Shown here piece after piece: positions 1-64,000 of a stretch of 64,000 bases of DNA. How positions within the stretch are numbered: the stretch's first letter is position 1; each line of letters starts with the position of its first letter. The position numbers and the translations under genes were made by a program. The notes under the pieces were generated by a model that was given only the letters and a program-made list of their open reading frames with translations, was not told the DNA's origin and ran no database searches. The stretch is from the IMG/VR virus record IMGVR_UViG_3300029705_006930; one strand, 5' to 3'. The stretch comes from a virus (lineage: Duplodnaviria > Heunggongvirae > Uroviricota > Caudoviricetes).

Positions 1-71
1 TTGTATCTACCCCGCCACAAAATTCATACAGGGCGCAATTTTCACAATTGCAATATTCATCGAACAATATA
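1..71 (-). CDS. hypothetical Cys-rich protein, 5' part only (runs off window start)
   Basis: AAGGAGG (87-81, minus) is followed 9-12 nt later by ATA/TTG. The frame (L)FDEYCNCENCALYEFCGGVDT stays open to position 1. Confidence 0.3.
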
Positions 72-109
72 AGCAATTTCCTCCTTTGCTATATTTTTGT
101 ACTTTAACT

Positions 110-1441
110 CTATATCTCATTTTCAATCTCCTCATCTTCATCGTTATATCGTATCGGACTACCTACGGGAAGCATCTCTAAAAATGCTGCTCCAGGCAAC
201 CAATATTTACTTCCATCATTTGTTCTTTTTGCAACTGAAAAATGTATGTGTGCTATGCGTCCTAAATAATCATCTCTGTGTTCCCAAAATTCTTTGCGTT
301 CTTCATCGCTATATCCAAGAGGCAGCACGACGTTGCTACCTTTATAATCAACTATAAAACTCTGCAGTATATCTTCATTTTCTTTTTTTGTGTAATCAAC
401 TATCATCAAATCTGCTTCATGCATTTGTCTTAGGTATAAGAAACTTTCACTGTTCTGTCGGTATTTATATAAGTCATAATCAAGATTAACTAAAATTCCT
501 GCGTATCCTTTTTCTTTGGCTACTCTGAATGCTTTTAAAATATTTCCTCTGTAACGTCCATTAAATAAAATCGGGGCAAGTTGTATATGTTCGGTAGGTG
601 TAAAATTCGTCTCTAAAAATGTTCGTCGGTCTTTATATATGTTTTTACATGTCTTACGGTTAAATTCTTTCAAAGATAATATGTCATAGATATAAAATAT
701 AATGTCACTTTTATCGCGCTCTGGCAGTCGGACTATCCATCGCTCTTTCATTCGGCGGTCATAAGGGGAGAGGTCTTTTGCATCCTCACCTTTATAAACA
801 AGTTCGCCATCAAATACCACTTCATCAAACGGCAAGTCATTAAATTCCTGCAAGAGTTCATCGAAGCCCTCAAGGACAATGCCGAAGCGTGTATACATTC
901 TTGCTTCGCCACATTCTTTGATAACAGCGCAGCGGGTGCCATTGTACCAACCGGAAACTGTGAACTGTCGCTGACGCACATAGTCTTCGTTACCATAGTA
1001 CAGCCCCGGCATCATCAATGGGATTTCATAAACAGTTCCCGCGCCATATACTGTATTGACCTGTTTGGCTGAAACATTTATTTCAAGGTCTCTCAGCACC
1101 GCATCAATCAAAAAGTCGTGGAGCTCAGCGGGGTAGAGGGTAAGAGAACCATGTATCTTTGCCACAGCTTTTTTATTACCCGCCCCCATATATGTCAGAT
1201 ATTCAAGCAGGTCATCACCTTCGCCTGTCACAAACGGCACAACGTCTTCGGCTGTAATTTCGGACGGCGCCCATTTATCAAAGATAAGGAAACGGCTTAA
1301 CCCAAGACGCGTTTTCCCAAACTGATACAATAAAAAGTCTGTCCACTTGGTATTTGTTGCATTACGGCGCAATATGCGTATTTTTTCATCATAAGATGTT
1401 GTGGCCGCCAACGCATCTGCAATTTGTTTAATTTCGTGTAT
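110..1441 (-). CDS. ATP-dependent DNA ligase-like protein with degenerate catalytic motifs (pseudo-ligase paralog of 55427-56749)
   Basis: Collinear with the ligase at 55427. VVFDGELV (motif III), IIFYIYDIL and the OB-domain end LGYSDEERKEFW are kept. Motif I reads SGWYNGTR (Lys to Trp), motif IV AGILVN (Glu to Ala) and motif V FLYLR. Start is set at ATA 1441, which lies 8 nt after GGGGG; the track's TTG at 1411 has no SD. Confidence 0.6.
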   Translation of the reverse strand: MHEIKQIADALAATTSYDEKIRILRRNATNTKWTDFLLYQFGKTRLGLSRFLIFDKWAPSEITAEDVVPFVTGEGDDLLEYLTYMGAGNKKAVAKIHGSLTLYPAELHDFLIDAVLRDLEINVSAKQVNTVYGAGTVYEIPLMMPGLYYGNEDYVRQRQFTVSGWYNGTRCAVIKECGEARMYTRFGIVLEGFDELLQEFNDLPFDEVVFDGELVYKGEDAKDLSPYDRRMKERWIVRLPERDKSDIIFYIYDILSLKEFNRKTCKNIYKDRRTFLETNFTPTEHIQLAPILFNGRYRGNILKAFRVAKEKGYAGILVNLDYDLYKYRQNSESFLYLRQMHEADLMIVDYTKKENEDILQSFIVDYKGSNVVLPLGYSDEERKEFWEHRDDYLGRIAHIHFSVAKRTNDGSKYWLPGAAFLEMLPVGSPIRYNDEDEEIENEI

Positions 1442-1455
1442 TTATATCGCCCCCT

Positions 1456-2409
1456 TTAAAATAATTCATCATCTGATATATCAGCGGAAATCTCTGCGAC
1501 TGCTTTTTGCGCATCAAGATATTCCTTAATTTCTGGCGGTAACTGTGATGTTACATATGTACGTTCATCAACAGTCATATTTCCAAGCTGTTTTTTGAAT
1601 TGATGATAGAATGCATTACAGTATTCCTGCTGCCAACAATAATTAGGCCGCAACAGATTGCTTGTATTGACAAAAATTGTCTTATGATTATGAAAAACAC
1701 CTTGTACAACAGCACTCATTGGTTTACCAAAGAATATCAATCCAAGCTCTTTTAACAATCCACATATTTCAGAAGTTGTTGATGAACTGTTATAACCTAG
1801 CCCATCCGCAATTTCACCTCGTGATATATACGCATAACGAGGTTGTTTTGACTGTGACTTGCGTTCATCTGCTACTTTGCCCTGATATATTAAAAATTTA
1901 ATATAGATATAATGTAACAATAAAGCTCGAAAGCCATATTTTTTGCCGACACCTAAAGACGCCGTCATCAAAGTCATATATTCACCCTGGGTAATAACTC
2001 GAAAGAACACTTTTATATTCTTATCTGTTTGTCCATTAAAAAACACTGGATTAAGACGGACTATTATTGCGGAACGATTGTCCTGAAATTTTGCTGCATT
2101 TAGAATGACATTGTTAGCATAGAAAAAATCAAGTACAGCATTTAAATTTTCAATATGAGCTTTGCGCACACTCTGAGCATGAATCCCGATATAATTGCAT
2201 AATATTTCAGGATTCACAATACTGATATTGCCATGAGTTTTACAAAACTGTAATCCACAAAATACTGTCAAACTGTTTGGTATAGCTAATTCCGCATCAA
2301 TCATCATTTGCGGAATAAATATTTTTAAATCTTTACAATCGTCTTGAATTGCCTCAGATAATATCTTTAATTCTTCTGTCATAAACCCTCCTTCATTTTT
2401 AGATGTCAA
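1456..2409 (-). CDS. hypothetical winged-helix-like DNA-binding protein with acidic C-terminus ISDDELF (possible replication or lysogeny factor)
   Basis: 317-aa ORF with an HTH-like stretch RGEIADGLGYNSSSTTSEICGLLKELGLI. Direct repeats lie just upstream of its start. Confidence 0.5.
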   Translation of the reverse strand: MTSKNEGGFMTEELKILSEAIQDDCKDLKIFIPQMMIDAELAIPNSLTVFCGLQFCKTHGNISIVNPEILCNYIGIHAQSVRKAHIENLNAVLDFFYANNVILNAAKFQDNRSAIIVRLNPVFFNGQTDKNIKVFFRVITQGEYMTLMTASLGVGKKYGFRALLLHYIYIKFLIYQGKVADERKSQSKQPRYAYISRGEIADGLGYNSSSTTSEICGLLKELGLIFFGKPMSAVVQGVFHNHKTIFVNTSNLLRPNYCWQQEYCNAFYHQFKKQLGNMTVDERTYVTSQLPPEIKEYLDAQKAVAEISADISDDELF

Positions 2410-2441
2410 AAATCTGCGCCTGCGTCGAAGATATATATACC

Positions 2442-2489
2442 TATATAAAGAGATACGTATATAAAGAGAAACCTATATAAAGAGATACG
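2442..2489. repeat. three tandem 16-bp direct repeats TATATAAAGAGAWAC(G)
   Basis: Copies at 2442-2457, 2458-2472 and 2474-2489, read directly, between the start of the 1456-2409 gene and the integrase stop. Confidence 0.8.
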
Positions 2490-2620
2490 ATACTCATATT
2501 TTTTATAAATAAAAAATATTCGTCCTGTGCCGTTGTGTTGTTGTTTGTTGCGTCGTGTTTTTTGCCGTTGTCACTGTGCCTTGTATGGTTACTGTGGGCT
2601 TTGTCTGTGTTCCTGTGTGC

Positions 2621-3442
2621 CTACCCATTTAATGCGCTGTCAATACTGTCCGCCATCGCATTAATTTCGCCCTGTGTTATTGTAAGGTATGTTTTTGTTA
2701 CGCGCTGGTCACTGTGCTTGTACTTTGCCTGCAAGATGTCCATAACACTGTCGTTGTTCATTGTTTTGCGCGCTGTGTATCCGTATGTTTTGCGCAGTGT
2801 ATGTGTTGCCACGTTCTGTGTGAGGCCCGCCGCCTTTGCACCTTTCTTTAAAATGTCCCACATTTGGTGCAGGCTCATTTGCCCGCCATTGTCACTTTTC
2901 TGGGACTTGATAAGGTAGTCGCTCATTGTATAGTTGCCGTTGAGATGTTCAATGTACATTTCAATGGCTTTTTTTGCGCCCGCTGTTATTTTGTTGCGAT
3001 TGTACTTGCCGGTCTTTTGTTCGTACACATCATAGTAATCTTTTACTGTACCATCCTCATTGAGAACGTCACTGATGCGCGCTCTGAGCAGGTCACTGCC
3101 TCTGTCCCCAATGGTGCAGCCAAACACTACCATCATATAATTGCGGTACTTGTGTCGGCCCCCATGTTCAAGGAAGTAGTTTGCGAGACGCTGAAATTCG
3201 TCCGCGCTGTAAAGAGGCTCTGCACTCTGTGCCTTTTTCACGCCATTGCTTTTGTAAGGCGACGCTGTTCTTGGTGCACGCTGTTTTGGCGCTGGCTTTG
3301 CTGCGGCCATTGCCTGAGCCACTGCATTTGCTATGATGCTCTGGAGCTCGTCCTGTGTCATTTGGAGCTTTGGTGCTGCCGCCTGTGCAGGAAAGTTGAT
3401 TGTATTATTCTGTACGTTTTGTTCTTTTGGCTGAGCGTTCAT
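2621..3442 (-). CDS. int: tyrosine recombinase / phage integrase (small, 273 aa)
   Basis: Catalytic-domain motifs are present: GDRGSDLLRARISDV (Arg), ATHTLRKTYGY (H-x-x-R) and HSDQRVTKTYL (His and the Tyr nucleophile). GGAGG SD. Confidence 0.8.
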   Translation of the reverse strand: MNAQPKEQNVQNNTINFPAQAAAPKLQMTQDELQSIIANAVAQAMAAAKPAPKQRAPRTASPYKSNGVKKAQSAEPLYSADEFQRLANYFLEHGGRHKYRNYMMVVFGCTIGDRGSDLLRARISDVLNEDGTVKDYYDVYEQKTGKYNRNKITAGAKKAIEMYIEHLNGNYTMSDYLIKSQKSDNGGQMSLHQMWDILKKGAKAAGLTQNVATHTLRKTYGYTARKTMNNDSVMDILQAKYKHSDQRVTKTYLTITQGEINAMADSIDSALNG

Positions 3443-3589
3443 AGGTGCCTCCTTGTTTGGATTTTTGTTTCCTCTTTTATTGTCTATATTATACCATGAG
3501 AGGGGCTCTTTGATAACGGGGTTTTTGAAAAAACCAAAGAACTTTTTTAAATTTTTTGTGGCGCTTTATATATGTTAATGTATATAAGG

Positions 3590-4200
3590 AAAGGTTGATG
3601 CGGTTGTTGCGGGGCAGTGTGATTTGGCGCAAAATTAGGCGATTTTTAGGGTGTTTGCAATTGTGTAAGGTCTGGTGTTGGAAATTTGGAAAGGTGTCTT
3701 AATGCCTGAATTTGAGGCTCTGGTGGGGTTATTCTATCACAGTGCTGACGCACTGTGGCGTCGCTGTGCTCCTTTATCTTATCAACGATGAAATGTTTGT
3801 TATTATGTTGCGCGAGAGAGGGTGTGGGGCGCGAAATTTGGGGGCCGGAGAGGTGGGAGGCGCGGTTTTGGGGCGAAATTGGGGCCCGGGTGGCCGGGGC
3901 TAAAATGGGCGTTTCCGGGGGTGTTTTGAGGGGTGTTTGGATAAGTTGCACAAAAATAGAAAAGCCACAGCCGGCTCTGTATGGGGCTAGCTGTGGTTCT
4001 TGTTGTTTATGGGCGTGATTTTGTTGTTTTTATAGTGTTTTGTGGCAAAAATGGTGAAAAAATGTGTAAAAAGGCGCGAAAATGCGTCAAAATGTGTGAT
4101 TTTTGATGATTTTTGGGTGGATTTGGTGTGGAATCAGGGCGAAATGGTGTGGAATGTTGTGTTTGGAGGGTGTTGTGGGGGTGAAAAGTGGACAAATATT
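3590..4200 (+). repeat. GT-rich, C-poor non-coding tract with at least 10 degenerate GAAAWTGKG repeats and clustered G4-5 runs
   Basis: Repeat examples: gcgaaatttggggg (3832), gcgaaattgggg (3873), taaaatgggcg (3901), aaaaatggtg (4047), aaaaatgtg (4058), gaaaatgcg (4078), caaaatgtgtg (4088), gcgaaatggtgtgg (4139). Seven G runs of 4 or more fall between 3824 and 3935. Composition is unlike the flanks. Confidence 0.6.
3964..4010 (+). terminator. putative intrinsic terminator inside the GT-rich tract
   Basis: CCACAGC (3965-71) pairs with GCTGTGG (3990-96), followed by ttcttgttgttt. Confidence 0.45.
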
Positions 4201-4390
4201 GCTTTTTATGAGCCGAGAGTGAGATATAGCGACGCGTAGCTTATTATATACATTAAATCTGTCGCAAAGTCAAAATATCCCCCTACGGCAGTTTAAACCG
4301 CTTTATATCGGTAAATATCAACCTTTGTGAAAAGTTGATATTTTTTGTACAAAATTTTTCGATTTTTCAAAAATCGGACGCTTGTTGCTA

Positions 4391-4419
4391 TTGACAATCT
4401 GTCGCTCAGGATTTACAAT
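4391..4419 (+). promoter_or_regulatory. sigma-70-type promoter TTGACA-17 nt-TACAAT
   Basis: TTGACA at 4391-96, a 17-nt spacer, then TACAAT at 4414-19. Confidence 0.6.
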
Positions 4420-4424
4420 TTTAA

Positions 4425-4505
4425 GTGTAAACCGACAAGTTTACACCTACAATTCAATATATCTGTTGTGATTGTTCAAAGGGGGGTACAGATACACAAT
4501 CACAA
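4425..4505 (+). promoter_or_regulatory. two inverted repeats in the leader of the sigma-like gene (operator or 5'UTR hairpins)
   Basis: GTGTAAAC-N6-GTTTACAC (4425-46) sits at the predicted +1. TTGTGATTGT...ACAATCACAA follows at about 4464-4505. Confidence 0.5.
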
Positions 4506-4545
4506 AATCACACACTATTCAATATTTAAAGGAAGGTATTTATCT

Positions 4546-5241
4546 ATGAAAAAACTCACAAGAAAACAGCTTAAAGCAATAAAAAACACATCAAGCTACA
4601 AATATTTTGAACAATTGAAAACCCTTAAAGGCTCAATGCCGGCAGACAGCAAAAAAACCTATATAGAGCCAAATTCAGACCTTGAAAAATTCGCAAAATT
4701 GCAAGTTATGACCTTAAACAAATATATCCGCCAAGACGGCAAGGGACACAACTTGGCAGCACAAGTTTTGCAAGATTTACAACAGCAAGCTTGTTTGCTT
4801 ATTCTGGAAAACCCTTTAAGCCTTGACTGCTTTACAACAGAACAAGATAAACAGACAGAACAACAGCAACAAGCATTTAAGGCGGTTAAAAATGGTTTAT
4901 ATAGGTATTATTATCACAACTATACAAGCCGCAGCACATCTAAAATTCACAATAACCCGTCAAGTTACATTGCAACAGCTACATATCAAGCAACCGACGA
5001 TATCGGCAAAGATGCACGCGACAGCTATCAAATGGACCTTTACAAATTACATCTGGATGCAATTTTGACAATTTTAACAACGGATGAAAAATACATCTTT
5101 AATGGTTTATTTGTTGAAAACTTAACACAAAAACAACTTGCCGAAAAACTCAATAAATCACAAACTTATGTAGCAAAAACACTTGCAAATATCCGTAGCA
5201 AAATCAAAGCAAATGACCTTGATACACCGATAAACAATTAA
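4546..5241 (+). CDS. sigma-70 region-4-like HTH transcription factor (possible phage sigma factor)
   Basis: Start ATG 4546 after GGAAGG. The C-terminus LTQKQLAEKLNKSQTYVAKTLANIRSKIK resembles a region-4 HTH. Confidence 0.5.
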   Translation: MKKLTRKQLKAIKNTSSYKYFEQLKTLKGSMPADSKKTYIEPNSDLEKFAKLQVMTLNKYIRQDGKGHNLAAQVLQDLQQQACLLILENPLSLDCFTTEQDKQTEQQQQAFKAVKNGLYRYYYHNYTSRSTSKIHNNPSSYIATATYQATDDIGKDARDSYQMDLYKLHLDAILTILTTDEKYIFNGLFVENLTQKQLAEKLNKSQTYVAKTLANIRSKIKANDLDTPINN

Positions 5242-5255
5242 ACCATTATATAAAA

Positions 5256-5284
5256 GGCGGTCACATTTGTGACCGCTTTTTTGT
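5256..5284 (+). terminator. intrinsic terminator
   Basis: GCGGTCAC-attt-GTGACCGC followed by TTTTTT. Confidence 0.75.
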
Positions 5285-5399
5285 TGTTCAGGTTATCAAA
5301 AAACATATAAATTATGTACAATTGTTGTAAAATATGGATAAATAAACCATTTTAAACTTTTTGGTAATATTTTTGAGTTTTCATTCAATATATATGCGA

Positions 5400-5951
5400 C
5401 AGCTAATAGCGGTTAGCGGTTAGGGTGTTAAGCCTTGCCCGCTTGACCGCTTTTTGTCTGTCTGTTTTGCTATGCTTAATTTGTAAGTATAGGACAGGAC
5501 AACCTACCAAGTAGGGACAGCCCAAACGCACAATGTTAGCGTGTTTTGGTTGAAAAAATTTCGGTTTTTTCTTACCTATTGATTGTGTCCCTTTAAAAAA
5601 GGACAGCGGTTCACTCCGCAAGCAAGCCGTCGAGAGATAGTAGATGTTGACACCCTCTTATAAACTGCAAGTAAGGTAGTAAAACAAAAGCCGTAAACGG
5701 CTTGGCTCTTTAAGGTGCCGTTTAGCTAACGGATAAGCGGAAATTGTTCAAAAAAATAATTTTTGTTTGTGAGCGGTTCATTGTGAATATCCAAGGATGT
5801 ACACAACCAAAATGAATTGCCGTCATTACATCTTAGGATGTAAAGGTGGTTACGCAAACGAACAAAAACGAAATTTTCAACAAGAGTATGTGAGAATGTT
5901 TACGATATTTCCAAAGCCGACAGTGAAATGATATATCTGTCGGCTTTTCTT
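5400..5951 (+). ncRNA. candidate large structured non-coding RNA locus (about 0.55 kb)
   Basis: No SD-led ORF. Contains repeated words (AGCGGTT x4, GCGGTTCAYT x2, GGACAG x4) and several local hairpins, and ends at the terminator 5915-5951. Confidence 0.3.
5915..5951 (+). terminator. intrinsic terminator
   Basis: AGCCGACAG (5915-23) pairs with CTGTCGGCT (5937-45), followed by TTTTCTT. Confidence 0.7.
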
Positions 5952-6053
5952 GTAAGCGAATAAGCTCAATAAAAAGTTTGTTCTCTTACAAGATTGTACA
6001 CTCGGTACAGTCTCATTGTAAACATACGCTACATATTCCAAGGAGTAACAATT

Positions 6054-6920
6054 ATGAAACTTAACGAAAAGAAAAACGAAATTTTGTCCGCTATTTCCGC
6101 ACTTAACAAGTTGCTTGTAAACAACGAAAGCAAAAAAGCCGATATCGACAAGGCTCTTGAAAACATCCAGAGCGAAATCAAAGCCTACAATGCCGAAAGA
6201 ACAAGGCTCACTTTTGTTGGGTTGGCTCAGACTGATGAACCTGTTAAAAACGCAATCATTCAGTTGAATTTTGACATCATCAAACTGAAAACAAACAAAG
6301 ACAAGGACACAGATAAAGTGTCATATGAACTTGTAAATGCGAAAAAACAAATCGAATTGCTTGAATTTTCAAAGTATCTCGGTAAAGCAAGTTTTGCAGA
6401 CGAAAACTGGAAATACAAAGTGGAAAAATTCAATCAGCTTATCACATTCAAAGCGGTAAAAGATTTGAATGGCGATATGAACACAATCGCAAAAAGTTTC
6501 TACATCAGCAAACTTGCTGAAAGTGTTGATTTGGGCAAAACACCAACATCAAACACACAGGTTCTCAAACAGTTGCAGACTGTTGTGGACGCAATCATTC
6601 ACGAAAACAAAAGCGAGAATGATGACACAAACAAATTCAAAGTACTGTCTCACGATGTTGCATACATCGTAAAATTGATGTGTAAACGTGCCGACAGCGG
6701 AAAAATCGTAATGCCAAAAGTTTCCTCAATGCACACATTGGTGATGGATGTACTTCACCGTATTGTATGCGACCTCGATTACAAAATCGAATATTCCAAG
6801 AAAAAGGAAGAAGAAACTGCACAGGCTGAAGCCGAAAATGAAATCGAAGCAGCTCAGGAAGAACCAAAAGCTGTAGATGAAAATGCTGAAGAAAAAACAG
6901 CAAAACCAAAAGCGAAATAA
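6054..6920 (+). CDS. hypothetical protein with Glu/Lys/Ala-rich C-terminal tail
   Basis: ATG 6054 lies 7 nt after AAGGAG. Monocistronic, sitting between two terminators. Confidence 0.7.
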   Translation: MKLNEKKNEILSAISALNKLLVNNESKKADIDKALENIQSEIKAYNAERTRLTFVGLAQTDEPVKNAIIQLNFDIIKLKTNKDKDTDKVSYELVNAKKQIELLEFSKYLGKASFADENWKYKVEKFNQLITFKAVKDLNGDMNTIAKSFYISKLAESVDLGKTPTSNTQVLKQLQTVVDAIIHENKSENDDTNKFKVLSHDVAYIVKLMCKRADSGKIVMPKVSSMHTLVMDVLHRIVCDLDYKIEYSKKKEEETAQAEAENEIEAAQEEPKAVDENAEEKTAKPKAK

Positions 6921-6966
6921 TCGAAAACAAAAATCAAAAATGAATTCAAATCAAAGCTGAATGTGT

Positions 6967-7012
6967 CACAGCGGGCAAAAGCTCGCTGTGTATCATTGAG
7001 CTTTTATTTTTT
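6967..7012 (+). terminator. putative intrinsic terminator
   Basis: CACAGCG...CGCTGTG hairpin, then a T-rich run. Confidence 0.5.
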
Positions 7013-7075
7013 AAGGCACATCATAGACGCATATGGTGAGCGAAAATGGTTCAAAAAAATTTTTGGAGGTCAAAA

Positions 7076-7243
7076 ATGAAATCATCTTATAAACGCAAAC
7101 TGCGTAAACAAAAACGAGCTGGTTTATTTGCATTTGTTGCTGGCACAATCGGCAGCATCCTTGTAAGCAACTGGTTTGTCGCAATGCTTTTTTATCCATT
7201 GGCTTGGATATTGTTAACCACAAAGGAAATCATTTGGGAGTAA
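7076..7243 (+). CDS. small membrane protein (55 aa)
   Basis: GGAGG SD. Basic N-terminus followed by two hydrophobic segments. Confidence 0.5.
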   Translation: MKSSYKRKLRKQKRAGLFAFVAGTIGSILVSNWFVAMLFYPLAWILLTTKEIIWE

Positions 7244-7302
7244 AATGATTTGCAAATCTCTCTCATATATGATAAAATCTAAAACGAAAGGGGGAGATAA
7301 AA

Positions 7303-7845
7303 ATGTACAACGAAAATGAAAAACCATTGGGAATGTCCGATGAAGAATGGGACGAATTAAACAAGCAAGCCTTCTTTCAGCAATGTCCTGACGAAGTAAA
7401 AGAAATTATCCGTAAACAAGGCATAAATCTTACCGATGAAGAACATGAACAAATATGGCAAGATTTACCAAAGTATTTTGCACATCTGCGCAAAGAACAT
7501 AAAAAGAAAAAAATCATAACTATGTTTACACCAGATGGTTTAAATAAAATTTCGCAGTGCATTAGCATTATAAAAACCATAGGTACTCTAATCAATGAGG
7601 ATGTAAAGATTGAACTTGCTCCAATTGAAACAATTTATCGAGCAAACCAAACAGTTTCTCAATTGATTATCGTAGTAATAAACGAAATTAAGTTTGGACA
7701 AGAAGTTGTAGATGGCAAATGTGGCAATTTATTGTCACAGCTCAATGAAATTGCGGATGTAATTAGTTTGTCCACTGATTATAGTGGAGAAAATATTTCA
7801 ATGCACATTTATATAAACGATGCAGTTGTTGTAAAGGAAATATAA
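7303..7845 (+). CDS. hypothetical protein
   Basis: GGGGGAG SD. 180-aa ORF. Confidence 0.65.
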   Translation: MYNENEKPLGMSDEEWDELNKQAFFQQCPDEVKEIIRKQGINLTDEEHEQIWQDLPKYFAHLRKEHKKKKIITMFTPDGLNKISQCISIIKTIGTLINEDVKIELAPIETIYRANQTVSQLIIVVINEIKFGQEVVDGKCGNLLSQLNEIADVISLSTDYSGENISMHIYINDAVVVKEI

Positions 7846-7846
7846 A

Positions 7847-8071
7847 ATGGAATACGCAGATTTGATAAACAATTTAATTGCATATCGAAAAAGTCAGAAT
7901 ATTACAACTGTCGAACTTGCTCAAAAAATGAATGTAAGTCGACAATCAGTATATAATATTGAAACTTTGAAAAAAGCTGCACCAGATGAAACTTTGCAAA
8001 AAATGTGTCAAGCATTAAATTTGGAACTTGAAATTGTCCCAAAGCAATACAACATCAAATCCCAAAAATGA
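7847..8071 (+). CDS. XRE/Cro-type HTH transcriptional regulator
   Basis: ITTVELAQKMNVSRQSVYNIE is a typical HTH_3 motif. Confidence 0.7.
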   Translation: MEYADLINNLIAYRKSQNITTVELAQKMNVSRQSVYNIETLKKAAPDETLQKMCQALNLELEIVPKQYNIKSQK

Positions 8072-8093
8072 ATTTAATTCCAACAACAAGAAA

Positions 8094-8123
8094 AGCTCAC
8101 GGCTCAGGCTGTGGGCTTTTTTG
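8094..8123 (+). terminator. intrinsic terminator
   Basis: AGCTCACGGC-tcag-GCTGTGGGCT followed by TTTTTT. Confidence 0.7.
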
Positions 8124-8261
8124 GTTGCTGTAACAACCACAATGAAAACATCTCATTGAGCCATTAGGGTAAACTGCGACCTCTTTTGACCTCCTGTGTC
8201 GCAGTTCTCCTCAGTGCCTCAAGAATTTTTTCATATTTACTACCTCTTTCGTAATTGATTG

Positions 8262-8300
8262 GAGAGCCTATGACTACGGTTGTAGGCTCTCTTGTTTATT
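8262..8300 (+). terminator. putative second terminator or hairpin
   Basis: GAGAGCCTA...TAGGCTCTC followed by ttgtttatt. Confidence 0.45.
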
Positions 8301-8342
8301 ACGAACACACACACTACATCAACGCGAAAGGAGAATAAAAAA

Positions 8343-8639
8343 ATGAAACCAAAGCGTCTTAAAGCGCGCATCAGCTACGAGTCCGCAGCCGGTGTGCCAG
8401 TAACTTTTGACCGCAAAAATCTCAAAGCTTGGATAGACTTTGAAAATGAAACCTTTACATATACCATTCTTGAAGACGGTGACGTTATAGTGCCGGCTGA
8501 TTTCGGCAAAGACCACGACTACATCAGTGTGCTCACAGGGCAGGTATATGTTTTGGTGCACGAAGTAATTTGGAAACCAGGTGAAGAAATGCCACACGCA
8601 AGACTTATCGGCTATGCAACCGATTGGCAGTACATTTAA
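8343..8639 (+). CDS. hypothetical protein
   Basis: ATG 8343 after AAAGGAGAA. Confidence 0.65.
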   Translation: MKPKRLKARISYESAAGVPVTFDRKNLKAWIDFENETFTYTILEDGDVIVPADFGKDHDYISVLTGQVYVLVHEVIWKPGEEMPHARLIGYATDWQYI

Positions 8640-8651
8640 AGGGAGAAAACT

Positions 8652-8975
8652 ATGGAAGGAAAATTTTTGCTCAATCAGTACACAATTCTGATTGATAAAC
8701 ACGAACTTGCTGAACGCATTGCCGAGTGCGAAAGCACCGCTGTGCTCGAATGTGAACTTATCAACCGCGCCACAACTATGCAACCACAGATACTGCGTAG
8801 TGAAAATAGCTACAGAGAAGCAACAGAACACCACATATATTATCGCAACTCAATTAGCCTTGAACGCAATGCATATAAGGTCACTGTTGTTGGTCTGCAC
8901 AGTCCCGACGGGCTTGAAGAATATGCTATGTTCAACAACACCTTGCGAGATGTCTATATTTCGCTCAAGACATAG
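8652..8975 (+). CDS. hypothetical protein
   Basis: GGGAGAA SD. 107 aa. Confidence 0.6.
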   Translation: MEGKFLLNQYTILIDKHELAERIAECESTAVLECELINRATTMQPQILRSENSYREATEHHIYYRNSISLERNAYKVTVVGLHSPDGLEEYAMFNNTLRDVYISLKT

Positions 8976-8983
8976 GCGAGCGA

Positions 8984-9012
8984 TTGACAAGCAAAATTTT
9001 TTAGCATAAAAT
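8984..9012 (+). promoter_or_regulatory. sigma-70-type promoter TTGACA-17 nt-TAAAAT
   Basis: TTGACA at 8984-89 and TAAAAT at 9007-12. Confidence 0.55.
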
Positions 9013-9076
9013 ACAACCAATGGTTGTTAATATGCAAATATGCAATAGTTTTGCATAAATATTCATATGCAAAATG
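9013..9076 (+). promoter_or_regulatory. cluster of ATGCAAA half-sites and palindromes just downstream of the promoter (putative operators)
   Basis: ACAACCAATGGTTGT; ATGCAAA at 9032; ATGCAAT at 9040; inverted TTTGCAT at 9050; ATGCAAAA at 9067. Confidence 0.45.
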
Positions 9077-9172
9077 TCAACTTTGTGCACTTTGTACAGT
9101 TGATATTTCCATATATTACCAGCAACCAAGCGGTAATGTATACGTTATGATATATGAAAAGGGGGATTAAAT

Positions 9173-9622
9173 ATGGAAATTGAAAATGTAAATAAAAAGT
9201 CGGAGAAAACAACTCAGTATTACAAGGTAAGAGTAATCATATATAGACGTTTGCTGTTTGGATATTATGAAACTTACACAAATTTGATTGATGATGCAGT
9301 ACAGACTGCTGTCACTCAGATGTCGCCAGAGATAATGCATCAAATGTTAGGTGGCAAAGAATACAGTAAATTTTGTAAATGTGTTTATGATATCAAAGGG
9401 TGTAGATGCTATGACATTAATGATGCTCAGGGAATATATTGCTATATTGATTGTGTTGAACAGCCCCGAAAAGATATTGCAAGACAAATTGGTTGGCTTG
9501 AATGTCATTGCAAAGATGATAAAGAAAAAGCATTGCGCAAACATCTGCTTACAATAATCGATACATCAAGAATGAAAGATGGCTTGCGACCAATGTTTGC
9601 CAAACAAATATTAAAATTTTGA
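9173..9622 (+). CDS. hypothetical protein, paralog of 9640-10038
   Basis: Shares YYETYTNLIDDA with YYRTYTNTIDEA in the neighbour, plus a Cys/Trp-rich core. Confidence 0.65.
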   Translation: MEIENVNKKSEKTTQYYKVRVIIYRRLLFGYYETYTNLIDDAVQTAVTQMSPEIMHQMLGGKEYSKFCKCVYDIKGCRCYDINDAQGIYCYIDCVEQPRKDIARQIGWLECHCKDDKEKALRKHLLTIIDTSRMKDGLRPMFAKQILKF

Positions 9623-9639
9623 TAACGAGGTAAACAATT

Positions 9640-10038
9640 ATGGCAAATTCTATAAATGATGAAAAAGTAGTCAAAGTAGAAATGATAAAAAAATTACCTA
9701 ATCATTTTGCTTATTATAGAACATATACTAATACAATTGATGAAGCACAGAAAATAATGATAACAGATACGTACAATAGTATTTTGTATTGTATGATGAA
9801 TTATAAATCAGCGAGAACTATATTAAAACCGGGAGAAATTCATTGTTATACTTTGCATAACCTTCGTGGAAGTTGGTGTTGGTGTTCCATTGTTTCTAAA
9901 GAAGATGCTAATAATAATCCAGCAACAGAAGTAGATATCCCATCACTTAATCAAGAAGACATTGATAATTATTGGCATATAATATGTAAATTTGTAAAGC
10001 AACATAACAAAGAATTTAAGGAACAAATATTTGGTTAA
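9640..10038 (+). CDS. hypothetical protein, paralog of 9173-9622
   Basis: See 9173-9622. GAGG SD. Confidence 0.65.
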   Translation: MANSINDEKVVKVEMIKKLPNHFAYYRTYTNTIDEAQKIMITDTYNSILYCMMNYKSARTILKPGEIHCYTLHNLRGSWCWCSIVSKEDANNNPATEVDIPSLNQEDIDNYWHIICKFVKQHNKEFKEQIFG

Positions 10039-10087
10039 ATATAGCACTCATACTGAGTGCTCTTTTTATATAAAAAGGAGGTCAACT

Positions 10088-10339
10088 ATGAAAAATGTAA
10101 TTAGTCCAAACAATCACCTTGGTGATACAGCAGAACAGGCTCTTGCCAATGCAATCATTGTTAAGGCTGCTGAAGACTATCGTGCTGCAAAAACAATCTT
10201 GCAGAAACAGCCGGACAATAAGGGAGCACTGATTGAAATTGACAGTCTGCTGAAATTTTTCCGCAGTGATTGGTTTAAAGTACTCACAAAAGTCAAGGCT
10301 GAATTTCTTATCAGCAAACTTGATGCTGAATTTGCATAA
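10088..10339 (+). CDS. hypothetical small protein, distant paralog of 20291-20626
   Basis: AGGAGG SD before ATG 10088. Shares A-x-(E/R)-(D/E)-Y-R-x-A, FF-x-S and SKL-x-AE with 20291-20626. Confidence 0.6.
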   Translation: MKNVISPNNHLGDTAEQALANAIIVKAAEDYRAAKTILQKQPDNKGALIEIDSLLKFFRSDWFKVLTKVKAEFLISKLDAEFA

Positions 10340-10352
10340 GGGGGCGGTACCA

Positions 10353-10445
10353 ATGAAAATAAAACGTAAGCTCCTGAGGGCAATCCGCAAAACATACAAA
10401 CACTTGCACTATGCTTTTTGGGATGTATGCAATGCAGACTACTAA
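10353..10445 (+). CDS. possible 30-aa basic peptide
   Basis: GGGGG SD 9 nt upstream. Short ORF only. Confidence 0.25.
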   Translation: MKIKRKLLRAIRKTYKHLHYAFWDVCNADY

Positions 10446-10481
10446 TGTCACACACAATATGAGCAAAGGGGGAGAATAAAA

Positions 10482-11450
10482 ATGTTCACCAATATGACAG
10501 AGTTTGTGCGAGCGTACAGACAGGGCTGTCGATTTTTATATGCATCATTTGGTTTTGATTTTTCAAAGCCAGTAATTTTTTACAAGACGCGAGGGCCGAT
10601 AACAATTCGCAAACTGGTGCAAAACATTGGCATCTCACACGAGACACATAAAATCGTTATGATAATGCAACAGCCAAATGCAGGACGCACTTGGGAGCGG
10701 AGTCCAAGACTTATAGAAATAAATGCAGAAAACAATTTTGAAATCAATAATTTTAGGCGCAACTATTCTGACCGTCGTATCTCGTATCTGTTTGATAATT
10801 TTAACAGAAAAATAGATGCAAACACTTGGCGTCGTCTAGAAGAAACTATAATTTGGGTTGTAGCTCAACGCAAAGAGCATATTAAAGAAGCACAACCATA
10901 TAGAACACAGCCACAGCCAGAACCATATGTGCGTTATCAGCCGTATACATTGCGCAGTGCTACTAGTTACTCAAGTATAACATTGATACCATATGACAGA
11001 AACAAAGTGTCTGTTTATAAAGGTTTTCAGCCCGGAAAATGGCCACATAAATTGTCAGAAATACAAGACAAAAATGGCTACTACATATATGATATGCGCA
11101 CCAAGTATGCCAACAAAGTAGAAGAAATAAAAGCACAGCGTCGCAAACGCTTGGTTGACAATTATCCCTTTGACGGTATTATTGAAAAGTTTGAAGCTGA
11201 ATATATGGCAGCCAAAAATGAAGTAGCATATTGTATTTTATCGACAGATAACTATACAGTATTGTCTTTAGCTTCGACCGCATTGGGATACATATCATCG
11301 ACGAATAATGCAATCAATACGTTTAAATATCAGGTACAGAAGAAAGTATTCAAAGATATGGACGAAGCCAAACGACGTCGTGCAGATGTTGAAAATAAAA
11401 TAGTTTCGATGAAACGCAGTGTTGCAAATATGCGTTCAACAATGTACTAA
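10482..11450 (+). CDS. hypothetical protein (322 aa)
   Basis: GGGGGAG SD. Confidence 0.7.
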   Translation: MFTNMTEFVRAYRQGCRFLYASFGFDFSKPVIFYKTRGPITIRKLVQNIGISHETHKIVMIMQQPNAGRTWERSPRLIEINAENNFEINNFRRNYSDRRISYLFDNFNRKIDANTWRRLEETIIWVVAQRKEHIKEAQPYRTQPQPEPYVRYQPYTLRSATSYSSITLIPYDRNKVSVYKGFQPGKWPHKLSEIQDKNGYYIYDMRTKYANKVEEIKAQRRKRLVDNYPFDGIIEKFEAEYMAAKNEVAYCILSTDNYTVLSLASTALGYISSTNNAINTFKYQVQKKVFKDMDEAKRRRADVENKIVSMKRSVANMRSTMY

Positions 11451-11500
11451 AGCGCAAGCTTAAAATAAAAAATTTTATTCACATGAAGGAGAACACAACA

Positions 11501-11866
11501 ATGAATGATTTTATTCAGATGGCAGAAAATCTTATGAGAGAAAATGCTGAACTCAGAGCAGAAAATGCGCGCTATAGAGAGCGCTTGAACGAGGCGCACG
11601 AAGTGACTGCGCCAATTGAACCGCAGAAATGTCTGCGTGATATCATCGCACCACTTGTGGAAAAATACGATGACAAAACAATTCACAATGTAAGCACATT
11701 CCGTCGTGTCTATGAAGAAATGGACATTGACTGGTCGGCTGAAGTTGTGAACTGTATTAAGGCACACAACCTGACACGTATTCCACATAAGGCATACATA
11801 GTAGAAGTTTCACCAGTTTTGACCGCCGAGTTTGAACGCGTGGTGCATTTGCTCTTGGCACAGTAA
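11501..11866 (+). CDS. hypothetical protein with N-terminal coiled-coil-like segment
   Basis: ATG 11501 after GAAGGAG. Confidence 0.6.
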   Translation: MNDFIQMAENLMRENAELRAENARYRERLNEAHEVTAPIEPQKCLRDIIAPLVEKYDDKTIHNVSTFRRVYEEMDIDWSAEVVNCIKAHNLTRIPHKAYIVEVSPVLTAEFERVVHLLLAQ

Positions 11867-11913
11867 AGGAGAATACATATGAAAAAGATTTTTTAATTTT
11901 TTAAAAAAAGCTA

Positions 11914-11942
11914 TTGACAAATTGATATGTAAAGTGTATTAT
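11914..11942 (+). promoter_or_regulatory. sigma-70-type promoter TTGACA-17 nt-TATTAT
   Basis: TTGACA at 11914-19 and TATTAT at 11937-42. Confidence 0.6.
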
Positions 11943-11948
11943 GTAGTT

Positions 11949-12080
11949 GAAATAACATACAGCTCATCTTTTTGAGACTGCTTTATTTTTTACAATAATA
12001 ACATACAAATCATCTTTTGTAGCTTTTAATCCTTGATTAAGGAAATATTTTTTTTAAGCAAATAACACACAAATCATCTG
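11949..12080 (+). promoter_or_regulatory. three direct copies of the 19-nt motif ATAACAYACARMTCATCT(T)
   Basis: Copies at 11952-11970, 11998-12016 and 12062-12079. Two further copies lie at 39956-39974 and 40011-40029. Confidence 0.7.
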
Positions 12081-12098
12081 TCAAAAGGAGAAATTGCA

Positions 12099-12224
12099 AT
12101 GTTACGTATTGTTAATGATAGGGGACACCTCCTCGCATATTGCGGAAACAAATTTCTTGTTTCGGCAGACAACGAGCGCGAAATGCAAAAAGAACTTGCA
12201 GAGCTCGGTTACACAATGACATAA
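12099..12224 (+). CDS. hypothetical 41-aa protein
   Basis: AAAGGAGAA SD. First gene after the motif array. Confidence 0.45.
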   Translation: MLRIVNDRGHLLAYCGNKFLVSADNEREMQKELAELGYTMT

Positions 12225-12280
12225 AGGCAAGCCGGCCTTTATATATACAAACACTATTTTTTATAAAAGGAGATTTTAAA

Positions 12281-12727
12281 ATGGCAAAACTTAATCTTAC
12301 AGCAAATGTGCTGTCCCTTGAATCCGCACTTAAACTCGAAGATATCAAAAACGCAATGCGTTGGTGTCCAGATGCTCTCACAGTTATGGACGAAAAAGGC
12401 GAAGAAGAACTCTTCTCTGTTGCTGCAGGTACTTCAAAAGGTTATATCTCACCATACGGCATCACATTTGCTGCTGCAACAGTTCGTGGTGGTAAAGCTT
12501 GCTACACACGCGAAGTTGCACCAGGCACAGAAATGAAAGATATTGCTGAAGTTGTGCTCGCTGAATATGACAAACCAAAAGCATATCTTGAAGTTGTTGA
12601 AGCTCAGGTTGCTGAAGCTCTCGCAAAAGTTGCTGAACGTAGAACAGCTATTATGGCTGAACTTGCTGGCGAATGCGAATGTCCAGACTGCACACCAGAC
12701 TGTCCAACAGCACAGGGCGAAGAATAA
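12281..12727 (+). CDS. hypothetical protein with C-terminal CxCxxCxxxC cluster (first gene of Ubl/JAB/E1 cassette)
   Basis: ATG 12281 after AAAGGAG. C-terminus GECECPDCTPDCP. Confidence 0.65.
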   Translation: MAKLNLTANVLSLESALKLEDIKNAMRWCPDALTVMDEKGEEELFSVAAGTSKGYISPYGITFAAATVRGGKACYTREVAPGTEMKDIAEVVLAEYDKPKAYLEVVEAQVAEALAKVAERRTAIMAELAGECECPDCTPDCPTAQGEE

Positions 12728-12850
12728 TCTTCGCCCAACCTAAACAAACTTATCCGCAATTTAACCCAATATTTTCCATTAACATTAACAAACTTTTAAA
12801 CCGAAATCGTTAACAAACAAACTTAAACACATAAAAGGAGATTAAATATT

Positions 12851-13078
12851 ATGCTTAGAATTTATGTTGGTACAAACACAAACCGTACAGCTTACACACT
12901 TTCCCCAGAAACAACCCTCAGAGCAGCTTTTGAAACTGCAGGCGTGAACTATGAAATGGGTACCGCAACTCTTGATGGTTCCACACTTCAGCCGGGCGAC
13001 CTTGACAAGTCTTTTGCAGACTTCGGCATCACAGGTACAGCTTACCTCCTGAGCATTGTTAAAGCAAACAACGCTTAA
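12851..13078 (+). CDS. ubiquitin-like / ThiS-MoaD-like beta-grasp protein (75 aa), C-terminus KANNA
   Basis: Its size, alternating pattern and the LDGSTLQPGDLD...YLLSIVK segment resemble ThiS/MoaD. It sits in an operon with JAB and E1. There is no terminal GG. Confidence 0.5.
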   Translation: MLRIYVGTNTNRTAYTLSPETTLRAAFETAGVNYEMGTATLDGSTLQPGDLDKSFADFGITGTAYLLSIVKANNA

Positions 13079-13093
13079 TTGATTTTACCTATA

Positions 13094-13115
13094 GGGGCGG
13101 GAGCAATCCTGCCCC
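13094..13115 (+). other. stable 9-bp hairpin with GCAA tetraloop between the Ubl gene and the next gene
   Basis: GGGGCGGGA-gcaa-TCCTGCCCC. Confidence 0.7.
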
Positions 13116-13139
13116 AATCTTTAAAGAGAGGAGCTCAGT

Positions 13140-14540
13140 ATGGCACACACATTTAAAAAATGGATGATAAAAGCCATTCCATATGACAACTTGTTTGACA
13201 TATCGGTGGACTTTGAGAATCCATTCCCGACCGATAATCGTCGCGATGCTACACTCGCGGCTGCATTTCACTGTTTGATTAAAGACAGAATTCCAGAGGG
13301 GGTTAATCGCATTGTAGTGCGTGATATCCACTCATATGACTGCAACGTGAGAGACATTTTTGACTATTATGAGGTTGAAAATGGTTTCAAAAGTTGTATT
13401 TTTTACTACGCAGATTGGGACAATGTGAATCTGCAGAGCAAAATTACATTGCCAAATGAATGGGAAGCTCAGGAAATTGCAAGCAAATTTACTGGATGTT
13501 ATGTTACAAATCACGTATCAAAACAATTGATGGTTATCTTTATTCCGAGCAACTATAACCTTGAAACTTGGCATAGACTTGGTGCATTGTTACCAAAATA
13601 TCCAGTGCTCGAGGATATGTGGGCAGCAAAACCACTTACCGAAGATGAACTCAAGATGTTGAAATCACTGTCAACAGACGGTGTAGATTTTGACACATAT
13701 ATAAAAGCGTGGATTGCGACACTCGACCTGCGCACATCCGCAATCAAAAAAATGTTCAACAAATTCATTATTGATAACATCGAGGAACAGATACGCAATG
13801 CCGAAGATAGACGTAGAAGCCTTGAAAACAATATCACAGACTATGCTGCGAGACTGGCAAGGCTGTATAGCGACCTTGACGGTGTTATTGAAATGATAAA
13901 CCGTCTTATGATAGGTGATGACACTGTTGAAGAAAAAGAAAAGAGACTTATCGAATTCTTGTTAACAAACAAAAATGTTGAGCCAATCAGACGTCGCAAT
14001 GACCGCGTTGAATTCAATGTTCACGCAGCAATTGACTGTTGGGATAACGATATGTTCTCATCTTATATCAATAATCACAACAGTTTATTGTATCGCCATA
14101 CAAGCAGATATTCATATGACCAGTTGAAACGTTTTTATGAGCAGGCATTGTTTGCCGGTCGCTTTAAAATTCAGGGCATTGCTAAATTTGAAATTGCAGC
14201 AACAGGTAATGTGAGACCAATTTCAAAAAATGGGCATTGGCCATCAGCTGAAATCGAAAACTGTATTCCAAATACACATGTGGATAAATTCACTTGTATT
14301 GGTAATCACAGACGTATGCTGGATGATGCTGCAAAAATTCGTGACTATGAACAGGCAATTTTGATTGCTATTCAGATTACACAGTCAGTTAACTGGTCGG
14401 ATGGTGCAGTTATGAATCACTTTATTCCTGAAGTGTTGCACTGTGAACGTCCAATTCTTACAGACAGAACAGGCAATACATACACTGTTGCACAGGTAAT
14501 AAGCATACTTGATGCCGAAATAAAGGAGGTTGAAAAATAA
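13140..14540 (+). CDS. hypothetical 466-aa protein of the Ubl cassette (central coiled coil, function unknown)
   Basis: GAGAGGAG SD. Overlaps the JAB gene as ATAATG. Confidence 0.7.
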   Translation: MAHTFKKWMIKAIPYDNLFDISVDFENPFPTDNRRDATLAAAFHCLIKDRIPEGVNRIVVRDIHSYDCNVRDIFDYYEVENGFKSCIFYYADWDNVNLQSKITLPNEWEAQEIASKFTGCYVTNHVSKQLMVIFIPSNYNLETWHRLGALLPKYPVLEDMWAAKPLTEDELKMLKSLSTDGVDFDTYIKAWIATLDLRTSAIKKMFNKFIIDNIEEQIRNAEDRRRSLENNITDYAARLARLYSDLDGVIEMINRLMIGDDTVEEKEKRLIEFLLTNKNVEPIRRRNDRVEFNVHAAIDCWDNDMFSSYINNHNSLLYRHTSRYSYDQLKRFYEQALFAGRFKIQGIAKFEIAATGNVRPISKNGHWPSAEIENCIPNTHVDKFTCIGNHRRMLDDAAKIRDYEQAILIAIQITQSVNWSDGAVMNHFIPEVLHCERPILTDRTGNTYTVAQVISILDAEIKEVEK

Positions 14541-15475
14541 TGAAACCAATAAGATTGACCGATGATGTAAAAGCGGCTATTCTTGATAAATTTGCAAAAC
14601 AGCTGAGCACGGTTGTACGTGCTTCAACTATTACATTCACACATACGCCAACAGTGGTAAGCACACCGTTAGGCAAAGATGAAAAAGTGCTGATTACTTA
14701 TACAGCAGAAGCATTCCGCAAGCAGCAGATGCTTATTCAGAGTTTTGACAGTGAAGTGGCTTGGCACGGTGTTGTTGAACGTGAAGATGCAAAGCATTTT
14801 ATTATTACAGATATCGTAGTATATCCCCAGACTGTTACCGGCTCAACTGTTGAGATGGACGAAGACAAATATGCTCTTTGGACAATTCAGTTCGGTCGTG
14901 AACACGGCGAAGAAACATTCCAGAAACTGCGTATGCAGGGACATAGCCACGTGAATATGGAATGTTTTGCAAGTGGTACAGACTCTAAACACCAGGATGA
15001 CATCTTGGCAACAACTGACCCAAATGGGTTCTATATTTTCATTATTGCCAATAAAAAAGGCAAATTCTGGAGCACTATTTTCGACCTCGAAGCAAATGTT
15101 CAGTATGAAAATGCTGACATCGAAATCGAGTATGAGGAAGATGAGTACGATGAATTTGTAAGTGCAGCAGAAAGTGTGGTTGTAAAAAAGACTTATACAC
15201 CACCTTACAACTATGGCAATGGCTATCACAACAACGGAGCAGGGTATTCATACGGGGCAAGCGCTTATTCTCAGAAGCCACCTCAGACTCCGCCTATGCC
15301 AGTGCTTCCGACAAATACACAGCCAAAAACAAGCACAAACGAAACAAACACAAAGGCAAACACAAACACAAAAAAGGACGATAAATCCATTGAAGAAGAT
15401 ATCACCAATCTTATTCAGATGTCATTGAACGATATGGAATGGGATGAAGTTGGTGGATGGACAAGCAAAATGTAA
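14540..15475 (+). CDS. JAB/MPN+ (JAMM) metallopeptidase with Pro/Thr/Asn-rich C-terminal region
   Basis: DSEVAWHG (Glu) followed by HSHVNMECFASGTD, which fits H-x-H-x7-S-x2-D. Confidence 0.8.
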   Translation: MKPIRLTDDVKAAILDKFAKQLSTVVRASTITFTHTPTVVSTPLGKDEKVLITYTAEAFRKQQMLIQSFDSEVAWHGVVEREDAKHFIITDIVVYPQTVTGSTVEMDEDKYALWTIQFGREHGEETFQKLRMQGHSHVNMECFASGTDSKHQDDILATTDPNGFYIFIIANKKGKFWSTIFDLEANVQYENADIEIEYEEDEYDEFVSAAESVVVKKTYTPPYNYGNGYHNNGAGYSYGASAYSQKPPQTPPMPVLPTNTQPKTSTNETNTKANTNTKKDDKSIEEDITNLIQMSLNDMEWDEVGGWTSKM

Positions 15476-15484
15476 GGAGAAATT

Positions 15485-16174
15485 ATGGACTTAAGTAAAT
15501 CACTTGACTGGTTTAATCCAGACAGCGTTTCGGAACGCATACATATTATCGGATGCGGTAGTGTAGGTAGTACAGTTGTGGAACTGTTGGCAAGATTCGG
15601 TCTTACAAAGTTCACTCTGTATGATTTTGACCTTGTTGAACCTCACAATATCGCAAACCAGATGTTCAGAAAAACGGACATTGGTAAAACAAAAGTTGAA
15701 GCATTGCAGCAGATTGTATGTGAAATCAATCCAGAGGCGGGCAAAGATATTAAACTTGAACCAGAAGGTTGGCACGGACAGCAGTTGTCTGGCTATGTAG
15801 TTCTTGCTGTTGATAGCATTGAATTGCGTAAAAAGATTTGTGAAGGTTTGCAGATGAATATCTTTGTTAAAGCTGTGTTTGATTTCCGTACAAGTTTGCT
15901 CAACGCACAGCATTATGCAGCCAATTGGCAGGACAAAAAACATCGTGATGACCTCATTGCAACAATGCAGTTCACCGATGAAGAAGCTGCGGCTGAAAAC
16001 CCAGTATCAGCGTGTGGTGTAACACTTGGTGTCGCACCAACAGTAAGACTGATATGCACACTAGGCGTAAGCAATATGATGAACTTTTTCAGAGAAAAGA
16101 AATTGAAAAAAGTTGTATTGGCAGACGCATTTAATTTTGATGCTGACCCTATGGTATTACCTATGGGTCAATAA
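15485..16174 (+). CDS. ThiF/MoeB/E1-like adenylyltransferase
   Basis: IIGCGSVGSTVVELLARFGL...LYDFDLVEPHNIANQ is a Rossmann GxGxxG and adenylation motif. Confidence 0.8.
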   Translation: MDLSKSLDWFNPDSVSERIHIIGCGSVGSTVVELLARFGLTKFTLYDFDLVEPHNIANQMFRKTDIGKTKVEALQQIVCEINPEAGKDIKLEPEGWHGQQLSGYVVLAVDSIELRKKICEGLQMNIFVKAVFDFRTSLLNAQHYAANWQDKKHRDDLIATMQFTDEEAAAENPVSACGVTLGVAPTVRLICTLGVSNMMNFFREKKLKKVVLADAFNFDADPMVLPMGQ

Positions 16175-16216
16175 TACACAATAAGAGAAATGTTTATGGT
16201 GAATATTGCACATTGT

Positions 16217-16500
16217 ATGGCAAGCTTTTGCTGTTAGCAGAAGTAAAGAAATGGTAGAGAACATAGAGGCAGGCGCTTAAGGAGCACGCTGAGGTGATTC
16301 CTAAGTACTGCAGCTTCTTGCATCCGACGAGCTCTGAAAAGGTAGGTTTAACAGGAGGATTGGATTACTTACAAGTGAAATTAACCAGTTCAAACCGTAA
16401 AGCTCATCTGAAATTAACGATAAATCCCAGATTTGCATCTCTTTTATCCGGGAATGAAGGGCTTAAAACTATAGCTAGACCATAAACAAGATAGGGAGGA
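16217..16500 (+). ncRNA. structured non-coding leader upstream of the RT (module A)
   Basis: Hairpin at 16225-43, GAAATGGTAG at 16248, enclosing stem 16217-24/16317-23. No SD-led ORF. Confidence 0.5.
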
Positions 16501-16504
16501 CATT

Positions 16505-17860
16505 ATGGTTTATATCACATATCCAGCACCTAACAAATTTCATCAGATTACATTTGAAGAAATGATGTCGGGCAATGTTAATACAGATAAATTAAGAATT
16601 TTAGGCGGACATAATACGCTTACTTTGCATCTTAACGATGTACCTGCAAACTTAAAAGGTCAGACTTCTGTACGCAAAATGATTGCAGATTTGCAGTATT
16701 TTGTAGGTGTATATTATGACACACTGATGCCACAGATAAAAGAATTTGAGAAGCTTTCAGATGCTCAGCGTCGCAGCGTCAAACAGCGTGACAAGATTGA
16801 AAATTATTTTGAACAGATGGGCGCAACTGCAAATGATGAAGACTTGCAGAAAATCACTGAACAGGTAGATGCGCTGCAGTGTGAAGTTGCAGAACAGCAG
16901 TATAAATATGCTTACTATACATTCGATTTGCGCAAAAGTTCAGCGCCGGAACACATTCCATTGTGGCGACTGCCAAAAGAATACAGACGTACAATCAATG
17001 CTCCGAACATACATCTTAAAAATGCGCTATATGAACTTAAAGAACTGTTTGAAAATATGATGATACGTACATATCATACTGCATCATTTGCGTATGTTAA
17101 ACATCGTGGAACTTTGGATGCTGTAAAACGTCATCAGAGCTGGGAAAGCAAATGGTTTGCAAAGTTTGACTTTTCAGATTTCTTTGGTAGCACAACAATT
17201 GACTTTGTTATGCAACAGTTCTCTCAAATATATCCGTTTAATATGATTTGTGCATATAAAGATGGTAAAGAAGCTCTTTATAAAGCATTGCAGTTGTGTT
17301 TTTTGGACGGTGGACTTCCACAGGGCACACCTATTAGTCCTCTCATCACAAACATAATGATGATACCATTTGACCACGCAATGTCAAAAGCTCTTAAAGA
17401 ATTTAAATATCCAAACAAACACGGTAGTGAACGTTTTGTGTATACAAGATATGCTGATGACCTGCTTATCAGTTGCCGTGTGGATTTTAAAGTGGAAATT
17501 ATTCAGGCATTTATTCTGGAAACTTTAAAATCAATGAATGCGCCTTTTAGCCTTAACGTTAAGAAAACTCGTTACGGTTCTAGTGCAGGTAGCAACTGGA
17601 ATCTTGGGGTGATGCTTAACAAAGACAATAAAATTACAATCGGTGCAGAAAACAAGCGCAGACTTAAAGCTTCTTTGAATTCATTTATCCTTGATATGAA
17701 GAATGAAAAACCTTGGGATATTTCTATGGTGTATAGACTCAGAGGTCAGATTTCTTATTATCGTAATGTGGAAAGGGAAGCAACAAATAACATCATTGCA
17801 GCGATGAACACAAAATATGGTGTTGATGCAGAAGCAATGATGAAATCTATTATAAGTTAA
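16505..17860 (+). CDS. reverse transcriptase, retron/UG(DRT)/Abi-like, with about 190-aa N-terminal extension
   Basis: KFDFSDFF, LPQGTPISPLITN, YTRYADDLLIS, KKTRYG, LGVML and a thumb-like RLRGQISYYRNV occur in order. GGGAGGA SD. Confidence 0.85.
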   Translation: MVYITYPAPNKFHQITFEEMMSGNVNTDKLRILGGHNTLTLHLNDVPANLKGQTSVRKMIADLQYFVGVYYDTLMPQIKEFEKLSDAQRRSVKQRDKIENYFEQMGATANDEDLQKITEQVDALQCEVAEQQYKYAYYTFDLRKSSAPEHIPLWRLPKEYRRTINAPNIHLKNALYELKELFENMMIRTYHTASFAYVKHRGTLDAVKRHQSWESKWFAKFDFSDFFGSTTIDFVMQQFSQIYPFNMICAYKDGKEALYKALQLCFLDGGLPQGTPISPLITNIMMIPFDHAMSKALKEFKYPNKHGSERFVYTRYADDLLISCRVDFKVEIIQAFILETLKSMNAPFSLNVKKTRYGSSAGSNWNLGVMLNKDNKITIGAENKRRLKASLNSFILDMKNEKPWDISMVYRLRGQISYYRNVEREATNNIIAAMNTKYGVDAEAMMKSIIS

Positions 17861-17879
17861 TTTAATTTTTATATATTGA

Positions 17880-18790
17880 ATATCACAGTCATTGTGAAGT
17901 GTTGATGTTATCGGCACTAACGAAATGGTAAGAAAGTATGGCAGGAAGGCCCGCAGGTTCATGATGAAGACGCGTGCGAGCTTACAGCTCCAGCATAAAA
18001 ATTAGAAATGCTGGTACAATGAAAAGGAAGAAAATCATGAACGAAAGCCATACTTTCCAACATCCACAAAACCACGAATTTAAAACGCTTCATTACTCCG
18101 CGACCCTCCGCCAGGAGGGCCCGGGCGCGGTAAAGCGTCAAATAAATAATTGAGAATATATAAAAAAACTTTATTGAATATCTTTAAATTTGTACATAAA
18201 TTTAAGAACTGTTGCTGTTAGCAGCAGTGTCAAACGAACAGGATAAATAAAGAAATACAAATTTCTTTATTTAAATAACTTCTTAGCGTCGTAAGGCGCG
18301 ATGCTCCGACATCGCTCATGACGACGCCAAAGTTATTGAGAATAAAGTTAAAAAAATAATAAGAAAAATAAACAGTGTATATTTGCATAGCAAAGCTATT
18401 GATGTAATCAGTAGTACAGAAATGGTAGGAAAGATTACACGGGACGGTGTCGCCGGTGAGGAGCCACCTCCTTTGCAAACCCCTGCAATATTTCTAAAAC
18501 CTAATTAAAACTATGTCCGAATGGTCAAACATAACAGGAGGACTGAGAAACATCACCTGAAGGATACCAACTGAACCCCCAGTTCAGATGACACGACAGC
18601 TGGAGAAATCTAGACCCATGGGATGGTGATTCAACATTAAATTACAATTCAGACTGTTTATTGCTTTATAGTTTTTGCCAAGCTACGAAAACTCCAAATA
18701 ATGAGTAGTGTGTGACATAAAAGCCAAGCCTCGTCAACTCCCTTTCGGGGCTTGGTAAAGACTATAAAACAAACAATTTAAGTAAAGGAG
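17880..18790 (+). ncRNA. about 0.9 kb structured non-coding region downstream of the RT (modules B, D, C plus long hairpins)
   Basis: Module hairpins at 17899-917, 18209-27 and 18396-414. Long hairpins at 18086-18138, 18245-72 and 18273-18335. No convincing ORF. Confidence 0.5.
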
Positions 18791-18797
18791 AATATAT

Positions 18798-19187
18798 ATG
18801 ACAAAAGCAGAAAAAGCAGCTGGCAGGCTGTTAAGAAGAATGAATAAAGAATACTTGGGTGAGGTAGAAGCATTGATAAAAATGTGTCGACAGCCTAAAG
18901 TTGACCTTTCTGAAATCAGTATTCAGTCCTACAAAGTAACAGTTTTGGCAGAGCTCAAAGACGAATTTTTTGCAATCAAAATGACAGAAGATGAAATGGA
19001 GTATATTTATGACCTCTATGCTTGTCTTGATGCTCCTTTGAATTATTTGTGGGAATGTTGGCGTGATGATGAAGGCTATAACATTTCTGACTCCATTGGT
19101 GATTTAGTTTCTGATATTATAAGCCAGGATATCGAATGTATTTCAGAAGATAACTTAATCGAGGTGAATATGGATGAGACTGAATGA
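18798..19187 (+). CDS. hypothetical protein
   Basis: AAAGGAG SD. Confidence 0.65.
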   Translation: MTKAEKAAGRLLRRMNKEYLGEVEALIKMCRQPKVDLSEISIQSYKVTVLAELKDEFFAIKMTEDEMEYIYDLYACLDAPLNYLWECWRDDEGYNISDSIGDLVSDIISQDIECISEDNLIEVNMDETE

Positions 19188-19416
19188 TAAACTCACAATT
19201 TATTTAGACAATGGCAATAAATTGGTTGCTGAATTATATAATCATGCAGGTATAGAAAAAGAAATCTCCGTACATATTGAAAACGCTTCAGGTGTATGTA
19301 TTCAAGATATTTGCACCGTAAAAGCAGTAGAAGAAATTGAATGTTTAGTATGGGGAGATGAAAATTCTGAAGATTATACAGACGAGTTCTATATACCGCT
19401 TTATAAGGAGGTCTAG
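19174..19416 (+). CDS. hypothetical protein
   Basis: GAGGTG SD 7 nt upstream. Confidence 0.6.
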   Translation: MRLNDKLTIYLDNGNKLVAELYNHAGIEKEISVHIENASGVCIQDICTVKAVEEIECLVWGDENSEDYTDEFYIPLYKEV

Positions 19417-19418
19417 CT

Positions 19419-19832
19419 ATGATTTCAGATGAATATAGGCGTAGAACAACAGCCGAATTGCTAAATATGGCATCATCAGTGTGGAACAATATGGACACAT
19501 TTTTAAAAACAGTAGATGATTTTCAATATGATTGGATGAAAAATACGCAAATAAATGTATTTGCGCTTGAATTTATGGAACCAATCATGGTTTATGACGG
19601 TTTTTGTATTATGCGTGATAGAACCTATCGCGATTATTATTACATAAGCGAAGATAAAATCGTTAAAGTTATTCCTGAACATATTTTGGCATCAGCTCCA
19701 GATACCGAATACTATGATGAAAATAATAAATTGATTGATACTGAACAGTTGTTGCAGCTACACGACAGTGATGTTTGTGGTGAGACAGATGATTGCCAGT
19801 ATTATGTATGGTTCAGTGAGGTATCACAATGA
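19419..19832 (+). CDS. hypothetical protein
   Basis: AAGGAGG SD. Confidence 0.65.
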   Translation: MISDEYRRRTTAELLNMASSVWNNMDTFLKTVDDFQYDWMKNTQINVFALEFMEPIMVYDGFCIMRDRTYRDYYYISEDKIVKVIPEHILASAPDTEYYDENNKLIDTEQLLQLHDSDVCGETDDCQYYVWFSEVSQ

Positions 19833-19930
19833 GTACAACTAATGTAATTGCTGGACTGGTCGCAGTCGGACTGGTCTTGTTTCAAAGTATGAAAAGTATT
19901 GCGGAGGATGAAGAAAATGAAGAAAATTAA
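19829..19930 (+). CDS. 33-aa single-pass membrane peptide
   Basis: ATGA overlap with the previous stop. Hydrophobic core VIAGLVAVGLVLF. Confidence 0.4.
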   Translation: MSTTNVIAGLVAVGLVLFQSMKSIAEDEENEEN

Positions 19931-20294
19931 TTATGATGTTGCATTGCAGATGCGTAATGAAGGCATAACATATGCTGCAATTGCAGAGATGTTTGGAGTA
20001 TCAAAACAGGCCGTACAGCAATTATTGTCAAGGTCTAAGTTTGACCCAAATGATATGCATTCACGCCACAGAAAAGAATTGTTTGAAAGATGTGTTTTCC
20101 CCGGGTTGGCCAGTGCTATAAAAGAACGCTTTCCCAGTATTTCTGATTTTAGCCGTGCATCCGGCATTCCATATACAACTTTATACTATATTTTTATAGG
20201 CAATGTTGAACCGCGTACTTCAACAATCAATGCATTGTGTCAATATTTGGGAAAAACATATGAAGAACTTTTTACAAAGGAAGTGAATGTATGA
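19917..20294 (+). CDS. DNA-binding protein with two HTH motifs
   Basis: GITYAAIAEMFGVSKQAVQQLL and a C-terminal XRE-like STINALCQYLGKTYEELF. ATG lies 9 nt after GGAGG. Confidence 0.6.
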   Translation: MKKINYDVALQMRNEGITYAAIAEMFGVSKQAVQQLLSRSKFDPNDMHSRHRKELFERCVFPGLASAIKERFPSISDFSRASGIPYTTLYYIFIGNVEPRTSTINALCQYLGKTYEELFTKEVNV

Positions 20295-20626
20295 GGTTGA
20301 CAGAACAGACCCCAATAGAAGTTGCGCAGGCATTAAAAAATGCAGACATATCAATTATATATGGTTTAGCGGACGGTATTATGGCAGAAGCAGCTCGCGA
20401 ATATCGTAAAGCGCGAATAATAGTAGAGAGTAAGGCTGTTGTACTTGACAGTGAATTAAAGCGAGCAAAGAAAAAAATTGCAGCTCTGGACAGGTTTTTC
20501 AATTCAAATCGAGCAGTTGTTCTGTGTCGTGAAGAAAAAACCAGGGATTATATTGTATCAAAACTGAGGGCAGAAACGGTTTCAGAGATGCGTGAAAACT
20601 TATATACATATAAAAATAACAATTAA
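20291..20626 (+). CDS. hypothetical protein, distant paralog of 10088-10339
   Basis: ATGA overlap. Shared motifs as listed for 10088-10339. Confidence 0.6.
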   Translation: MRLTEQTPIEVAQALKNADISIIYGLADGIMAEAAREYRKARIIVESKAVVLDSELKRAKKKIAALDRFFNSNRAVVLCREEKTRDYIVSKLRAETVSEMRENLYTYKNNN

Positions 20627-20643
20627 AAAATTAGGAGGACAGT

Positions 20644-20883
20644 ATGGACGGATTAGTTAATATTATGCAAACAGACCTTGAACAGATTCCAACAGGAACA
20701 CTTATTGCATTTGGAAAAGAGTGCTGGAACAAGCGTTACTGTTCAAACTGTCCTCTTGATAAGTATTGCAGAGTCACCAACTGCGTAATGTTTCAGGATT
20801 CCTTTATGGGGTGTGATGATGTGTTGCGTATTGAATTGGCTAACAGACTTGAAAAATATCTTGGAAAGGAGACAAACATATGA
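20644..20883 (+). CDS. hypothetical Cys-rich protein
   Basis: AGGAGG SD. CWNKRYCSNCPLDKYCRVTNC. Confidence 0.6.
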   Translation: MDGLVNIMQTDLEQIPTGTLIAFGKECWNKRYCSNCPLDKYCRVTNCVMFQDSFMGCDDVLRIELANRLEKYLGKETNI

Positions 20884-21314
20884 GATACGAAGAGTGGAAC
20901 AATAAAAAGCAGAAAGCATTTGATGCACTTCCGATTAAATTTGCATTCAGTGAAGAACAGTTTGACCGTGTGTTGAGCGAGTTCGGATTGACAAGAGATA
21001 ATTGTGCTGAATATTTGGCTCGCATTACAGGTAATGGCTTTATGCTTAAAAAAGATGTGCATTTGCTGGGCGAAGTTAGTCAGCAGTATGAAGAAGAACT
21101 TAAAGAATTATTGAAGGATGATGTTTTCGTAGTTGATATGTTCGTCTACGAAATGAAAAATCACGAATATCAGTATACAGAAGAAGATGAGGAAATCACA
21201 GATGCGTGTGGAATAGGCTATGAGCAGTTTAAAGCAGATAAGCGTTTGCGGAAGTTGTTTGCAGAAGCTCGTACACAGTTTTGGAAATTCTGTGCTGATA
21301 ATGATTGGTTTTAA
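20880..21314 (+). CDS. hypothetical protein
   Basis: ATGA overlap. Confidence 0.65.
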   Translation: MRYEEWNNKKQKAFDALPIKFAFSEEQFDRVLSEFGLTRDNCAEYLARITGNGFMLKKDVHLLGEVSQQYEEELKELLKDDVFVVDMFVYEMKNHEYQYTEEDEEITDACGIGYEQFKADKRLRKLFAEARTQFWKFCADNDWF

Positions 21315-21326
21315 GGAGGACAGGCT

Positions 21327-21506
21327 ATGTACGATAAATATGTTGTTAAATATGTTGTAACAACTTTTGATAAAGAGGGCCAGGAATTATTTGAAAGATA
21401 TCATACAAATGAAGAGACTGCTGTTAAAGAAGCTAAGGCTGCTTTAGCATTAGGTCTTAGAGCTAAAATTATTCAGCATAGTGAACTGACTGGTTGGGAG
21501 GAATGA
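21327..21506 (+). CDS. hypothetical 59-aa protein (not in ORF track)
   Basis: AAGGAGG SD 7 nt upstream of ATG 21327. Confidence 0.5.
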   Translation: MYDKYVVKYVVTTFDKEGQELFERYHTNEETAVKEAKAALALGLRAKIIQHSELTGWEE

Positions 21507-21703
21507 ATGTGAAGTATTTAATTACAGCCATGTATAACGGTCATGAAGTATTTTCGGCAGACCTCACATTTGTTCCACGTCAACATGAACAGTTGAAAAT
21601 TGGAAGAAATTTGTTTGTTATAAGACATGTTCGTTATCACATAGAAGAAGGAACATCATTGTCAACAATGGCCGTAACTTTATATTTAGAGAAGGTTGCA
21701 TAG
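21503..21703 (+). CDS. hypothetical protein (start uncertain, ATG 21503 or GTG 21509)
   Basis: GGGAGG SD. Overlaps the previous stop. Confidence 0.5.
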   Translation: MNVKYLITAMYNGHEVFSADLTFVPRQHEQLKIGRNLFVIRHVRYHIEEGTSLSTMAVTLYLEKVA

Positions 21704-21715
21704 GGAGAATCATAT

Positions 21716-21895
21716 ATGAAATACGGAATATATACTGAAAATGGCTCAGGCCAAGAATTTTCTACAAAGGAAGCCATTCTTAAAGAAATTAGTCTTATGA
21801 TTGATGACTGTATCACAAACGGTGGTACACAGTTTGATATTGAGGTGTATGCTAATGCTTCATGTTTCAATACAGATGAGGAGGAAGAACAATGA
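21716..21895 (+). CDS. hypothetical 59-aa acidic protein (not in ORF track)
   Basis: GGGAGAA SD. ATGA overlap with the next gene. Confidence 0.5.
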   Translation: MKYGIYTENGSGQEFSTKEAILKEISLMIDDCITNGGTQFDIEVYANASCFNTDEEEEQ

Positions 21896-22242
21896 AATTT
21901 TATTTTGACGTAAAAGAAACACACACAAAAACAATTGCTATTGAAGCAGACAATCTTGCTGATGCAGAGAAACGAGTGCGCAATGCATATCAGTATAGAG
22001 AATTTGAAATTGATTATGACATAGCTGATGATGTACAGTTCATTTGTGTTGAAGAGGATGATATTTTCGAGGAAGAAAATGTTGAACACTTTGATTGTCA
22101 CAACGTCATTTATGACGAAGATGATGATTCTTATGTGTGTCCTATTTGCAGCACATATATTTGCTGCGGAGATACTATCAAAGATATGGACTGTTCATTA
22201 CCAAGCTATTGCGATACTTGCGGTGCTAAACTGCATTATTAA
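21892..22242 (+). CDS. hypothetical protein with C-terminal zinc-ribbon
   Basis: CPICSTYICCG...CDTCGAKL. Confidence 0.6.
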   Translation: MKFYFDVKETHTKTIAIEADNLADAEKRVRNAYQYREFEIDYDIADDVQFICVEEDDIFEEENVEHFDCHNVIYDEDDDSYVCPICSTYICCGDTIKDMDCSLPSYCDTCGAKLHY

Positions 22243-22268
22243 CATCTATGTCTGGACGGAGGTTTATT

Positions 22269-22457
22269 ATGAATAAAATCATTATTATCGAAGTTACAGA
22301 ACAACCTGATGAACAAAAATACTGGAGTTATCCTTTGGAAGAAATTCCATATTTAATGGCCGAAATTAAAAACGGAGATAGAGATAATAATTATATTTTC
22401 CACCTGTATGAAGGCAGACTTTATGAAACAGAGGAAACACATATAGGGTGGCCTTGA
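22269..22457 (+). CDS. hypothetical protein
   Basis: ATG 22269 after GGACGGAGG. Confidence 0.55.
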   Translation: MNKIIIIEVTEQPDEQKYWSYPLEEIPYLMAEIKNGDRDNNYIFHLYEGRLYETEETHIGWP

Positions 22458-22487
22458 TATAAAAATGTAATTTTATGAGGTGGTAAT

Positions 22488-22772
22488 ATGAACGAAGAAA
22501 TTAAGCAATACACTATTGAAGATGCCTATACTGATAATACTGAAATAAAAATGTATGAAAAAGGTAAGTTGGTTGATAGAAAGATTATTTCTAATTGGAA
22601 ATTATATGCTTATCTCGAAAGGTTGATAGATGAAGGTTATCAGCAAGCATATGATGTAAAAAAATATGAAAAAGCCGTTCAGAAAGCGAAAGAATCTCTT
22701 ATGCAAGCTGAACTGGAACTTGAAATGGCAAGAGCTAATAAATTATATAGTGAAGAAGAATTGGCTGAATAA
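22488..22772 (+). CDS. hypothetical protein
   Basis: GAGGTGG SD. Confidence 0.6.
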   Translation: MNEEIKQYTIEDAYTDNTEIKMYEKGKLVDRKIISNWKLYAYLERLIDEGYQQAYDVKKYEKAVQKAKESLMQAELELEMARANKLYSEEELAE

Positions 22773-22798
22773 ATGATAACTTTTACAGGTACAGATAT

Positions 22799-23164
22799 AT
22801 GAAAATTTATTTTGAAGATGGCGAATTAAAACATCATACACAAATTCCGTTTGAAGTGGATGTGGTAGTGCAAGCAAGTCGTGGTGTAACACAGAACATA
22901 AAAATGTTGGATGCGTTTGCTGAACATTCGTATGACGCAACGGTTTATACCAATTCAATTTTTGCATTTAATAATATATATGCTTGGAATGAAGAACTTG
23001 GAGTGCCGGAAATTTATATTCGTGAAGCTGACAATATGGTATTTACACGTATTGATAGATTAACCAATAGAAAGCTTAAACAAGGACATAATCTTGCAAA
23101 AATGTATGTTGCAGGAGAATTTGATAATGGTGTTGTAGATAAATTTAATCATATAAAAGAGTGA
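22799..23164 (+). CDS. hypothetical protein
   Basis: ORF track. Weak SD. Confidence 0.55.
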   Translation: MKIYFEDGELKHHTQIPFEVDVVVQASRGVTQNIKMLDAFAEHSYDATVYTNSIFAFNNIYAWNEELGVPEIYIREADNMVFTRIDRLTNRKLKQGHNLAKMYVAGEFDNGVVDKFNHIKE

Positions 23165-23206
23165 ATTTAAGAGGATATTAGAAAAAATATGTAGGGAGGA
23201 TTAATT

Positions 23207-23395
23207 ATGTCGCTTACTGAAATGAAAAGAGAAATCCTATTTAAATATCATAAAGATATAAATTACTGGTGGAAGTTGCTTGGCGAAATGTTTGAAGGGA
23301 CTGATGGGTTTACAAAAGAATATACAATTAAACGCACCCTTGATGGTTCAACTTGTCACATAACATGGAATAATTATAGCTGGACTATTGAATAA
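23207..23395 (+). CDS. hypothetical protein
   Basis: GGGAGG SD. Confidence 0.55.
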   Translation: MSLTEMKREILFKYHKDINYWWKLLGEMFEGTDGFTKEYTIKRTLDGSTCHITWNNYSWTIE

Positions 23396-23422
23396 ACAAG
23401 TGATAGTTGATGAGGTGATATT

Positions 23423-23593
23423 ATGGGCATACAGAAAAAATATCGTATGTATTACGCAAATATAAATAATGGTCGAGAATTTTACATTGAAGTAAATAAC
23501 TCTGCCGATATTCAAAAAGCTTTGAATAAAAGACCAGAGTATCTTGCTGACCCGGACAGCTGGGAATGCATTGACCAGGAAGAAATAAAATAA
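23423..23593 (+). CDS. hypothetical 56-aa protein (not in ORF track)
   Basis: GAGGTG SD 5 nt upstream. Confidence 0.5.
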   Translation: MGIQKKYRMYYANINNGREFYIEVNNSADIQKALNKRPEYLADPDSWECIDQEEIK

Positions 23594-23647
23594 CTGAGGT
23601 TTTTATGTTCAGTACAGATATCATATTGCAATGAAGTAGGTGATTTT

Positions 23648-24100
23648 ATGGATTATTACAAACAGATTACATTTGATGAATTTAATCGTCTTAAAGAAGG
23701 CGATGTTGTCTATGTCAAATGCGGTAATCAATTTTTCAAAAGCAAAATAGTCAGCGAACCATTTTTTAACTTTGGTACAGAAGAACCAGATTGGGAAGTA
23801 GAAACTACAAATGGTTTTTGTGACCAATACAGCTTGTACAACCCTTGTACATATACCATTTACACCCGCGACGAAGCAGCGCGTATTGTCGAACTTTTTG
23901 ATAATATTCTCTGTGAACATAACATCAAAGTTCCAAGCCCTGAAGATGCTGAACGTGAACCGGACAACAATGCTGCACTTTACGGCACAGTATACAGCGC
24001 CCTGCTGGATGATGTCGAACTTGCTCTAACCGAGATTATCTCACAGGCAAGGCGTGATGATGTCGGTGTTATTCCACACGAGTTTTCAGGAGATTTTTAA
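23648..24100 (+). CDS. hypothetical protein
   Basis: AGGTGA SD. Confidence 0.65.
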   Translation: MDYYKQITFDEFNRLKEGDVVYVKCGNQFFKSKIVSEPFFNFGTEEPDWEVETTNGFCDQYSLYNPCTYTIYTRDEAARIVELFDNILCEHNIKVPSPEDAEREPDNNAALYGTVYSALLDDVELALTEIISQARRDDVGVIPHEFSGDF

Positions 24101-24114
24101 ACAAGGAGACAATA

Positions 24115-24222
24115 ATGACAAAAATCATCATAACAGGTGTTGCAATTTTTATCATTGGTATTCTGATTGGTGCCTACGCAACAGTTAAAGCAGTGAATCA
24201 AATACACTTGGAGGACAGGTAA
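24115..24222 (+). CDS. 35-aa membrane peptide (not in ORF track)
   Basis: AAGGAG SD. Hydrophobic ITGVAIFIIGILIGAY. Confidence 0.45.
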   Translation: MTKIIITGVAIFIIGILIGAYATVKAVNQIHLEDR

Positions 24223-24224
24223 TT

Positions 24225-24536
24225 ATGAAGATATGGGTTGATGATATAAGACCTGCCCCAGAAGGATATGTATGGTGCAAAAGTGTAAACGAAGCAAAGA
24301 TAGTTATAAAACATCCTGACTTATACGCAACTAGAAGACAAAGGAATATTGAAGTTATAGATACAGACCATGACGCTGGGGCATATGCTTATGACGGAGG
24401 AGACTACATTAAACTTTTAGATTGGTTAGAGGAAACAAATAGGAATTATCCAATCAGAATTCACAGTATGAATCCTGTCGGAGTTGCAAATATGAGAGCC
24501 ATTATTCAGAAAAATGGTTGGAAGGAGATTTTATAA
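24225..24536 (+). CDS. hypothetical protein, possibly a receiver-fold (cREC-like) domain
   Basis: The pattern IWVDD...IDTDHD...IHSMNP recalls small receiver-like phage domains. Weak call. Confidence 0.55.
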   Translation: MKIWVDDIRPAPEGYVWCKSVNEAKIVIKHPDLYATRRQRNIEVIDTDHDAGAYAYDGGDYIKLLDWLEETNRNYPIRIHSMNPVGVANMRAIIQKNGWKEIL

Positions 24537-24871
24537 TGTTACAAGCCAAAGAAATCTATGAAAATGCCTTAGCCCTTAATCCGAAATCAAATCCTGATAA
24601 ACCATATAAAGAGAGTTATGTCGTTGATATGATAAATCAGGTTTTAGAACAATCACAGAGATACAATCAGCGTATAAGGACACTAAAGAGAAAAGATGAA
24701 CAACCGGGCGTGCCATATATTAAAGGCATACATAACGAGATTGATTTTGAAATCGAATTTTATGCCCCATTGAGTTATGGTCTAGCAGCATTGATTGCAG
24801 AAGACCTTGGCGATACGCGTCTTGGGCTATTGTATCAAAAACAATTTATGACTTTGCTTACGATGTTTTAA
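24536..24871 (+). CDS. hypothetical protein
   Basis: ATG 24536 after GGAAGGAG. Confidence 0.6.
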   Translation: MLQAKEIYENALALNPKSNPDKPYKESYVVDMINQVLEQSQRYNQRIRTLKRKDEQPGVPYIKGIHNEIDFEIEFYAPLSYGLAALIAEDLGDTRLGLLYQKQFMTLLTMF

Positions 24872-24908
24872 AATTTGTCACACAATAAAAAATGAAAGGG
24901 AGATTTAT

Positions 24909-25262
24909 ATGCAAGAGGTTAGATTTTTACTTGATTTTTATGTGCCTTTTAACAGGTGGAAAATAGCTTTGATGAATGTTCCCGAAGAACAATATAAAAT
25001 CAATCCAGGTTTAGGAATATCTCTTACACAGTTTGCATATGATGAACACTTGTCCGAAGGTGGTAATCATTATGAATTTGCGTGTCAGGTGCCAAAGCGA
25101 TTTTATAGATTGCTTAGATTACATCCGGATTGGGAGCCTGTAGATGCTGTAGAACTTGCGAGAATGCTTGAAGGTTATATTAAAGCTGATTGGTCTATTG
25201 AATATAATCCTCCAATTATTACATATGAAACAAGCTTTGAGGAACTGATGGGAGGAGTTTAG
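24909..25262 (+). CDS. tail-family member 1 of 13
   Basis: C-terminus ITYETSFEELMGGV. N-terminus LLDFYVPF. Confidence 0.7.
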   Translation: MQEVRFLLDFYVPFNRWKIALMNVPEEQYKINPGLGISLTQFAYDEHLSEGGNHYEFACQVPKRFYRLLRLHPDWEPVDAVELARMLEGYIKADWSIEYNPPIITYETSFEELMGGV

Positions 25263-25263
25263 T

Positions 25264-25590
25264 ATGGAAGAAATGAGTTCAACCAGACTAGCCATTACTC
25301 CGCTGATTGACAAAACACGATATGGATGCGGAGTTGTAGGTGCAGGATATCCATGCGAAATTACATCAGATGCCGTTGAATTTATTAGTAGCATAGCAAC
25401 AGAAACATATACGACGGGAACAGGCCGTGTGGATTATACAATATCACATCCAGCATCCATATATAATGATGTCGTCTCTGAAGGAAGATGTTTGACACAA
25501 GCAGTGTTAGATTATATTTTTAATCATGTATTAATCCAAGGTATTGATTATGAAATGAATTTTGAAGAACTTATGAAAGGAGAGCCATAA
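25264..25590 (+). CDS. tail-family member 2
   Basis: C-terminus IDYEMNFEELMKGEP. Confidence 0.7.
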   Translation: MEEMSSTRLAITPLIDKTRYGCGVVGAGYPCEITSDAVEFISSIATETYTTGTGRVDYTISHPASIYNDVVSEGRCLTQAVLDYIFNHVLIQGIDYEMNFEELMKGEP

Positions 25591-26057
25591 TGGAGATACA
25601 GAATTTTTGTGAATATTTTAATATTCCAACCAACGCAGATATCTCTGTACAACGTGCTGATGACCCATTTGAACGAATGCAGATAGTAGCAGAATATTTT
25701 TCAGGTGGTGGTTGTAAATGTGAACATATAATTAATTTCGATATGGCTCTTTTATATGCTCAACCAAATGAGGCAGTTTACTCTATTTTATATATTGCTA
25801 ATAATATGATACTGAATATTCCAAAACAGTTATTTGATGCAATATTTATTGAATCAAATAATTTTGAGACTGCATCAAATATACCACATTATATAGCTGT
25901 ATTCTCACAATCATCAATGAATTTAGCACAACGAAAAACACAAGTTGAGGAATTGATAAAAAAACATCAGGAGATATTGCATAATCATCATATACCAGAA
26001 ATTATATATGACTTGGATTTTGATAACTTAATGATAGGAGGTAATGCATCATGTTAG
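25590..26057 (+). CDS. tail-family member 3
   Basis: C-terminus IIYDLDFDNLMIGGNASC. N-terminus QNFCEYFNI. Confidence 0.7.
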   Translation: MEIQNFCEYFNIPTNADISVQRADDPFERMQIVAEYFSGGGCKCEHIINFDMALLYAQPNEAVYSILYIANNMILNIPKQLFDAIFIESNNFETASNIPHYIAVFSQSSMNLAQRKTQVEELIKKHQEILHNHHIPEIIYDLDFDNLMIGGNASC

Positions 26058-26473
26058 ATTTTTACGAGCATTTTGGATTATCTGAAGATGTTCGGGTAAC
26101 AGCTGAATCTGTAGATGATGAACTACGTATAGTTTGTTGGGATAATGAGACAAAATATATTGTTCCGTTTGATATGATTATCTTGCCAGAGTGGTGGGGT
26201 GATGAAAAAAATGCATATATCCTGACTAAAAATGATACATTTATTCGTATGCCTCATGGTTTGGCTGTAAATGTTTTTGAAAGAGCGCGTGGTGGTTATT
26301 GGCATTATGACAATGATAAATGGGTAGCTGTGTCCTCATGTTATTTAGGTTATGAAAGAATTCAGAAGAAAGCATCTATTTTGCTGCGAAATATAAATAA
26401 TATTTTAATGGAAGAAGATAGTCATAGAAGCTCAATATCTTATGATGTTGAGTTTGATGCATTATTTAAATAA
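26051..26473 (+). CDS. tail-family member 4
   Basis: C-terminus ISYDVEFDALFK. N-terminus MLDFYEHFGL. Confidence 0.7.
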   Translation: MLDFYEHFGLSEDVRVTAESVDDELRIVCWDNETKYIVPFDMIILPEWWGDEKNAYILTKNDTFIRMPHGLAVNVFERARGGYWHYDNDKWVAVSSCYLGYERIQKKASILLRNINNILMEEDSHRSSISYDVEFDALFK

Positions 26474-26483
26474 AGGAGAACAA

Positions 26484-26813
26484 ATGAATATAACATTTTA
26501 TATACATAGTACAGGGCGTCAATATTTTTTAACTGCGCTGGGCGGTGCAGCCGTGCGTATCAGTCAAAATATGTATACAAGATTACAAAGACATTCTGTG
26601 GATGCAGGCGATGAAATGGTTAACCGAAGAGTTCGCACCAAACGTATTTTAAATATTGAAGATTTAAATTTCGAGAACAATTATAACTACAATACATATC
26701 GTTTGTATGATTTCTTAGAAAGAAATTACAGGTCATGGCGTAACTACACCACAATCACCTCAGAAATTGTTTATGACGAAAATGCTCTATCTTGGGACGC
26801 TCTTTTTCAGTAA
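26484..26813 (+). CDS. tail-family member 5 (divergent tail)
   Basis: C-terminus IVYDENALSWDALFQ. ATG 26484 after AAAGGAG. Confidence 0.65.
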   Translation: MNITFYIHSTGRQYFLTALGGAAVRISQNMYTRLQRHSVDAGDEMVNRRVRTKRILNIEDLNFENNYNYNTYRLYDFLERNYRSWRNYTTITSEIVYDENALSWDALFQ

Positions 26814-26825
26814 AGGAGATAATAT

Positions 26826-27185
26826 ATGAACGAACATAAACGGATTTTACCAGAAGAGGGTGCCTATGAGGAACGATTTGCTGTTTATCCAAACCCTAAA
26901 GAACCAACTACATATGTGATGGATGTAAGGTCGCTGACAAGATACAATCCAGCGAGCAGTTTGGTTATTGATGATGCAGTTTTGGAATCACTCAGTATAT
27001 TGTCTTACCACAGTTTTGAAGCTGTACGTCCAGATACAACAGTATATTGCATGTTTATAAAAGATGCAGAAAAAGACAATTTTTTAAAAGACCCTGTGCA
27101 TTGGTTGCTACAAACACAAGTTATGAATACTCCAAGAATGGAATATGAGTTGGATTTTGACACACTGATAGGAGTGATAAAATGA
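26826..27185 (+). CDS. tail-family member 6
   Basis: C-terminus MEYELDFDTLIGVIK. Confidence 0.7.
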   Translation: MNEHKRILPEEGAYEERFAVYPNPKEPTTYVMDVRSLTRYNPASSLVIDDAVLESLSILSYHSFEAVRPDTTVYCMFIKDAEKDNFLKDPVHWLLQTQVMNTPRMEYELDFDTLIGVIK

Positions 27186-27646
27186 GAAACTTTGAAGAAG
27201 TTTTCCCAATTGATTCTAATATTGAGTGTTATATAGCGCATCAAACATTGGTGAATTTGAAGTTGGCAATAGCAAATAAATATGACACATCACAAATAAT
27301 GACGACAATAGCTTTTGATTATGTGATACGTATATTCCCGGCGTCCCATCTTGATAACCCAATTACAATTATTAGTATAAATGGGCGCAAATATTGGTTA
27401 TCTTATAAGTTATATACCAAAATATTTATGCGCAGCCGCAGAAATCAGCGTGTGTTGTTTAATGAAGACAATCAACAAGAGGATATTGGACTGGTTATTA
27501 TGATTAGCAATAGTCCGGTGCATTTAGACAACGTATCGGATATTGTAACGGAAATTATTGAGCAAAAATGGTCAGGGCCCATAGGCATAATGAATGAGTT
27601 ACAGCAAATTGAATATATAGGGAGTTTTGAAGATTTATTAAAGTAA
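27182..27646 (+). CDS. tail-family member 7
   Basis: C-terminus IEYIGSFEDLLK. N-terminus MRNFEEVFPI. Confidence 0.7.
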   Translation: MRNFEEVFPIDSNIECYIAHQTLVNLKLAIANKYDTSQIMTTIAFDYVIRIFPASHLDNPITIISINGRKYWLSYKLYTKIFMRSRRNQRVLFNEDNQQEDIGLVIMISNSPVHLDNVSDIVTEIIEQKWSGPIGIMNELQQIEYIGSFEDLLK

Positions 27647-27658
27647 GGAGATGATTTT

Positions 27659-28144
27659 ATGGCACACATAGATTTAGGCAATGAATATTATACACATGTT
27701 ATCTCGGAAATCAGAATTACGCCTCCAGAATCTGTAAATGATATGTTGATTCCAAGCAGAGCAATTCATTGTAACCCTTATACAGACAACGTATGGGCAC
27801 AAATCAGATTTCACTTACATAATCAATTATGTCACCGTGGCTATATATATTGGATTGAAAATGCAATATCTAAACCAGATGGTATGGTGTATTTAAATTT
27901 GTCTCCATATCCTGTATTAGGTCGTGATAAGCAATGTTGTATGAGTAAAGAATTGTTTGAAATGCTTCTTGAATATGCAAGAAATATCAAGCACTATGGT
28001 AGCTTACACAGTACTTGTGATTGGCAAAGCAGGGAATATACAATGCTGAAAGTGCGCGAGACAATTTCTGCAATGCTTAAAAAAATAGAATATGCAATGG
28101 ATTTTGATGAGCTCTTAGGAGGTCAGAAATATGACAGCGATTGA
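27659..28144 (+). CDS. tail-family member 8
   Basis: C-terminus IEYAMDFDELLGGQKYDSD. Confidence 0.7.
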   Translation: MAHIDLGNEYYTHVISEIRITPPESVNDMLIPSRAIHCNPYTDNVWAQIRFHLHNQLCHRGYIYWIENAISKPDGMVYLNLSPYPVLGRDKQCCMSKELFEMLLEYARNIKHYGSLHSTCDWQSREYTMLKVRETISAMLKKIEYAMDFDELLGGQKYDSD

Positions 28145-28499
28145 TTTATTAACACAAAAGGATGTACCTAAAGGAGCATATCGAGTATTGATAGTATGTG
28201 ATGCCACTATAGGTTTTGTGTGTAAGCATTATGCATTGATAGAAAATGAAAACAAAACTTGTCAATATATTATCGAGTGTCAAATACAAGGGGATTTGGA
28301 AAAGTTTTATAGTGCCACATATCAAGGCTTGAAGATGGAATTCTATCGGGTTACTACAGTTGAACAGCCTGCAATAACCGAGGATTCACTTGAAATTCAG
28401 AGGATGATAGATTTCTTATTTCAGGTATATCACATAAATTTAAAGTACGAAAATATGTGTTATGAAATTGATTTTGACCAGTTGATGGGAGGAATATAA
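28131..28499 (+). CDS. tail-family member 9
   Basis: C-terminus CYEIDFDQLMGGI. Confidence 0.7.
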   Translation: MTAIDLLTQKDVPKGAYRVLIVCDATIGFVCKHYALIENENKTCQYIIECQIQGDLEKFYSATYQGLKMEFYRVTTVEQPAITEDSLEIQRMIDFLFQVYHINLKYENMCYEIDFDQLMGGI

Positions 28500-28951
28500 T
28501 GTTTGCAACAATGGTAAATGGTGAAAAACATCTGATAACGCAAGTTGATTGGAGGCCTATATTTAATGATGATGGAAAATGTATTGAAAGAGAAATTTCT
28601 ATAAAGTTCGACTATGATGAATCATTGCGAGCAGCAAAATATAGAGTTGGCTGGTTTGTTGATGAGCATGTAAATAACGAAATACAAGTACATTTAAAAT
28701 TGCGTAATGATAAAACAATTCCAGTTATGATTCCTACGATACTCGCAGAAGCAATGGTGGAATATCAACGCAAATTGCAAAAAGAAGGGTTCTGTGGTTT
28801 GGCTACAGGAGCTCCAGAGTGGTTGTTGACATGGTATTCTGAACAACAACTGAAATTTGGAACTGAAAATGTATTTCATTTTAATAGAACAAATGAAATT
28901 AAGACAATGACTTATGAAGTGGATTTATTTGAGGAGTTGATAAACAGTTGA
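28499..28951 (+). CDS. tail-family member 10
   Basis: C-terminus MTYEVDLFEELINS. Confidence 0.7.
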   Translation: MFATMVNGEKHLITQVDWRPIFNDDGKCIEREISIKFDYDESLRAAKYRVGWFVDEHVNNEIQVHLKLRNDKTIPVMIPTILAEAMVEYQRKLQKEGFCGLATGAPEWLLTWYSEQQLKFGTENVFHFNRTNEIKTMTYEVDLFEELINS

Positions 28952-29238
28952 ACAAACAAGATGAAGGATATGCCACACTGGGTGATATGACTGCAATATT
29001 TGCAACCATAAATGACCGGACAGACTATTTGGAACATCTGGCGAATTCATCAGCAGCCCGTATTATGGATATAGAGTCAAAAAGTGATTGTTATATAACT
29101 CAATCTTCGCTATATTGTATGCGCGATGACCTCTTACAGCAGATTAGTGAGCTTCGAGAGACAGTGAACATTTTGCTGGACAAGTATAATGCACTAAACC
29201 CACCTATCAGCTTTGATGAAATGATGGAAGGAGAATAA
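28948..29238 (+). CDS. tail-family member 11 (TTG start)
   Basis: C-terminus PISFDEMMEGE. Confidence 0.6.
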   Translation: MNKQDEGYATLGDMTAIFATINDRTDYLEHLANSSAARIMDIESKSDCYITQSSLYCMRDDLLQQISELRETVNILLDKYNALNPPISFDEMMEGE

Positions 29239-29239
29239 T

Positions 29240-29530
29240 ATGCATTTTAATGAACATCTTCGTAGGGTATGGGAGCGAACTACTGCTGCAATAACTACAT
29301 CTGACCATACGGAAAATACAGTGACTTCGTATGTTACAACAAGAAGTGTTCCTGATTATTGTACTACAAGCTGGACAGCACAACCATCATATAAACAATG
29401 GGTACATAAAGATGATTTGGATGCATTAAGATATTCCCTTGGCTGGGCAACGTCAAATCCGGCAGTAAAAGAGCCAGTATCACCGAAATACGATATGGAG
29501 TTTGAAGATTTGTTCAAGGAGGAGACATAA
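29240..29530 (+). CDS. tail-family member 12
   Basis: C-terminus KYDMEFEDLFKEET. Confidence 0.7.
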   Translation: MHFNEHLRRVWERTTAAITTSDHTENTVTSYVTTRSVPDYCTTSWTAQPSYKQWVHKDDLDALRYSLGWATSNPAVKEPVSPKYDMEFEDLFKEET

Positions 29531-29763
29531 TGCCGCCGAGACCAACATTTTTTGATGAGTTTACAGAAAATATAGTGCACAACACAATGCGAGAATTATC
29601 TGAATATGCAGCCCACTCCACGTTATCAATGGAAGACTCATTAGCTGATTTGAAAGAAACGTTGAAACGACTAAACATAAGTATTAATTTTGTAGAAACA
29701 GAATCTTTGACAGAAATTACATATGAGGCAGAATTTGAAGATTTAATGAAAGGAGATAAGTAA
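29530..29763 (+). CDS. tail-family member 13
   Basis: C-terminus ITYEAEFEDLMKGDK. Confidence 0.7.
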   Translation: MPPRPTFFDEFTENIVHNTMRELSEYAAHSTLSMEDSLADLKETLKRLNISINFVETESLTEITYEAEFEDLMKGDK

Positions 29764-30311
29764 TGTATTTTATTGGTGATACACATTTTGGCCATAAAAA
29801 TATTTTGGCCTATGATAACAGGCCTTTTAGTTCTATTGAACATCATGATGGCGAAATAATTCGACGCTGGAATAATAAGGTTACAGATATGAATGCAGAC
29901 GTTTATATGCTTGGTGATGTATCTTGGTATGGCGTTGAAAAAACAGTTGAAATTTTGAATCAGTTGAATGGTAAGAAGCATTTGATTGTGGGCAACCATG
30001 ACCATGCATTGCTTAAATCTAAAGCATTTAGAGATTGCTTTGTTGAAATTGCGGACTATAAAGAATTATATCTTGACAAAAAGACCGCAATTGTTTTGTC
30101 ACATTATCCAATTCCTACATATCGTAACTGTTACCACGGTTGGTATCATTTTTATGCTCATGTACATAACGGTTATAAACATAATATGATTTTAAAAATT
30201 AAGCAGCAGATGTGTGACTTGTATCAGAAACCACATAATATGTTTAATGTTGGAGCAATGATGCCGTGTTGTAATTTTGCACCGGTCGCCTTGGACGAAA
30301 TTGTGAGGTAA
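29763..30311 (+). CDS. calcineurin-like metallophosphoesterase
   Basis: GDTHFGH, GDVSWYG, VGNHDH, SHYP and HVHNG occur in order. Confidence 0.8.
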   Translation: MYFIGDTHFGHKNILAYDNRPFSSIEHHDGEIIRRWNNKVTDMNADVYMLGDVSWYGVEKTVEILNQLNGKKHLIVGNHDHALLKSKAFRDCFVEIADYKELYLDKKTAIVLSHYPIPTYRNCYHGWYHFYAHVHNGYKHNMILKIKQQMCDLYQKPHNMFNVGAMMPCCNFAPVALDEIVR

Positions 30312-30317
30312 TTACAT

Positions 30318-30671
30318 ATGATTAAACTTACTTTGACAGATGAGCAGGCACAGATTGTTGCTCAAGCTTGTGAATTTTATGCACGTGTAAGATATGGCCA
30401 GTTTAATGAAATCATTATAACAACATTGGAATGTGAACGTCCTTTTCCAAAAGATTTTAATGAGAGACGTGATGCCGCGCAGACATTGCTATTTGAGGCA
30501 CGCAAGTATTTACTTCCTGAATTGCACGGAGTTGGGCACAGCTATGGACTGGGACACGATGAAGTAAGTGATAAAGCCTATGACGTATATCAGGTTCTAA
30601 GAAAAGAACTTGGTGACAGTAGAGAACCATTTAGCTATTATGATTTGCCCAAAACAGAACGTTGTGAATAA
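30318..30671 (+). CDS. hypothetical protein
   Basis: GAGGTAA SD. Confidence 0.65.
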   Translation: MIKLTLTDEQAQIVAQACEFYARVRYGQFNEIIITTLECERPFPKDFNERRDAAQTLLFEARKYLLPELHGVGHSYGLGHDEVSDKAYDVYQVLRKELGDSREPFSYYDLPKTERCE

Positions 30672-30684
30672 GAGGTGATGGTTT

Positions 30685-31164
30685 ATGAAAAAATCATTTA
30701 ATCATTTAAGTTGGGTTGTTGTTTATTATGATTGCAATGCACAAAAAATCAAACCTTATGATATTTTAAAAAGTCGCGAAGACTTTATTAAACAGCTCAA
30801 AAAGAGATGTGCAACCAAAGAAGAGTTTTCAGAGCGTATGCGCGGCGAAATGATGTATCGTTATTGGTCTAAATGTGAGTGGGAACTTATCATTGAAATT
30901 GATGAAAATGACCACATTTGGTTAAAACCCTGGGTAGGATGTCGAGACCCCGAAAATTGTAACATTGATGTAACGGATTGGGAAAATGGATTTGACTGGC
31001 GAAAATTTGCTAAAAAACATATTGGTGACCAGGTGTACCGAAATAAAGCTAAAATTGATGTTTATGACCAGCTACGATGGCGATGGGACGAATTCATTGA
31101 TTATTGCTGGTATACAAGACTTAGATATGAACGTGACGATGCAAAGTTTCATAGAGAGCTATAA
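30685..31164 (+). CDS. hypothetical Trp-rich protein
   Basis: GAGGTGA SD. Confidence 0.65.
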   Translation: MKKSFNHLSWVVVYYDCNAQKIKPYDILKSREDFIKQLKKRCATKEEFSERMRGEMMYRYWSKCEWELIIEIDENDHIWLKPWVGCRDPENCNIDVTDWENGFDWRKFAKKHIGDQVYRNKAKIDVYDQLRWRWDEFIDYCWYTRLRYERDDAKFHREL

Positions 31165-31167
31165 ATT

Positions 31168-31395
31168 ATGAATTTATATGGTGATTATATGAATAAAAAG
31201 ATGGAAGGAAAGATTGAAGAATCTTATAGGCATATTAAACCGTATCTTAAAGACCAAGAAATTTTAAAAGATATGTGTGAGCGTTGCGAGAGGTATTGTG
31301 GTAGGCAGCACGATTATGAAGAATGTTTGGATATGCCTTGTTTCAAATGTTTCTTGGGATATTCATATCTTCAATGGGAAACATCATGGGAATAA
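31168..31395 (+). CDS. hypothetical Cys-rich protein (start uncertain)
   Basis: Candidate ATGs at 31168, 31186 and 31198. Confidence 0.5.
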   Translation: MNLYGDYMNKKMEGKIEESYRHIKPYLKDQEILKDMCERCERYCGRQHDYEECLDMPCFKCFLGYSYLQWETSWE

Positions 31396-31419
31396 AAACA
31401 AACTTTTATGAGGTGAATT

Positions 31420-31725
31420 ATGGAAGTAAAAGAAGCAATTAAATACATTAATGATATTTTATCCTCTGATTATCATTATGATGAAACATTGGGATATCAA
31501 CTAACTTCAGATGATATTGAATGGTTAGAGATAGCAAAAGAAGCTCTTGAAAAACAGATTCCAAAGAAGCCTGAGAAGCTGACGTATAAGTTGCTGATTG
31601 ATGATGGTTGGATGTATGGATGTCCTACTTGTGGGTGTGCTTGTGGAGAAAACAAGTATCATCCAGACGTTACCAAAGGTGATATTTATTGTACACAGTG
31701 TGGGCAGATGTTGGATTGGAAGTAA
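31420..31725 (+). CDS. hypothetical protein with zinc-ribbon
   Basis: CPTCGCACG...CTQCGQ. Confidence 0.6.
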   Translation: MEVKEAIKYINDILSSDYHYDETLGYQLTSDDIEWLEIAKEALEKQIPKKPEKLTYKLLIDDGWMYGCPTCGCACGENKYHPDVTKGDIYCTQCGQMLDWK

Positions 31726-31752
31726 TAAAAATAAAATTTTAAGAGGTTGATT

Positions 31753-31971
31753 ATGGTTAAAGCGTATTCAAGAGGTTGGGAAATTTATTATGATGGCGAG
31801 AACTGGAGATATGTAGACAACAACGAAATCGAAAACGATTCTCGTCCTTGTAAGAAATGTGGATGTGTGCCGACAAAAGAAGGTTATGATGCTTGTTTAG
31901 GGCATATCAAAGGAGCAAAGTCTGCTTGTTGTGGGCATGGTGCAGAAGAACCATATATTATATATGAATAA
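31753..31971 (+). CDS. hypothetical Cys-rich protein
   Basis: AAGAGG SD 6 nt upstream. CKKCGC...CCGHG. Confidence 0.6.
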   Translation: MVKAYSRGWEIYYDGENWRYVDNNEIENDSRPCKKCGCVPTKEGYDACLGHIKGAKSACCGHGAEEPYIIYE

Positions 31972-32000
31972 TAAAAATAGAGTTTTAATTGAGGCAATTT

Positions 32001-32174
32001 ATGAAATACATAGCGACTATACGAATCCCAACACAAATTCCAAATAAAAATAGGATGGTATTTTCAGTAGAATGTGCATTTAAACAATTAGAAGATATAA
32101 AGAAACAATATAATGTGTTGCGGTCAAAATGGATTGACGGCGATTTAGTGGTAGAGTTTGAGGTAGAAATATGA
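32001..32174 (+). CDS. hypothetical protein
   Basis: TTGAGG SD 6 nt upstream. Confidence 0.5.
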   Translation: MKYIATIRIPTQIPNKNRMVFSVECAFKQLEDIKKQYNVLRSKWIDGDLVVEFEVEI

Positions 32175-32440
32175 AGTATAAAGTAATTAATATTTGTACA
32201 AATGAAGATGTAACAAATAAATATCCTTGGGTTATCACACCAAATGGAAATCTTTATTATCTGGATGGCGGAGATTTAACAGGTGATTTTGACGCTGAAT
32301 ATATTATTGAAGGAATTTATTTGCCTAATGATAAAATCCCAGAAAAAGATGAGTATTATCTTGACATGTCTGAAACTTCTGCTGCTTATGTTAATGGCTG
32401 GAATGATTGTCTTGAAGAAATTTTGGAGAGAAGCAAATAA
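32171..32440 (+). CDS. hypothetical protein
   Basis: ATGA overlap. Confidence 0.6.
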   Translation: MKYKVINICTNEDVTNKYPWVITPNGNLYYLDGGDLTGDFDAEYIIEGIYLPNDKIPEKDEYYLDMSETSAAYVNGWNDCLEEILERSK

Positions 32441-32466
32441 AAATGAAGTTTTAAGAGGTGGAAAAT

Positions 32467-32736
32467 ATGTTTGATATGAGTAAAGTATGCGAATATGCGT
32501 GTGATAGATATTATCAGGTGGTATATAGTTTAGGTCAGTACGATGTCGAGCAAAGCGTTCATGGTCTACTTCTGAATTATTATAGTGGCAATGTGGTTTT
32601 ATTGTCTGAAAAGGGAATATATCATATTAAGTATAAAGACATTGTTTTTATGAGACCAGTTGAACCACTCACAAATAAACTTAGTAAAGAGTTTAATGAG
32701 CTATTGGAATCTTTTAGAGAAGATAATATATCTTAA
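32467..32736 (+). CDS. hypothetical protein
   Basis: GAGGTGG SD. Confidence 0.6.
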   Translation: MFDMSKVCEYACDRYYQVVYSLGQYDVEQSVHGLLLNYYSGNVVLLSEKGIYHIKYKDIVFMRPVEPLTNKLSKEFNELLESFREDNIS

Positions 32737-32761
32737 AACATACATTTATATGGTGATGAAT

Positions 32762-33109
32762 ATGAAATATATAATTGATTTAGATGCATTTAAAGATTGT
32801 TTGCATTTGCTAAGACACCCGATATTAAAATATGGCATTATAGACGCAGTCTATGTGAATGATGTAATCGAATTACTCGATAAATTCCCAAAAGAAAAAT
32901 ATGGCAATGAATGTATGGATATGCTTGAAAAGTTAGCTGATATTAATGAAGAAAATAATAATGATAAGTCAGAAAATTCACCAATTACAGCAATGAAATG
33001 TTGTGAATCAGAATCTGAGCATGAGTGGGTAGAATTAGTGTCATTATCTTATCCGCAGACAAGCGAAACCTATTGTAAAAAATGTGGTAAAAGGAGAGAT
33101 AATTTATGA
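32762..33109 (+). CDS. hypothetical protein with C-terminal zinc-ribbon-like CxxC pair
   Basis: ATG 32762 after GGTGATG. Confidence 0.55.
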   Translation: MKYIIDLDAFKDCLHLLRHPILKYGIIDAVYVNDVIELLDKFPKEKYGNECMDMLEKLADINEENNNDKSENSPITAMKCCESESEHEWVELVSLSYPQTSETYCKKCGKRRDNL

Positions 33110-33360
33110 AAAAGATTTTAGTAATTATTTCAATGATAGCAATGTTCTTATTTGGTGCTTGCAGTGCTACAAATGTAGGTGCCGAACAGGATAATCCAAT
33201 TAAGATTTGGTTTGAAAATCATAATGGTAACCTTCTAACCTGTAAAGTTGTTGATGATAATACTGGAGTTAATTATATAGTTGTTGCATCAAATTACGAT
33301 GGAAGTGTAACAATCACACCACGCCTTAATGCTGATGGTACTTTGTATGTAAGTAAATAA
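33106..33360 (+). CDS. lipoprotein
   Basis: Signal peptide with lipobox: MKKILVIISMIAMFLFGAC. Confidence 0.7.
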   Translation: MKKILVIISMIAMFLFGACSATNVGAEQDNPIKIWFENHNGNLLTCKVVDDNTGVNYIVVASNYDGSVTITPRLNADGTLYVSK

Positions 33361-33370
33361 AGGAGAATTC

Positions 33371-33658
33371 ATACATGAAAAGGCACCATCGGAACAACAA
33401 AGTAAATATGTCAGAGATATTATTAGATGGTTAGGCAAGGAGCCTCCTCACGAATTTTCTGCAGCGGCATATTATCAGTTTATAAGAGAAAATATTGACG
33501 AGCTGAAAAAAGTTCAGGCACATTATTACGAAGAACGTGGTAAAACATTGTGGGTAAGTCCATATAAAAAGAGCGGACAAAGTAAACATCATTATTATTC
33601 TGTTATGGATGAAGAAGAGGATGCTGATTGGCGAGCCAGCATGGATTTTGATTGGTAG
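33371..33658 (+). CDS. hypothetical protein lacking a canonical start (putative ATA start)
   Basis: The frame 33353-33658 is protein-like (SEQQSKYVRDIIRWLGKEPP...). AGGAG lies 5 nt before ATA 33371. The only nearby ATG (33375) is out of frame and gives 19 codons. Confidence 0.5.
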   Translation: MHEKAPSEQQSKYVRDIIRWLGKEPPHEFSAAAYYQFIRENIDELKKVQAHYYEERGKTLWVSPYKKSGQSKHHYYSVMDEEEDADWRASMDFDW

Positions 33659-33668
33659 GTGATTTCTG

Positions 33669-33962
33669 ATGAATATTATTGAAAATGTTATAGTTGGCAA
33701 TCCAACTTTGAACCCAGCAACTGTTTTTGCTTATGATACAGAAGATTGGGAGCTGATTGAAAAGCCTAAAACTTTGTTCACAGCAGAACGTTATCTGCCC
33801 AAAATTATGAAAGATGTTGGCATTGTAAACAGCATTTCAGAGGTTAGACGAAATCAGCCCGGCCTCTGCATAACATTGGAGCAAGAAGAATTCCGGACTA
33901 TAAAATGGGGCAAAAAATTTTTATTCATCCTTGTTGGAGAGGAAACTGATGGAAACCATTAG
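33669..33962 (+). CDS. hypothetical protein
   Basis: AGGTGA SD. Confidence 0.6.
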   Translation: MNIIENVIVGNPTLNPATVFAYDTEDWELIEKPKTLFTAERYLPKIMKDVGIVNSISEVRRNQPGLCITLEQEEFRTIKWGKKFLFILVGEETDGNH

Positions 33963-34203
33963 AGATATCTTATATGAATATATTTTAGATTTAAAACAGC
34001 GGAAACGTATATATAAAGTACCAAGTGTTCAAAGTCCTACAATTACATTTTATACTTCAGACTTTAAAAGAATGTTGAATCTCATTGATAAATATATAGA
34101 TGAAATCAAATGTCGAGATTCACTTTATTGCGAATATTTCTGCAATAAGAAAGGAAACAAAAATGCCCGAAGAAAAGAAACAAAATCCATGCGAGACTTG
34201 TGA
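33949..34203 (+). CDS. hypothetical protein
   Basis: GGAGAGGAA SD. Confidence 0.55.
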   Translation: METIRDILYEYILDLKQRKRIYKVPSVQSPTITFYTSDFKRMLNLIDKYIDEIKCRDSLYCEYFCNKKGNKNARRKETKSMRDL

Positions 34204-34300
34204 ACGCAGTTGTGATGGTTGGGAGGCTATGTTTTGTTGCGCTCGTTGCCATTATTTAGGCATTGAAGATTGTGACAGATGCGACCCATGGGATATATAG
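34163..34300 (+). CDS. 45-aa Cys-rich protein
   Basis: CETCERSCDGW...CCARCHY...CDRC. Confidence 0.45.
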   Translation: MPEEKKQNPCETCERSCDGWEAMFCCARCHYLGIEDCDRCDPWDI

Positions 34301-34308
34301 GAGGAAAT

Positions 34309-34518
34309 ATGAAACAAGAAAAAACAATTTCAGAAATGATTGCTGAATACACAGCTAAAGGATATACGATGTATACAAAAGGCGAAGGAGACAACATTAT
34401 TGGCTATCGTTTTGGTGAACCTATTGAAGCTATGGCCCTATGGGTTGATGATGGCTTTAAAACACCTGAAGAAGCTTTTATGTATTGGTACAATCAACAT
34501 AAGGAGAAGAAATCATGA
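34309..34518 (+). CDS. hypothetical protein
   Basis: AGGAGGAA SD. Confidence 0.6.
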   Translation: MKQEKTISEMIAEYTAKGYTMYTKGEGDNIIGYRFGEPIEAMALWVDDGFKTPEEAFMYWYNQHKEKKS

Positions 34519-35006
34519 TAGGATTAATACTCACAATTTTTAGCATTGGTTTTATATATATGACAATTTGTGTCATTGCTTCATATAACCGCTTACACAA
34601 GAAATGGCGTAAATTTGAAAAAACACCGTATGTAAGATATGCAGTATATGATGCAGGAGATTTGCATCTCAAATATTCGCAGATTGATAATTTGCTTGAA
34701 TACTTCTATGACGGCGGAGAAGCTGAGATGATTGTATCAGGTAATATTGGTGTTATCAAACCAACTCAAATGAATTGTGATGCGTTTCATCTCAATTATC
34801 ATACTAGAGGTAATATGGTGGCACCTGTAACAAAGCAGTATAAAGTAAGATTTTCATTTATAGATTATCTAAAATATTGCAATAAGATTACCAAAATTGA
34901 ACAGATGCGAAAGCATGAAGAAGCAGTCCGTGAAAAAAATAAAAATAATGAAACGGTTGAATTGATTGCTATTTTAAACCAAGGAAAAGCCAAAATGAAA
35001 GGATGA
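34515..35006 (+). CDS. membrane-anchored hypothetical protein
   Basis: N-terminal TM segment GLILTIFSIGFIYMTICVIA. Confidence 0.65.
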   Translation: MIGLILTIFSIGFIYMTICVIASYNRLHKKWRKFEKTPYVRYAVYDAGDLHLKYSQIDNLLEYFYDGGEAEMIVSGNIGVIKPTQMNCDAFHLNYHTRGNMVAPVTKQYKVRFSFIDYLKYCNKITKIEQMRKHEEAVREKNKNNETVELIAILNQGKAKMKG

Positions 35007-35010
35007 TTGT

Positions 35011-35412
35011 ATGAGCTCCTGGACACATATTGTTGCAGCAATGGCGGTTAATACATATGAGCGGAAAGACGATATTGCTGCTTATGTTCGTCACATTATG
35101 CGCGACGCTCCTAAAATTACAGGTAGTGAAAGTGATGCTGACATTTTTGTAGTCGAAAGACCGGGCCATGATATTGGCTGCTATCCTGATTGTGGACGGT
35201 GTCCATATGAAAATAGTGAAGGATGTAATCCACCTGAAGAATATGTATGCAAGAATGGGCATTATACAACTACGGTAATCATTACTGTTTTTGGTAATTT
35301 AAGAGACCGTCTAAAAGACCGTACCAAGCAAGAATATAAGGAGTTCAAAAAATATATCAAACAGCAAGGATGGTCTATTGAATATCAAACTTGCAATATT
35401 GAAGGATGGTAA
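35011..35412 (+). CDS. hypothetical protein
   Basis: AAAGGA SD. Confidence 0.6.
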   Translation: MSSWTHIVAAMAVNTYERKDDIAAYVRHIMRDAPKITGSESDADIFVVERPGHDIGCYPDCGRCPYENSEGCNPPEEYVCKNGHYTTTVIITVFGNLRDRLKDRTKQEYKEFKKYIKQQGWSIEYQTCNIEGW

Positions 35413-35413
35413 T

Positions 35414-35770
35414 ATGATAACACGAGAGAAATCTGTAGCAGAACTTTATCCTAACCTTGATGCTATTTGGACTGTTATGGTTATGGAAAAAGTAGAAAAA
35501 GATAAAGTTACTGGGCTAATTGATACTGGTTGTACAGTTGTTTGGGGCTGGTATAAAAATTACGAAGATGCTAAGCGAGCTGTAATAAATAATATTACTG
35601 ACATTTGGGAAGGTATTTATCACTATGCAGTCGTCCAGCGCATCACAGAAGGTATCATTCCTGTACCTCTTGATGAGGAGCACTGGTTTAAATATAATCG
35701 TTACACTCATCAGTACGATGAGATTAAAACGCCCGACCTTGGGCACTGTATGATTAGGTCAATAGGATAA
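35414..35770 (+). CDS. hypothetical protein
   Basis: ATG lies 2 nt after the previous stop. Confidence 0.6.
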   Translation: MITREKSVAELYPNLDAIWTVMVMEKVEKDKVTGLIDTGCTVVWGWYKNYEDAKRAVINNITDIWEGIYHYAVVQRITEGIIPVPLDEEHWFKYNRYTHQYDEIKTPDLGHCMIRSIG

Positions 35771-35785
35771 ACGGAGGTGAATCCA

Positions 35786-36598
35786 ATGATAGATTGTAAA
35801 TTTAATGTTGAAAGACGACTTCAGCATCTTGCTGATTATGTAAAGGTAAATGACTTGACGGATAAAAAGCTTGCAGTTTTGCAGGTGGGAGATAATCCAG
35901 CTTCTAATTCTTACATAAAAGGCAAGAAAAAAGATGCGGACAAAGTAGGAATAACAGTACATCATATTAAATACGAGAACGACATCACGACTGATAAAAT
36001 TATTGAAGATATCAAACAGCTCAATAATAATGATGATGTGCTGGGCATTATTGTTCAGATGCCAATTCCAGAACATCTGGACAAAGAAAAGATTATTTCA
36101 ACTATTATTGACAATAAAGACGTTGACGGTTTTAAAAAGACAAGTCCATTCTTGCCATGCACACCGCTTGGTATTATATCAATTTTGGACGACATTAAGT
36201 ATGATGTTAAAGGCAGGACTGTATGCATTTTAGGACAGGGTCATGTGGGACGACCATTGACTCAGCTTCTGATGGATAGAGGGGCAACAATTGTTAGCTG
36301 TAATAGCAAGACACCTTTGCTGCAACGCAATTGTTATATGCGAACAAGTGATGTCCTTATTAGTGCAGTTGGACGCAAAGATTTGGTATTGCCAGGTAAT
36401 TTTTGGGATATGTTTTCTCAACGTTATGAATTTCCAGAAGTAATGATTGATGTTGGCATTAATCGCGATGAAAATGGTAAATTGTGCGGAGACTTTAGCC
36501 CAGAACTTTATGATTATGTAGAGAAAATTACTCCAGTGCCAGGTGGAGTCGGTCTTTATACAAGAGTCTCACTGCTTGAGAACACTATATATAAATAA
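35786..36598 (+). CDS. folD: bifunctional methylene-THF dehydrogenase / methenyl-THF cyclohydrolase
   Basis: LAVLQVGDNPASNSYIKGKKK, GIIVQMPIP, KDVDGF, CTPLG, ILGQGHVGRPL, DVGIN and PVPGGVG occur in order. Confidence 0.85.
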   Translation: MIDCKFNVERRLQHLADYVKVNDLTDKKLAVLQVGDNPASNSYIKGKKKDADKVGITVHHIKYENDITTDKIIEDIKQLNNNDDVLGIIVQMPIPEHLDKEKIISTIIDNKDVDGFKKTSPFLPCTPLGIISILDDIKYDVKGRTVCILGQGHVGRPLTQLLMDRGATIVSCNSKTPLLQRNCYMRTSDVLISAVGRKDLVLPGNFWDMFSQRYEFPEVMIDVGINRDENGKLCGDFSPELYDYVEKITPVPGGVGLYTRVSLLENTIYK

Positions 36599-36619
36599 GT
36601 ATATAAAGGGGGAATGTCA

Positions 36620-36811
36620 ATGAGTGTAATGCAGTGTAAAAATCCAAACTGCAACATTGAATTTGAAGCTGGAAATAATTCAAGAAATACTAAATATTGT
36701 GAACGCTGCAGAAAAGAGATGCGGGATGCATATATGAAACAGTATCGTGCAACCCATCGACAGAAGAATATTGAGTATCAAAAACTGTATCGACGACATG
36801 CGGCACTTTAA
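36620..36811 (+). CDS. small basic zinc-ribbon protein
   Basis: CKNPNC...CERC. The second ATG lies 7 nt after AAGGGGG. Confidence 0.55.
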   Translation: MSVMQCKNPNCNIEFEAGNNSRNTKYCERCRKEMRDAYMKQYRATHRQKNIEYQKLYRRHAAL

Positions 36812-36876
36812 TTTGTTCTTGCAAAGAAAGTATGAAAAGAGTACTATGGAAGTAAGAACAGAAATGAGGTGTAGTT

Positions 36877-37770
36877 ATGATATTTGATTGGATTTTGGCA
36901 ACTGGGTTGGGAGCAGCATTGTTTGGCAAGACAATCAGTGAACAAGCTAATAAAAAAATAATCATGCAATCACAAATTGATAAGGAAAAGAAAATTGCAG
37001 ATGCTAAAGCCAGTTTGAAAGATGAATACATTAAGACATTTCATCATTATTGGTCTCATCCAGAATTGGCACCAGTTTATTTAGGCCGCTATTTTGTTAG
37101 AGCAACAACTAAGGAAGAAATATGTGAAATTCTGAATAAAGAACTCAAAGATTTTATTCTAAGTTATGCAAAAGGCAACCATAAAAATTGTGTTGTGGAT
37201 TCAGTATTGTATCCTGAAAATACATCAGCTATTTATATTTTAGAATCTATGCCTTTGATTATGACCAAAGAAGAACAAGAAAGAATCTTACAAGAAACCA
37301 ATTACAATCCTCCTGCATTAAGACGCAGAGATTTTCTAACGCCAGATTTTTTTTCAGAAGAATATCCAGATGATATCATTATAGATATGAATGAATATTG
37401 TTATTATGGAGCACAGCCTTGGAAATATATGAAATTTACCACAGGTTCACCATATGCTATGTATCATCAAAAGCACTGTATAAAAACAAAAATATATTTA
37501 CAGCATGAAAATGACCCCAAGTTTCGCCGGGCGGCCAATGGGTTAGGCAGAATGCCTCTTACACCAGAAGAAATGAGAACGCCTAAAGATATAAAACGGT
37601 CATATCCATACAATAGAAATAATCAAGAAGAACGCAAGTTTTACGCTGTTGCTCTTACAGATGAATATTATCGTTTAAAAGGGGAAACTATATCGATAGC
37701 TGACCTGAAACTACTATTGCGTTATGCAAATATTAGTGAGGAATATCAGAAACAACACATTATTTGGTAA
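36877..37770 (+). CDS. membrane-anchored hypothetical protein (297 aa)
   Basis: GAGGTG SD. N-terminal TM segment. Confidence 0.65.
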   Translation: MIFDWILATGLGAALFGKTISEQANKKIIMQSQIDKEKKIADAKASLKDEYIKTFHHYWSHPELAPVYLGRYFVRATTKEEICEILNKELKDFILSYAKGNHKNCVVDSVLYPENTSAIYILESMPLIMTKEEQERILQETNYNPPALRRRDFLTPDFFSEEYPDDIIIDMNEYCYYGAQPWKYMKFTTGSPYAMYHQKHCIKTKIYLQHENDPKFRRAANGLGRMPLTPEEMRTPKDIKRSYPYNRNNQEERKFYAVALTDEYYRLKGETISIADLKLLLRYANISEEYQKQHIIW

Positions 37771-37905
37771 ACATTTCCAGTTGAAATTGGATAATTTAGG
37801 AAGATAATTAGAATATACAATGCTGGCAGTATCGTAAATAATTTTAACAACTATTGGTTGTGAGGTTTTATCACACAGCCTTCTAAAATTATGAGGTGAG
37901 CCAAA

Positions 37906-38322
37906 ATGTGTATTCTAATTATTATTTTTCTATTGAATTTTGGCAGTAAAAGGTATAATATTAGTTATACAATAACAACTAATGGTTGTAAAATTTCTAT
38001 GAAAGGAAAACACAATATGCCGAAATACTGTCTCAAAGATGTTTTTGCATCAATTACAGGTTGCATAAATGCAAACAATAAAAATTCAGCCACCAGTTGT
38101 TTATTGCGAGTCTTATTATTTTGTAATGAAGATTGTTGTGTAGAATTATATATTGATAATATAATTTATAATTCAGCTTCATACATAGAAAATGAGCATT
38201 TAATATTTACAGCAGGTAAAATGAATCAATTAAAAATATTTAAAATAAATAAATTTGAAACTAAAGGCGACAAAATATTTCTACAGGTAAACGATAATAC
38301 CGATATTATAATTTGCACATAA
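37906..38322 (+). CDS. hypothetical Cys-rich protein with hydrophobic N-terminus
   Basis: GAGGTGA SD 6 nt upstream. Confidence 0.55.
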   Translation: MCILIIIFLLNFGSKRYNISYTITTNGCKISMKGKHNMPKYCLKDVFASITGCINANNKNSATSCLLRVLLFCNEDCCVELYIDNIIYNSASYIENEHLIFTAGKMNQLKIFKINKFETKGDKIFLQVNDNTDIIICT

Positions 38323-38330
38323 ATTATTTA

Positions 38331-38353
38331 AAAAAGTTCTTCGGAACTTTTTA
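38331..38353 (+). terminator. intrinsic terminator
   Basis: AAAAGTTC-ttcg-GAACTTTT followed by T. Confidence 0.65.
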
Positions 38354-38420
38354 AAAACCTATTATCAAAAGATGGTTTGTGTGTTATTATTATAGTAGAA
38401 AACAGGAAAGGAGAAAGTGT

Positions 38421-38861
38421 ATGGGATTTAAGTTTATACCTACAACAACAATTCCAAAGTCGGGCGAAATTCGGCTTGGATATGTAAATGCAGATAATGG
38501 CAACCATAAATATACTGGTATCAGACCATATTTGATTGTATCAAACAATGTGTACAATAACACATCAAACCACGCGGAAGTAATTCCTTTTACAACACGT
38601 AGATTTGACAGTAAAAATCCTGTACACATTCAGTTTCCAAAGGGTGAAGTTAAAGGCTTAAATGAAAATTCAACATTAGTAATTGAAGGCCGCACAACTC
38701 TGCCACATAACCAATTAACCGAACCAATTGGTTATTTCAATAGTGATAATTGGAAGAAGGCTGCGACTGGTCTTCTGTATCAGAATCCTCATATTAAATA
38801 TGCCTTTGATGAAGGAGTGCACAATACATTATTTTTTAATCATTTATTGACTGCTAAATAA
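38421..38861 (+). CDS. MazF/PemK-like endoribonuclease toxin fold
   Basis: GIRPYLIVSNNVYN...VIPFTT...PVHI...GLNENSTLVIEG matches the PemK pattern. Confidence 0.7.
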   Translation: MGFKFIPTTTIPKSGEIRLGYVNADNGNHKYTGIRPYLIVSNNVYNNTSNHAEVIPFTTRRFDSKNPVHIQFPKGEVKGLNENSTLVIEGRTTLPHNQLTEPIGYFNSDNWKKAATGLLYQNPHIKYAFDEGVHNTLFFNHLLTAK

Positions 38862-38883
38862 AACGACATCACCATATTTCATC

Positions 38884-38919
38884 TTGAAAAATTTACATAT
38901 TATTGTTATTATGTAAATT
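38884..38919 (+). promoter_or_regulatory. promoter TTGAAA-17 nt-TATTAT overlapped by a 10-bp inverted repeat
   Basis: TTGAAA at 38884-89 and TATTAT at 38907-12. AATTTACATA (38890-99) pairs with TATGTAAATT (38910-19). Confidence 0.55.
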
Positions 38920-38938
38920 ATAAGATGAGGTGAAATAC

Positions 38939-39931
38939 ATGGATTATACTCGATTAATTGATGAATTTTTAGATGCAGTTGCAAGAAATGAAAATCCAAA
39001 ACAGCATTATAATTATATAAAAGTATTTTCTATCATTAAGAACTATGTTATTGAGAAAAATAAAAGCCTGGAAGAAATGAACCTAAAAGAGCTGGATGAA
39101 TTATTTTTCACTCGCTTCACAGGCAGAGCAGATAGTATCAAGCGCATAGTCACTTATTGTCGTCGATATATAAGATGGCTGCAAACAACGGGCCATTTAT
39201 CTTTTAGGGACGCTGAAAGTCATATTTTATTTGACTTAAGATATTATAATACAAGTTATATTACATCACATAAATTGTATCGTGCAGCTAAATTAAGCAG
39301 TGTGTTTTTTAGTACCGAAGAATATGTTGATTATATGTCTACTGTTTTCGATGAAAAATTAACACAAGGCGACAACACTCGTTATTATACCGATATCGCA
39401 GTTTTTTATTTAAGCTGGTTGGGATTTACAATTGATGAAATGCTGAAATTGAAGAAAAATGATTTTGATTTTTCATCGCGAACTATTGCCGGCAAATATA
39501 TCTCTGATGAGCGAATGCTTACCTTTTTAAACAAGTATAACCAATCTGATACTTATGAAAAATTACGCAAAGGCCATAATTTCACAACAGAAGAATATGT
39601 TTATAATGAATATGAGTTTTTAAAAGGGAAAACGACAGCTTTAAATGAGATGGCCATTTATAACATATTCCGAACAACACGACAACGTATCAATGAATTT
39701 AACAGGGATAATATAGATAATCAAATTGAAAATAAAGTTGATTTCAACAATATTAAAAAATCTGCACTGTTTGAATATATTTATACAGTCCAGAAGATTT
39801 CATATTTTGAAACAACAACTTCTGGTGTTGCTCTTTTCGCTTCGTTTATTAAAGATGAAATACCGACAAGTGCAATTATGCCGTTAATTGAAGATTATAA
39901 TCTATGGGTAGAAATTAGAGGCTCGCTGTAA
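38939..39931 (+). CDS. integrase-like protein lacking catalytic residues (SAM-like N-domain; likely DNA-binding or regulatory)
   Basis: The N-terminus resembles a tyrosine-recombinase core-binding domain. LSWLGFTIDEMLKLKKNDFD aligns to the box I region but with Thr in place of Arg. No HxxR or Tyr motif follows. Confidence 0.5.
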   Translation: MDYTRLIDEFLDAVARNENPKQHYNYIKVFSIIKNYVIEKNKSLEEMNLKELDELFFTRFTGRADSIKRIVTYCRRYIRWLQTTGHLSFRDAESHILFDLRYYNTSYITSHKLYRAAKLSSVFFSTEEYVDYMSTVFDEKLTQGDNTRYYTDIAVFYLSWLGFTIDEMLKLKKNDFDFSSRTIAGKYISDERMLTFLNKYNQSDTYEKLRKGHNFTTEEYVYNEYEFLKGKTTALNEMAIYNIFRTTRQRINEFNRDNIDNQIENKVDFNNIKKSALFEYIYTVQKISYFETTTSGVALFASFIKDEIPTSAIMPLIEDYNLWVEIRGSL

Positions 39932-39955
39932 AGGCGAGCTTCTAAATCACTCAAA

Positions 39956-40029
39956 TAACATACAAACCATCTTTTAATATAGGTTATGTATGTTCTTTTT
40001 TAAAACTTGTATAACATACAAATCATCTT
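39956..40029 (+). promoter_or_regulatory. two more copies of the 19-nt ATAACATACAAAYCATCTT motif
   Basis: Copies at 39956-39974 and 40011-40029. GTATGTT (39988-94) can pair with the first copy. Confidence 0.7.
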
Positions 40030-40060
40030 GGGAAAAGGGGCTGACAATATGAAATGAACC

Positions 40061-40738
40061 ATAAGAAGAGGAAGACGATTTTCCTCATGTATTTTATGTA
40101 CGTTTTTAATTTTAATATTTTCAATTTGTCCCACAGTTAATGCTTACGCATACAATGAGGGCACAAATTCAGATGTATATTCATTATATGGCAATTTTGA
40201 TATCAAGTTGAAGAAATATGCTTATTTGCAATGTCGACAAAATAATTTGTCATACTCCATGTTTTTAGCAGTCGTATACAACGAAAGCAGATTTCAGACA
40301 GATGCCGTGCACATAAATCAAAATGGTTCGATAGATAGAGGATTGTGTCAGATTAATGATGCTTGTTTTGACTTTTTATATAACAAGGGTGTTTTGAATT
40401 CAAAAGAAGAATTATTTAATCCTTATATAAATATCGACTGTTATATAGCACTGATGAAGTATCACAAAACGTATACAAGAGACGATAGCAAGGCATTACT
40501 TAGATATCAGGTAGGCGAAGGTAAATATCGCCGTAAATATAATGAAGGCACACTGACTAACCCAACACATCAAAGGGTTTTAGATTTGGAATTAAAATAT
40601 CGTACATATTTAAATTCTCTTTCAGCACAGTTAGAACTTCAGAATGTTATTACAACACCTTATTTGTTGAATGATTATCCGGAGTTAAATCGATTGTTGC
40701 TTTTTAAAATATATGACACACATAACATACTAATTTGA
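40061..40738 (+). CDS. secreted lytic transglycosylase (SLT domain); start unresolved
   Basis: SLT motifs VVYNESRF and GSIDRGLCQIN. The frame is open from 40058 and encodes the signal peptide RRGRRFSSCILCTFLILIFSICPTVNAYA. See the finding at 40034-40738. Confidence 0.7.
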   Translation: MRRGRRFSSCILCTFLILIFSICPTVNAYAYNEGTNSDVYSLYGNFDIKLKKYAYLQCRQNNLSYSMFLAVVYNESRFQTDAVHINQNGSIDRGLCQINDACFDFLYNKGVLNSKEELFNPYINIDCYIALMKYHKTYTRDDSKALLRYQVGEGKYRRKYNEGTLTNPTHQRVLDLELKYRTYLNSLSAQLELQNVITTPYLLNDYPELNRLLLFKIYDTHNILI

Positions 40739-40756
40739 AGGGATAGGTGACACAAA

Positions 40757-40945
40757 ATGTTAACAGGAAAAGTATATTGCGCTAATTGTGGTAAAGAACT
40801 CACAGAAATTGAAATAATGAATATGCAGCCAATGCAAATAACATTTCCTTTTGGAACTGAACATGATAGTGAGAATTTTACATTTAGTTTTTGCCATACT
40901 TGTTTAGACCATTTTGCTGATACATATTGTTCAATACCTAATTAA
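40757..40945 (+). CDS. small zinc-ribbon protein
   Basis: CANCGK...CHTC. Confidence 0.55.
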   Translation: MLTGKVYCANCGKELTEIEIMNMQPMQITFPFGTEHDSENFTFSFCHTCLDHFADTYCSIPN

Positions 40946-41006
40946 TTTACTCTTTGTTTTTTCGGCAAAAGCCTGAAAATAAATATTTTAAATGAAAAGG
41001 AGATTT

Positions 41007-42227
41007 ATGGAAACAAGATTTAGTTTTACCGGGAAACTTGTATTCCCAAAAGAAGGCTCTAAACAGCCTTTTGTGGTGTCCTCATCATACAAAGATGCTG
41101 GCTCACAGAAAGAAATTCCATCTTTGCGAATGAATGTCGGCATCCGCGAAGGTGAAGCAAATACTGCTTATATCAGTGCGTTTGGTTCAGCAGATAATGG
41201 CAGAGATATTTTCTCAATAGACAAAGACAATAACAAGATTTCGGTTGCTTGGAAAGACCGATTTGATGCAGATGTTATTGAATCTGTAGCTTCTTATCGT
41301 CTTTATACTGTTGACTTAGCTGACCCAGAACAGAAGGCAGATTTGCGAGAAGCACTTAAAACCGATGACTATTCTATTGTGTCTGAAAAATATGGTGTAA
41401 CAAATAAAGATGGTGCTGATGCAATGCTTAAAGCTTTGCAGTCAGAACGTAAACAGTTTATTACTTCATATGATTTTATTGAATACCTGTCAAAAGAACT
41501 TCCTAAATGCAAACACAAAGTAACTGCAACAGGTCGAGTACGTAAAAGATTTTATAAGGACAGATATTCTGATAATTTTGAAGTTACAGCTATTTATGCT
41601 GTAACCAATGACACAAAAGAAAAACTGAGTCTCACAATGGACTTGTACTACAACAAAGATTGTGTTGATGCAACTGACCTGGAAACTGAAAAACGTATTT
41701 ATGTAAACGGTTATGTGCAGCAGTACATCAATAAAGATGAGGGTAACAAAATGATGCCTCAGCAGGCAATTCTTGATTTGTCAAAGTATCAGCTTGAAAC
41801 AAACCCGCGACATAAACAGTTGGCTGACTATAAACGTAGCTATCTTGAAGGCTTAGACGAAGAATATGTACATATGAATTGGGAAGTGCGCTATCTCAAT
41901 GGTGCAGATGTGGTTGAGTTTACAAAAGATTTGCTTACTCCGGCACAGCTTGCTCAGGTGGAACTTGGCATAAAAAATGTGGAAGATTTTAAACCACGCG
42001 GAAACATTTTTGGTGAACGAGTTGTCGAATATCGTCTTGCTGACCCAAAACTTATGGGTGATTTTGCTGATGGTTTGGTAAAAACAGGTGAGTATCCAAA
42101 TGAATTTGAAGCTCAGATTTATGTTCCTAACAAGACAGTAAATATTGAAGCAGAAGTTGCAAAAGTTACAGCACCTAAAGAAACTAAAAAAGCAATTGAC
42201 GAAATCAGTGAAGAAGACCTCTTTTAA
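41007..42227 (+). CDS. putative ssDNA-binding protein (acidic EEDLF C-terminus)
   Basis: Sits at the head of the replication module. The N-terminus FSFTGKLVFPKEG is OB-like and the tail is EISEEDLF. No firm domain call. Confidence 0.35.
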   Translation: METRFSFTGKLVFPKEGSKQPFVVSSSYKDAGSQKEIPSLRMNVGIREGEANTAYISAFGSADNGRDIFSIDKDNNKISVAWKDRFDADVIESVASYRLYTVDLADPEQKADLREALKTDDYSIVSEKYGVTNKDGADAMLKALQSERKQFITSYDFIEYLSKELPKCKHKVTATGRVRKRFYKDRYSDNFEVTAIYAVTNDTKEKLSLTMDLYYNKDCVDATDLETEKRIYVNGYVQQYINKDEGNKMMPQQAILDLSKYQLETNPRHKQLADYKRSYLEGLDEEYVHMNWEVRYLNGADVVEFTKDLLTPAQLAQVELGIKNVEDFKPRGNIFGERVVEYRLADPKLMGDFADGLVKTGEYPNEFEAQIYVPNKTVNIEAEVAKVTAPKETKKAIDEISEEDLF

Positions 42228-42238
42228 GGAGAAAGTAA

Positions 42239-43393
42239 ATGGGATTTGGTAAAAAGAACAGAGTGGACTTGAATCCGCTTCATTATAATATAGGCCTTTT
42301 GGGTGAAGGTGGTATCGGTAAAACTACATTGTTTAAAGAAGTTTGTGAAACTCTTGCGCCAGAAGTAAATGGTGCAAGCGGATATCTTCATTTGGACATT
42401 GGTAAAGAGGATGGTTCAGAAGCGCTCGAAGGTCTTAATTCAGAAAAGGTTCGTAATTGGGCAAAATTTGCAGCAGTTGTAGATGATATTGTAAAGAATA
42501 AATATACTGACCCTGATTATGCCAATTTGCAAACAGTTATTGTGGATACATGGGATGAACTTATTAAAATTACAGAACCTGAAGTAATCCGTTTACACAA
42601 TAAAGAAAATCCAGATAAACCTAAAATTACTTCTATTAAACAGGCATATGGTGGATTCTCTGGTGGCCCGGATAAAGTAACTGAGCTCATTTTGGATAAA
42701 CTTTGGGAACTTAAAGAAGTTGATGTGCACTTTATGACAATTATCCACACAAAATCTAAGGAAGTAGATGACCCTGTTACTGGTGCATCATATTCAATTC
42801 TGACATCAGATACTACTCAGAGATATTTCAATGCTCTGAAAAATAAACTGCATTTCCTTGGTGTTGCTTATGTCGACAGAACCATTGTCAAGGAAAAAAC
42901 TGGCAAGAAAGATATTATGACTAAGAAGGATATTGAACGTAGTATTGTAACAGATGAAAAGCGTGTAATTAAATTCAGAGATAATAACTATAGTGTGGAT
43001 GCAAAATCACGTTTTGCAGAAATTACAGATAGTGTACCTTTTGATAAAGATGAATTCATTAAAGCTATCCAGGATGCAATCCTTGCTGAAAGTGCAAAAG
43101 GTAATCGTACAGAAGAAGAAAATAAAAAGCTACAGAAGGAAGCAGACGCAAAGAAAACAGAACAGGCAAAATCATATGCAAAATCTAAGGTGGAAGCTGA
43201 AGACTATGCTGAAAAATCCAATGAATATATTGCATATATCAAAGACAATTTCACCAAATGTACTGCTGCAACCAAAGCAGAAGTAAAAGCAACTATGGCT
43301 GAATACAACTTTGAAAAATTTACTGATGACAATATTCCGCTTGAGGCATTGGAAAAGATTACCAATATTATTTCAGCTTCATTGAAAGGTTAA
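42239..43393 (+). CDS. P-loop ATPase, RecA-superfamily (Sak4/AAA_24-like)
   Basis: Walker A GEGGIGKTT and Walker B VIVDTWDE. Confidence 0.55.
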   Translation: MGFGKKNRVDLNPLHYNIGLLGEGGIGKTTLFKEVCETLAPEVNGASGYLHLDIGKEDGSEALEGLNSEKVRNWAKFAAVVDDIVKNKYTDPDYANLQTVIVDTWDELIKITEPEVIRLHNKENPDKPKITSIKQAYGGFSGGPDKVTELILDKLWELKEVDVHFMTIIHTKSKEVDDPVTGASYSILTSDTTQRYFNALKNKLHFLGVAYVDRTIVKEKTGKKDIMTKKDIERSIVTDEKRVIKFRDNNYSVDAKSRFAEITDSVPFDKDEFIKAIQDAILAESAKGNRTEEENKKLQKEADAKKTEQAKSYAKSKVEAEDYAEKSNEYIAYIKDNFTKCTAATKAEVKATMAEYNFEKFTDDNIPLEALEKITNIISASLKG

Positions 43394-43397
43394 AAGA

Positions 43398-43916
43398 ATG
43401 GCAAGAATAGTTACTTGTGCTGTGACAAAAGAAAAAGGAACCAGTGATGTTTTTTATAAGGCGGACAATGGAAAATGGTATAAGAGCGAATCTGTATTTC
43501 GTCAGTTTCAGAAAGATAAACACACCAGAGAAACTATTCAACGTGTTTTACTTACATATCTTGGATATCAGAAAGGAGAGCCATTTCCGGCTCTCCTCAA
43601 CAAAAAGATAAAAGAATATTCTTTTTATTCACCAGAAGTATTGCTTGAAACAATTACAAAGTGTGAAAAAGACATTACATGGGCATTCAATAATAAAGAA
43701 TTTTCTTCTACACAAGGCAAAATATTTTATATGTTTGCAATCATTTCAAATCATATCAGTGATGTGAATAGACAAAACAATAAAGTGAATGAGCTAAGAA
43801 ATAAACAAACTCAAAAACACATCGATACCATCCAAGAAATGGACATTTCAACCATCGGCACATCAAAAAAAGGTAAAGATATTACGGATTTCTTGGAGGA
43901 TGATTTATGGAATTAG
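43398..43916 (+). CDS. hypothetical protein (C-terminus FLEDDLWN)
   Basis: ORF track. Sits in the replication module. Confidence 0.6.
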   Translation: MARIVTCAVTKEKGTSDVFYKADNGKWYKSESVFRQFQKDKHTRETIQRVLLTYLGYQKGEPFPALLNKKIKEYSFYSPEVLLETITKCEKDITWAFNNKEFSSTQGKIFYMFAIISNHISDVNRQNNKVNELRNKQTQKHIDTIQEMDISTIGTSKKGKDITDFLEDDLWN

Positions 43917-45379
43917 ATGTATTGTTGCAAAAAATTAATGAACATCGTGGTGAAATTGAAGCCCCATTTGTTTTTTGTTTATGGAAGAATCCGGATTTAT
44001 ATGATGATTATAAATTTGTAAACGAAAAAGAAGACGATATCATTCGTAATCCTGATGCACAGTTTTATTTCAATTTAGGTAGAGCACTGTATAAAGCTGG
44101 ATATCGCAATTTTGACCATATTGCTGTCTACACTTTTCTTCAAGACAAAGAAACAATAAAAAAGCAGTTTGACAGTTATGGTGGTTTCAAAGAAGTTGAA
44201 GAATTTAAAGGCTTAGTCAGCATAGAGAATGTTAATGCATATTTTGATAAAGTAGCAAGACTTAATATTCTTGATGAAATGTGCAAGATGATGTTTTCAT
44301 CATTTGATAAACTTGAAAAGTTTGATAGGATGACAAGTCAGCAGATTTACGATTATTTTGAGTACAAATTAAATGACATTAGTATCACCGCAACGCATGA
44401 TGTTGAAGAAGAAAGTTTGGTCATTGATGATGCTTTTATTGAAGAGTGCAATAGCGGTGATACTGTTGGAATCAGTTATGGCAAGCAGTGCCCATTATTG
44501 AATTATTTAACATTAGGAGTTCCACTTGGTGAAATGTATATGATTGCTGGACATAGTGGTGCAGGCAAATCTAGTTTTGCATTTGAAAATATGGCTATTC
44601 CAATGGCCCAAGACGGCATAAAGGTAGCTATTGTTTCTAATGAAATGCGAAGCAAAGATTATAAAGTAATGTTACTTGCCCATATATTAACAAAAGACCT
44701 AAATTATTGGGGCTTGACACGCAAACAAATAAAAATAGGCCACTTTACAGACGAACAAAAGATAATGATTGCCAAGGCACAAAAAATTAGTAAAGAAAAA
44801 TATAGCAATCTCAAATTTGTGAAACTGTTTGATAATGATGTTTCTAAAGTTATGAAATACATCAAGATGAACGCCAAAAAAGGTTATCAGGTTTTTCTAT
44901 GGGACACAATGAAGAGTGATGATAGTCTTGATGAAAAAATGTTTTTGCAATTATTAGTCAATAGCAGAAAGGTTTTTCAGTTGGCATCAAAAGAAAACAT
45001 TGCAATTATTACAACTTATCAGTTGGCACTATATACCGTTAATCAAAGATATTTGGATGCGGGATGTCTTGCAAATGGTAAACAGATAAAAGAAGTGTTT
45101 TCTGAAATGGTTTACATGCGTACTTTATGGGATGACGAATACACAGGCAAAAAATTTGATTGTCGACCATACAATTTACAGCGTAATGCAGAGGGCAAAT
45201 ATACTGGTGTTAAGCAATATGTTGAATTAAACCCAGATAATAAATATATAGTTGTCTTTTTGGATAAGACTCGCAATGATGAAGACAAGCAGCAGGTTTT
45301 ATACGAAGTAAACGGTCGTTTTAATAGCTGGAAAGAAATTGGCCGTTGCAACATAGTTAATGAACATGGAAGGTATTAA
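43907..45379 (+). CDS. dnaB: replicative DNA helicase, DnaB family
   Basis: Walker A GHSGAGKSS, then VSNEMRS and IITTYQL. Size and N-domain are consistent with DnaB. Confidence 0.75.
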   Translation: MELDVLLQKINEHRGEIEAPFVFCLWKNPDLYDDYKFVNEKEDDIIRNPDAQFYFNLGRALYKAGYRNFDHIAVYTFLQDKETIKKQFDSYGGFKEVEEFKGLVSIENVNAYFDKVARLNILDEMCKMMFSSFDKLEKFDRMTSQQIYDYFEYKLNDISITATHDVEEESLVIDDAFIEECNSGDTVGISYGKQCPLLNYLTLGVPLGEMYMIAGHSGAGKSSFAFENMAIPMAQDGIKVAIVSNEMRSKDYKVMLLAHILTKDLNYWGLTRKQIKIGHFTDEQKIMIAKAQKISKEKYSNLKFVKLFDNDVSKVMKYIKMNAKKGYQVFLWDTMKSDDSLDEKMFLQLLVNSRKVFQLASKENIAIITTYQLALYTVNQRYLDAGCLANGKQIKEVFSEMVYMRTLWDDEYTGKKFDCRPYNLQRNAEGKYTGVKQYVELNPDNKYIVVFLDKTRNDEDKQQVLYEVNGRFNSWKEIGRCNIVNEHGRY

Positions 45380-45381
45380 CA

Positions 45382-46188
45382 ATGAGCAGAAAAGTAAGAA
45401 ACAAAACTGGAGCTGTTTGTTTTAACACCGATGGTAAAGAATTTACATATCTTGATGATGGCACTCGTGATAGACATAACAATATTTTATATAAGGTGAT
45501 ATTCAAAAGTGGATATTCAACTTATGTTCAGGCTAACAAAATAGTCACTGGAAATATTCATGATTATGGCAGTCCAACAATACATGGCGTTGGATGTACT
45601 GATTACAAAGGCGCGTCTTACGAGCCAGAATATAAACTGTGGATTAAAATTTTTCACAGATGTTACAGTACTTCATATCATAAGAGATTTCCATCATACA
45701 CTAATTGTTCAGTTGATTTAAGATGGCATCACTATTCTCATTTTAAAAATGACATCAATAAAATTTGTAATTATAAAGAATGTTTACAATATAATGATGG
45801 GAAACGCCTTGTTATTGATAAAGATATCTTAGTTTATAAAAATAAACAATACTCATTACAAACTTGTTGTATAGTTCCTGAGCCCATCAATATTTTTATC
45901 ACTAATGTTAAATCTGACAATACATCTGGTTTAATCGGAGTGCATAAACGTCATAGTCACTATGTTGTCGTGTTTTCATATAAAAATCAGACAATACAGG
46001 GAGGAACATATAGCAATCCTGTTGATGCTGTCAATGCATATTATCAGCATAAATTATGCAAACTAGCAGATTTGTTAATTCAATATGATTGGATTGATGA
46101 CCGAGTAAAAACAGGATTATATGCATATTTTGATAAACAAAAAGAAGAGCAGCTTCGCATTGCTTTAGCACTTCAAAAAATCAGATAA
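45382..46188 (+). CDS. AP2-domain DNA-binding protein, probable free-standing homing endonuclease
   Basis: NTSGLIGVHKRHSHYVVVFSYKNQTIQGGTYSNPVDAVNAYY resembles an AP2 domain. It is inserted between the helicase and primase genes. Confidence 0.5.
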   Translation: MSRKVRNKTGAVCFNTDGKEFTYLDDGTRDRHNNILYKVIFKSGYSTYVQANKIVTGNIHDYGSPTIHGVGCTDYKGASYEPEYKLWIKIFHRCYSTSYHKRFPSYTNCSVDLRWHHYSHFKNDINKICNYKECLQYNDGKRLVIDKDILVYKNKQYSLQTCCIVPEPINIFITNVKSDNTSGLIGVHKRHSHYVVVFSYKNQTIQGGTYSNPVDAVNAYYQHKLCKLADLLIQYDWIDDRVKTGLYAYFDKQKEEQLRIALALQKIR

Positions 46189-46217
46189 GGCGGTGAGGCT
46201 TTATCAATGTATTACAA

Positions 46218-47234
46218 TTGAATGATTATCTGCAAGCACGTCCGGACGACGTACTTAAAGTCCTTAATTCATTGGGATTACCTAATTTGTCACATAACAG
46301 AGGACGAAATGAAATCAGATATTCATCAAGAGTAGGTAGCAATCCTACCTCAAATATTTTTTATTTAGATACACTTAGGTATTACAGCTTTTCAATGGGT
46401 GAAAGTGGAAATCTTTACACATTGGTGATGAACAATCAGAATTGTAATTTCCCGCAAGCCTTAGAATATGTGGCGCAAGTAGTTGGACTTTCCAAAAATG
46501 AATTCAATACTGAAATCAAATTACCATTTGGTGGCTTCTATAAAAAACTCATAAAACAACAGCGCGAACCTGAGTTGGACATACCTACATATCCTGATTC
46601 GCTCCTTGAGGAATACAACGGGCAGCTAAGTCTACAATTTTTTAATGATGGCATCAATTTCCAAACACAAGAAAAATATCATATTGGGGTTGATTTTTCT
46701 GCAATGCGCATAGCAATTCCACAATGGACAATTAATGGTCAGTTATGCGGAATTATGGGCAGAGCAATGGGAAAAGATGTACCGCATGAAGAACGTTGGC
46801 TACCTATTATTCCGTGCACGAAAAGCTACACATTATTTGGCTATCATCAAAACTATCATAAAATTCAAGAAAAAAATATGTGCATTGTATTTGAAAGTGA
46901 AAAAGCTGTATGTCAGCTTGATAGTTTTGGTTGTTATATTGGACTTGCAACAGGGGGATGTCATATTTCTTCAACACAAGCCAAATATTTGCGTGCATTA
47001 AGAGTTGAAAAAATTATTATTGCTTATGATGAGGGCCTTGATGAAGAACATATTATTGCCCAGGCACAAAGACTTCGCAGTAATGAAAATCAGCTTGTTA
47101 GAGGAGCGAAGATAGGATATATCTGGGACGATAATAATACATATTTGCCACTTGGCAGCAAAATGAATGCAGCTGATGTTGGTAAAGAAAAATTTATAAA
47201 ATTAATCAAAGAAAAAGTGAGGTGGCTCGAATAG
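46218..47234 (+). CDS. dnaG: DNA primase (DnaG-like, Toprim)
   Basis: VFESEKAV...IIAYDEGLDEE (Toprim E and DxD). The TTG start overlaps the stop of a 4-codon leader ORF. Confidence 0.7.
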   Translation: MNDYLQARPDDVLKVLNSLGLPNLSHNRGRNEIRYSSRVGSNPTSNIFYLDTLRYYSFSMGESGNLYTLVMNNQNCNFPQALEYVAQVVGLSKNEFNTEIKLPFGGFYKKLIKQQREPELDIPTYPDSLLEEYNGQLSLQFFNDGINFQTQEKYHIGVDFSAMRIAIPQWTINGQLCGIMGRAMGKDVPHEERWLPIIPCTKSYTLFGYHQNYHKIQEKNMCIVFESEKAVCQLDSFGCYIGLATGGCHISSTQAKYLRALRVEKIIIAYDEGLDEEHIIAQAQRLRSNENQLVRGAKIGYIWDDNNTYLPLGSKMNAADVGKEKFIKLIKEKVRWLE

Positions 47235-48325
47235 CTGTAAGAGAAAAAGATATAACACTTGAAGAATTACAAAAACAAGGTAAAAAATTATATTCAATTT
47301 CAAAAGCAGACACAATTGACCAGTGTCATTATCAGGCATATCTTGCATACATCGTACACAGTAAATCGGTTCCTAATATTTATTCATTAATGGGTTCTAA
47401 AATTCATGACACTTTAGAAGGCATTATGAATCAGAAAAATACAACGGAAGATTTGATTGTAGCTCTAGATAATGAGCTTGAAGATATGCAAATGCTTGGA
47501 TTTGATTTTCCTCGCGATAGCAGAGGAAAAACATCTATCCGTGATAATTGGATAAAAAATATGCGTCATTTCTGTAGCAATTTTATACCGCCACGAGGCG
47601 AGTTTGAAACTGAACAGTTATTTATATATCCACTCACAAAAGACAGATATGTACGAGGTTATATTGACCTTGTTCAGCATCTGGATAAAGATACAAAAAC
47701 AATTTCAATTTGGGACTGGAAAACTTCCTCACAATTTTCTCAGGAAACATTATTGGAACACGGCAGACAGCTTGTTATATATGCCATTGCAAAAGAAGCA
47801 GAAGGCTATACCGTCAAAGACGTAGGCTGGATAATGCTTAAATATGTTGAAATTGTTTTTCAAGGCAAATTGCGCAGAAATTCTAAAGAAAAAACTAAGA
47901 TTACCAAAGTTTGTGACCGTTATAAGATAGTACAAACATTGCAGCCATATTTAGAGCAAGAGCTGATAGAAGCTGGCTATGATGATATAGATATTGAAAT
48001 GTTTATGATAGATGCACTGGAAAATAATTCATTGGATAAGCTTCCAAATGAAATTCGTTCCAAATTTATCATTAAACCATATGTAAGGCGCTATCCGATA
48101 ACCGAAAAGCTCAAACAGGAAACCTTAGATTACATAAATCATCAGGCTGATATTTTTGAGTCATTGCCTAAAAATGATAAATCAGCCTGGAAGCCTAAAG
48201 TGATTGATAAAGGCAATGAATTTTTCTGCAATTATCTTTGTGATTATAAGTCTTCTTGCGAATATATTGCCAGATATAATCTTGAAAAACAGTTGGCAAA
48301 AACTTCAGATGAAGAATTATTTTAG
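47231..48325 (+). CDS. PD-(D/E)XK exonuclease with Cas4/AddB-like Cys cluster; C-terminus SDEELF
   Basis: GYIDLV...IWDWKTS. Cys in DQCHY plus CNYLCDYKSSC. Start is ATA 47231, or GTG 47222 which lies inside the SD. Confidence 0.7.
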   Translation: MAVREKDITLEELQKQGKKLYSISKADTIDQCHYQAYLAYIVHSKSVPNIYSLMGSKIHDTLEGIMNQKNTTEDLIVALDNELEDMQMLGFDFPRDSRGKTSIRDNWIKNMRHFCSNFIPPRGEFETEQLFIYPLTKDRYVRGYIDLVQHLDKDTKTISIWDWKTSSQFSQETLLEHGRQLVIYAIAKEAEGYTVKDVGWIMLKYVEIVFQGKLRRNSKEKTKITKVCDRYKIVQTLQPYLEQELIEAGYDDIDIEMFMIDALENNSLDKLPNEIRSKFIIKPYVRRYPITEKLKQETLDYINHQADIFESLPKNDKSAWKPKVIDKGNEFFCNYLCDYKSSCEYIARYNLEKQLAKTSDEELF

Positions 48326-48333
48326 GAGGAAAT

Positions 48334-49006
48334 ATGCAGAATTATCATTGCCATACCAGTTATAGTAATTTGTTTTCATTTGACTCTATTGCATCTTATG
48401 AAGATTATGCAAAACGAGCTCAGGAACTTGGGCACAAAGTTATTTCATCTGTCGAACACGGCTGGCAATGTAATTATTATGTACCATATGGCATAGCTCA
48501 AAAATATGGATTGAAATTTGTTTTTGGTACAGAAGCATATTGGGTAAAAGACAGGATAGAAAAAGATAATAAGAATAACCATATTATTATTCTTGCAAAA
48601 AATGAAAACGGCAGACAAGCCATAAATGATATTTTAGCAGAAGCTAATATTACAGGTTACTATTATAAACCACGTTTGGATACAAAACTGATTCTGTCTT
48701 TACCCGCCAATGATGTCTTTATTACAACAGCATGTGTTGGATTTTATGGATATGGTTTTGAAGAAAGTGAAAAATTTATTGTTCAGTTGCATAAGCACTT
48801 TAAAAATAATTTTATGCTTGAAATTCAAAATCATAATACTGACAAGCAAAGAGAATTAAATAACCAAATTAAAAAGTGGTCAAAAAAATACAATATTGAA
48901 ATGATTGTTGGGTTAGATAGTCATTATATATATCCAGAGGATGCTGGTCTTCGTGATGAAGCTCTTAAATCAAAAGGCATTATTTATGAAGATGAATCTG
49001 GTTGGT
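48334..49006 (+). CDS. dnaE: DNA polymerase III alpha (DnaE-type), exon 1 / PHP domain
   Basis: YHCHTSYSN, SSVEHG and HIIILAKNENG. The frame stops 8 codons after the proposed splice site. Confidence 0.8.
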
Positions 49007-49275
49007 ATTCTAAATGCCGTTTAATTTAGTAATAAATTAAATAATTACTGGGGAAAATCGGTGAAGTCCTCCAATGATATAGGATAATACCGAGGTAAAC
49101 AATAAAATTGCGTAAGGTTTATTGTCACCGTAGAGCATAGATAGTGAATAAATATAATCTATCCAAGAGTCTCCAGCATCCCACCTAAATATAGAGGATG
49201 AAAATATATGCCGAGCTTACATAATGGAAAAATGTAAGAACTATGGGGTAAAAAACCTATAGGATAACAAAACTG
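49007..49275 (+). mobile_element. putative ORF-less group I intron (3' boundary 49263 or 49275)
   Basis: P1-like hairpin 49004-49018 with a U-G wobble at 49006/49016. Several internal hairpins. A G precedes both candidate 3' sites, and either one restores the TAT codon and the frame. Confidence 0.5.
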
Positions 49276-51809
49276 ATATGGACTATCCCTCTGACAATGA
49301 ATGCATAAAGCGTTTTTTAGACCAAGGAATTTTTACTGAGACAGAAATTCAACGTGCAATGGATAACACAGATATCTGCTTAACATTTGAGAATTTTTAT
49401 TTTAGTAAAGATATTAAACTACCAACTTTATATCCAGACAAGACTCAAGAGGAAAAGAACAAGATATATTCAAGACTGATTACAAAAAAGTTTAAAGAAT
49501 ATATGAAATATGTTCCTGCTGAAGACTATGACAGATATTATCAAGGTGTTAAAGAAGAAGTTCAGGTATATAAAGATACTGGTATGGTTGACTATCCGCT
49601 AATCAACTATGAAGTTATTAAGCGCGGGATTGAATTGGGCGGGGTAATTACAGATAGTGGACGTGGTTCCGCTGTTGGCTTCTTCACAAACACATTGTGT
49701 GGATTCTCAAAAGTTGACCGTTTTACATCTGCAATTCATCTTTATCCAGAGCGCTTTATGTCAACAAGCCGAATATTAGAGTCCGGCTCCCTACCAGATA
49801 TTGACTTTAACGTAGCTAATACTGAGCCTTTTGAACGAGCACAAAAAGAAATACTTGGAGAAGAACATTCATATCCAATGATTGCATTTGGCACTTTGAA
49901 AAAGAAATCTGCTTTTAAGCTTTATGCAAGAGCAAAAGATGTGCCAGCTGCCATTGCAAATGAAATCACAAAACAGATTGAAAAATATGAAAATGATTTA
50001 AAACATGCCGATGATGATGACAGGCGCGATATAAATATCTATGACTATGTAGATGAACAGTATCATGACCATTTGAGACAGAGTGAATCATATTGGGGTA
50101 TCATTTCTGACCGCAAAAAAGCTCCATCGGCACATCTCTTATATCAAGGCAATATTCGTAAAGAAATTGGGCTCATTAAATGTAAGAGTGAAAGTACCAA
50201 GAAGGAATGCATCACTTGTGTTATTGATGGTGCAGTCGCAGAAGAATATAAATTTTTGAAAAATGACCTGCTCACTGTAAATGTGGTGGATATTATTGAC
50301 CGTGTTTTTAAACGTATTGGCATTGAGCATTTTAATGTAAATACATTGTTGGGACTTATTAAAAATGATAAACCGACTTGGGATATTTATGCTAAAGGTT
50401 TGACTATAGGTGTTAACCAATGTGAAAAAGCCTCAACAACAAAAAAAGCAATGCGATATAAACCACGAAACCCATCTGAGCTCTCGGCATTTATAGCAGG
50501 TATTCGTCCAGGCTTTAAATCAATGTATCCGATTTTTGAAAGTAGACAGCCGTTCTCATATGGAGTTGCTACACTGGATAATCTGCTGATTACCGAAGAA
50601 CTTCCGATTCCCTTTATGATTTTCCAGGAACAGACAATGAAAGTCCTTAACTATGCTGGATTTCCAATGGACGAATGCTATGGTCTTATTAAAGCTATCA
50701 GTAAAAAGAAACCAGAAAAGGTAAAAGCAATCAAAGATGATTTTATTAAAAATTTCTGCAAACAAATTCAAGAAGATAATGGACTTGATTTTGAAATTGC
50801 ACAAAATAACAGTGAAAAAGTATGGACAGTAGTAAATGATAACTCAGGTTATGCATTTAACAGTTCTCATGCATACTGTATGGCGTTGGATAGCTTATAT
50901 TGTGCTTATCTCAAATCTCACTATCCTTATGAATTTTATGAGGTACTTCTCACATTTTATTCCAACAAAGGCAACAAAGATAAAGTTGCTGAACTGAAAA
51001 GAGAAATGCTCCAAGGTTTTGGTATCAGAGAAGGCAAGTTTAAGTTTGGCAATGATAATCGCAGCTTTAAAGCCGACAAAGAAAACGGTGTTATATATTC
51101 ATCACTATTATCATTAAAAAATATGAACCAGAAATGTTCTGAGGACTTATATGCTTTATCACAAAAAAAACAATATACAAACTTTTTTACACTGCTCAAA
51201 GATATTAAACAACTTAAGAGTCTGAAATCTGACCAGCTTAATATTTTGATTAATATTGGATATTTTGATGATTTTGGTACAGTCCCACAGATTCAGACAT
51301 TTGTAAAAGCATATGACGACCTTTATGGACGAGCTCAATTTTCCAAAGATAATCTGGATGCTAATTATGCAGCACTTATTGCTGCTGACAGTACGCAGAC
51401 TGAAAAACAATATCGCAACTTTGATTATGAAAATGCATTGCATAAATTGTGGATGCAAATTCCGCCAATTAAATTAGGTTTGCATCAGAAAATTAAAAAC
51501 GAACTTGAATATTTTGGATACATACAAACAATCATACCAAAGCTCTCAGATGAATATGTAGTCGTAACTGATAAGATTGACAAATATTCGAAACTGACGG
51601 TCACGGTTTATGTATTACAGACTGGAGCAATTCATACTTATCGAATGCGAAGCAGAGTTGCAGAGCAATGCGGAACAATTAATGTGGGCGATATTATTAA
51701 ACTGATGAAGTTTAGCGAAGAAAAGAAATGGACAAAAAATGTCAACGGAGATTGGGTACACACAGATGAAACCGAAACACTCATTAAAAAATATGCACTG
51801 ACAAGATGA
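49276..51809 (+). CDS. dnaE: DNA polymerase III alpha (DnaE-type), exon 2 / polymerase core
   Basis: GRGSAVGFF...VDRF...PDIDFNV (palm), then the finger and OB-like regions. Confidence 0.85.
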
Positions 51810-51820
51810 GGTGATATTGT

Positions 51821-52339
51821 ATAGCATTTACAGCAAAAGAAATTGAATATTTACAACAACATATTACAGTGCTTGTCGATACACGTGAAAAGGTATGGGA
51901 ACATATTAGGCAATATCTTATTGCAAATGATATTCCATATAAAATGCAAACACTGCAAAGTGGTGATTATTCCTTCATTTTGGAATATGACGACCAAGTA
52001 CATATATTTGTAAAGCAGATAGTAATTGAACGCAAGAATTCTTTAACAGAACTAGCAGCTTGTTTTTCTACAGAGCGAGCCAGATTTGAACGTGAATTTG
52101 AACGACTTAAAAAATCTAAAACCATGTGTTTTTTACTTGTAGAGAATAGTTCATTCGATGGTATATACAAGGGCAACTATCGCACACAAATGAATCCGAA
52201 ATCATATGAAGCCAGCTTAATATCTTGGCTTACAAAGTATAATATCATTCCAATTTTTTGTGATAAAGAAAATAGTGGACGGGTTATTCATAATATTTTT
52301 AAACAATACTTGCGGAATTACTTGTTAGATAAAATTTAA
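51821..52339 (+). CDS. ERCC4/Mus81-type nuclease (putative structure-specific endonuclease or resolvase)
   Basis: VDTREK...GDYSF...IERKN. GAGGTGA lies 6 nt before ATA 51821, whereas GTG 51869 has no SD. Confidence 0.65.
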   Translation: MAFTAKEIEYLQQHITVLVDTREKVWEHIRQYLIANDIPYKMQTLQSGDYSFILEYDDQVHIFVKQIVIERKNSLTELAACFSTERARFEREFERLKKSKTMCFLLVENSSFDGIYKGNYRTQMNPKSYEASLISWLTKYNIIPIFCDKENSGRVIHNIFKQYLRNYLLDKI

Positions 52340-52358
52340 TCATAAAGGAGCAATCACT

Positions 52359-52592
52359 ATGGGAAGAAGAATGGTCAACAATAATGATTTATTTAGCAAC
52401 ACTATACCGATGGAAACTATGTTTCATACTGTTGATGATGAAACTGTTCGGCCATTATATATGATAAGACGAAATCAGATGGGAGAATATTCCTTCTGGG
52501 TTCCTCTTGATGAAACCTGTACAGGATGGAAACACATCAATTCTTCCTATAGCGGTGCTTTTGAAAAGGAGAGAATTAAGTGGGGAAAATAA
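52359..52592 (+). CDS. hypothetical protein
   Basis: AAAGGAG SD. Confidence 0.6.
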   Translation: MGRRMVNNNDLFSNTIPMETMFHTVDDETVRPLYMIRRNQMGEYSFWVPLDETCTGWKHINSSYSGAFEKERIKWGK

Positions 52593-52798
52593 TAATTTTC
52601 AAAGAAGCAGTCTTTGATACTGTTGTAACTGATACCGAAGAATTTGAAGCACTGATATGGATTGCTAATAAAAAATATAAAGTTTGTGATGAACATAAAT
52701 ATTTTTACATATTGGAAAATGATTTTGATGATACAAAACGTGGTATTTCAAAAGATTTTGAAAACGAACTATATGATGTAATGGAGGTAGATAAATGA
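52580..52798 (+). CDS. hypothetical protein (GTG start)
   Basis: GGAGAG SD 7 nt upstream. Confidence 0.55.
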   Translation: MGKIIIFKEAVFDTVVTDTEEFEALIWIANKKYKVCDEHKYFYILENDFDDTKRGISKDFENELYDVMEVDK

Positions 52799-53475
52799 AA
52801 GTAACATTGATTGCACATACGCCAAATCCAGAAAATGTTGTGGCAACTGCAGCAAAGCTTTGTTATAGCTCTAAAACTTTAACAGAGCTATATGACGAAA
52901 CAATCAATAAAGACAACGAAAAATATTTAAACAAACTTGCAGAACTGGGACATACAAGCCCATTGGAACATGCGACTTTCACCTTTGGCATCGAAGGTGT
53001 TTCCCGCGCTTTGCTTGCACAGATAACACGCCACAGAATTGCATCCTACAGTGTTAAATCTCAACGTTATGTGTCTGAAGTAAATAGTCACTATGTAATT
53101 CCAGATGAAATTATGAAATCATCAGAAGCCCGAATTATCTATGCTGACGCTCTTGATAAAGTTTCAAAAGCCTATGACCAACTTTCAAAACTTGGTATCG
53201 AAAAAGAAGATGCTCGTTTTGTGCTTCCAAATGCAACAGCTACTCAGATGATTGTCACAATGAATGCCCGTAGTTTGTTAAATTTCTTTGGATTGCGTTG
53301 TTGTAACCGAGCACAGTGGGAAATACGAGCACTCGCTGATGAAATGTTGAAATTGTGCCTTGAGGTTGCACCAACATTGTTTGGTAAAGCAGGAGCTTCC
53401 TGTGTGTACGGTACCTGTTCAGAAGGAGCTATGTGTTGTGGCCATCCAAGAAAGGCAGAAGAATATGCAAGATAA
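52795..53475 (+). CDS. thyX: flavin-dependent thymidylate synthase
   Basis: ThyX signature RHRIASYSVKSQRY. Confidence 0.9.
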   Translation: MKVTLIAHTPNPENVVATAAKLCYSSKTLTELYDETINKDNEKYLNKLAELGHTSPLEHATFTFGIEGVSRALLAQITRHRIASYSVKSQRYVSEVNSHYVIPDEIMKSSEARIIYADALDKVSKAYDQLSKLGIEKEDARFVLPNATATQMIVTMNARSLLNFFGLRCCNRAQWEIRALADEMLKLCLEVAPTLFGKAGASCVYGTCSEGAMCCGHPRKAEEYAR

Positions 53476-54025
53476 TTTTATTATTCTTCTTGTTGGTAAA
53501 AGTGGTTCTGGCAAATCAACTATTGCAAATGAACTGGACAATCAGTTTGGTTGGACACAGGTTCAGTCATATACTACACGTCCAAGACGCCATCAGAATG
53601 AAACAGGACATATATTTGTTAACGACGAACAATTTGATAAATTATCTGATTTTGTAGCTTATACAGAATTCAATGGTTTTAGATATGGGGCTACTCAACA
53701 GCAAGTCGAAGATAACCAGATTTATGTTATTGACCCTGCCGGAATCAAATATTTTCAAGAACAATATACAGGCAAAAAAAATATTTACATATATTACATT
53801 GATGTACCCGTACAGACTCGTCTTGAAAGAATGATAAAACGAGGAGACTCTGCAGGTAAGGCATTAAGTCGTCTTAAACATGATAAAGAAGCATTTAAAA
53901 CAATTGATGATATTGAGAATGTAATTTATATCAACAATGAAAATTTATATGATGCTGTATCAAAAGTTCATATTTCTGTTGTGGTACAACAGTGTATGCA
54001 AGATATACAAAAAGAAAAAGACTAA
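53465..54025 (+). CDS. guanylate-kinase-like nucleotide/dNMP kinase
   Basis: P-loop GKSGSGKST and SYTTRPRRHQNETGHIFV. Confidence 0.7.
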   Translation: MQDNFIILLVGKSGSGKSTIANELDNQFGWTQVQSYTTRPRRHQNETGHIFVNDEQFDKLSDFVAYTEFNGFRYGATQQQVEDNQIYVIDPAGIKYFQEQYTGKKNIYIYYIDVPVQTRLERMIKRGDSAGKALSRLKHDKEAFKTIDDIENVIYINNENLYDAVSKVHISVVVQQCMQDIQKEKD

Positions 54026-54040
54026 CTTTGGAGGAATTAT

Positions 54041-54289
54041 ATGCGCTATACAATTAAAAACATTGAGCGTGATGATGCAATGAGACATATACATAAGATG
54101 ATACTTGGGTGTGAATGCGAATTTGATATCAGAATGTTTGATGTAGGTGAAAGTCTGTATTTTAAAGTTTTTACCGAAGATGAAATTCATCGTGAAATCG
54201 TCACAAGCCATATCGAATCAATTACTGAATATGACAATAAACTCATTGTTCAGACACGTAATACAAAATACACTTTTGAAAAAGTTTAA
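54041..54289 (+). CDS. hypothetical protein
   Basis: GGAGG SD. Confidence 0.6.
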   Translation: MRYTIKNIERDDAMRHIHKMILGCECEFDIRMFDVGESLYFKVFTEDEIHREIVTSHIESITEYDNKLIVQTRNTKYTFEKV

Positions 54290-54300
54290 GGAAAATAATA

Positions 54301-54480
54301 ATGAATATATTTTTTTGGCTGCTTGTAATTATTGCAGCAATCATATTGTGGTTTACCCTGCGCAAAATCTTCACTTGCACAGGCAAATATATCAATAAGG
54401 TTTTAGATGACACAAAAGAAATTATGTCATTTGAAGATAAAGAAGATAAAGAAGAAACAAAGAAAAAGGAGATTAACTAA
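54301..54480 (+). CDS. 59-aa membrane protein (not in ORF track)
   Basis: N-terminal TM segment FFWLLVIIAAIILWF. TAATG junction with the SPFH gene. Confidence 0.5.
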   Translation: MNIFFWLLVIIAAIILWFTLRKIFTCTGKYINKVLDDTKEIMSFEDKEDKEETKKKEIN

Positions 54481-55373
54481 TGAAGAAAAACGGTTTTGTT
54501 GGTGGTGTTCTTGCCGCAGCAATTATTGTAATTGCGCTTTTAGGGATAATCACTTGTATTGAAAAAATTCCAACAGGGTACGTTGGCGTTGTATATAAAA
54601 TGTCCGGTGGTGTGCAGGACGAAATTCTCACACAGGGCTGGCATATTGTTTCTCCAACCAAAAAGGTTAAGGAATTTACTGTTGGTAATGAGCAGATTGT
54701 TATGACAAAAGACGAACGCGATGGCAGCAAAGGTGATGACAGCTTTGCTGTAGCTACAGCAGATAATGCAAATATTGATATTAGTTTTCAGATGTTATAC
54801 AGATATGATGCTCAAACAGTTGTGAATACATTTAAAGATTATAAAGGCATGAGCGGTGAAGATATTGTTAATAACCGAGTGCGTACATTACTTAAATCTA
54901 AAATTTCCGAAGTTACAACCGATTACACAATGATGGATATTTACTCTGGTGACAGAACGACAATCAATCAGGAAATCACAGAACATCTCAATGAAGAATT
55001 CCATCGTCAGTTTGGTATCAATGTTTTGGATGCTTCTATTGTTGATGTACATCCAAGCGAACAACTGCAGGACACAATTAACAAACGTGTAGATGCAATC
55101 CAGAAAAAACAGGAGGCAGAAGCAAATCAGGAACGTATTAAAGTAGAAAAAGAAACAGAACTTATTCAGGCAGAAGCAGATGCAAAAATTGCCGAAGCAA
55201 AAGCACAGGCAGAAGCACGAGTAATCGAAATTGAAGCACAGGCAGAAGCCGAAGCAAATCGTCTTATTGCACAGAGTATTACCCCAGAACTTATCGCTAT
55301 GAAAGAAGCCGAAGCTCGTCTTGTTCACGGCTGGGTGGAAATCACAGGCTCAGAAGCCGTAGTAGTTAAATAA
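54480..55373 (+). CDS. SPFH/band-7 (prohibitin/HflC-like) membrane protein
   Basis: TM segment, then TGYVGVVYKMSGG...GWHIVSP, and an Ala/Glu-rich coiled coil. Confidence 0.75.
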   Translation: MKKNGFVGGVLAAAIIVIALLGIITCIEKIPTGYVGVVYKMSGGVQDEILTQGWHIVSPTKKVKEFTVGNEQIVMTKDERDGSKGDDSFAVATADNANIDISFQMLYRYDAQTVVNTFKDYKGMSGEDIVNNRVRTLLKSKISEVTTDYTMMDIYSGDRTTINQEITEHLNEEFHRQFGINVLDASIVDVHPSEQLQDTINKRVDAIQKKQEAEANQERIKVEKETELIQAEADAKIAEAKAQAEARVIEIEAQAEAEANRLIAQSITPELIAMKEAEARLVHGWVEITGSEAVVVK

Positions 55374-55426
55374 TAAATTGAATAACAATCTCCGCAGGGG
55401 AAACTCTGTGGAGAACAAGGATAACT

Positions 55427-56749
55427 ATGAGACAAATATTAAATATGAGAGAAACATTAACGCGAGTAAGTTTTTTATTTAAGACTATTGCGAGTACACC
55501 AAGGACAACTGAAAAGAAACGATTGTTGCGTTATATCAACAGCTCAGAACCAGAGAATGTATGTGAAATGTTTCTGTATACTTTACGATTTTTATTGGAT
55601 AACAATGTAACAACAGGTATCGATAAAAAGAAACTCAAAGCTCAAATTAATATGCCTGATATTAATTTTCCAATGAAATGGTCACATATGTTGGAATATA
55701 TCAAAGAAAACAATACAGGAAGGCATGAAGATATTCGCAGAGCACAGCTCTTTATCGAAGATAATCCCGAGAATGCGGAATTTATTGCTGATATTATAAC
55801 AAAATCATATAGGTTAGGACTGACAGCCAAAACAGTAAATGAAGTTTATGAAGATTTTATTCCTGTTTGGTCAGTACAGCAGGCATATCCTTTGGAAAAA
55901 TATCCGCTTAAGGACGGAGAATGGTTTTCTTTATCACAAAAGCTTAATGGGTTCCATGCCTCATATTACAAGGGTAAATTAATAAGCCGACAAGGAAAAG
56001 AAATCAAAGGTTGTAAGCACGTTATTAACGCAATAAACAACTTTAAACTTCAAGATTTCTTTATTGATGGCGAGCTTATCCGGCGTAATGATATTGAACC
56101 TCATCTCTCAGACGAAGAAAATTTTCGACAGACTGTTTCAATTGCGAATTCTGATTCTGACGACAAAACAGACCTGTGTTTTATTTATTATGATATCATT
56201 CCAGCTGATGATTTTGACAAAGGCAAATGTGAAATAACATATCGCCAACGTCTTAATGACATGCATAAATTAAACAGTATAATTCTGCAGACTCCATTTT
56301 ATAAAACGTTTCATATGGTGAAATGGTTTTATCACGGCAATGACCAAAAGAAAATTCAGTTTTGGCTTGATTATGCAAATGAAAATGATATGGAGGGTCT
56401 TATGTTAAATAAGGATACTGTATATCAATGCAAACGTAATTCAGGCATTTTAAAGGTAAAAAGTTGGAAACATTGTGACCTTAGAGTAACGGGCGTTGAA
56501 GAAGGCGATGGCAAATACAAAGGAACCCTTGGAAAACTGATTGTGGACTATAAAGGAAATACTTTGGGATTAAGTGGAATGAGCGATGAGGAACGTTATA
56601 TATTTTGGAATAATCCACAGGACATAGTTGGGAAGATTGTGCTCGTTAAATATAAACAGGAAACAAAAGACAAAACAGGTAAACGTAGTTTGCAGTTCGC
56701 AACCTACCAAGGTGTTAGAACTGATAAAGATGAAGTCAGCTACAATTAA
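55427..56749 (+). CDS. ATP-dependent DNA ligase
   Basis: Motif I SQKLNGFH, motif III FIDGELI, motif IV EGLMLNK, motif V ILKVK, plus an OB domain. Confidence 0.8.
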   Translation: MRQILNMRETLTRVSFLFKTIASTPRTTEKKRLLRYINSSEPENVCEMFLYTLRFLLDNNVTTGIDKKKLKAQINMPDINFPMKWSHMLEYIKENNTGRHEDIRRAQLFIEDNPENAEFIADIITKSYRLGLTAKTVNEVYEDFIPVWSVQQAYPLEKYPLKDGEWFSLSQKLNGFHASYYKGKLISRQGKEIKGCKHVINAINNFKLQDFFIDGELIRRNDIEPHLSDEENFRQTVSIANSDSDDKTDLCFIYYDIIPADDFDKGKCEITYRQRLNDMHKLNSIILQTPFYKTFHMVKWFYHGNDQKKIQFWLDYANENDMEGLMLNKDTVYQCKRNSGILKVKSWKHCDLRVTGVEEGDGKYKGTLGKLIVDYKGNTLGLSGMSDEERYIFWNNPQDIVGKIVLVKYKQETKDKTGKRSLQFATYQGVRTDKDEVSYN

Positions 56750-56765
56750 TAGATGGGGGAATAAA

Positions 56766-58065
56766 ATGAACGTAAAAGATTGGCTTGGAGAAGAAAATCA
56801 GCTCGGCATTGATATTGCTACAAAAAAATATATTAAAAACGAATCCTTTGATGAATTTATCGGAAGAATTTCAAATAATAATCCAGAAATTAAAAGAATT
56901 ATTTTAGAAAAGAAATATCTGCATGGTGGCAGAACACTCAGTAACTACAATACGGGTAATGGTGCATCCACATCCAACTGTTATTCAAGTGGTTACTGCC
57001 CGGATGATACAGCAGGTATTCTGGAGCTAAATAAAAATATAGGTCTTACATATAAAGCACAGGGTGGGCAGGGTTTATCTCTGAGTAAAATCCGTCCAAA
57101 GGGCTGTAAAATCAGCAAAGGTGGATATGAAACTGATGGCATCATTCCATTTATGCAGATGTTTGATACTACAACAGCAAGTATTTCACAGGGCGGTTCA
57201 AGAAAAGGAGCTCTGATGATGTCTCTTGACTGCTGGCATAAAGAGGTTAAAGATTTTATCACAATCAAAACCGATACAAATCTTATTACAAAAGCAAATC
57301 TGTCAGTTGAAATTGACGATGAATTTATGACCTGTGTCAGAAAATATTATGATGAAGGCTTGGTATTTGAAAAACAAGTAAACTTTACTTATGATGGCGG
57401 TGAAACCAGATATATGGTGAAACCTATTGAAGTATATCAGCTGATTTGTAAAACGGCTCATGAATATGCTGAGCCAGGCATTATCTATACTGAGCAGTTT
57501 CGCAACTATAATTTAATGCAGTACGATGATGAATATCAGATTGTAACTGGTAACCCATGTGGAGAACAGCCTTTGCCACAGAATGGGGCGTGCAATCTGG
57601 GCAGTATTAACCTTGCAGAATTTGTAAAACACCCATATTCATCAGAATCAGAGTTTGATTTTGTAGATTTCCGCAATACAGTAGAAATTGCAATCAGAGC
57701 ATTGGATGACGTACTGGATTATGGTGCTGAACTTCATGCTTTGCCAGAACAGAGAGAAATGGCAAAGAATTATCGCAATATAGGTCTTGGCATTATGGGC
57801 CTTGCTTCAATGCTTTTTAAGATGGGCATTAAATATGGCAGTGATGAATCTCTCCATCTTGTAGATACCATTGGCTATACAATGTTTAGAACTGCTTTGG
57901 AGACATCTACTGAGCTCGCAAAAGAAAAAGGAACTTTCCCAAAATATAAAGATGTTGTTTTTGATGCAGAAATTATTAAGGCACATTTTAATGCAGACGA
58001 AATCGCAGAGCTCCGCAAATATGGTCTTCGCAACTGCTCATTGCTTTCAATCGCTCCAAGTGGGT
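56766..58065 (+). CDS. nrdJ: class II (B12-dependent) ribonucleotide reductase, exon 1
   Basis: GGRTLSN, NPCGEQPL and LLSIAPSG. ATG 56766 after GGGGGAA. Confidence 0.85.
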
Positions 58066-59266
58066 TGACTAACTGGCTCACATAAAACATTTTTAATTGC
58101 TGGAACATCCTTAGAGCTTCATAAACTACAACATAATGATGAAATATACATAAGTGTGAATGTTTGAAAATTATGAAGATTGGATAATCAGCAGCGAAGC
58201 TCTGAATAGGAGAACGTTCAACGACTATCCCTTAATGGGAGTACACTGCAAGTGATTGGCAGTGGAAATAAAATGTACTAATTATTTATAAACTTAGGTA
58301 AAAGTAATAATAGAATTAAAAAATATAACATATGACGACATATATAATTTATATATAACACAACAAAAATCACAGCGACAAGTAGCAAACATACTTCACA
58401 TTGGGCAAACATCGGTTAGAAGGTTGTTACAAAAATATAATATTCCATCTAGGACTTCAGAAGAAAGCAAACAAACTCCAGATTTCATTGCTCGTCAAGC
58501 AGAACTTGCTCATAGATATCAAAATGAGTATAGAAAAATAATTGTCAAACAGTGTAAATGGTGTGGAAAAGATTTCGAAGTAGATGGTGAACATAAAAGA
58601 AAAAAATATTGCTCCCCAGAATGTGTTTCTATGTCTCAAAAATCTAAAACCAAAACACAATTTTGCCAGCGTTGTGGTAAAGAAATAAAAATATCATCTG
58701 GAAGACATTATAAAAGAATCTATTGTGATGAATGTAATGTTGTTGGCAGAAGTGAAAAGCAAATTAATAAGATACAAACTACTTGTGGATATTGTGATGC
58801 AAAAATCGAAGTAATTCCAAGTGTATATAAGGCAAATCGTTTTTGTTATTGCGATATGAATTGCATGGCTAAGCATTACGCAGAAATATATAGCGGGGAA
58901 AATAATCCCTCTTGGAAAGGTGGAAAATCACATCATTACACAGGTGGGTTTTATAATGCTCGGCAAAAGGCAAGAGAAAGAGATAAATATACTTGTCAAA
59001 TATGTGGAATTACGGAAACTGACTTTGGTCAACAAATGAGTGTGCACCATATCAAAAATTATAGATTATTTGAAGATAAGGCTGAAGCAAATAAACTTGA
59101 TAATTTAATATGTCTATGTGAACCTTGTCACCGATTTGTACATTCGAACAATAATAAAGAAGGATTGTTTATAAATAATTAGTAAAGATATAGTCTCAAC
59201 TTATATGAAAATATAAGCAGCCAGAAGATGGCGGCGATGGTGTAGCGAACCATCGCGAAGACATTG
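58066..59266 (+). mobile_element. group I intron carrying an HNH homing-endonuclease ORF
   Basis: P1 forms between exon GTGGGT (58060-65) and GCTCAC (58076-81), with a U-G wobble at 58065/58076. The intron ends in G59266. Splicing yields APSG-S-IGTMLNVTTGCEP and a total length of 2280 nt (760 codons). Confidence 0.7.
58424..59182 (+). CDS. HNH homing endonuclease (intron-encoded); the N-terminal HTH extends upstream to about 58325
   Basis: Several CxxC pairs and CQICG...VHHI...CEPCHRFVH (HNH). The upstream in-frame ITQQKSQRQVANILHIGQTSVRRLLQKYNI is an HTH with no canonical start codon. Confidence 0.75.
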   Translation: MLQKYNIPSRTSEESKQTPDFIARQAELAHRYQNEYRKIIVKQCKWCGKDFEVDGEHKRKKYCSPECVSMSQKSKTKTQFCQRCGKEIKISSGRHYKRIYCDECNVVGRSEKQINKIQTTCGYCDAKIEVIPSVYKANRFCYCDMNCMAKHYAEIYSGENNPSWKGGKSHHYTGGFYNARQKARERDKYTCQICGITETDFGQQMSVHHIKNYRLFEDKAEANKLDNLICLCEPCHRFVHSNNNKEGLFINN

Positions 59267-60246
59267 CAATTGGCACAATGCTCAATGTGACAACAGGATG
59301 TGAACCTGCATTTAGATTGTCATATAAACGTAAAACAGAAAGCTTACATAAAGATAAAGAAGTTTATTACGATGTATTTCTTCCGGAAATAGAAGAATTT
59401 AAACGTCTTTACCCAAACAAAGAATTGCCAGAGTACTTTGTATCAAGTGAAAATATTTGCTGGGCAGACCGAGTAAAAATGCAGTCAGTATTGCAGGAAC
59501 ATATTGATACAGCTATTTCATCAACAGTAAATCTGCCAAATTCAGCAACAATTGAAGATGTTGAAGACCTGTATTTGTATGCTTGGGAACAAGGTCTTAA
59601 GGGTATTACAATCTACCGTGATGGCTGTGCAAGAACTGGTATTCTCACAACAGATAAAACTGGTAAAAAAGAATCACCTGAAACATCGGAAAAGATAATA
59701 TCAGCTGAATTGCCAAGAGGCTACATTATGGATGTAAGTGACGACCTTATTGGTTATAAACGTAAACTTAATACAGGTTGTGGTTCAATTCATATGGAAG
59801 TATATTTCGATGAAATATCTGGTGAACCACAAGAAACCTTTGTCAACATTGGCTCTAGCGGCGGCTGTGAACGTAATTATCAACTCATCTCACGCCTTAT
59901 ATCTCTTGCATTAAGAGGTGGTGTTCCAATTGAATCTATCATTGACCAAACAATGAGTATTCGCCCTTGCACAGCTTATATCAACAGAACAAAAGCAAAA
60001 GGGGATACTTCAAAGGGAACTTCTTGCCCGAGCGCCATAGGCTATGCTTTACAAGAATTACAAAAGAAAATTAATGATAGGTGTTTTGGTTGCGAAGAAG
60101 AAATTGCAGAATCAGAATGCAATTGTAATATAGAAGACAAAGCAAGAATAAGTACATATACACCTTGTCCAGAATGTTCATCCCAATTGCAATTTGAAGG
60201 TGGTTGTATTATCTGTAAAAATTGTGGGTGGTCAAAATGCGATTAA
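59267..60246 (+). CDS. nrdJ: class II ribonucleotide reductase, exon 2
   Basis: TTGCEPAF, TGCGSIHMEVYFDE and a C-terminal zinc ribbon CPECS...CKNCGWSKC. Confidence 0.85.
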
Positions 60247-60773
60247 AGCAATGTAAAAAATGTAAACAAGAACTACCTACTTCTATGTTCTATAAAAGTT
60301 CTTACACAAAAGATGGATTTAGAGATTATTGTAAAGAATGTTGTAAACAAAACAATAAAAATTATTATGTAAAACATAGAACAGAGATAATTGAAAGAAC
60401 TAAACAGTATGTTGACAACAATAAAGAAAAAATTAAAGAGTATCAGAATCAATATTCTTATGTACATAGAGATGATAGAAAAGAATATCAAAAAATATTA
60501 TTTGATGATAAAAGAGAATTTTTAAATTCTTTAAAATACCCTTGTGTAAAATGTGGAGAGGACAGGCCATGGATAATTGATTTTCATCATATAAATCCTA
60601 AAAATAAATGTTTTACGGTTGGAAATAAATATCGTGGAAATATAGAAGTAATACAAGCAGAAGTTGAAAAATGTATATGCTTATGTAGAAATTGTCATGC
60701 TGAATTTCATTGGATATATGGCGCTGTTCCAAAATATCCTGAATTAGCATTAAATGAATATTTAGCGCAATAA
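60237..60773 (+). CDS. free-standing HNH endonuclease
   Basis: CKKCK...CKEC, then DFHHINP...CRNCHAEFH. Overlaps the nrdJ stop. Confidence 0.75.
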   Translation: MRLKQCKKCKQELPTSMFYKSSYTKDGFRDYCKECCKQNNKNYYVKHRTEIIERTKQYVDNNKEKIKEYQNQYSYVHRDDRKEYQKILFDDKREFLNSLKYPCVKCGEDRPWIIDFHHINPKNKCFTVGNKYRGNIEVIQAEVEKCICLCRNCHAEFHWIYGAVPKYPELALNEYLAQ

Positions 60774-60781
60774 ACAATACA

Positions 60782-60804
60782 GAGGGCTGGGAACTCCAGC
60801 CCTC
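60782..60804 (+). other. 9-bp GC-rich hairpin (possible terminator or stabiliser; no T-run)
   Basis: GAGGGCTGG-gaact-CCAGCCCTC. Confidence 0.5.
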
Positions 60805-60819
60805 CCAAAAGGAGAAATA

Positions 60820-61197
60820 ATGTATATAGTTTTAGTATATATCGGCGTTTTCATTGTGATATGGAGTATTCTTTTCGTCATCTTGAAATTATGTGCTGAT
60901 ATTGATAAGCAATGGCGTATAAGCTATCCAGTCATTAATTTTAATATATTTATGAATGCATATACGTTAGCCTCTGAACAATGGGAACTAGATGAGCGTA
61001 CAGTAACCTTTTGGGATATGAGGTACTACGGAACATTTAGAACTACGTTCAAATTTAATTATTTGGATTATAGAAAATATAAAAAATGGAGAGAAACCTG
61101 TAAAACCGAAGAATGGAACAATAAACAGTATCAGGTTTTAGACCAGATTATTCAAAAATATAAGGAGAATAATAATGCATCAGCATATAAAGGTTAA
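60820..61197 (+). CDS. membrane-anchored hypothetical protein
   Basis: N-terminal TM segment. AAAGGAG SD. Confidence 0.6.
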
Positions 61198-61609
61198 ATA
61201 CTTTACAGATAAAATTGATAATCTTGCAAGCATTAAAAAAGGTAATTGGATTGATTTGCGAGCAGCTGAGGATGTAGAACTGAAAGCTGGCGAATTTAAG
61301 CTTATTCCACTTGGTATTGCAATGCAGCTTCCAGAGGGCTACGAAGCACATATTGTCCCTCGCAGTTCTACATTTAAAAACTTTGGCATAATTCAGACAA
61401 ACCATTGTGGTATTATCGACAACTCATACTGCGGAGACAATGACCAGTGGCTTTTCCCTGCATATGCGTTGCGTGACACTGTAATTAAAACAAATGACCG
61501 TATTTGTCAGTTTCGTATAATGGAAATTCAGCCAGAAATTACTTTTGAAGAAATATCAGTACTGAGCGGCCCAAACCGTGGTGGATTCGGTTCAACAGGA
61601 ATTAATTAA
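61175..61609 (+). CDS. dut: dUTP diphosphatase (trimeric dUTPase)
   Basis: [20 protein letters not shown] and RGGFGSTG. Confidence 0.9.
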
Positions 61610-61620
61610 GGAGAAAGAAT

Positions 61621-62118
61621 ATGAGTGTTGTAGCCGCAAAAGTTTATCCCGATAAGGTTGTTATCGCAGCTGACTCTATTATGATAAAAGGCTGGTCAAA
61701 ACGCAATACAAATGTGACAAAATTAGCAGAAATCAATGAAATGATTATTGGTGGTGTGGGCACCGCACAGGAAGACAGTTTGATGTGGCACTATATGCGC
61801 ACCCATAAACCACTATCCGCGACCGAAAAAGATATCCTTGCCTTTATTATTGAATTCTCTCAGTGGAAAAATACTATGATAGGGAACAGCAATATTGAAA
61901 ATGAATATTTGCTAATTTTCCAAGGACATTTATTCCAGATTGATAATATGTTTGTAAATGAAATAACAGACTATTCAGCAATTGGTGCAGGTGAAGACTA
62001 TGCGTTGGCAGCACTTTACCTTGGGCATACCCCTAAAGAGGCCACAAAAGTTGCCTGTGAATTGTCTTGTTATGTTTGTGAACCTATTATTGAATATGAA
62101 ATGAAAAAGGAAAAATAA
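61621..62118 (+). CDS. HslV / proteasome-beta-like Ntn-hydrolase peptidase
   Basis: Collinear with HslV: MSVVAAKV..KVVIAADS...IIGGVGTAQED...YSAIGAGEDYALAAL. The predicted N-terminal nucleophile is Ser2. Confidence 0.6.
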   Translation: MSVVAAKVYPDKVVIAADSIMIKGWSKRNTNVTKLAEINEMIIGGVGTAQEDSLMWHYMRTHKPLSATEKDILAFIIEFSQWKNTMIGNSNIENEYLLIFQGHLFQIDNMFVNEITDYSAIGAGEDYALAALYLGHTPKEATKVACELSCYVCEPIIEYEMKKEK

Positions 62119-62203
62119 AATAATTACTGCAAAAAAATATATGTCCGTGAACTTTGTTTGGTGAACACGAGGCTCCCTTTATTCACCTTCATATGATTTA
62201 GCA

Positions 62204-62233
62204 ATAGAGCCGTCAGATAAGCGGCGGCTCTAT
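62204..62233. other. 9-bp perfect inverted repeat upstream of the serine recombinase (terminator or candidate recombination site)
   Basis: ATAGAGCCG-N12-CGGCTCTAT. Direct GTGAAC repeats at 62147 and 62161. Confidence 0.5.
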
Positions 62234-62267
62234 AATATAATACATTATTATACAAGGAGGTATTTTT

Positions 62268-62411
62268 ATAGGAGAAGATTTTAATTATACATATCAAAAT
62301 AATTACACACTTGTTACTTTTGACGATGAAACTAATTTACATATCATTTTAAAATTTACCGATGACTCCAACGATATGTTCGACATGTTTGTCGAGGAGC
62401 TTATATCATAG
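62268..62411 (+). CDS. 47-codon ORF with putative ATA start
   Basis: AAGGAGG lies 7 nt before ATA 62268. The sequence GEDFNYTYQNNYTLVTFDDETNLHIILKFTDDSNDMFDMFVEELIS is protein-like. No canonical in-frame start. Confidence 0.4.
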   Translation: MGEDFNYTYQNNYTLVTFDDETNLHIILKFTDDSNDMFDMFVEELIS

Positions 62412-62419
62412 GAGGCTAT

Positions 62420-64000
62420 ATGAAAAGAGTTGCATGTTTATATCGTGTTTCAACAAAAGGACAAGTTGATAAAGATGACATTCCTATGCAGCGTAAAGAA
62501 TGCAGTGAATTTATTAAAAAACAGGGATGGCAATTAGTCAATGAATATTATGAAAAAGGTGTCAGTGGCTATAAAAAATCAGCAGACCAACGTGATGTAT
62601 TGCAAACAATCAAGAATGATGCTTTAAATAATCAGTTTGACATTCTGCTTGTCTATATGTTTGACAGATTAGGACGACGCGAAGATGAAACTCCATTTAT
62701 TCTTGAATGGTTTACAAAACAAGGTATAGAAATGTGGAGTGTTAAAGAAGGCCAACAGTCCTTTTCACAACATATTGATAAATTACTTAACTACATACGT
62801 TTCTGGCAAGCCAGCGGTGAAAGTCATAAGACTTCTATGCGTGTTGATAGTAGCCATAGGCAAATGGCTGAAGAAGGCAAATTTAGAGGCGGCGATGCAC
62901 CATATGGATATATGCTTGTAAAAACAGGTGTATTCAATAAAAAGAAAAAAGAATTATTAAAATTAGTCATCAATACCATTGAGGCCCCTATTGTGCAGCT
63001 TATATATAAGTTAGCTTTGGAGGGATATGGTCAAACAAAAATAGCCAAATATTTAAATGAGCACGGCATAAAAACTCGAAACAATAAAATGTGGAATAGT
63101 GGTACAATTGGTTATATCCTAAAAAATCCAATTTATAAAGGTTATCCTGCATATAGAAAGAAAACAGGACAAGGAGAGGGAGTTCATAATTTGCCAAGTT
63201 CAGAATGGATATTATCTTCGGCACAGCAAATTGAGCTTGTTATAATTTCAGAGAATGATTGGGATAGAGTGCAGGAATTACGTACACAACATCATAATTC
63301 TCCTAATCATAACACAATCACAAATTCACCATTATTATTAGTTGGGTTGACTTACTGTGGATGCTGTAAAAGTCCATTGACTACCACTTATTCATATAAG
63401 TACAATAAAGATAAAACAAAGGTATATCAGCGACCAAAATATCGTTGCTCTGGTAAGGCAAATGCAAAAGCACTCTGTGATGGACAAACCGTTTATAGCG
63501 CAGAGAAATATGAAAAAGCTGTTTTAAATCAGATTGATATTTATTTAAATAAAATCAAAAATACACCACAATCTCAACAAGATACAACAGCTAATGATTT
63601 TCAAAAAAATATTAAATCTCTCGAGCATAAATTAGCAAAAATCAATAATATGATAGAAATATTATCTGATGAAGTTGGTAATGCCTTGATAGGAGAAAGT
63701 CGATTTACACCAGAAGTTTTGGCAGAACAAATTAACAAAAAACAACAAGATAAAATTTTAATACAAAATGAACTTGACAAAATAAAACAAGAGGCAGATA
63801 ATTATAACCATGAACAAATCAATACACAGCAATTAAACCAAGTTATTCCAATCTGGAAAGAAAGGTTTGACGGATTTTCAACTGAAAAGAAAAAACGTTT
63901 ATTGCGTATCTTGATTTCACGCATTGAATTTAATAGAGATACAATTATTATAGATTTTAATACAACTATTCAATGCTTTTTAGATGCTATCACTGCATAA
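62420..64000 (+). CDS. large serine recombinase (integrase type)
   Basis: N-terminal resolvase domain CLYRVSTKGQ...DILLVYMFDRLGRR, a recombinase domain, the zinc-ribbon Cys pairs GLTYCGCCKS and YRCSGK...CDG, and a C-terminal coiled coil. The stop falls at 63998-64000. Confidence 0.9.
   Translation: MKRVACLYRVSTKGQVDKDDIPMQRKECSEFIKKQGWQLVNEYYEKGVSGYKKSADQRDVLQTIKNDALNNQFDILLVYMFDRLGRREDETPFILEWFTKQGIEMWSVKEGQQSFSQHIDKLLNYIRFWQASGESHKTSMRVDSSHRQMAEEGKFRGGDAPYGYMLVKTGVFNKKKKELLKLVINTIEAPIVQLIYKLALEGYGQTKIAKYLNEHGIKTRNNKMWNSGTIGYILKNPIYKGYPAYRKKTGQGEGVHNLPSSEWILSSAQQIELVIISENDWDRVQELRTQHHNSPNHNTITNSPLLLVGLTYCGCCKSPLTTTYSYKYNKDKTKVYQRPKYRCSGKANAKALCDGQTVYSAEKYEKAVLNQIDIYLNKIKNTPQSQQDTTANDFQKNIKSLEHKLAKINNMIEILSDEVGNALIGESRFTPEVLAEQINKKQQDKILIQNELDKIKQEADNYNHEQINTQQLNQVIPIWKERFDGFSTEKKKRLLRILISRIEFNRDTIIIDFNTTIQCFLDAITA

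Follow-up and report, generated by a model that had tools for sequence, protein, structure and literature searches.

The G/T-rich, C-poor tract at positions 3590-4200 of the phage DNA analyzed here (the window, 64,000 nucleotides in its whole length) is certainly a functional cis-element as judged from comparative sequence data, because a G-rich strand, a sharp predicted bend, and an invariant 12-letter motif are combined in it and recur in distant relatives. The same data favor an origin-like or transcribed element. As the best explanation, we tentatively propose that the tract may be the core of the early control region and may work as a transcript-activated, bidirectional origin of the R-loop type that has no iterons. 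For uncultivated gut and rumen phages, hardly any replication origins or early control regions have been described to our knowledge, and current pipelines for annotation are unable to detect them. The element described here is a concrete landmark, definable from sequence, across phages that share about one-third of their recombinase residues.

Composition and structure of the tract

The tract lies between a leftward gene encoding an Xer-like tyrosine recombinase and a rightward gene encoding a sigma factor (Table 1), and the plus strand encodes 42 of the 45 ORFs with 150 aa or more that follow on the right side, which bears out the strand switch described in an earlier, sequence-only reading of this DNA. 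Positions 3590-4200 contained 129 A, 68 C, 220 G, and 194 T (G+T, 68%; G, 36%; C, 11%), and the GC skew over 600 nt at 3601-4200 (+0.52) was the maximum in the 64-kb window (mean 0.125, sd 0.11); the G/T-rich and C-poor character first noticed in the sequence-only reading is thus real. The further claim that the plus strand is almost free of C holds for 4000-4200 (3-8 C per 100 nt) and fails for 3700-4000, where 13-20 C per 100 nt are gathered in two hairpins. The skew began at about 3500, roughly 90 nt to the left of the tract start as first drawn, and ended abruptly at 4200-4210. The gain in (G-C) was +214 per kb in the tract versus +45 in the right arm, and T exceeded A in the tract, whereas A exceeded T in the right arm. 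Cumulative GC skew, a check that the earlier reading had proposed, reached the minimum of the window at 3163, beside the tract, and the cumulative T-A maximum was at about 4500; the tract therefore coincides with the cumulative skew minimum, a switch that is confounded by the switch of gene orientation at the same place.

Table 1. Positions of the features in and around the tract (coordinates refer to the window)
Feature	Position	Strand	Basis or remark
Xer/Cre-type tyrosine recombinase, short (273 aa), first leftward gene	2621..3442	-	PF00589 1.4e-12, phrog_216 9e-34
Sigma-A-type promoter of the recombinase operon, TTATCA-17-TGgTATAAT	3488..3516	-	
Second candidate rightward promoter	3525-3553	+	9/12
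Left arm of perfect 13-nt inverted repeat, TTAATGTATATAA	3575..3587	.	repeat search
First G/T-rich, C-poor segment with GAAATTKG-like repeats	3590..3737	+	composition, repeat counts
Hairpin CACAGTGC-TGAC-GCACTGTG	3738..3757	+	fold z -2.0
Candidate extended -10 promoter TTATCA-16-TGtTATTAT, immediately 5' of the G-run field	3779..3806	+	weak (9/12)
G-run field, about 50% G, sole quadruplex-capable motif, core of R-loop-favorable 3791-3990	3820..3933	+	
Conserved motif TTGCACAAAAATAG	3946..3959	+	common to L016, L018, L010, L013
Stable hairpin with U-rich tails on both strands	3963..4009	.	
A/T-tract and G-run array phased at 10.5 bp	4010..4206	+	2-7% C
Invariant single-copy block closing the tract: ATGAGCCGAGAGTG (4210-4221), GCGAC (4229-4233), CCCCC (4279-4283)	4207..4283	+	
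Palindrome AAATATCAACCTTT-GTG-AAAAGTTGATATTT	4313..4343	.	
Strong rightward early promoter TTGACA-17-TACAAT (4391-4419) with overlapping operator-like palindrome	4391..4448	+	
Sigma-70/ECF-family sigma-like protein, first gene of the rightward arm	4546..5241	+	TIGR02937, 1.5e-8

The ORFs of the tract were of low complexity (Pro-rich or Gly/Trp-rich) and had no family matches, and the homologous stretch in gut-clade relatives carried indels of 21, 23, and 34 nt, including lengths that are not multiples of three; the tract is therefore non-coding, and the ORFs were rightly set aside earlier as low-complexity artefacts. No Rfam 15 family matched positions 3000-5000 at E ≤ 1, none reached the gathering score in the window or the loci of four relatives, and ARAGORN detected no tRNA or tmRNA. 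RNAalifold, applied to the block and to the whole gut-clade element, returned either no helices or helices resting on invariant columns alone. A candidate long-range UUUCGGC/GCCGAGA pairing was discarded, having no equivalent in the rumen clade and duplex energies equal to those of shuffles. DnaA boxes (TTATCCACA) formed no cluster: one box with a single mismatch (3936-3944) lies in the tract, and the window contained 30 boxes versus 25 expected.

Seven runs of G4-G5, counted as such in the sequence-only reading, start at 3826, 3840, 3870, 3881, 3896, 3917, and 3930. A quadruplex search over both strands of the 64 kb, also proposed there, returned a single canonical motif, on the plus strand inside the tract (four or more runs of at least three G; at 3870-3921 if loops of 1-7 nt are allowed, at 3820-3933 if they may reach 1-12 nt). 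The G-runs were not clustered beyond what composition predicts (20 runs versus 18.1 in shuffles). At the homologous place, such a motif was present in L010, L016, and L018 and absent from L012, L013, and L014; because three of the six rumen relatives lack it, quadruplex capacity, although evident in the window, does not seem to be the conserved property. As plus-strand RNA, 3791-3990 was the optimum of the whole 64 kb for hybrid over duplex stability in a nearest-neighbor prediction (ddG of the RNA:DNA hybrid relative to the duplex, -32.8 kcal/mol per 150 nt; mean +0.6, sd 5.9), and the minimum on the other strand was -17.3.

The motif GAAAWTGKG, with at most one mismatch, matched nine times, always on the plus strand, versus 2.4 times in dinucleotide shuffles of the tract (p ~0.001, for a motif defined after the fact), and its core was not enriched in the rumen relatives. 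The degenerate repeats noted earlier are thus weakly above composition-matched chance and do not amount to conserved iterons. The longest families of direct repeats (19-31 nt, 64-80% identity) had 2-3 copies, and the tract contained no set of at least three near-identical direct repeats of about 17-22 bp, as expected of iterons. What remains of the origin or iteron field suggested by the sequence-only reading is the origin-like or transcribed element favored by comparison, without classical iterons. The hairpin at 3738-3757 has a counterpart, CTGC-TGRC-GCAG, in L016 and L018. The second hairpin (3963-3998, fold energy -26.3 kcal/mol, z -3.8) looks like a bidirectional intrinsic terminator, in agreement with the terminator-like hairpin that had been described as splitting the tract.

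Positions 4001-4137 were the most curved DNA predicted in the window, according to a wedge model (end-to-end/contour ratio 0.34; the mean was 0.95, and the next most curved site had 0.745). Here, A4-6 and T4-5 tracts recur every 10-11 bp across about 130 bp, a 10-bp tandem periodicity was found at 4047-4161 by TRF and also by Fourier analysis, and the AA/TT Fourier power at 10.5 bp was 34.7 versus 5.5 in shuffles (4010-4212). Phasing at the helical repeat places this predicted bend among intrinsically curved A-tract DNA, which includes the bend of kinetoplast minicircles and the curved DNA upstream of early promoters in the Bacillus phages SP82/SPO1. As in these examples, A/T tracts are repeated in helical phase, and the bend stands far above the rest of the window. 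In contrast to them, the predicted curvature is embedded in a strand-asymmetric G-rich context, and the main bend lies about 300 bp upstream of the early promoter, unlike the directly adjoining bend of the SP82/SPO1 type. The 10.5-bp AA/TT period was also found in L016 and L018, A/T-tract phasing was weak in L010 and L012, and curvature ranked top at the homologous place in L012, L014, L016, L018, L103, L112, and L116. The extreme predicted curvature of 4001-4137 had been missed by the sequence-only reading.

The block that closes the tract has the form GAGCCGAGAGTG-N8-GCGAC...CCCCC, and its ATGAGCCGAGAGTG portion is the invariant 12-mer. A role as a repeated promoter for a phage RNA polymerase or sigma factor was rejected, since the block is present in a single copy in 64 kb. 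Positions 4244-4256, inside the block, form the right arm of the perfect 13-nt inverted repeat, and AAAGGTTGAT (3590-3599), which follows the left arm, is a half-site of the palindrome at 4313-4343; this palindrome could be an operator or a site resembling a recombinase core. The operator-like palindrome GTGTAAAC-N6-GTTTACAC at 4427-4448 overlaps the early promoter downstream. Analogous flanking inverted repeats of other sequence were found in L013 (22 nt, 95%) and L014 (22 nt, 91%), where two direct TGTAAAC-type copies on the left side face a palindrome on the right side, and were absent from L016, L018, L109, and the gut clade. In the gut clade, the block is followed by a small hairpin with a T-run and by a related AACCTTT...AAGGTT palindrome; no palindrome or inverted repeat was common to all clades. 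Neither the invariant terminal block, nor the flanking 13-nt inverted repeat, nor the deep conservation of the layout beside the recombinase gene had been noticed earlier.

Conservation of the layout in relatives

The order of recombinase gene, G-rich and C-poor tract, and block was found in six rumen relatives and about 17 human-gut phage contigs, with recombinases that are only 32-62% identical. Absence from relatives, which the sequence-only reading had named as counter-evidence, was not what we found: all seven sequences of the rumen clade, and about 17 of the 19 loci of the gut clade, had both the G-rich tract and the block. Among the loci of other recombinase homologues, 1 of 117 had a block match (a chance match) and none of the 117 had a comparable skew, so that the layout is absent beside more distant homologues. 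The synteny of recombinase gene and tract was kept in all relatives, across 32-100% recombinase identity. The landmark that can be followed across clades is G-richness of one strand, then GAGCCGAGAGTG-N8-9-GAC, then a C-run, beside a short tyrosine recombinase gene; variants of the block read GAGAGTG or GAGAGTT. It is the layout and not the sequence that is deeply conserved.

The tract is 0.4-1.4 kb in length, and its G-rich part was 65% identical with many gaps, versus 90% identity at third codon positions of the recombinase gene. In gut relatives, this part changed faster than synonymous sites and had indels out of frame, with its composition kept. Recent substitutions per site were not G-biased (C>T, 0.24 versus G>A, 0.35; A>G, 0.15 versus T>C, 0.13). 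Because the composition was kept despite fast change and in the absence of G-biased substitution, it appears to be under selection. A footprint of single-stranded DNA deamination as the source of the G/T-richness was rejected, as there was no substitution bias on the plus strand.

The phage is present in goat/rumen samples (for example, JGI 3300024303 and ENA ERZ27248446). Nine independent assemblies of the same phage were 100% identical and in one orientation, and all of about 30 sequences had the same orientation of the tract relative to the recombinase gene. GenBank phage DNA had no similarity to the tract of the window or to the gut-clade element, and the best GenBank recombinase match (MT835544) was without a tract; a search of IMG/VR with recombinase patterns gave no matches. 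GTDB genomes contained no close relative (best 37%), so that nothing points to an integrated prophage or to an attP/attB junction. An 800-nt, structured-looking gap of L012-L014 was not homologous to anything in the window. The divergent gap of the Thomasclavelia phage TR-TP1 (RNA polymerase 46% identical) has GGGGAAATTCG-like motifs; it was not used as evidence, because the orientation of these motifs is opposite and the integrase is unrelated.

A transcript-primed origin as the tentative explanation

We infer transcription through the tract, R-loop formation, and initiation in the following way. The host sigma-A RNA polymerase would start at an early rightward promoter beside the recombinase promoter and make an untranslated, G-rich, and C-poor RNA across the tract. 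Because a hybrid rich in rG:dC exceeds the DNA duplex in stability, this RNA would stay on the C-rich template as an R-loop, which G-runs of the displaced strand may stabilize. The invariant GAGCCGAGAGTG block, together with the curved array and the AT-rich flanks, would mark the place of hybrid processing or of loading of the phage helicase and polymerase. Forks would leave both ways, co-oriented with the diverging gene arms, and the resolution of replication dimers close by would fall to the neighboring Xer-like recombinase.

The position at the divergence of the arms, the non-coding status, the deep conservation of the layout, the apparently selected composition, the predicted R-loop optimum and curvature, and the place in the middle of contigs speak for an origin. 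So do promoter-like sites: L010, L012, and L013 have strong rightward sigma-A promoters (11-12/12 matches plus TG) that lead into the tract, and the gut clade has a conserved ATGACA-18-TATAAA promoter there. Past the block, at a distance of about 200 nt, comes a second rightward promoter, which L012 and L016 have at an equal offset. Predicted rightward promoters both upstream and downstream thus give the two-promoter arrangement of c2-type origins. Almost all relatives also have an extended -10 promoter of the leftward recombinase gene, placed alike at +46 to +58 relative to its start codon.

Several observations weigh against an origin. None of the genes beside the tract could be identified as an initiator gene, and those for replication (DnaB-like helicase, 43907-45379; DNA polymerase, 49278-51809) are about 40 kb away, so that the DnaB/primase module named in the sequence-only reading is not adjacent. 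The conserved 317-aa neighbor (1456-2409), which had been taken for a winged helix-turn-helix protein, had no match in Pfam, PDB, or NCBIfam, and homologue searches gave three proteins only. Its AlphaFold model from the single sequence was unusable (pLDDT 36); the low-confidence secondary structure in this model does no more than hint at a helix-turn-helix with a wing (residues 195-240), which leaves the protein a putative initiator at best. In addition, DnaA-box clusters and classical iterons are lacking, the upstream rightward promoter candidates of the window are weak (9/12), the terminator-like hairpin splits the tract, and canonical G4 motifs are missing in half of the six rumen relatives.

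The c2-type origin of lactococcal phages, situated between divergent modules, is a region without ORFs or ribosome-binding sites that has two promoters, and plasmids that carry it replicate in the absence of phage proteins (PMC7150918). The early transcript is called essential there, with credit to Schiemann 2004 (PMC7150918). Like the Ceduovirus c2 origin, the tract occupies a gap of several hundred bp, free of ORFs and ribosome-binding sites, exactly between divergent modules; it is bracketed by two early promoters of the same direction (predicted, in our case), and its sequence varies between phage subgroups with the layout kept. The c2 region differs in that it is 611 bp long and belongs to a 22-kb phage replicated by the host, whereas the present phage encodes its own polymerase and helicase. 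The analogy is architectural and not compositional, because the c2 transcript is only mildly G-rich (330 nt that include 81 G, 51 C, and a single run of G8), compared with 36-52% G and 3-15% C in the tract. The invariant terminal block, the extreme curvature, and the adjacent recombinase are also unlike c2.

Known R-loop or transcript-primed origins include ColE1 RNA II, T4 oriF/oriG, mitochondrial CSBII, and herpesvirus oriLyt. As in these systems, a candidate promoter would feed a G-rich non-template stretch with an unusually stable predicted hybrid and quadruplex-capable G-runs. They have short G-runs, whereas the present G-skewed tract extends over 0.4-0.7 kb, has no sequence similarity to them, and would form an R-loop by prediction. 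If the tract is a transcript-primed origin, the principle of c2, ColE1, and T4 would reach large phages with their own replisome and would provide a bacterial-virus case of G-rich R-loop initiation, which is otherwise found mainly in mitochondria and herpesviruses. It would also give a handle for building replicons and for estimating in situ replication from metagenomes by peak-to-trough ratios.

A broader reading, which we consider doubtful, is that an undescribed clade of 110-160-kb Firmicute phages from the rumen and human gut might share a new type of origin module, consisting of a selected R-loop-forming tract, a bent arm, a fork-conversion site at GAGCCGAGAGTG, and a dedicated Xer-like recombinase. 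The tract, driven by an early promoter, would change fast in sequence and stay constant in composition, and the hybrid would be converted to a fork at GAGCCGAGAGTG.

Alternative functions of the tract

An unlikely alternative to the transcript-primed origin is a cis-acting transcribed leader that would control elongation into the 60-kb rightward arm through a C-poor, G-rich RNA invisible to Rho. The invariant 12-mer, in the RNA or the non-template strand, would then be an ops/nut/qut-like site of pausing or recruitment, with a processive antitermination factor, the phage sigma-like protein, or RNA polymerase as its partner. This agrees with the conserved rightward promoters upstream and the second promoter downstream, the single-copy 12-mer at the 3' end of such a leader, the hairpin and T-run after the block in the gut clade, and an apparently selected composition whose C-poverty is the opposite of a Rho-utilization site. 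The 12-mer shares A7, G8, G10, T11, and G12 with the RfaH ops element, and in the gut clade it fits GG-N8-TG, the consensus elemental pause. However, neither a NusG paralogue nor a known antiterminator was found in the 64-kb window, no conserved RNA structure was found, and the extreme curvature and the length of 0.4-1.4 kb would be unexplained. Moreover, since the block precedes the main early promoter, most rightward transcripts would not include the block.

Rather unlikely is an architectural switch, in which the curved DNA would be a spacer that joins regulators bound at its flanks (left, 3575-3599; right, 4244-4256, 4313-4343, and the operator-like 4427-4448), so that a loop co-regulates the divergent early promoters. 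The perfect 13-nt inverted repeat and the AAAGGTTGAT half-site common to both flanks, the flanking repeats of different sequence in L013 and L014, the extreme predicted curvature, and the small HTH_3 proteins conserved in the rightward arm are consistent with looping. Curvature needs no strand asymmetry, however, and looping therefore leaves the G-rich, C-poor composition and the invariant block unexplained; L016, L018, and the gut clade have no such repeats at the flanks, and the weak A/T-tract phasing of L010 and L012 also argues against it.

A target or accessory region of the adjacent tyrosine recombinase seems improbable, whether as a dif/cer/lox-like resolution site or as an inverted segment of the fimS/RecV type. 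In the inversion version, the segment would flip between the 13-nt repeats (flipped junction, TTAATGTATATAA+TAAGCTACGCGTCGC), and the strand asymmetry would make Rho termination depend on orientation. The recombinase gene always adjoins the tract, even at 32% identity, and its product is short and Xer/Cre/FimB-like, with weak matches to XerA, XerD, and FimB/E-type invertases. Invertible promoter switches are operated by tyrosine recombinases in Escherichia coli (fimS with FimB/E) and Clostridioides difficile (RecV); as in these, short inverted repeats (3575-3587/4244-4256) enclose a few hundred bp of non-coding DNA next to the gene for a short recombinase (2621-3442), and L013 and L014 also have flanking repeats. 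Unlike in these switches, a single orientation was seen in about 30 sequences, no contig with the other orientation being found among the nine assemblies of this phage and all relatives, and several relatives lack the flanking repeats. Single-recombinase Xer systems and plasmid resolution sites (XerS/difSL, Cre/loxP, cer/psi) likewise have the recombinase gene directly beside the site, which here would be one of the core-like palindromes of 28-31 bp just outside the tract (arms of 10-12 bp, spacers of 3-9 bp, after the block). In contrast to those systems, no palindrome is shared across clades, and the long G-rich tract has no counterpart there; we know of no role for G-richness in dif/cer/lox- or fimS-type sites. 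If the element controls elongation or recombination instead of replication, the invariant 12-mer would be a new recognition site with a partner worth identifying.

Improbable to the same degree is a gene for a trans-acting G-rich, C-depleted non-coding RNA of about 195 nt (from about 3814 to the terminator at 3963-4009) or longer, which would act as a sponge for protein or RNA or through RNA quadruplexes. The promoter-like site at 3779-3806 and the good terminator would delimit it in the window, and a promoter, a conserved leader, and a T-run would do so in the gut clade. The RNA had no Rfam match and no covariation or conserved fold; its G-rich part is hypervariable, a C-poor RNA cannot form stable helices, and the terminator-bounded unit is not kept in L016 and L018.

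A packaging (pac/cos) site, genome terminus, or telomere with T/G-rich repeats, as the sequence-only reading had also considered for packaging, is highly improbable: although the tract contains TTTTGGGG-like units, several low-coverage contigs of the same phage end in or near it, and the record of the distantly related, cultured phage TR-TP1 has both its ends within a comparable divergent gap, contigs of the phage studied here break off at five different positions, a terminase gene is lacking in the vicinity, and in 7 of the 8 large contigs of relatives (112-162 kb) the element lies mid-contig, at 0.46-0.59 of the length.

Sequence features of the tract

The tract at 3590-4200 contains 129 A, 68 C, 220 G, and 194 T, and no other 600 nt of the 64 kb reach its GC skew of +0.52 (window mean 0.125, sd 0.11); the skew sets in near 3500 and ends abruptly at 4200-4210. 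The sequence-only reading had described the plus strand as almost free of C; this holds for 4000-4200 (3-8 C per 100 nt), but not for 3700-4000, where C accounts for 13-20% and lies mostly within two hairpins. The tract is keto-rich (G>C, T>A), with gains per kb of +214 for G-C and +126 for T-A, vs +45 and -75 in the coding right arm. The seven G4-G5 runs reported earlier are all present, and the suggested quadruplex prediction over the window found 3820-3933 to be the sole canonical motif on either strand. The number of G-runs in the tract equals the expectation from composition alone. The terminator-like hairpin proved stable (3963-3998, -26.3 kcal/mol, z -3.8), with U-rich tails on both strands. 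GAAAWTGKG matched nine times with at most one mismatch, always on the plus strand, against 2.4 in dinucleotide shuffles of the tract (p ~0.001). This enrichment is real, but weak; the tract contains neither a classical iteron array nor a DnaA-box cluster.

Across its right half (4010-4206), the sequence alternates between G-runs and A4-6 or T4-5 tracts, in register with the helical repeat (TRF period 10), and the AA/TT Fourier power at 10.5 bp is 34.7 vs ~5.5 in shuffles. A wedge model predicts that 4001-4137 includes, by a wide margin, the 126 bp of strongest curvature in the window (end-to-end/contour ratio 0.34; window mean 0.95, next-best region elsewhere 0.745); the Fourier result is independent of the wedge parameters. 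As plus-strand RNA, 3791-3990 has the optimum predicted hybrid-over-duplex stability of the whole window on either strand (-32.8 kcal/mol per 150 nt; mean +0.6, sd 5.9, other-strand minimum -17.3), calculated with nearest-neighbour parameters.

The tract is closed by a conserved block whose 12-mer is single-copy in the 64 kb. In the window and three rumen relatives (L012, L016, and L018), the block opens with ATG AGC CGA GAG TGA (4207-4221), a 4-codon mini-ORF that is probably fortuitous, because its ATG is missing in L010, L013, L014, and the main gut subclade (e.g., L105 and L109).

Features of the phage around and beyond the tract
Feature	Position	Strand	Remarks
YonO-like two-barrel RNA polymerase, 623 aa	L001 (same-phage contig) 9556-11427, beyond window start	- (recombinase strand)	PF05183
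GIY-YIG/HTH_38 protein	beyond window start	-	same leftward operon
ATP-dependent DNA ligase	110-1411	-	phrog_114; left of tract
Conserved 317-aa protein	left of tract	-	no Pfam, PDB or NCBIfam hit
Xer/Cre-like tyrosine recombinase, 273 aa	left of tract	-	PF00589, phrog_216; weak XerA, XerD, invertase models
13-nt perfect inverted repeat TTAATGTATATAA	3575-3587 and 4244-4256		brackets tract
Block 12-mer GAGCCGAGAGTG	4210-4221		GCGAC 8 nt on; C5 run at 4279-4283
Palindrome AAATATCAACCTTT-GTG-AAAAGTTGATATTT	4313-4343		right of tract; half-site again at 3590-3599
Strong sigma-A promoter TTGACA-17-TACAAT	4391-4419	rightward
Palindrome GTGTAAAC-N6-GTTTACAC	4427-4448		right of tract; overlaps early-transcript start
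Sigma-70/ECF-like gene	right of tract
Gene-free region, ~790 nt	5250-6040		after sigma-like gene; longest ORF <=72 aa
Retron-type reverse transcriptase	16505-17860	+	NF038233 retron St85 family 1e-46, below family cut-off; RVT_1; phrog_2825
FolD-like methylenetetrahydrofolate dehydrogenase/cyclohydrolase	35777-36598	+	phrog_7320, 2e-61
ATP-dependent DNA ligase	55427-56749	+	phrog_114

Conservation and evolution of the element

The same phage was found in nine metagenome contigs that are 100% identical, with no sequence variation and no alternative orientation of the tract among them. Five of the nine assemblies break inside or just past the tract (L005-L009, ending at window positions 3647, 3915, 3988, 4355, and 4360). 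Because these positions differ, the breaks suggest difficulty in sequencing or assembling the region, with its G-rich DNA at low coverage, and not a fixed end.

In a rumen clade, whose contigs reach 128 kb, the recombinase homologues have 52-62% identity. Upstream of the recombinase, all six rumen relatives have a gap of 0.6-2.5 kb that is free of genes, and every gap includes a G-rich, C-poor stretch on the same strand, closed by the same block, which is invariant in relatives. The 10.5-bp phasing recurs in L016 and L018, and in L012, L014, L016, and L018 the predicted curvature of the locus is strongest 160-430 bp upstream of the block. Flanking inverted repeats of other sequence occur in L013 (22 nt, 95%) and L014 (22 nt, 91%), where they resemble TGTAAAC-type operators present in several copies; none were found in L016, L018, or the gut-clade locus L109. 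Both L013 and L014 have TGTAAAC-type sites to the left and to the right of the tract.

A metagenome scan additionally revealed a gut clade (human-gut contigs of 145-162 kb, recombinase 32-40% identical) with the part order of the window. The recombinase with its extended -10 promoter comes first, followed by a rightward promoter (ATGACA-18-TATAAA) and a leader of 240 nt, both conserved; three phased copies of TGAAATTG lie in the leader. Next are a stretch rich in G (35-39%) and poor in C (8-13%), then GCCGAGAGT(G/T)-N8-9-GAC, and a small hairpin with a T-run, after which come a C-run and a palindrome. In a third lineage (L101, a 112-kb contig), the G-rich stretch is shorter and the T-run/C-run end is present, while the 12-mer is missing. 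Among 138 recombinase-homologue loci, 18 had strong skew and 21 the block, the two coinciding in this phage group; loci outside the group had no strong skew, and the block occurred there once, as a chance match. Nothing similar to the element was found in the GenBank phage collection, and the GTDB genomes held no close relative. Judged from these comparisons, the element is a real, deeply conserved, and compositionally extreme cis-element, whose candidate function is that of a transcript-activated phage origin or an early control region. The large Firmicute phages that carry it form an uncharacterised clade, and the invariant block motif is newly defined here.

Within the gut clade, mean identity is 96% over the recombinase gene (90% at third codon positions), 88.5% in the leader, 73% in the block region, whose core is invariant, and 65% in the G-rich stretch. 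The latter has many indels of 21, 23, and 34 nt and is therefore non-coding; it outpaces synonymous sites, yet always retains its composition. Per-site substitutions, from small counts, were 0.24 for C>T vs 0.35 for G>A, and 0.15 for A>G vs 0.13 for T>C. These values rule out the mutational footprint of an often single-stranded plus strand as the cause of the composition. With no mutational push towards G, the G-richness appears, on these small counts, to be kept by selection on a physical property and not on the sequence.

A candidate replication origin and its alternatives

Among known systems, the best-fitting one is the c2-type origin of lactococcal Ceduovirus phages. It occupies an intergenic region, free of ORFs and RBSs, that separates divergent modules and has the first two early promoters at its sides; its sequence varies between subgroups, and it can replicate a plasmid without phage proteins (PMC7150918, section 3.5). 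Similarly, rightward promoters stand before the tract and ~200 nt after the block: L010, L012, and L013 have strong rightward sigma-A promoters back-to-back with the recombinase promoter (11-12/12 + TG), and the gut clade has its conserved rightward promoter; the second rightward promoter is the one ~200 nt past the block. For the c2-type origin, the same source cites Schiemann et al. (2004) on the transcript being essential.

From this c2-like layout and the promoters in relatives, we therefore propose, tentatively and as the likeliest of the readings considered, that the tract may be a transcript-activated, R-loop-type replication origin. An untranslated early transcript would cross the tract, and its G-rich, C-poor RNA would evade Rho and hybridise persistently with the C-rich template. 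The bent arm, AT-rich flanks, and invariant block would set the site where the hybrid starts bidirectional DNA synthesis, and the adjoining recombinase would resolve dimers. Transcription, R-loop formation, and initiation are steps that we infer; the observations on the tract are its sequence properties, its conservation, and promoter-like sites. Against this origin model, the upstream promoter candidates of the window itself match 9/12 positions, the terminator-like hairpin divides the tract, no initiator was found beside it, and the c2 transcript, unlike this tract, is only mildly G-rich.

The strand switch noted earlier was borne out, with minus-strand genes to the left and a right arm of at least 60 kb almost uniformly on the plus strand (42 of the 45 ORFs with 150 aa or more). 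The DnaB-like helicase, Sak4-like protein, and PolIII-alpha-like polymerase all lie at 42-52 kb, so the DnaB/primase module had wrongly been called adjacent. The cumulative G-C minimum (3163) and T-A maximum (~4500) of the window place two skew switches around the tract. These switches are no proof of an origin, because they coincide with the change in gene orientation.

Alternatively, the tract could control elongation as a cis-acting leader in which the 12-mer would serve for pausing or recruitment; this is unlikely, given that the block lies upstream of the main early promoter. Next in rank, and also doubtful, a curved spacer that lets operators to its left and right come together in a loop would leave the strand asymmetry without explanation. 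Accessory or target DNA of the recombinase, an invertible switch included, is improbable, as all ~30 sequences show a single orientation, with no inversion among them, and share no common palindrome. Equally improbable is a trans-acting G-rich ncRNA: the tract is hypervariable, and RNAalifold gave no covariation-supported fold for it. The long-range helices from RNAalifold comprised invariant columns only, lacked a rumen-clade counterpart, and were no better than shuffles; the tract matched no known RNA family, tRNA, or tmRNA. The packaging site suggested earlier, or a terminus, is very improbable, because the element lies mid-contig (0.46-0.59 of the length in 7/8 large contigs) and not at the genome ends.

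Additional features of the phage and its relatives

The phage has an ATP-dependent DNA ligase gene in each arm, and its FolD-like gene may serve nucleotide synthesis as an auxiliary metabolic gene. Upstream of the reverse transcriptase gene, a 330-nt gap (16175-16504), in which Rfam found nothing, could be the seat of a retron ncRNA. The gene-free region after the sigma-like gene has a clean terminator (5256-5285) and further hairpin/T-run units (e.g., 5690-5705 and 5914-5948). On the locus minus strand of L012 (2450-3400), L013 (3100-4060), and L014 (2300-3200), tandem near-consensus sigma-A promoters precede a GC-richer gene-free region of ~800 nt, with no Rfam match and no homologue in the window. 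This region may be a large ncRNA; its conserved islands include 34 nt with 100% identity in L012 and L013.

Among cultured phages, the YonO-like polymerase has its closest relatives in Thomasclavelia phages TR-TP1 and TR-TP2 (46% identity) and in Enterocloster phages, and in most of these records the gene lies within a few kb of a record end. TR-TP1 is only distantly related to the present phage; its complete-genome record starts and ends in a 1.1-kb divergent non-coding gap (L021 8200-8600; PQ571309.1 89.2-89.6 kb), which adjoins an unrelated tyrosine integrase and has GGGGAAATTCG-like motifs, but with their strand reversed relative to the integrase.

Follow-up and report, generated by a model that had tools for sequence, protein, structure and literature searches.

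Results

The window, by which we mean the whole 64-kb stretch of DNA analysed here, belongs to a large, temperate-type phage of Clostridia, and the relatives of the slot studied here are found in gut and rumen Clostridia phages. From 5282 to 6053 it holds no conserved open reading frame (ORF), and this gap is flanked by intrinsic terminators at 5252-5284 and 5913-5951. The gene to the left (4549-5241, + strand) encodes a 230-aa protein with a C-terminal HTH of the LuxR/GerE or sigma-70 region-4 type, and synteny across related phages makes it the conserved left neighbour of the RNA described below. The Pfam family Sigma70_r4 was sub-threshold in the window protein; its orthologues matched GerE (1.6e-8) and Sigma70_r4_2 (1.8e-8), and comparison of the HTH profile with the PDB returned FixJ/NarL/VpsT and sigma factors at 4e-6 to 2e-4. 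Judged by its sequence, the product is a candidate phage activator or sigma-like factor. The terminator of this gene (5252-5284, + strand), which a preliminary description of the locus had placed at 5256-84, consists of a 13-pair hairpin at 5252-5281 followed by a T run and is kept in all lineages. To the right lies the conserved partner of the RNA, a gene for a 288-aa protein (6034-6920 with its RBS, + strand), whose ATG at 6054 is preceded by GGAG at 6041-6044 within the RBS UAUU-CCAAGG-AGUA, as expected from the SD-led gene described earlier. The 23 homologues of this protein belong to a family of 260-305 aa labelled 'GKTPTSN' phage gene. No Pfam or PHROG family was matched by the 288-aa protein, and domain searches revealed no recognisable RNA-binding or nuclease domain in it. 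Its AF2 model (pLDDT 83.7) resembled uncharacterised phage proteins only; the predicted fold is confident, yet matches no characterised fold. Every ORF of at least 100 aa judged to be a gene between 4.3 and 64 kb is carried by the + strand, phage replication genes are among the ORFs scanned from this array, and the RNA stands first in a rightward array of genes that spans 58 kb. The gap holds at most a 72-aa ORF (- strand) and a 44-aa ORF (+ strand), which agrees with the earlier statement that no credible ORF is present. Neither of them is kept in two related lineages (L012 and M), and the comparison of the three lineages brought to light no conserved small-protein ORF in the gap.

The first element downstream of the HTH gene is an upstream block (5312-5401, + strand) of alignment columns invariant in the three lineages, containing ATGTACAATTGTTGTAA (5314-5330), TTGGTA-17 nt-TTCAAT and CATTCAATATATATGCGACA (5382-5401). 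The first of these motifs occurs as two direct copies of ATGTACAATTGTTGTAA in the L012 and M lineages, and both upstream-block motifs are unique within the 64-kb window. The idea that the block is a general phage promoter was discarded, as it does not recur elsewhere in the window. We regard 5312-5401 as a candidate promoter, regulator site and 5' end, a promoter function that we infer; no good sigma-A consensus promoter is present in this interval. It is followed by a long 5'-terminal hairpin (H6/H7 in the RNAalifold consensus; 5396-5463, + strand), which contains a tandem AGCGGTT AGCGGTT, ends in UUUUUGUCUGUC and has a dG of -21 to -25 kcal/mol in all three lineages. The central domain (5469-5683, + strand) is closed by a long-range helix of about 5469-5493 with about 5657-5683, holds internal hairpins and is the part that diverges most between lineages. 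The window pairs less well there, 82% of all window cells being paired as against 100% for L012; in helix H9, both sides have changed in 7 of the 12 pairs and 98% of the cells are paired. At 5586-5645 (+ strand), the sequence reads as a UGUCC-N10-GGACA hairpin, AGCGGUU and then UCGAGAGAUAGUAGAUG. The next element, invariant in the three lineages, is the hairpin AAGCCG-UAAA-CGGCUU with the adjoining block CGGCUUGGCUCUUUAAGGU (5688-5716, + strand); it supplies the CGGCUUG at 5697-5703, 357 nt before the ATG. The two hairpins pointed out in the preliminary description are therefore both real, as TGTCC/GGACA at 5586-5605 and GCCG-TAAA-CGGC at 5690-5701.

The 3' domain (5743-5884, + strand; RNAalifold helices H22-H26) consists of a closing helix around twin hairpins. 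The first twin hairpin, AUAU-CCAAGG-AUGU (5787-5800, + strand), lies at -267 from the ATG. The second (5820-5849, + strand), at -228, has an outer stem CCGU/GUGG and an inner hairpin UUACAU-CUUAGG-AUGUAA (5826-5843), whose loop is CCAAGG in the other two lineages. Both sides have changed in 7 of the 11 pairs of helix H26 (ACAUC/GAUGU, AUGCC/GGCAU, AUAUCC/GGAUAU). An intrinsic terminator or attenuator follows at 5913-5951 (+ strand), 108 nt before the ATG, with the form AAAGCCGACAG-N13-CUGUCGGCUUU and then UCUUGU; the strong terminator announced earlier for this end was recovered at 5913-5947, with 11 perfect pairs followed by TTTTCTT. Its stem differs in lineage M (CCCACAGG/UUGUGGGC), and GGCUUUUCUUGU is invariant. 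Beyond it lie two conserved hairpins (5949-5992 and 5993-6011, + strand). In H30, both sides have changed in 4 of the 17 pairs; in H31, this holds for 5 of the 7 (UGUAC/GUACA, CAAGC/GCUUG, UGUGC/GCACA), and a conserved U-G wobble is present there. The conserved structure thus runs from about 5396 to 6011 and past the terminator, so that the RNA element, which does lie where it had been delimited (5400-5951), is longer than that interval.

The repeated words that had drawn attention to the locus were largely found again. AGCGGTT occurs four times on the + strand (5408, 5415, 5605 and 5772), with 6 copies on both strands of the whole 64-kb window for 3.9 expected, and GCGGTTCAYT is present at 5606 and 5773. 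GGACAG, counted four times previously, has 3 copies (5492, 5515 and 5601), the fourth being GGACAA. As a hallmark of the element, these internal repeats did not hold, as they are not conserved across lineages. In L012 the AGCGGTT copies are replaced while the pairing of the 5' hairpin is kept (AGCGG/CCGCU becoming AGCAAG/CUUGCU), and we conclude that the repeats mostly represent lineage-specific helices and form no conserved repeat system.

Several lines of evidence indicate that the gap encodes a structured RNA on the + strand. The + strand of the gap folds at -172.9 kcal/mol (z = -6.1), a value that none of 100 shuffles equalled, and the orthologous stretch of L012 gave a folding z of -8.8. 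The RNAalifold consensus over the three lineages contains 222 pairs, 54 of which have changed on both sides. Covariation, one of the checks proposed at the outset, spoke for the RNA: shuffles gave 20.8 +/- 3.3 double-changed pairs, none of 500 reached 54, and sliding the partners by 1-3 columns left 5-11, with the proviso that this window-group covariation draws on only three lineages and on a structure predicted from the same alignment. The strands are not equivalent either. The ratio of G-U to A-C in the window, 25:5, favours a + strand RNA, the consensus energy is -133.8 on the + strand against -91.2 on the - strand, and the single-sequence MFE is 34-50 kcal/mol lower on the + strand in all three lineages. 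Long-range helices of 190 nt span and conserved G-U wobbles were also observed. An exact-protein look-up returned 22 contigs, and the eight gap-spanning loci examined among them are all 100% identical in the gap, which makes them useless for covariation. Taken together, the folding z, the compensatory changes in three lineages, the strand asymmetry and the lack of a conserved ORF bear out the earlier idea of a large structured non-coding RNA. The segment 5396-6011 (+ strand) is very probably a conserved, highly structured non-coding RNA and a divergent relative of the longer RNAs that bear RAGATH-16.

RAGATH-16 is the Rfam family RF03047, which comes from the candidate set of Weinberg et al. 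2017 and has a gathering score of 65.6 bits; it is one of about 33 orphan RAGATH RNA classes (PMC11061315). The comparison with Rfam by Infernal that had been suggested was carried out, and no Rfam family reached its gathering score over the whole window. RAGATH-16 itself had no match in the window at this score and was absent from the 20 hits obtained at E <= 10 over 5200-6100. The same search found it at 66-85 bits in the related loci L022, L055, L046, L043 and L047, and in the first four of these it occupies the orthologous gap between the HTH gene and the homologue of the 288-aa gene. In an independent scan of IMG/VR, all 34 testable RAGATH-16 sites lay upstream of a homologue of the 288-aa protein and on the same strand, at a distance of 356-536 nt in 33 of them and 1959 nt in one. 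This gene-family context was established by the present analysis and is not part of Rfam. The window RNA has the same context, being directly upstream of, and co-oriented with, a member of the 260-305 aa family.

The 72-nt core of RAGATH-16 comprises the P1 hairpin, GCGUCG, P2 enclosing the P3 hairpin (loop GAAUUAAGC) and a J strand that carries AUAGUGAAAA. With a broader model built from 11 RAGATH-16 cores and run with filters off (R3), this core was not detected in 5000-6300 of the window or in L012, L061 and L063, where only noise of at most 9.6 bits in the wrong places was obtained; R3 matched L042 (3e-5) and L025 (1e-4). By eye, 5586-5645 of the window resembles the core (P1, GCGUCG, UCGAGAUAGUGAAAAU) and lies at the expected distance from CGGCUUG. 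As a RAGATH-16 core, this segment was given no support by covariance models and is a resemblance only. A model of the 3' domain of the window (R1) matched L025 (E = 8e-5) and L019 (0.034) in the orthologous gap, and a model of the window-type 3' domain (R2) also matched L042 (0.02). Applied to the 34 canonical RAGATH-16 loci, R2 gave no hits, though CCRAGG hairpins are present there, because the spacing of the twin hairpins differs (about 25 nt in the window against a few nt). With the group-2 core as query, nhmmer recovered only the AUCCAAGGAU hairpin in the window group. Scans with the invariant blocks CGGCTTGGCTCTTTAAGGT (viral and metagenome) and TCAATATATWWGCGACARCT (viral) were set aside, as they yielded chance matches only, in unrelated genes or without flanking similarity. 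The gap found no blastn match in phage and plasmid collections, and no close relatives were found in IMG/VR with either flanking protein. The literature search returned no paper naming RAGATH-16.

We define here an extended leader by three features: a pair of + strand hairpins of the form stem-C[CU]NAGG-stem, which in most loci precede the gene by 180-340 nt, CGGCUUG at 300-420 nt, and a G+C-rich hairpin with a U-rich tail at 20-190 nt before the gene. At least two such stem-loop-stem hairpins were found in 24 of 70 distinct loci under a strict 4-bp rule and in 43 under a 3-bp rule. The leaders of the 70 loci have at least three further flanking pairs around 90 of their 95 CCRAGG cores, as against 37 of 375 elsewhere, and these hairpins have 34 different stems. 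CGGCTTG is present in the leaders of 43 of the 70 distinct loci, at 1.17 per kb against 0.098 per kb elsewhere (12-fold), and mostly at -300 to -420 in loci that have one; in 53 of 69 distinct loci, the gene is preceded at 21-190 nt by a hairpin with a U-rich tail. The window shows all three features, with hairpins at -267 and -228, CGGCUUG at -357 and the terminator hairpin at -108, and its twin hairpins are as far from the ATG as those of L012, L042 and L022. The window and the RAGATH-16 phages, all large phages of Clostridia, thus have in common the gap and strand, CGGCUUG, the twin hairpins and the U-tailed hairpin, modules that lie outside the Rfam model, whereas the core is replaced in the window by the 5' hairpin of about 70 nt and the central domain of about 215 nt. 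The window RNA is therefore a previously undescribed variant, a RAGATH-16 relative with a common 3' half and a different 5' half. The analysis supports the preliminary description in its proposal of a terminator-bounded large structured phage RNA and does not support the class it suggested, the relatives being the RNAs of the RAGATH-16 slot.

Discussion

We propose, at what we would put as slightly less than an even chance, that the window RNA acts in cis as a long leader or attenuator. Transcription would start near 5396, from the conserved block just 3' of the HTH gene, and the RNA would fold during its synthesis. Most transcripts may end at 5913-5951, leaving a stable RNA some 550 nt long that can be compared with the 6S RNA of lambda pR'-tR'. 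Recognition of the twin CCRAGG hairpins by a factor, perhaps the 288-aa protein, the HTH protein or a host protein, or an action of the RNA itself, would allow read-through into the 288-aa gene and the 58-kb + strand array of early and replication genes. We infer this whole mechanism, including the start and end of the transcript and the read-through. It is consistent with the location of the RNA on the same strand as the gene and with its distance from the start codon, which varies little among very divergent phages. In Firmicutes leaders, the expression platform usually lies where most of the loci have their U-tailed hairpin, shortly before the gene. In addition, the hairpins at 5949-6011 covary beyond the terminator and leave no room for a preceding promoter, which suggests selection on read-through transcripts; the + strand between the terminator and the 288-aa gene yielded no sigma-A-like promoter. 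Against the leader, no recognisable sigma-A promoter was found for the RNA itself, and no covarying antiterminator pairing was detected, while the terminator is present and conserved. The sole candidate antiterminator, in which the hairpin at 5688-5703 (H18) would pair with the terminator arms (5698-5703 with 5914-5919), was rejected, as it is not kept in lineage M. The terminator is also canonical and strong, as expected at the end of a stand-alone RNA, and RAGATH-16 is classed in Rfam as an sRNA gene. In L017 and L019 the RNA and the gene are separated by a small ORF, and in L047/L101 by a - strand ORF, which indicates that the register to the gene is not absolute. Finally, 550 nt is very large for known antitermination RNAs.

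The proposed leader can be compared with known regulatory systems. In the lambda late region, the Q gene, pR', 6S RNA and tR' follow the same layout, namely a regulator gene, a promoter, a leader up to a strong terminator and a long co-directional array. The put RNA of HK022, about 70 nt long, consists of two adjacent stem-loops upstream of terminators, like the twin hairpins of the window, and the EAR RNA of the Bacillus eps operons, about 120 nt, lies between early operon genes, as the window RNA lies between early genes. Lambda 6S is 194 nt long and essentially unstructured, whereas the window leader would be about 550 nt and elaborately folded; its antitermination role is hypothetical, and it has no sequence or model similarity to the lambda leader, put or EAR. 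In Firmicutes, leaders with protein-dependent attenuation (PyrR binding loop, BglG/SacY RAT, HutP) likewise have an intrinsic terminator and an RBS preceded by conserved hairpins in which the loop is invariant and the stems covary, and the PyrR site, ARUCCAGAGAGGYU, is another UCC...GG hairpin. However, there is no homology with these leaders, the window RNA is much longer, and no antiterminator alternative was identified in it.

The main alternative, though a somewhat unlikely one, is that of a stand-alone, trans-acting RNA that ends at 5951, probably as the partner or scaffold of the 288-aa protein in an RNP or else as an early decoy or anti-defence RNA. The 3' terminator, canonical and conserved, would suit such an RNA, as would the 5'-terminal hairpin, which is typical of stable Firmicutes RNAs, and the obligate co-occurrence of RNA and protein at 34 of 34 testable sites. 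The confident predicted fold of the 288-aa protein, with no characterised match, and the position of the locus in the early region, where anti-defence functions cluster, point the same way. A precedent is provided by RAGATH-18, where TnpB, encoded next to the RNA, binds a longer guide RNA that has the 73-nt Rfam motif as its core (PMC11061315). This reading accords less well with the covarying hairpins at 5949-6011 and a gene for which no promoter was found, both of which suggest co-transcription, with the constant ATG register, which fits a leader better, and with the absence of a recognisable RNA-binding or nuclease domain from the 288-aa protein. More specifically, it is possible, though unlikely, that the RNA is, both here and in RAGATH-16 phages, a dedicated subunit of a new phage RNP with the 260-305 aa protein; the twin CCRAGG hairpins would then be the binding sites of the protein, and the complex would act early, for example in host takeover or anti-defence. 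The likeness to the guide RNA of RAGATH-18 and IS607 TnpB lies in a short Rfam motif that is the core of a longer conserved RNA and in one tight protein neighbour. In RAGATH-18, however, the RNA is downstream of the gene and the protein is a RuvC nuclease, whereas the window RNA precedes the gene, its protein neighbour has no domain that can be recognised, and nothing like a variable guide segment was observed in the RNA.

It is improbable that the RNA is a self-cleaving or RNA-processing ribozyme cutting the early polycistronic transcript. The RAGATH candidates come from gaps close to the kinds of gene found with self-cleaving ribozymes (PMC5737381), and their neighbourhoods are enriched in twister, hammerhead and related ribozymes; RAGATH also includes a few ribozymes (PMC11061315), and the complex fold and the highly conserved unpaired blocks (CGGCUUGGCUCUUUAAGGU) would be in keeping with this activity. 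However, hammerhead, twister, twister-sister, pistol, hatchet, HDV-like and hairpin ribozymes were all absent at E <= 10 over 5200-6100, no such family reached its gathering score in 16 related loci, and the size is far beyond that of known small ribozymes. The window RNA also possesses a 3' terminator, which in the view of those who made the motif survey is hard to square with self-cleavage (PMC5737381).

A DNA-level element, be it a replication origin whose iterons would be AGCGGTT, a set of palindromic operators bound by the neighbouring HTH protein, or hairpins of single-stranded DNA, is still harder to reconcile with the data and is very improbable. The fourfold clustering of AGCGGTT, the near-palindromic form of several hairpins, such as symmetric operators would keep, the adjoining HTH gene and the direct repeats at 5314-5330 and in orthologues could be read in its favour. 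Nevertheless, in the L012 lineage the pairing is conserved and AGCGGTT is not, and its two hairpins have the same loop on different stems (GUAUCC/GGAUAU, AUGCC/GGCAU), which within one phage fits RNA or single-strand hairpins and not the operators of one repressor. The strand bias (G-U:A-C of 25:5, + strand advantage of 34-50 kcal/mol), the conserved G-U wobbles and the helices of 190-nt span argue against DNA as well, and no AT-rich unwinding region or skew switch is centred at the locus.

Membership of the ROOL/GOLLD class of large ornate RNAs, the affiliation first suggested, is highly improbable. A similar size (about 550-620 nt), a phage context, a Firmicutes host, high structure and a 3' terminator would speak for it, but the Rfam 15 scan contradicted it, as ROOL (RF03087), GOLLD (RF01998), HEARO, raiA and OLE were all absent even at E <= 10 over 5200-6100 and no model of the class matched the window or 16 related loci. 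The conserved motifs are different, and the CCRAGG twin hairpins and CGGCUUG tie the window RNA to the RAGATH-16 context. Furthermore, the window RNA is locked to one gene, and a strict link to one protein-coding gene is, to our knowledge, not a feature of ROOL or GOLLD. A hidden small protein-coding gene, such as the ATG-led 44-aa ORF at 5797-5931, is hardly credible. The corresponding frame stays open over 58 codons in lineage M (50% identity across 38 aa) but is interrupted in L012 (20 codons), and both L012 and M have GGATATT in place of the ATG at 5797. Moreover, AAGGA abuts the ATG with no spacer, the ORF region coincides with the best-supported helix set, and the lineages show peptide similarity in every one of the six frames of the gap, which nucleotide conservation alone would produce.

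At the level of the family, the 72-nt RAGATH-16 motif covers just the 5' portion of a structured RNA of about 400-650 nt. At all 34 testable sites, in large phages of gut and rumen Clostridia, this RNA is tied to a single uncharacterised family of proteins. The hallmark of the family is the pair of stem-CCRAGG-stem hairpins, together with the CGGCUUG block and a terminator-like hairpin. Variants of the window type have exchanged the RAGATH-16 core and kept the rest, which points to the 3' modules as the functional heart. The link to the protein, the hallmark modules and the existence of core-less variants make the function testable, in terms of protein binding and terminator read-through. Should the RNA prove to be an antitermination leader, it would be unusually large for its kind and would control an early operon of 58 kb; should it belong to an RNP, it would represent a new phage RNA-protein machine.

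Genomic context of the gap

The element under study occupies a 770-nt gene-free gap on the + strand. Upstream of it lies an HTH gene (4549-5241, +), the first gene of this strand, whose 230-aa product has an HTH of LuxR/GerE / sigma region-4 type and which ends in a terminator at 5252-5281 (+); downstream, the next + strand gene starts at 6054 and encodes a 288-aa protein. The + strand gene array spans 4.3 kb to 64 kb and includes Sak4-like, DnaB, primase, exonuclease, DNA polymerase, ligase, ribonucleotide reductase and large serine recombinase genes, with - strand tyrosine recombinase and ligase genes to its left. The phage is large, with a source contig of 208 kb, and relatives were found in Clostridia MAGs (Eubacteriales, Oscillospiraceae, Christensenellaceae), one relative giving a faint match to a YonO-type RdRP.

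Several features of the neighbourhood can be recorded here. A near-consensus sigma-A promoter upstream of the HTH gene (TTGACA-17-TACAAT, 11/12 matches, 4391-4419) probably drives early transcription of the rightward array. The window carries two ATP-dependent DNA ligase genes (110-1411, -; 55427-56749, +) and two recombinase genes, one tyrosine (2621-3442, -) and one large serine (62420-64000, +). Around 10 kb downstream of the RNA, a 451-aa reverse transcriptase (16505-17860; RVT_1, E = 3.7e-18; PHROG polymerase/RT) adjoins a ThiF-family protein (15485-16174). Several relatives have clusters of tRNA genes at 3-5 kb downstream of the RNA (L019 10471-10674, L022 10409-10780, L023 4463-4983, L047 5699-6278); no tRNA gene was found in the window. 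The tyrosine-recombinase and HTH genes are separated by ~600 nt of non-coding DNA rich in G/T and poor in C (3600-4220, GC skew +0.4 to +0.64). This stretch has a compositional counterpart at the equivalent position in five other lineages (L061, L015, L019, L022, L017), followed by a C-skewed stretch in L015, L022 and L017, and blastn of the window stretch against these five detected no similarity. It could correspond to an attP, R-loop or G4 region, or to a - strand RNA.

A blastn search of the gap against public phage and plasmid records returned no match. The 288-aa protein has 23 homologues (31-99% identity), and the gene order is conserved: a recombinase of tyrosine or serine type (-) is followed after ~1 kb by the HTH gene (+), and this, after another 700-1190 nt, by a gene for a protein of 260-305 aa (+). 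Two more lineages can be aligned with the window gap, namely L012/L013/L061 and a sequence, M, obtained by joining L063 and L011, which come from the same sample and share an exact 29-nt overlap. Nucleotide blocks of the gap are 70-85% identical among the alignable lineages, and the flanking proteins 50-67% identical.

A conserved structured RNA on the + strand

The preliminary description saw no credible ORF in the gap, and we agree: the longest is of 72 aa, none is conserved, peptide similarity shows in every frame, and neither the ATG at 5797 nor its reading frame is kept in related lineages. The large structured RNA proposed there is also supported. For 5400-5951 the folding energy is -172.9 kcal/mol (z = -6.1) when the + strand is folded, against -149.1 for the - strand, and the orthologous RNA of L012 reaches z = -8.8. 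The RNAalifold consensus of five sequences from three lineages contains 222 pairs, 54 of them changed on both sides, compared with 20.8 +/- 3.3 in shuffles (0/500 reach 54) and 5-11 when partners are slid by 1-3 columns, the structure having been derived from the same alignment on which it was scored, with three lineages only; the paired cells amount to 92.5%, against 86.4% in shuffles and 38-47% with slid partners. The best-supported helices, all on the + strand, are those of the 5'-terminal hairpin (5396-5463), a long-range helix (5480-5493 / 5657-5671, 7/12 pairs compensatory), the 3' domain at 5743-5884, in which hairpin 5820-5849 has 7/11 compensatory pairs and is accompanied by hairpin 5782-5805, the terminator (5913-5947) and two hairpins that follow it (5949-5992 and 5993-6011, 5/7 compensatory in the second). 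The RNA strand is the + strand, because G-U outnumber A-C pairings 25:5 in the window, the consensus energy is lower (-133.8 versus -91.2), and single-sequence energies favour + by 34-50 kcal/mol in all three lineages. We are therefore highly confident that the element is genuine: a structured RNA, conserved and encoded on the + strand.

The sequence details given previously were confirmed, apart from GGACAG, counted three times and not four. The AGCGGTT repeats are by-products of helices rather than iterons, since the L012 lineage retains the base pairing but not the words. The suggested kinship with the ROOL/GOLLD class did not hold, and the window RNA is neither. Within the reach of covariance models, ROOL, GOLLD, HEARO, raiA, OLE and small ribozymes are excluded, because Rfam 15 gave zero matches over the whole window at gathering score and terminator-like noise alone in 5200-6100 at E <= 10.

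Immediately upstream of the RNA, the motif ATGTACNNTTGTTGYAA (5314-5330) occurs in one good copy and is unique within the window; both sister lineages (L012, M) carry two tandem direct copies with a 20-23 nt period. The adjacent HTH protein may bind here, which makes the motif a candidate operator-like site.

Relationship to RAGATH-16

When 16 related loci were scanned with Rfam, RAGATH-16 (RF03047, 72 nt) was placed within the orthologous gap of L022, L055, L046 and L043 and further upstream in L047, and a different orphan motif, RAGATH-4 (RF03153, 105 bits), directly upstream of the homologous gene in L044 (2691-2823). More than one type of structured RNA seems to occur in the gap before the 260-305 aa gene family. 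In the reverse test, an independent IMG/VR scan with a RAGATH-16 sequence pattern yielded 37 sites on phage contigs of 21-133 kb, of which a single one does not exceed 60 kb. RAGATH-16 is tightly linked to the gene family of the 288-aa protein, since a homologue lies downstream on the same strand in 34/34 sites with enough downstream DNA, starting 356-536 nt from the motif in 33 and 1959 nt in one. The conserved RNA is far longer than the 72 nt that the Rfam model spans (L072-L108, L022, L043, L046, L055), and in a more distant group (L015, L017, L019, L022, L023, L025) conservation extends ~220 nt or more past the motif.

By its defining core, the window RNA was rejected as a RAGATH-16, as neither the Rfam model nor R3, a broader model from 11 RAGATH-16 cores run without filters, finds it; R3 detects L042 and L025, and nothing in the window, L012, L061 or L063. 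To the eye, 5586-5645 resembles a remodelled core, with a hairpin, AGCGGUU and then UCGAGAGAUAGUAGAUG at the correct distance from the next module, a resemblance only.

The 3' modules are held in common. R1, a model of the 3' domain of the window group, has + strand matches at the orthologous position of L025 (E = 8e-5) and L019 (0.034) and weaker ones, likewise just upstream of the gene, in L028 and L036; R2, built after adding L025 and L019, additionally matches L042 (0.02). The common core is a hairpin pair of the form stem-CC[R]AGG-stem. Over 70 distinct loci, at least 3 further flanking pairs surround 90/95 CCRAGG cores in leaders (100-700 nt upstream of the gene, + strand) versus 37/375 elsewhere, with 34 different stem sequences; at least two such hairpins occur in 43 of these loci, and their density is 1.26/kb in leaders versus 0.036/kb elsewhere. 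Relative to the start codon, the twin hairpins agree in position (window -267/-228, L012 -262/-221, L042 -262/-218, L022 -255/-204). The CGGCUUG block is 12-fold enriched, mostly at ~-300 to -420 (window copy at -357, within an invariant 19-mer), and 53/69 loci have, 21-190 nt ahead of the gene, a G+C-rich hairpin whose tail is rich in U (window: -108). Canonical RAGATH-16 phages carry the twin hairpins too, only a few nt apart, which is why R2 misses them. These shared modules make the window RNA a diverged representative of a wider leader family that lacks annotation, with the 3' modules kept and the 5' half different.

CUUGG (5701-5705), part of the invariant block CGGCUUGGCU, could pair with CCAAG of the hairpin loops (5791-5795), or with CCGAG via a G-U pair, which suggests a possible tertiary or kissing contact. 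The twin-hairpin loops contain an SD-like RAGGA, and the RBS of the 288-aa gene (6034-6047, UAUU-CCAAGG-AGUA) shares their stem-CCAAGG-stem form with the twin hairpins, although neither sister lineage keeps the RBS hairpin.

Possible function

The distance of the modules from the start codon is nearly constant, their orientation is always that of the gene, and the last of them is a terminator-like hairpin a little ahead of the RBS. Firmicutes attenuation leaders have this architecture. Read-through transcripts seem to matter, because covarying hairpins (5949-6011) lie beyond the terminator, leaving no room for a promoter, and no sigma-A-like promoter was seen before the 288-aa gene. In order, the locus has the gene of an HTH regulator, the conserved block upstream of the RNA, the structured leader with its terminator, and then 58 kb of co-directional genes, a layout that recalls lambda Q / pR' / tR' as well as antitermination RNAs that act in cis. 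On these grounds we tentatively favour, at somewhat under even chances, a cis-acting leader or attenuator in which the twin hairpins would be a factor-binding site. The main rival, a stand-alone RNA partnering the adjacent 288-aa protein, is less likely; it has a precedent, by analogy, in RAGATH-18, which partners TnpB (PMC11061315). A ribozyme, a DNA element, a ROOL/GOLLD RNA or a small ORF is unlikely.

The by-products of the analysis, namely how far the RAGATH-16 RNA extends, which protein is its obligate partner and the twin hairpins that are its hallmark, may be of greater value than the finding in the window.

Follow-up and report, generated by a model that had tools for sequence, protein, structure and literature searches.

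Introduction

Among the newer branches of prokaryotic immunity, retrons and bacterial ubiquitin-like (Ubl) systems are two of the most intensively studied; to date they have been regarded as unrelated. Retrons make msDNA (multicopy single-stranded DNA), which is a branched RNA–DNA molecule; some are carried on prophages, and the effectors of known retrons are toxins. In type II CBASS, Cap2 has a partner protein whose C-terminus it activates, an ending in Gly-Gly not being required, and the JAB protein Cap3 undoes the conjugation. BilABCD (bacterial ISG15-like; type I and type II Bil) is a Ubl conjugation defence (Chambers et al., PMC10557695, and Hor et al., bioRxiv 10.1101/2023.09.04.556158). 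The reactive C-terminal glycine of the Bil Ubl is universally conserved, and BilD combines an inactive (IAD) and an active (AAD) adenylation domain with a mobile catalytic-cysteine (CYS) domain (Chambers et al., PMC10557695). Retrons have been described as tripartite, consisting of a reverse transcriptase (RT), an msr-msd noncoding RNA (ncRNA) and an effector, and fall into 13 types; the msr carries one to three hairpins, the msd is a long stable stem-loop, and stand-alone msr-msd/RT cassettes are also known (Mestre et al. 2020, PMC7736814). That article contains none of the words ubiquitin, ThiF and JAB.

Here we analyse a stretch of 64,000 nucleotides of tailed-phage DNA (the window), in which an earlier sequence-only reading had proposed that a Ubl/JAB/E1 operon and an RT–ncRNA locus form a composite system. 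The proposal is supported by conserved co-occurrence of the two modules, from which we infer a functional link. That reading also knew of no described precedent for the pairing, and we found no description of a retron-like RT paired with a Ubl-tagging operon in the literature searched.

Comparison of the cassette with described systems

Like retrons, the cassette has an RT that is best matched by retron RT models and an ncRNA immediately 5' of it. Terminal inverted repeats (a1 and a2) close this ncRNA, a G stands right after a1, its msr-like 5' part has hairpins, its 3' part is predicted to form long stem-loops, and a single conserved accessory module adjoins the RT. Unlike in retrons, the partner is a full Ubl/E1/E2-like/JAB pathway, which is absent from the 13 described types and is not obviously a toxin. 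The cassette further differs in having several paralogous ncRNA units per RT (four in the window), in the size of these units (about 300 nt), and in an RT that bears an additional N-terminal domain, has NLG where retrons have VTG, and scores under the curated retron threshold.

With BilABCD the cassette shares the order Ubl, E2, JAB, E1, a beta-grasp Ubl encoded with all three, a JAMM peptidase predicted to pre-process the Ubl, and conserved cysteines in the E1 and the E2-like protein. It departs from BilABCD in that its E1 is a 229-aa single ThiF domain instead of the IAD, AAD and CYS domains of BilD, its Ubl ends in ...D-N-A without a conserved C-terminal Gly, and its E2-like protein (427–531 aa among aligned homologues) includes a coiled coil as well as an N-terminal region of large size. 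The cassette further has a dedicated partner in p148, which often follows the Ubl in a fusion; it stands in linkage with an RT and ncRNAs, and it is phage-encoded. The best defence-library matches of the E1 were to type II CBASS Cap2/Cap3 (PADLOC CBASS E1-E2, 3e-17) and 6A-MBL cap2_3 (NCBIfam, 1.4e-18), but the cassette differs from type II CBASS in carrying no CD-NTase or cyclic-nucleotide effector, in encoding E1 and E2 as separate proteins, and in having a true beta-grasp Ubl.

Organization of the block

The features of the block are listed in Table 1. As the sequence-only reading had described, the block is unidirectional and has at its start a promoter close to consensus and a 19-nt motif in three copies; every feature named there lies at the coordinates given. 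The genes p148, Ubl, the 466-aa protein, JAB, E1 and RT follow one another on the plus strand. That reading did not include p148, the 466-aa E2-like gene or the retron type of the RT. Promoter-like sites are not enriched in the region (33 found versus 29 expected), so the promoter match, at 11 of 12 consensus positions, is a plausible site rather than a proven one. The 19-nt motif occurs six times in the whole window against 0.01 expected; since its remaining copies lie at 38370 (minus strand), 39954 and 40010, it is real but phage-wide, not specific to the cassette, and its probable role is that of a phage operator or promoter element.

Table 1. Features of the block on the plus strand, with positions counted in the 64,000-nt window
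Feature	Start	End	Strand	Remarks
Sigma-70-like promoter	11914	11942	+	TTGACA-17-TATTAT; consensus match only
19-nt motif, three copies	11951	12079	+	AATAACAYACARMTCATCT at 11951, 11997 and 12061
p148	12281	12727	+	Conserved Ubl partner; fold without known relatives; starts M-A-K
Ubl	12851	13078	+	75 aa; beta-grasp fold; conserved C-terminus K-x-D-N-A, NNA in the window
466-aa protein	13140	14540	+	Candidate E2
JAB/JAMM metallopeptidase	14540	15475	+	Deubiquitinase-like
E1	15485	16174	+	229 aa; minimal ThiF type, single adenylation domain
ncRNA unit U	16191	16488	+	298 nt; a1 TGTTTATGGT (16191-16200); G16201; H1 and H2 (motif match 16222-16256); a2 ACCATAAACA (16479-16488)
Retron-like RT	16505	17860	+	451 aa; YADD
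ncRNA unit D1	17866	18166	+	a1 TTTTTATATATT; G17878; H1; H2 (match 17896-17930); long GC-rich hairpin; a2 AATATATAAAAA
ncRNA unit D2	18167	18349	+	Shorter, 183 nt; a1 AACTTTATT; G18176; H1; H2 (match 18206-18240); a2 AATAAAGTT
ncRNA unit D3	18367	18661	+	a1 AATAAACAGT; G18377; H1; H2 (match 18393-18427); a2 ACTGTTTATT
Long imperfect hairpin	18661	18772	+	30-nt arms; closes the noncoding block
Next gene	18798		+	With Shine-Dalgarno site

The gap between E1 and RT is exactly 330 nt, and no terminator-like site was found on the plus strand between E1 and position 18797; both points, and the Shine-Dalgarno-led gene that follows, agree with what had been read from the window before. The hairpin that closes the noncoding block holds a promoter-like site for this next gene (TTGCCA-16-AATAAT, 18675-18702).

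The Ubl pathway

Most aligned Ubl homologues end in K-x-D-N-A and have no conserved Gly. Searches of Pfam, NCBIfam, PADLOC and PHROG gave zero matches for p148. In many relatives the Ubl and p148 form one in-frame fusion, Ubl first, that meets at DNA|A, and a profile search recovered 1485 members of the p148 family, the best 120 of which are all fusions of about 205 aa. Judging from these sequences, the C-terminal Ubl extensions and the Ubl–p148 fusions would imply that the Ubl is processed.

The 466-aa protein starts with a poorly modelled N-terminal domain, followed by a long helix (residues ~184–257) and a predicted UBC/RWD-like domain in its C-terminal part. It carries the motif P377-N378-x-H380-x5-C386-x-G388, and PNxH-x5-C is invariant across the family. 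In JAB, residues E72, H135, H137, S145 and D148 (E-HxH-S-D) do not vary among 22 homologues; of PDB entries, the profile matched Rpn11 best (E = 7.6e-4). The E1 matched ThiF in both Pfam (1.4e-20) and NCBIfam, and its PDB matches were UBA5, UBA1, MccB and Cap2. It is 222–258 aa long across the 89 homologues recovered, a single ThiF-like domain, and its invariant residues are GCGxxGS, D47, R135 and C177, the last within a short VSAC segment.

The RT and its ncRNA units

The RT matched Pfam RVT_1 (3.7e-18), the PADLOC retron model RT_II-A (2e-41) and the NCBIfam retron St85 RT (1e-46; 159.5 bits, under the curated cut-off of 235 bits). YADD is invariant across the RT family. In an alignment with the Ec86 RT, the family has DAxKRH and NLG where the retron motifs NAxxH and VTG would be, respectively, and H210 and G368 are invariant. 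An N-terminal extension of about 80 aa is specific to the family, and an insertion of about 60 aa is private to the RT of the window. By sequence, then, the RT appears closest to retron RTs, at a score below the curated retron threshold.

The repeated structured RNAs of the sequence-only reading turned out to be real: there are four paralogous units, one upstream (U, ending 16 nt ahead of the RT start codon) and three downstream of the RT (D1 to D3). All four have perfect a1/a2 helices of 9–12 bp; for unit D2 (E = 0.005) a1 and a2 were taken by direct reading of the sequence. Across loci, 12 of 21 non-redundant units have a helix of at least 9 bp, each at p ≤ 0.05, with helix sequences that differ from locus to locus. 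A G lies directly 3' of a1 in 14/14 units examined, at what we take to be the position of the retron branching G. Two 5' hairpins, H1 and H2, are conserved among units. Covariation in H2 was 0.57–0.59 versus 0.25–0.29 after shuffling, with none of 500 shuffles as high, and a slide control gave the best value at 0. In the window, folding predicts long stem-loops in the 3' part of U and D1. The 937-nt region 3' of the RT folds with z = −6.35, and unit U by itself with z = −1.0 only. All 47 covariance-model matches lie on the cassette strand downstream of E1, and many relatives have 2–5 matches per locus.

Since diversity-generating retroelements (DGRs) are common in gut phages and the NCBIfam group II intron RT model also matched (3e-20), we considered that the RT could belong to another retroelement class (DGR, group II intron or DRT/Abi-type), with the repeats being template/variable repeat (TR/VR) pairs or intron RNA. 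The retron models scored far better (1e-46 versus 3e-20, and versus 1.6e-12 for Drt2), a TR/VR-like repeat pair is absent from the whole window, Rfam gave no match to group II introns or any other family, and the a1/a2 repeats, the G after a1 and the 5' hairpins form a retron-like architecture. We regard such an assignment as very improbable.

Co-occurrence of the two modules in related loci

The check proposed in the sequence-only reading, whether homologs of this RT co-occur with JAB/E1/Ubl genes elsewhere, was positive in both directions. E1 lies at most 3 kb upstream of the RT in 59/59 RT-seeded phage loci, and the RT at most 3 kb downstream of E1 in 27/27 E1-seeded phage loci and in 27 of 29 E1-seeded genome and MAG loci. 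The order p148, Ubl, E2-like, JAB, E1, ncRNA, RT and the strand are the same throughout. Identity to the window proteins at these loci is 31–60% for the RT and 46–61% for E1. Of 99 plus-strand ORFs in the window, only the cassette genes are widely common to 132 related loci; among the other 92, one is common to 26/132 loci and nine to 1–5 loci.

A Bil-like Ubl operon and a stand-alone retron could instead be two systems independent of each other, made adjacent by the clustering of accessory or defence genes in phage genomes and co-inherited without cooperating. Known stand-alone msr-msd/RT cassettes would fit such an arrangement (Mestre 2020, PMC7736814), as would several features of the related loci. 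One locus (L110) has the Ubl genes with no RT within 10 kb and in another (L122) the RT lies 7.5 kb away. In four relatives (L063, L064, L071 and L075) terminator-like hairpins stand between E1 and the ncRNA, so that a single transcription unit is not a conserved property. Flanking genes turn over with one partial exception, a homologue of the window gene at 5994-6920 that is present in 26 loci, 5–9 kb upstream of E1; this indicates some wider synteny, and the linkage could partly reflect vertical inheritance within one phage lineage. Nevertheless, about 113 of 115 informative loci keep the modules adjacent and in the same order, despite RT identities down to 31% and changing flanks, and no stand-alone module of either kind was found save L110. 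Downstream of the RT, the lineages have no conserved gene family in common, which leaves the RT without another candidate effector. RT divergence also follows that of E1 (Mantel r = 0.36, p = 0.026) and of JAB (r = 0.34, p = 0.017), correlations that are all weak but at least as strong as that between E1 and JAB. We therefore consider two merely neighbouring systems quite unlikely.

Carriers of the cassette and its possible use

Tailed phages of gut Clostridia, temperate or large, carry the cassette, as do prophages of these bacteria, and it is abundant in phages of human and animal gut Clostridia. It is highly prevalent, with hundreds of members in single 90% clusters. The cassette could work in the life cycle of its phage and not in conflict, for example if reverse-transcribed DNA primed or regulated replication or the lysis–lysogeny switch and Ubl tagging of a phage protein, p148, acted in maturation or timing. 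The high prevalence would suit this role, as would a dedicated, co-encoded, substrate-like partner such as p148, the constant position of the cassette in the early region, with a conserved phage gene upstream and the replication genes downstream, and the 19-nt motif that its promoter region has in common with another phage transcription unit at 38–40 kb. However, among 71 phage loci with the conserved upstream gene, 31 have no cassette gene within 10 kb, and hence the cassette looks dispensable. The ncRNA bodies gave only chance matches to the rest of the window, so that they mark no origin-like or gene-targeting sequence, and the nearest characterised relatives of both halves (retrons, and Bil and CBASS Cap2-Cap3) are conflict systems. 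A life-cycle role thus seems unlikely to us, and the system is probably used in virus–host or virus–virus conflict.

A model for the cassette

Taken together, these comparisons make it fairly probable that the block is one conserved, self-contained system, in which a retron-like element has a Bil-like Ubl pathway as its obligate partner and which acts in conflict. By homology, the small E1 would adenylate the Ubl C-terminus (...D-N-A) and load it on Cys177; the coiled-coil E2-like protein would then receive the Ubl at Cys386, before ligation of the Ubl to a target. p148 would be the dedicated partner or substrate of the Ubl, probably joined via its N-terminal Ala, and JAB would cut Ubl precursors and Ubl–p148 fusions after ...DNA and also undo conjugates. 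On the RNA side, the RT is expected to recognise H1 and H2 of each ncRNA and to prime at the conserved G that follows a1, using its 2'-OH and giving one msDNA per unit, or four in the phage of the window. As in other tripartite retrons, the RT–msDNA complex may be a sensor or regulator that gates Ubl conjugation, with possible roles in superinfection exclusion, lysogen defence or counter-defence.

A closer coupling can be imagined, in which RT–msDNA and Ubl tagging are one machine and the msDNAs of the ncRNA array directly gate, guide or receive Ubl conjugation. In one such arrangement, RT–msDNA might retain p148 or the E2-like protein and free it when an invader alters the msDNA; at the extreme, the Ubl might be ligated to nucleic acid itself. 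We put this forward tentatively, as somewhat unlikely.

A strictly conserved phage cassette of this kind would add to retrons a partner that is an enzymatic protein-tagging pathway, not a toxin. The minimal E1, the E2-like protein, the non-glycine Ubl and the dedicated, genetically fused substrate candidate p148 provide a defined entry point, which makes the role of the tag easier to approach. The cassette also presents one retron-type RT with several paralogous ncRNAs, and a multi-template RT could interest makers of retron-based DNA-writing tools. If the one-machine reading were true, it would mean that phages use nucleic-acid-controlled protein tagging.

Layout and genome setting of the cassette

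The window is a portion of a phage or prophage genome and encodes a DNA polymerase, a DnaB-like helicase, two ligases, a ribonucleotide reductase, a tyrosine integrase and a serine recombinase, with nearly all genes from ~4 kb on lying on the + strand. The sequence-only reading had described the cassette as a block running from a promoter to a gap at 11914-18797, with no intrinsic terminator between the E1 and reverse transcriptase (RT) genes. Since no terminator-like site was found on the + strand from E1 to 18797, and the promoter, the 330-nt E1-RT gap and the next gene at 18798 were all present, this observation was confirmed. Homologues of the 41-aa ORF that sits between the 19-nt motifs and p148 were not found in related loci. 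No near-identical phage turned up when INPHARED was searched by megablast for the cassette, and an Rfam search of window positions 11-20 kb matched no family.

Features of the cassette and of other window regions discussed in the text
Feature	Coordinates	Strand	Remarks
ATP-dependent DNA ligase	110-1411	-	
298-aa protein	4345-5241	+	weak C-terminal match to sigma-70 region 4 / HTH
Upstream gene, ~288 aa	5994-6920	+	
Sigma-70-like site TTGACA-17-TATTAT	11914-11942	+	consensus match
19-nt motif, three copies	11951, 11997, 12061	+	
41-aa ORF	12099-12224	+	non-conserved; good Shine-Dalgarno site, small hairpin after
p148	12281-12727	+	conserved gene
Ubl, 75 aa	12851-13078	+	conserved gene
466-aa protein	13140-14540	+	conserved gene
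JAB	14540-15475	+	conserved gene
ThiF-type E1	15485-16174	+	conserved gene
ncRNA unit U	16191-16488		E1-RT gap
RT, 451 aa	16505-17860	+	330-nt gap before, from E1
Noncoding stretch, 937 nt	downstream of RT to next gene at 18798		
ncRNA unit D1	17866-18166		downstream of RT
ncRNA unit D2	18167-18349		downstream of RT
ncRNA unit D3	18367-18661		downstream of RT
19-nt motif	38370-38388	-	intergenic
19-nt motif	39954-39972	+	intergenic
19-nt motif	40010-40028	+	intergenic
ATP-dependent DNA ligase	55427-56749	+	

The three copies of a 19-nt motif said to open the block are indeed there, but they do not mark the cassette, since the motif (AATAACAYACARMTCATCT) is phage-wide: the window holds six copies against 0.01 expected, three of them at ~38.4-40.0 kb, ~26 kb downstream of the cassette. 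We conclude that the motif is a phage-wide regulatory element, and its distribution suggests an operator or promoter element co-regulating at least two transcription units. The 298-aa protein is a candidate phage transcription factor that might recognize this motif.

Elsewhere in the window, the two ATP-dependent DNA ligase genes lie on opposite strands, and no tRNA genes were found. At positions 3001-4000, which take in the last part of the tyrosine integrase gene and intergenic DNA upstream of 4345, the G+C content is 47.8%, whereas it is ~35% in the rest of the window, and the AT skew is strong; this segment might represent an attachment site or inserted foreign DNA.

The two modules are conserved side by side in related loci

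A neighbourhood survey had been proposed to see whether relatives of this RT co-occur with Ubl genes. Using the RT as seed we obtained 61 loci from IMG/VR, the E1 seed added 29 more, and an E1-alignment seed gave 42 close relatives in GTDB genomes, mostly MAGs of human and animal gut origin labelled Clostridia (Oscillospiraceae, Christensenellaceae, Lachnospiraceae and others), with one isolate. Locus L125 belongs to a prophage of Clostridiales Family XIII bacterium PM5-7. Among loci with enough sequence, both modules lay within 3 kb (<=3 kb) in 59 of 59 phage contig loci found with the RT, in all 27 phage contig loci found with E1, and in 27 of the 29 loci found with E1 in genomes and MAGs, so the co-occurrence is conserved. 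Identity to the window proteins was 31-60% for RT and 46-61% for E1, and RT divergence correlated weakly but significantly with that of E1 and JAB. One exception, locus L110 on a 245-kb contig of an Oscillospiraceae MAG, encodes Ubl, E2-like protein, JAB and E1 with no RT within 10 kb; the other, locus L122, has its RT 7.5 kb downstream of E1. Set beside these counts, mere neighbourhood of the two modules, one of the two main rival readings, seems quite improbable.

When the 99 + strand ORFs of the window were compared with the related loci, the cassette genes alone were widely common. The sole other broadly common gene was the upstream gene encoding ~288 aa, with homologues in 26 related loci, 5-9 kb upstream of E1; a single-protein scan with its product gave no match. 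Gene families conserved across lineages were not found downstream of the RT. With the upstream gene as seed, ~40 of 71 phage loci carried the cassette and 31 of 71 had no cassette gene within 10 kb, and the cassette therefore looks dispensable and not part of the phage core. A role of the cassette in the phage's own life cycle, the other main rival reading, is considered unlikely.

A predicted ubiquitin-like conjugation module with its own candidate substrate

E1 matched Pfam ThiF (1.4e-20), CBASS E1-E2 models (3e-17), and NCBIfam ThiF and 6A-MBL cap2_3, and among PDB structures UBA5, UBA1, MccB and Cap2; its glycine-rich loop, Cys177 and the acidic and basic residues of the active site were invariant in 21 homologues. 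JAB had no library match. Its JAMM motif (E72, H135, H137, S145, D148) was invariant in 22 homologues, and the best match of its profile against the PDB was Rpn11.

For the 466-aa protein, a single-sequence search found one homologue and a profile search was needed for more, while the family profile against the PDB gave coiled-coil noise only. A P-N-x-H-x5-C-x-G motif was invariant in the homologue alignment, with an Asn-to-Cys spacing that we take to be that of the HPN...C motif found in UBC enzymes. In the model of the C-terminal 200 residues (pLDDT 60-90), a helix is followed by two strands, a helical insert, two strands, a loop with the PN motif and Cys, and helices, which presumably fits the order of the UBC fold. 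The protein is probably an E2, with moderate support.

The Ubl C-terminus reads K-x-D-N-A in most aligned homologues and NNA in the window, with 1-3 extra residues in some. In several lineages Ubl and p148 are fused in frame, ...DNA being followed directly by A(K/Y/C/S/Q) at the junction, and free p148 begins with M-A-K. A profile search returned 1485 relatives, and the best 120 of the 1485 were all ~205-aa fusions. A fold search with p148 matched only its own uncharacterised family, in uncultured siphoviruses, and nothing known otherwise. Because of the Ubl C-terminus, the fusion junctions and the fused state of the best 120 relatives, we infer that the JAB peptidase would free Ubl by cutting after Ala75, that the reactive terminus of Ubl would be alanine, not glycine, and that p148 may be a dedicated partner or substrate of Ubl.

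In type II Bil systems (PMC10557695), a glycine of BilA is universally conserved and the E1, BilD, is made up of several domains, whereas the cassette has a Ubl with a non-glycine terminus and a minimal E1. Judged from its sequences, the cassette is Bil-like in its predicted working but fails two defining Bil features.

A retron-like reverse transcriptase with several structured RNAs

The RT has the catalytic motif YADD and scored best against retron models (PADLOC RT_II-A, 2e-41; NCBIfam retron St85, 1e-46, below the curated cut-off), compared with 3e-20 for group II intron RT and 1.6e-12 for Drt2. NLG and DAxKRH stand at the places of the retron RT motifs VTG and NAxxH, and the N-terminal extension is family-specific. 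DGR or another RT class is essentially excluded; the DGR reading was rejected, no TR/VR repeat having been found in the window. A helical and charged insertion of ~60 aa at residues ~72-130 occurs in the window RT only and in none of 21 aligned homologues.

Units U, D1, D2 and D3 are paralogous, and all four have a perfect 9-12 bp a1/a2 terminal helix, then G, (A/T)ATAT and the hairpins H1 and H2, the H2 loop in the window units being TGTTA or TGTAA. Their variable bodies had no match elsewhere in the window, nor in INPHARED when a distant search was run with the downstream RNAs. Blastn and nhmmer found no primary-sequence likeness to the RNA of relatives, whose ncRNAs were found solely via structure-aware comparison. 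In this way the E1-RT spacers of 14 diverse loci aligned over a1, H1 and H2, and H2 covariation was 0.57 versus 0.25 in shuffled controls, a value that none of 500 shuffles reached, and the slide control was best at 0. Across 51 sources, a small H2 covariance model gave 47 matches at E <= 0.1, every one of them downstream of E1 and on the strand of the cassette, and covariation on these matches was 0.59 versus 0.29. Typically a single H2 match precedes the RT and one to four follow it, with ORFs between in some loci; several RNAs per RT are a family trait.

The terminal helix was tested as the longest perfect helix (a whole-segment RNAduplex test did not discriminate), and a1/a2 helices of at least 9 bp were present in 12 of 21 non-redundant units, each at p <= 0.05, their sequences varying by locus. 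In L064, a related locus, the unit directly after the RT has the whole a1-to-a2 architecture. The base after a1 was G in 14 of 14 units, which makes it a candidate for the retron branch point. Terminal repeats and hairpin architecture are hallmarks of retron msr-msd RNA (PMC7736814), and the architecture of the four units appears to bear these hallmarks, an msDNA product being a prediction only.

In one lineage of related phage loci (L034-L060; in L035, 9112-11413) the RT abuts E1, with 13 nt from the E1 stop codon to the RT start. Downstream there is a short retron-like ncRNA of ~160 nt, flanked by genes for tRNA-Gln and tRNA-Leu/Met; its a1 is GGTATTGTGTA, followed by G and by a hairpin whose loop is TGTTATT, and it might be released by tRNA-processing enzymes. 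In other related loci (L063, L064, L071 and L075), GC-rich terminator-like hairpins directly follow the E1 stop codon, ahead of the ncRNA, and the window has none there; how far the two halves are transcribed together may therefore vary from phage to phage.

A proposed combined system

The simplest account of these results is that a retron-like RT and its ncRNAs form one system with a Bil-like Ubl conjugation module that includes a substrate-like protein of its own. If tripartite retrons are a guide, sensing or gating would fall to the RT and its msDNA and the action to the Ubl pathway, and the precedents of Bil and of CBASS Cap2/Cap3 suggest that this action may be protein tagging in virus-related conflict, be it in defence or in counter-defence. 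A pairing of a retron or RT with Ubl, JAB, ThiF/E1 or Bil was not found in full-text literature searches, nor in the retron classification paper (PMC7736814) or in papers on Bil, bacterial Ubls, jumbo phages and the gut virome; since the search did not cover all journals, a prior description is possible. For a retron-like element, what would be new here is an unprecedented Ubl partner module together with multiple ncRNAs, and for a Bil-like pathway it would be a minimal E1, a Ubl that does not end in glycine and a substrate candidate fused to the Ubl.
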